This document shows positions 1-8,445 of a stretch of DNA of 8,445 nucleotides, in pieces. Within the stretch, counting starts at the first letter, position 1; each line of letters starts with the position of its first letter. This DNA is from Fonticula alba ATCC 38817. Lineage: Eukaryota > Protista > Nucleariida. A model generated the notes under the pieces. That model saw nothing but the letters and a program-made list of their open reading frames with translations, did not search any database and was not told the DNA's origin. Location of the stretch: the NCBI GenBank assembly GCA_000388065.2, contig KB932215.1; one strand, written 5' to 3'. A program made the position numbers and the translations under genes.

Positions 1-968
1 CTCAATCGCTCGGCCGCCCGGCGGGCCCCGGGCGATCGTGCGCGCTCTCGACGTCGGCGGTGCCGTTGTCGTCGCCGCCGGCGCCCCCCGAGGCGCTGCG
101 AGGCTGGCGAAAGTCCGCCCAGCCAGGACCAGCGGGGGGGAGGGGCTACCGGGCAGCCGCGCGAACGCGCGCGGCACACAGCGGGCCGGCCTTTTTTCCC
201 GGGCCCGCCCCCTTGCTCCGGGGCCGCGCCTGGGCCCTGCCTGCCGGGCCGTGCGCCAACATGGGGCATGTTAACACACAGCCACATGTGGGATCCAGGT
301 GTGTGTGTGGGGGGGGGGGGGGAGGGGGGAGGAGGGGAGTGGGCCGAGCGCCTCCCCCGGGGCCGTTTGTTTGCGGGCCCCTCTGGCGAGGGGGGCAATC
401 AGCACGGGGGCAGCGAAGGCCGAGAAGGGGAGCGTATCCGCTCCTTTTGGCCCCCCTTCCCTCCTTCCCCCTCCGGCTGGCCGGCCGCACCTGGTGGTGT
501 GTGCGGGCCCGGGCGTGTGCGTGTACTGCAGGGGGTGAACGGGGGGCGGATCTCTCGGCAGTCGCGTGCCCACTGCCTGCATGTGCGTGCGCCTCGTTGT
601 ACGCGCATGCGCTCACATGCATGTGCACGTACATGCGACCATTCACACGCACCCGCATGTCCCTGTGTGGGTGGCTGCTGCGCGGGTGTGGGTGCGAGGG
701 CGGGCCCATGCTTGTCTCGGCCCCTGGCGTGTGTGCATGCATGGGTGCGCGTGCGGGGCAGGGGGGGATGGGCGCACGGAAGCCCTCCCGGCCGGCCGGC
801 CGGCCAGCCGGCCACACCCGATCGTGGGCCGTGTGCGCGATCGGTCCCCCCCCCCCCCTTTGTCCGACAGGCGCCCGGGGACACGCGGCCCGGAGGGTGT
901 CCCGGTCCCCCGGCGCCGGCTCTGTCGTGGCGGCACAGCCCGCGCCAGCGGCGGCCACTCGACCACGC

Positions 969-975
969 TATAAGA
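969..975 (+). promoter_or_regulatory. TATA-like element (TATAAGA), possible core promoter of the J-like gene
   Basis: A rare AT-rich motif in GC-rich context, about 50 nt upstream of the candidate first donor at 1021. Supported by position only. Confidence 0.3.
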
Positions 976-1020
976 AGCGGCACACACCAGGCCGCCGGAG
1001 CCAGGCCCCCCAACCAACGA

Positions 1021-1466
1021 GTACCGAATGCCCCTCCTCCCCCTCCTCCGCCCTCGCGCCTTGCCTTTGCAGCCCGTGTGCCTCGTTTGTTTCCCCTCGC
1101 TTCGCCTCGCGTTCTCGTCTGCCACAACACAATGTTCGTGCCCTCCGCGCCGCCCTCGCCCCCGGCCCCTCTTCCTCGCCGGGGCCCGCCCGCCTTGCCG
1201 TCCTTGCCCCCCGCCCCGCCCCCCCCTCGCATGCTGCACGCTGTTCCCTTGCCCCCTTCGCTCTGGCACCGCGCCCGCGAGCTTGCCCCCACATACACAC
1301 ACACACCGCCCCGCCCACTTGTGCTGCCCTGCCGGCGCGACGCCTCCTGCCCTGCCCGGGCGTGAGCCCTGCGTCGCGCCTGCGCGCCGAGAAGCGAACG
1401 CTGACATGCTGTGCCGCCCTGCCGCCGCCGCCGCCGCCGCCGCCGCCGCCCCGATCCCCGACATAG
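1021..1466 (+). other. Probable 5' UTR intron of the J-like gene (acceptor well supported, donor uncertain)
   Basis: Branch-like GCTGAC at 1400..1405, no AG until CATAG 1462..1466, and the ATG starts at the second base after the acceptor. The donor could be GTACCG at 1021 (followed by pyrimidine-rich, intron-like sequence) or GTGAGC at 1362. Confidence 0.5.
1421..1450 (+). repeat. (GCC)10 trinucleotide repeat between branch point and acceptor
   Basis: Read directly from the sequence. Confidence 0.95.
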
Positions 1467-1467
1467 A

Positions 1468-1843
1468 ATGTATCCCTTCGTGGATTACTACCAGGTGCTC
1501 AATGTCCCGAGGGATGCCTCGCTGGCGGACATCCGTGTTGCGTGCGTTCCCCCCCCCCCCCGCGGCCGCTGCTACCCGTTCACTGGTGGGGCGGCCAGGC
1601 TCTTCGCATGCTGGCCTCCTTTTGCGACTTCTTCCAGTGCCCCCGCGCTCACACACCTGCACACATGCGAACGCACATGCCTCCTCGGCCGCCGGCCCCC
1701 TTGGCCCCCCGCTCTACAGCTTCATGCAGAGCGTCTGCGTGGCGGCCGACCCGCTGAAGAGCCTCGATCGCCTGGCCGCCGGTGCGCATGACCCGCATGA
1801 CCCGAACCACCCGGGCCACGATGATGAGCATCCCCACGACCCG

Positions 1844-1893
<50 letters not shown>

Positions 1894-2334
1894 GCATGAG
1901 CACGAGCACGACCACAAGCACAAGCATCACCACCACCATGAGCACCACCACTACCTCCACCGGCCGGAGGGTGGTGCCCGGCGCGGCCGCGTGGCCGGCG
2001 CCGCCAGCGCCGCCCAGGCCACCTTCTACACTAGCCAGAGCTCGCCGGCCGTCAGCCTGGCCGGCGCGGCCCAGGCCCAGGAGACCTCGCGCATTGTCAC
2101 CGACATGTTCCTGACCGCGTATCGCATTCTGTCTGATGGTGCGCATGCTTTTCTCGCGCGCATGGTGTGGCGGTCGGGGTGGGCCGGGCAGCGTGACCGG
2201 GAACGATGGGGGCCCTCGCCTGGGGCCAGCCGTGTGCACGCACACCCGGCGCATGCGGCCGGCAAATATGCACGAGGGGGCAAGGCCCCGCCTCGCGACC
2301 TATTGCTAACAGCAAGTCCATCGCGCGGGCCCCG

Positions 2335-2368
<34 letters not shown>

Positions 2369-4300
2369 CACGCAGCCACCACGCGCCGCATCTACGACCA
2401 GTTCATCCGCCAGTGGGAGTCCAAGCTGGCGCGCGTGTGCGCCCAGACGTGCCGCTCGTCCGGCGCCGCCGCCGCGGCCGCCACCGCCGGCATGTCCATC
2501 GAGGAGAGCCACCAGCGCACGCGCCTGGCGGTGGCCTTCGCGGCGGCGGCCGCCGCGGCCGCCCGCAACCGCGCCGACGTCGACACCCAGCTGCACGTCC
2601 GCCGGCGGGTGTGCATCGCGGCGGCCGCGCGCATTGGCCGCCAGCGCCGCATCGTGCGCAAGGCCGGCCGCCAGGCGGCCCTCGTGGCCCAGACCCGCCT
2701 GTGCACCGGGTCCCAGCAGCGGTGCTCGTGGACCGGCGGCTCGGCCGACGGCAGCCCCGGCTGCCGGGCCCGGCGCCCGGCCCCGGCCACCCCGCCCCGC
2801 GCCCCGGCCCCGGGCAGCAGCTACGCCTCGGTGGCGGCGGCCGCCGCGGCCGTCGGCGCCTCGCGCCTGGCCGCCAGCCGCAAGGTCTACCTCTTCAGCA
2901 GCAGCGGCAGCGGCAGCGGCAGCGGCAGCGGCAGCAGCGCCCTGCCGGCGGCCACCATGGAGCTGAAGGCGCGCGCGGCGGCCGGCACCGGCGGCAGCCT
3001 GACCGTGGTCCCGCCGCCCCCGCCGCCCAAGTGCCTGAAGCCCACCATCGTGGTCCGGGGCTTTGACCCGGCGGCGGCCACCATGGATGCCGGGCTCTTC
3101 CAGGGCCCGGTGTACATCCACGAGGCCGGCTCGCAGGAGGTGGCCCGGTCGACCTTCGGCGCGGGGCGCCGCCGGCGGCCGACCGCCACCCCGCCCCCGC
3201 CCCCGCCCCCGCCCCTGCCGATGGCCAGCAGCCCGGCCGACAGTGTGGCCGGCGGCGGCAGCCTGGTGGCCCCGGCGCCGCCGGCCAAGCCGGTGGCCCC
3301 GGCCCCCGCCGCCCGGCCGGTGACCATCCGGTCGTACTCCACCCTGGCCGAGGTGGCGGCCCAGATCGCGCGCGATCGCTTCCCCCACGTCCTGTCGGAT
3401 GCCATCACGGTGACCGAGTTCTCGAAGGCCGCGGCGGCGGTGGCCGCGGTGGCCGCCAAGCCGGTGGCCCCGCCGCGCCCGCGCCGCGCCTCCTCCCCCC
3501 CGACCGCCGCGGCCGCCGCCCCGGCGTCGTCGCCCCACCCCCCGGCCAGCCTCCTGTCGCTGGCGGACCTGGCCGTGTCGGTGGCCACCGCGGCCCTGGC
3601 CGCCGCGGAGCGCCGCCACCGCCGCACCCCGGGGGCCGCGCCCGCCGCCGCCGCCGCCCCGGCGGTGCCGGCCCGCGCCGCCGCCGCCGCCCCCCCGGCC
3701 CCCGCCCCCGCCCCGGCCATGGCCCTCGACGCCGGCAGCCAGAACATGCGCTACGGGTCCACCCCGCGCGGCTGGCTGTCCGCCGACAATGCCGCCGAGT
3801 ACTATGACCTCCTGGCCATGACGCCCCCGGGCCCGGGCCAGCAGCCGGTCTGCTGGCGCCGGCTGGTGTGGATCCGCCAGGCCGACGGCAGCTGGGTCCA
3901 GCTGCCGCCCTGCCCGTCGCCGGCGCTGCTCGAGCGCCGGGCCATGCTGCTGAAGTCCCCCTTCGCCTCGCTCCGGCAGAAGGTCAGCAACCAGGCCGCC
4001 CTCCGGGCCCTGGATCGCAACCCGGAGGTCTCGCGCCGGGTGGCCCTGGTCACCCTGAGCGACGACCCGCGCAGCCAGGGCGCCTCGGCCTGCGGCTGGC
4101 GCGGCGCCGAGCACCCGGCCCCGGCCCTGGCGCGCGACTCGTCGCCGTCGGCCTGCCCCGCCGTGGCGGCCGACGCCGCCCCGGTGTCCACCCTCGGCGG
4201 CAGTGCCATCCGCGAGTCCCGGCCCCCGGCCGGCCTGACCACCGGCACCCCGGGCGTGTGGATCCGCACCCACGGGTCGTGGACTTGCATCCGCTGCTGA
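1468..4300 (+). CDS. J-domain-like (DnaJ-related, HPD-less) protein with His/Asp-rich insertion and long Ala/Pro-rich tail; join(1468..1541,1720..2138,2376..4300), 2418 nt, 805 aa
   Basis: The spliced translation gives MYPFVDYYQVLNVPRDASLADIRVA|FMQSVCVAADP...TDMFLTAYRILSD|ATTRRIYDQF. This matches J-domain helix I/II (E. coli DnaJ [21 protein letters not shown]) and helix III/IV (AYEVLTDSQKRAAYDQY). Both junctions are GT-AG with compatible phases (gc|c, g|cc) and each restores a domain motif. Exons 2 and 3 have strongly G/C-ending codons. The stop is TGA 4298..4300. Track ORFs 1411..1791 and 1028..4300 each hold only part of the gene. Confidence 0.8.
1542..1719 (+). other. Spliceosomal intron, 178 nt, phase 2
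   Basis: Donor GTGCGT at 1542, branch-like GCTCAC at 1647..1652, acceptor CTACAG ending 1719. Removal joins DIRVA to FMQSV, continuing J-domain helix II and moving into the long frame. Confidence 0.8.
1844..1891 (+). repeat. (GACCAC)8 coding hexanucleotide repeat encoding (Asp-His)8
   Basis: Read directly; it continues as GAG/AAG-CAC/CAT variants encoding EHEHEHDHKHKHHHHH. Confidence 0.95.
2139..2375 (+). other. Spliceosomal intron, 237 nt, phase 1 (3n, stop-free)
   Basis: Donor GTGCGC at 2139, branch GCTAAC at 2305..2310, CA run, acceptor CGCAG ending 2375. Removal creates AYRILSDATTRRIYDQF, the conserved J-domain C-terminal motif. Confidence 0.85.
2335..2371 (+). repeat. Interrupted (CA)n microsatellite immediately before the intron acceptor
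   Basis: Read directly from the sequence. Confidence 0.95.
2897..2938 (+). repeat. (AGCGGC)5 with flanking AGC codons, encoding an SSSGSGSGSGSGSS linker
   Basis: Read directly from the sequence. Confidence 0.9.
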
Positions 4301-4460
4301 TTTGGCCACAGGGGGGGGGGGGCGGGGGGAGACATGGCTCCGGGCGTGGCCGGCTGTGCCCGCGCCCGGCCCCCCGTCCCTGCTGCTGCTCGCGCACTCC
4401 CTCTTTCCGCGTCTGCCTCGCCCGCCTGGCCGTGTGTCCGTGCTCGCGTGTCTGTCTCAC

Positions 4461-4477
4461 TGTGTGTGTGTGTGTGT
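4461..4477 (+). repeat. (TG)8 microsatellite downstream of the J-like stop codon
   Basis: Read directly from the sequence. Confidence 0.9.
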
Positions 4478-5280
4478 ATGCACAGGGGCACGCACAGTGC
4501 CATGCCGACGGATGATGGGTGGGCGCTGGTAGGCGGACCCGGGGCGCGGCGCGGCCCGCCGCGCGCGAGGGCACAACACCAAGAGGCGGGGACTCCCGAG
4601 GGGGGATGGGCACATCGCCTCTTTCCCCCCGGCGCCCCGGGTCCCCGCTGTCCTCCCTCCAATCATGTGTGTGTGGCCAGCGGTGCCTTTTTTTTTGTCG
4701 GGCCGCCGGCCAGGCGTGTGCCTGCTCTCTCGGGGAGGGAGCCTTGCTGCTCCTCCGACGGGGGGAAGGCCCGTCTGCCCGGGCGTGCGACGGGGAGAGA
4801 GAGGCCAGGGGTGAACCGCGCCTCGCCTGCGAGAGCCGCACCGCTGCATGTGCGTGCGCCCGCGCCCATCTCGCCCCCCCCCCCGTGAGAATGGCACATA
4901 CATACGCGCACGATGGTGCCGGGCGGTCCTCAGCCGCGCCACCGGGTCTCCCGCGCGTGTGCGCCCCCCTCCATCCAGCGTAACGGGAAGGCGCCGCGTG
5001 CCTTTCGCCTGCTCGAAGATAGAGAGAAAGTTCTCCGCGCGCGCGCACGTGTGTGTGCGCCCGCGCTCAGGTTTTAAAACACAAGCATATAAAAGAACCG
5101 GAAACGAAAGACGATGTGGCGGTATCTTCGCGCGTGCTGTGACCACACGCGGGGCCCCCCGGGCGAGGGCAACACCTCCCAGTGCACACATGGCAAGGGG
5201 ACGGCGGGGACGCGGGGGGACGGAAGGAGACCGGGCCGGTGCGCGGCGGCGAATCCACAGGGCGAGGGAAGGGACGTCGA

Positions 5281-5317
5281 GAGAGCGACCGGGTGAGAGG
5301 GACCGGGTGAGAGCGAC
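5281..5317 (+). repeat. 14-bp tandem repeat GAGAG(C/G)GACCGGGT, about 2.6 copies
   Basis: Units at 5281..5294, 5295..5308 and a partial unit at 5309..5317. Confidence 0.85.
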
Positions 5318-6225
5318 TCCCGGCACCCGCGTCAAGCCCGTGCCCGTGGATGGCTGTGTGCGGGCGGCCATCAGGCGCATGTATTTCAGGCCATGGTCCT
5401 CGTGGCTTCCGGCGCAGGGAGAGGGGGGGGCGGGGGGGGACGCGGCGCAACATGGACCCAGCGACGTCCCGAGCACTTCGCTCTCGCGCACGCCCCCATG
5501 CGGGGCCATCGCGGCCCTTTCGCTAGTCTGCCCGCAAGGCCATGCACCAGGACCGGCAGAGCCCGGTCGGTGTCTGGGCGCGGGCAAAAAAAAAAAAAGA
5601 CACCCGAACCGCCGAACGGCATCCCGGACATCGCCCCGAGAAAGGGGGGAAGGGACACGGGGGCGTCAGAAGGCGCTCGCACCGGTGAAGCGCCGCGATC
5701 GCCGGCGGACGCAGGACCGCAACGTGTAGGCCTCGCGCTGCCGCTGTGCCGCGTGCTGGTCGACCCTCCCGCATAGGCGCCCTGAGTGCGGCCCCGGCCC
5801 GGGCATGTCTCGAGCAAGGGGCGCTTGCCTTTCTCATGCTCGGGTGTTGGGGCCGGTGGCACTTTGGCTCCGCCGTGTCACATAAGCATCGCACGCCCCC
5901 CCCCCCTCCCGAGCCCGTCGGTGATTTTCCCTCGCTCATCTAGCAGCATCACACAGTCCGGCGCACCATGCGCCACCCATGTTCCTTGTCCCGGTGGCCA
6001 ATTAATACAGGCGGTAGGAACCCAAGTACCATGCACTGTGTGTTCGAGGTGCGGCCGCACCGTCCACGGCTAATTGCATTTGCCAGCGCCCCCGCGCCCC
6101 AGCTCCTCTGCCTCCCCCGGGGCTGCCCGGGTAGTGCGAGGTCGAGAAAGCCACGCAAACAGGCCGCAGGGGCCCGGGCTCCGGGGGTCCAGGGAAAAAA
6201 AGCGGCAGACACGCCGGGGGGGGGG

Positions 6226-6930
6226 NNNNNNNNNNNNNNNNNNNNNNNNNNNNNNNNNNNNNNNNNNNNNNNNNNNNNNNNNNNNNNNNNNNNNNNNNNN
6301 NNNNNNNNNNNNNNNNNNNNNNNNNNNNNNNNNNNNNNNNNNNNNNNNNNNNNNNNNNNNNNNNNNNNNNNNNNNNNNNNNNNNNNNNNNNNNNNNNNNN
6401 NNNNNNNNNNNNNNNNNNNNNNNNNNNNNNNNNNNNNNNNNNNNNNNNNNNNNNNNNNNNNNNNNNNNNNNNNNNNNNNNNNNNNNNNNNNNNNNNNNNN
6501 NNNNNNNNNNNNNNNNNNNNNNNNNNNNNNNNNNNNNNNNNNNNNNNNNNNNNNNNNNNNNNNNNNNNNNNNNNNNNNNNNNNNNNNNNNNNNNNNNNNN
6601 NNNNNNNNNNNNNNNNNNNNNNNNNNNNNNNNNNNNNNNNNNNNNNNNNNNNNNNNNNNNNNNNNNNNNNNNNNNNNNNNNNNNNNNNNNNNNNNNNNNN
6701 NNNNNNNNNNNNNNNNNNNNNNNNNNNNNNNNNNNNNNNNNNNNNNNNNNNNNNNNNNNNNNNNNNNNNNNNNNNNNNNNNNNNNNNNNNNNNNNNNNNN
6801 NNNNNNNNNNNNNNNNNNNNNNNNNNNNNNNNNNNNNNNNNNNNNNNNNNNNNNNNNNNNNNNNNNNNNNNNNNNNNNNNNNNNNNNNNNNNNNNNNNNN
6901 NNNNNNNNNNNNNNNNNNNNNNNNNNNNNN
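6226..6930. other. Assembly gap (705 N)
   Basis: Run of N preceded by a poly-G tract. All track ORFs that span it are artefacts. Confidence 1.
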
Positions 6931-7027
6931 GCCCTGTCCCGACATGCGCGGTCCCCCGGGCCTAGACACGCATCGCACCCGGCAATCGGCCCAGCTTCCA
7001 ACGAACCCTGGGCCGCGCACGCGTCGA

Positions 7028-7028
<1 letters not shown>

Positions 7029-7079
<51 letters not shown>
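7029..7079 (+). repeat. (GCC)17 trinucleotide repeat upstream of tRNase Z
   Basis: 51 nt of uninterrupted GCC, read directly. Confidence 0.95.
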
Positions 7080-7081
<2 letters not shown>

Positions 7082-7108
7082 AGCCGTCGGCACTGATCCG
7101 CCGGCACC

Positions 7109-7240
7109 GTATGTGTTCGACCCCGCCCAGGCCTGGCCATCTTGGCCTCCCTCGCCCCTGCTTCCTCCTCTGCCTCTCTCTCTCTCTCTCTCTGCCTCTC
7201 TGCTTGTTGCCCTCGCATCGCCCACGCCTCCGCACGCTCG

Positions 7241-7274
<34 letters not shown>

Positions 7275-7311
7275 CCCCTACACACACACGCACACACACA
7301 CGGACGGACAG
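7109..7311 (+). other. Intron upstream of the tRNase Z ATG, 203 nt
   Basis: Donor GTATGT at 7109; pyrimidine-rich body with (CT)10 and C33; CA run then GACAG ending 7311. It has the same 3' architecture as intron 2139..2375, but no clear branch motif. Confidence 0.65.
7174..7300 (+). repeat. Intronic simple repeats: (CT)10 at 7174..7193, C33 at 7241..7273, CA run at about 7281..7300
   Basis: Read directly; the homopolymer length may be inaccurate. Confidence 0.9.
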
Positions 7312-7381
7312 GCTTGCCGGCCCCCGCCGCTGGGTGGCGCCCTCCGCATTCGCACGCGCCCACGCGCTCGCCCCTGGACCG

Positions 7382-8370
7382 ATGGCCGCACACCTGCAAG
7401 TCCTCTCGGCCGGGCAGTTCGACGCGCCGCCGGCCCTGATCCTGCACACCCGCAACCGGCGCTATCTGATCCAATGCCCGGAGGGGTCGCAGCGCCTGCT
7501 GGCCGAGTATGGCGTGGCCCTCGGCAAGCTGGACACCATCCTGCTGACGCGCGTGGCCCCGGCTCCGGCAGACATGCCGGCCGTCAATCCCCTGGCTGCT
7601 GGCCTGTGGTGCCGGTCGATCGGCGGTCTGCCGGGGCTGGCGCTGACCCTGGGCGATGCGGGCCACGCCCTGCCGGCCTCGCAGATGGCGAAGCCCTTCG
7701 GCCGCGGGGCCACCGGCGGCCCGGGCGGGTCGTCGAATTCGCCCCAGCGCCAGTCGCGCCTGGATGCTCCGGTTCCCGCCGAGGCTGAGGCCGAGGCCGC
7801 GGTGCCTGCCGCCGGCCCGTCCACCCCGCCTGCCGCCGGGCCGGCGGACGACCTGGACCGGCTGAGCCCACCTGTGCCGGCCCCACCAAGCCCGCCGGCT
7901 GCCTCATCGGCCGCGGCCATGGGTGCTGTCTCGGCCGCGCGCAAGCGCTCCTTCGGCGAGGCCTTCTTCCGGTCTCCGAGCATCCTGGCGCATGGGCCCT
8001 ACCGGCGCCCGGGCCAGCATGGCCTGCGCTTGGTCGGCCCGGACGGCGTGGCCGACATCTCCAAGCTGGTGTCCTTCTTCGTGAACAAGTACGGCCCCTG
8101 TCCGGTGGTGGCCATTGGCATGGGTGGCCGGGCTCCGGCTGCCCGGCGGGATCATCGTGCTGACCCTTCGCCTGCTTGCATTTTTTTTCCCGCCTCACTC
8201 CGCAAATGTGTGGCCGCCCCGCCGCCCTGTAGGAACCACATGCCGCTGCAGCCCTTCGCCCTGGAGCCCGGGGATATCCTCTCCGATGGGGATGTCCTGC
8301 TGACGACGCTCCCGACGGCCGAATGCTCCGGCGCCTGTCGCGAGCGCGGGTCGCTTGCCGACTCGGACGG
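7382..8370 (+). CDS. ELAC2: tRNase Z long form (ELAC2/Trz1 family), N-terminal part; join(7382..8088,8233..8370), continues beyond the window
   Basis: Frame 2 from ATG 7382 reads MAAHLQVLSAGQFDAPPALILHTRNRRYLIQCPEGSQRLLAEYGVALGKLDTILLTR...LWCRSIGGLPGLALTLGDAG...GLRLVGPDGV. This matches the tRNase Z(L) N-terminal signature (RYLFNCGEGxQRL..E...KL.+L+.IFLT...W.N+GGLPG+.LT) as I recall it, followed by the GP motif. The frame has no stop to the window end. The true start may lie further upstream. Confidence 0.85.
8089..8232 (+). other. Spliceosomal intron in tRNase Z, 144 nt, phase 2 (3n, stop-free)
   Basis: Donor GTACGG at 8089, branch GCTGAC at 8159..8164, T-rich tract, acceptor TGTAG ending 8232. 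Spliced reading is VSFFVNK|NHMPLQPF. Confidence 0.7.
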
Positions 8371-8445
8371 GTACGTCTGGCTGCTGCCCGGGGCCGAGGC
8401 TGCCGCCCTGCCTGCGGTTTGCCTGCGGTTTGCCTGCGGTTTGCC
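8371..8445 (+). other. Start of the next tRNase Z intron (partial)
   Basis: Consensus-like donor GTACGT at 8371, followed by an 11-bp tandem repeat that is not compatible with conserved coding sequence. Confidence 0.6.
8410..8445 (+). repeat. 11-bp tandem repeat GCCTGCGGTTT, at least 3 copies, truncated by the window end
   Basis: Units at 8410..8420, 8421..8431 and 8432..8442, plus a partial unit. Confidence 0.9.

Follow-up and report, generated by a model that had tools for sequence, protein, structure and literature searches.

A J-like domain lacking HPD and interrupted by a histidine-rich repeat insert, encoded by a spliced gene of Fonticula alba

The window, which here means the whole 8,445-nt stretch of Fonticula alba DNA that we analyzed, contains a genuine, spliced and transcribed gene whose product begins with a J-domain relative; the HPD motif of this domain has been lost, and a histidine-rich, low-complexity insert directly follows the site of that motif. 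We consider it fairly likely that this gene, which on sequence searches appears to be found only in this lineage, encodes a degenerate HPD-less J-like domain in which a disordered His-rich loop was expanded by slippage, with any metal binding being a by-product of the composition of the loop. The insert itself is most likely an ordinary repeat expansion.

The spliced product comprises 805 aa and is encoded on the plus strand by the join of 1468-1541, 1720-2138 and 2376-4300. Exon 1 (1468..1541) begins at ATG 1468-1470, the first in-frame ATG downstream of a stop, and encodes helix I of the J-like domain plus the N-terminal half of helix II, MYPFVDYYQVLNVPRDASLADIRVA. The removal of intron 1 (1542..1719; 178 nt, GTGCGT...CAG) is what we infer from the reading frames, because the J-domain start in frame 1 must join a continuation in frame 2; its boundaries are gc/GTGCGT at the donor and ctacag/c at 1719 for the acceptor, a branch-like CTCAC is situated at 1648-1652 (68 nt upstream of the acceptor), and the third-position G+C signal is absent from it. 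Exon 2 (1720..2138) is an open frame encoding the end of helix II, the HPD remnant, the insert and helix III, with a third-position G+C of 0.85-0.88 versus an intron G+C of 0.70. Splicing of intron 2 (2139..2375; 237 nt, GTGCGC...CAG; donor g/GTGCGC, acceptor acgcag/c at 2375), which contains CTAAC at 2306-2310 and (CA)18 at 2335-2371 immediately 5' of the acceptor, was confirmed by a 211-nt RNA contig (X1) that runs with 0 mismatches through 2099-2138 and then 2381-2546. Exon 3 (2376..4300) encodes helix IV (ATTRRIYDQF, 2376-2407) and an Ala/Pro-rich orphan region of about 630 aa up to TGA 4298-4300; its third-position G+C is 0.98 over its whole length, and it is covered by RNA contigs at 2381-2546, 3731-3977 and 4152-4309. 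The RNA evidence consists of contigs from two small 2012 runs of one study, and neither run gave a read or contig on exon 1, on intron 1 or on those parts of the insert that are unique. The splice pattern proposed in an earlier sequence-only reading proved to be the sole one that preserves both the frame and helix III, in agreement with the spliced intron 2 seen in RNA.

Other gene models and data sets were rejected. A single exon occupying the long ORF 1028-4300 from ATG 1406 was ruled out by the absence of a third-position G+C signal in that frame before 1720 and by the position of the J-domain start in a different frame. A gene on the minus strand was ruled out by the splice sites and homology carried by the plus strand. 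Two RNA runs from 2026 bearing the same species label (X3, X10) yielded G/C-homopolymer junk only and belong to another organism.

Our profile and structure-database searches indicated that the likeness to J-domains is beyond chance. The 24 aa of exon 1 matched DnaJ as the sole family in Pfam (18.2 bits; E, 0.0027; profile positions 1-18), where the curated threshold of PF00226 is 27.8 bits and our scores come from separate exons, and 10 out of 10 of its matches in the PDB were J-domains (best E, 0.009). The helix III piece alone had no match in Pfam or the PDB, and the helix IV piece alone had none in Pfam. A local profile, built from 81 proteobacterial DnaJ J-domains and no other groups, aligned, as two segments in the correct order, with the spliced protein in its native form (21.3 bits; single-sequence E, 1.4e-8), placing positions 5-26 on residues 6-27 and positions 52-69 on residues 157-174, the latter match spanning the exon 2/3 junction. 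Helices I to IV follow in the correct order within the first ~175 residues of the 805-aa protein, with helix III (2060..2138, falling in the match to residues 157-174) ending in AQETSRIVTDMFLTAYRILSD. Residues D6-Y7-Y8, L11, V13, I22 and A25-F26 fall on invariant or nearly invariant profile columns, as do A158-Y159, L162, D164, R168 and Y170-D171-Q172. The exon 1 matches and the two-piece alignment bear out the proposal of the sequence-only reading that this is a J-domain relative without HPD, split in the helix II-III connection; the 133 residues counted there between F (1721) and Y (2120), versus 29 between Y25 and Y54 in E. coli DnaJ, were also recovered. All four helices (I-IV) retain their core positions, and the helical hairpin is therefore likely to form still.

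The elements by which J-domains activate Hsp70 have fared differently. In the profile alignment, the columns h-P-d-r-n fall, with a gap, on D35-P36-L37-K38-S39 (1748..1762), which we regard as a decayed remnant of HPD-R/K-N, whereas a gapless register leads to A-D-P; neither register places His or Asp correctly, and the string 'HPD' is absent from residues 1-185. The insert had earlier been described as replacing the HPD loop. HPD is indeed missing, but its position is occupied by DPLKS, and the insert follows directly after it. The aligned changes relative to DnaJ are K23 to V24, Y25 to F26, K26 to M27, H33 to D or A, D35 to L or P, and N37 to S. The basic face of helix II (K/R at DnaJ 22, 23, 26 and 27) is not preserved, with R23 retained and V24 and M27 standing in place of lysines; Q28 takes DnaJ position 27 in the gapped alignment, and no basic residue occurs between R23 and K38. 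HPD changes are reported to abolish the functional Hsp40-Hsp70 interaction in every case (PMC1906734). Since HPD-R/K-N has become DPLKS, and K23 and K26 have become V and M, the domain is probably unable to stimulate the Hsp70 ATPase. The idea of a chaperone cofactor, raised in the first reading, is not supported, given the loss of H33 and D35 together with K23 and K26 of helix II.

The low-complexity insert (1763..2059) extends over ~99 aa from the HPD remnant to helix III (range, 99-104; 104 by the earlier anchor spacing). A comparison of profile scores with and without the insert had been suggested and was carried out with the local DnaJ profile: the score rose from 19.1 to 35.7 bits (19-21 bits for the native protein), and among ~4,600 deletions scanned, the best score was obtained without residues 40-138. 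Within the insert, a His/Asp/Glu tract (1787..1960) encodes 58 aa, including 28 His (48%), 14 Asp and 5 Glu, in NAN-CAY hexamers, exactly reproducing the earlier translation. The tract uses 22 CAC, 6 CAT, 12 GAC and 2 GAT codons and surrounds a perfect (GACCAC)8 microsatellite core (1844..1891), and Tandem Repeats Finder reported a period-6 array at 1834-1955 (20.3 copies; score, 125). Across 18 hexamer units (1844-1951), all differences in His codons are synonymous C-to-T changes (3 sites), a fourth counted mismatch lying in the non-His YL unit, and the partner codon varies yet always remains NAN, specifying D, E, K or H. The synonymous-only pattern of His codons hints at selection to keep His rather than pure neutral drift.

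The composition of the insert is coding-like, from which we infer that the tract is translated. Its third-position G+C is 0.87 versus 0.70 for intron G+C (p, 5e-5), and that of the non-repeat flanks is 0.88 (p, 0.006) versus 0.78 and 0.73 in the other two frames. The exon-like third-position G+C and the synonymous, in-frame differences among His codons agree with the earlier argument from codon variation that the tract is coding. RNA contigs with ~90% likeness to 1844-1926 run on into unrelated sequence, indicating that the repeat is expressed elsewhere.

We propose that the GACCAC hexamer and its NAN-CAY variants, together with Ala/Gly/Ser-rich sequence, were expanded by replication slippage directly after the dead HPD site, which would have generated a disordered loop of ~100 residues. 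An insert would be tolerated at this point because the helix II-III hairpin has adjoining ends and the loop now lacks a catalytic job. A chain with such a His content would coordinate Ni, Zn or Cu, with a shift of charge near pH 6, and binding of these metals by the tract is plausible on compositional grounds; these properties would be a by-product of composition and not a demonstrated function.

It is the composition of the tract that points to a metal or pH role, and we consider it unlikely that selection has shaped the His/Asp loop, which occupies the place where Hsp70 was formerly contacted, to respond to metal or pH and so to make the J-like domain a metal-buffering or metal-switched scaffold. 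The alternation of abundant His with acidic residues, the location of the tract exactly at the functional loop, and a repeat in which His codons differ only synonymously while the partner codon remains polar or charged are all in keeping with such a role; however, the synonymous-only pattern amounts to 3-4 sites in a repeat with units that are copied from each other, and the 8 perfect hexamer copies suggest recent slippage. The searches provided no orthologue showing conservation, the one family match is a compositional ZIP-loop match (16.2 bits versus a cut-off of 35.1), and the loss of HPD, K23 and K26 leaves no known Hsp70 contact to switch. A bolder version, in which a selected and translated sensor sits on the former Hsp70-activating loop and metal or acid alters docking to Hsp70 or another partner, seems quite improbable to us; such a loop could be one component of a broader metal physiology built on histidine in Fonticula.

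Relaxed constraint could also account for both the insert and the motif loss, the J-like region being a decaying relic with no role while the orphan C-terminal part is functional. The loss of HPD and of the two helix II basic residues (K23, K26) fits this picture, as do the lower third-position G+C of the J-like helices (0.85, compared with 0.98 over the remainder of exon 3; Fisher p, 3e-6) and the mere 19-21 bits reached by the undeleted domain. We nevertheless regard a relic as rather unlikely: the hydrophobic core and helix-capping positions are retained (DYYxVL, I22, A25-F26, AYxIL, RxxYDQ), yielding 35.7 bits without the insert, the frame is unbroken over two introns, and intron 2 is spliced. 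In keeping with the degenerate-domain interpretation favored here, the J-like domain, having lost its Hsp70-activating elements and most likely no longer stimulating the Hsp70 ATPase, is probably retained as a module with a structural or protein-binding role.

Skipping of the tract depends on a donor-like GTGCGC at 1782..1787, which is within exon 2 and probably unused. Joined to any AG within exon 2, this donor would give products of 46-80 aa ending in a stop, and the frame is kept only by the removal of 1782..2375, with the loss of helix III. Excision of 1782..~2050, named in the sequence-only reading as the case that would count against it, was checked: no intron inside exon 2 preserves the frame, and RNA uses the 2139 donor. 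That the main mRNA joins donor 1782 to acceptor 2375, giving a 686-aa protein with helices I, II and IV only and leaving the tract form minor, is highly doubtful despite the identity over 10 nt between GGTGCGCATG at 1781-1790 and the confirmed donor at 2138-2147, the frame-preserving length of the 594-nt intron and the lack of RNA coverage of 1782-2098 outside the repeat, given that 2138 and 2376 are directly joined in an RNA contig, that third-position G+C over 1961-2137 is exon-like in the correct frame, that the helix III specified by 2060-2137 aligns to the profile jointly with exon 3, and that an estimated ~0.5 chance occurrences of GTGCGY are expected in 419 nt at that composition.

For the rest of the protein, searches for relatives were negative throughout. 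Queried with exon 3 (640 aa), an exhaustive search of 1.84 billion representative proteins returned 0 matches, and a word search with exon 2 + exon 3 revealed no relatives, just two His-rich chance matches; neither query brought up an orthologue in which conservation of the tract could be judged. A word search with the C-terminal region retrieved nothing, including no annotated self-protein, and no annotated protein matching the gene was found in the databases. The C-terminal 200 aa had no usable match in a protein atlas, and an AlphaFold model of the C-terminal 193 aa from a single sequence was unusable (mean pLDDT, 38). Scanning metagenome contigs for exact occurrences of the stretch that codes for helix III gave 0 matches, as did Rfam on the 8,445-nt window, and Pfam recognized nothing in the ORFs of a neighboring coding signal at 7400-8200. 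The host organism is a very GC-rich amoeba.

The domain shares with canonical J-domains (PF00226; E. coli DnaJ, human DNAJA3 and DNAJB1) an N-terminal position and the DYYxVL(G/N)V, A-(Y/F), AYxxLSD and RxxYDQ(F/Y) motifs of helices I-IV in the correct order. It differs from them in having DPLKS for HPD-R/K-N and V and M for K23 and K26, in the lack of a clear counterpart of F47 of the KFK motif, in the 99-104-aa insert between the loop and helix III, and in the absence downstream of a G/F region, a zinc finger and C-terminal client-binding domains. HPD-less J-like proteins (Pam16/Tim16; the plant and Plasmodium 'type IV' proteins) similarly combine J-related sequence with loss of the HPD tripeptide, and our protein is placed in this class by its absence of HPD, not by a demonstrated sequence relationship to the Pam16 or 'type IV' families. 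By analogy with them, the Fonticula domain would be expected not to stimulate Hsp70 and to act through protein-protein contacts. In Pam16, which is small and mitochondrial, the J-like domain is C-terminal, whereas the protein described here has 805 aa, the domain at its extreme N-terminus and no evident presequence. In the Pam16 and 'type IV' families, we know of no extensive low-complexity sequence inserted at the HPD site, and our literature searches found none.

Dense His interspersed with Asp/Glu is also a feature of Hpn, the SlyD and HypB tails, UreE and the cytosolic His loops of ZIP transporters. The resemblance to the ZIP His loop is a weak compositional match (16.2 bits against a cut-off of 35.1), and our searches detected no homology to His-rich metal-binding families, every score lying below the family threshold and the NCBIfam matches representing compositional noise. 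Unlike those tracts, that of Fonticula is located inside another domain instead of in a tail, is encoded by a microsatellite and is predicted to bind metal from its sequence. The insert resembles the low-complexity inserts of repeat-prone genomes, where a biased loop derived from slippage occupies a surface connection of a conserved fold, and differs from them in being His/Asp-rich and in occupying the only loop with a catalytic role in active family members.

Should the His loop prove to be conserved or metal-responsive, the J-like fold would have been reused as a metal- or pH-switched module, for which our literature search found no description. If the insert is an ordinary repeat expansion, the finding corrects or adds a gene model and provides a clear example of repeat slippage colonizing a loop after the loss of a catalytic motif, as well as a data point on the origin of HPD-less J-like domains.

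Exon 1 alone (24 aa) matched DnaJ and no other Pfam family (profile positions 1-18; 18.2 bits; E = 0.0027), and its PDB matches, including DNAJA3, DNAJB2, DNAJB6, bacterial DnaJ, and human Hsp40, were J-domains aligned at their N-termini in 10 of 10 cases. A local J-domain profile, built from 81 proteobacterial DnaJ J-domains and applied to the native spliced protein, recovered two ordered pieces with a total of 21.3 bits (E = 1.4e-8, single target): profile positions 5-26 aligned to residues 6-27, and positions 52-69 aligned to residues 157-174, the latter match crossing the RNA-confirmed exon 2/3 junction. The spacing between the anchors F26 and Y159, put by the sequence-only reading at 133 residues versus 29 in E. 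coli DnaJ, was correct. The comparison with and without the insert was made on this local DnaJ profile rather than on that of Pfam; among ~4,600 internal deletions scored, the maximum of 35.7 bits was reached on removing residues 40-138 (nt 1763-2059; 99 aa), and deletions with neighboring boundaries still scored 33-36 bits. The position of the insert is therefore set objectively by the deletion scan. Collectively, the exon 1 matches, the local profile, and the scan make the inferred homology of the N-terminal region to J-domains solid.

The HPD tripeptide, required for Hsp70 stimulation, was not found as a string in residues 1-185. In the best alignment, the H-P-D-R/K-N pentapeptide corresponds to D35-P36-L37-K38-S39 (nt 1748-1762), whereas the gapless register puts A-D-P at the HPD position; DnaJ His33 and Asp35 are lost in either register. 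The sequence-only reading, in which the insert had replaced the HPD loop, thus held as to the loss of HPD but not as to the replacement, since a mutated loop remnant (DPLKS) persists and the insert comes after it. Two basic residues of helix II are also lost (DnaJ K23 to V24 and K26 to M27), and DnaJ R27 becomes Q28 in the gapped alignment. Alteration of HPD is reported always to abolish functional Hsp40-Hsp70 interaction, and further important J-domain positions are residues 25 and 26, R36, N37, F47, and L57 (PMC1906734). At these positions, F26, K38, and L162 are either retained or conservative changes, M27 and S39 are neither, and F47 has no clear counterpart. The domain is functionally one of the HPD-less "J-like" domains, and activation of Hsp70 by it should not be expected.

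Fonticula alba is an amoeba that resembles cellular slime moulds and is a relative of the fungi. G+C content across the window is 70-84%, introns follow GT..AG, and microsatellites of the types (CA)n and (GCC)n are present; third-position G+C is a very good coding marker in this genome. It reached 0.97-1.00 in one frame over 2376-4297, against ~0.65-0.80 in all frames of both introns and of the sequence before 1468 and after 4300. On the plus strand, exon 1 (1468-1541; start codon ATG 1468-1470), exon 2 (1720-2138; open frame), and exon 3 (2376 to TGA 4298-4300; high third-position G+C) join into an open frame of 805 codons. RNA of this genome came from two small runs of a single 2012 study. 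Intron 2 (2139-2375; 237 nt, GTGCGC...CAG) was confirmed by a 211-nt contig that, with zero mismatches, covered 2099-2138 and then 2381-2546, spanning the 2138/2376 junction. Further contigs from these runs lay on 3731-3977, 4152-4309, and 4327-4885, whereas contig coverage was absent from exon 1, from intron 1, and from the unique sequence of exon 2 before 2099. Intron 1 (1542-1719; 178 nt, GTGCGT...CAG) is inferred from the need to correct a frame shift, the sequences at its donor and acceptor, and CTCAC, a branch-like element at 1648-1652, 68 nt upstream of its acceptor; CTAAC lies at 2306-2310, 66 nt upstream of the acceptor of the confirmed intron 2. A (CA)18 microsatellite (2335-2371) fills the last 40 nt of intron 2, abutting the acgcag acceptor, a position at which introns usually carry a pyrimidine tract. 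An upstream ATG in another frame (1406-1408) shares its frame with an artefactual 1090-codon ORF (1028-4300); in a transcript starting upstream of it, this ATG would begin an overlapping upstream ORF, and coding-type third-position G+C signal was absent from this region.

Translation of 1787-1960, within the insert, yielded exactly the string reported earlier, 58 residues of which 28 are His, 14 Asp, and 5 Glu. The tract is built of tandem hexamers (period 6, 20.3 copies) with a core of eight perfect GACCAC units (1844-1891); the variants GAGCAY, AAGCAY, and CACCAY flank this core, as does a perfect duplication of 9 nt at 1785-1804. The other ~41 insert residues are rich in Ala, Gly, Ser, and Arg. 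Several expressed contigs of the 2012 runs that were ~90% alike to 1844-1926 (maximum length 1081 nt; maximum depth 93) ran on into unrelated sequence, and such His/Asp hexamer repeats are thus expressed at other loci. In the 18 hexamer units at 1844-1951, all three His-codon differences were synonymous C-to-T changes, and the partner codon, always NAN, varied at its first and third bases to encode D, E, K, or H. The synonymous-only His-codon differences are the best support for a selected metal or pH element, which we nevertheless consider unlikely; a His chain of this kind would bind metals and change its protonation near neutral pH, and use of either property is speculative.

In the product of exon 3, helix IV precedes an Ala- and Pro-rich stretch of ~630 residues; this product contained no Pfam or NCBIfam domain and had no match among 1.84 billion representative proteins. 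A word-index protein search returned only two weak, His-rich chance matches and none to the C-terminal region, a protein atlas search gave no match, and AlphaFold, run on the C-terminal 193 residues as a single sequence, gave a model of too low confidence for use (pLDDT 38). An annotated self-protein was missing from the protein search results, so the locus may be unannotated or annotated otherwise. Third-position G+C was 0.85-0.88 in the J-like exons and insert (1468-2410) versus 0.98 in the rest of exon 3 (2411-4297; Fisher p = 3e-6), for which relaxed selection, short-exon constraints, and different sequence age are candidate causes. The significantly lower value of the J-like exons relative to the rest of the gene (0.85 versus 0.98; p = 3e-6) would suit a J-like domain that is a functionless relic, a reading we regard as decidedly improbable.

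Downstream, the RNA contigs at 4327-4885 extend transcription at least 590 nt past the stop codon without coding signal, representing either an extended 3' UTR or an independent non-coding transcript, and an A/T-rich patch at ~5070-5095 could be a polyadenylation region. Beyond a run of N (assembly gap) at ~6230-6960, coding-type third-position G+C at 7380-8100, in the frame of a minus-strand ORF (7462-7983) or in a plus-strand frame, probably marks another orphan or low-complexity gene, whose ORFs had no Pfam match. Another organism was the source of 22 RNA runs of 2026 that carry the same species label; in the two of them that were tested, the only matches were to G/C homopolymers.

The insert frame is open from end to end, and its third-position G+C (0.87) exceeded that of the introns (0.70; p = 5e-5) and was indistinguishable from that of the J-like helices (0.85); in the non-repeat flanks alone, it was 0.88 in the reading frame, with the remaining frames at 0.78 and 0.73 (p = 0.006). 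The sole good donor-like site within exon 2 is GTGCGC at 1782. With any AG of exon 2 as its acceptor, the resulting products are 46-80 aa long and terminated by a stop, and the splicing-out of 1782 to ~2050, named earlier as the refuting case, is therefore incompatible with an open frame. A main isoform skipping 1782-2375 is very unlikely: acceptor 2375 is the only frame-keeping partner of donor 1782, that pairing deletes helix III, and use of donor 2139 was shown by the RNA contig. Frame, third-position G+C, splice options, and codon pattern all bear in favor of a coding insert.

HPD-less J-like domains are already known, as are low-complexity inserts in conserved domains. What is new is a His-rich insert of ~100 residues directly behind a dead HPD site, of which a limited literature search found no description. 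The best-supported reading, which we consider reasonably probable, is a degenerate J-like domain whose defunct catalytic loop accepted a slippage-driven low-complexity expansion. Loss of function in the loop would have preceded or accompanied the expansion, and the insertion site would tolerate it because the helix II-III hairpin has its two ends next to each other.
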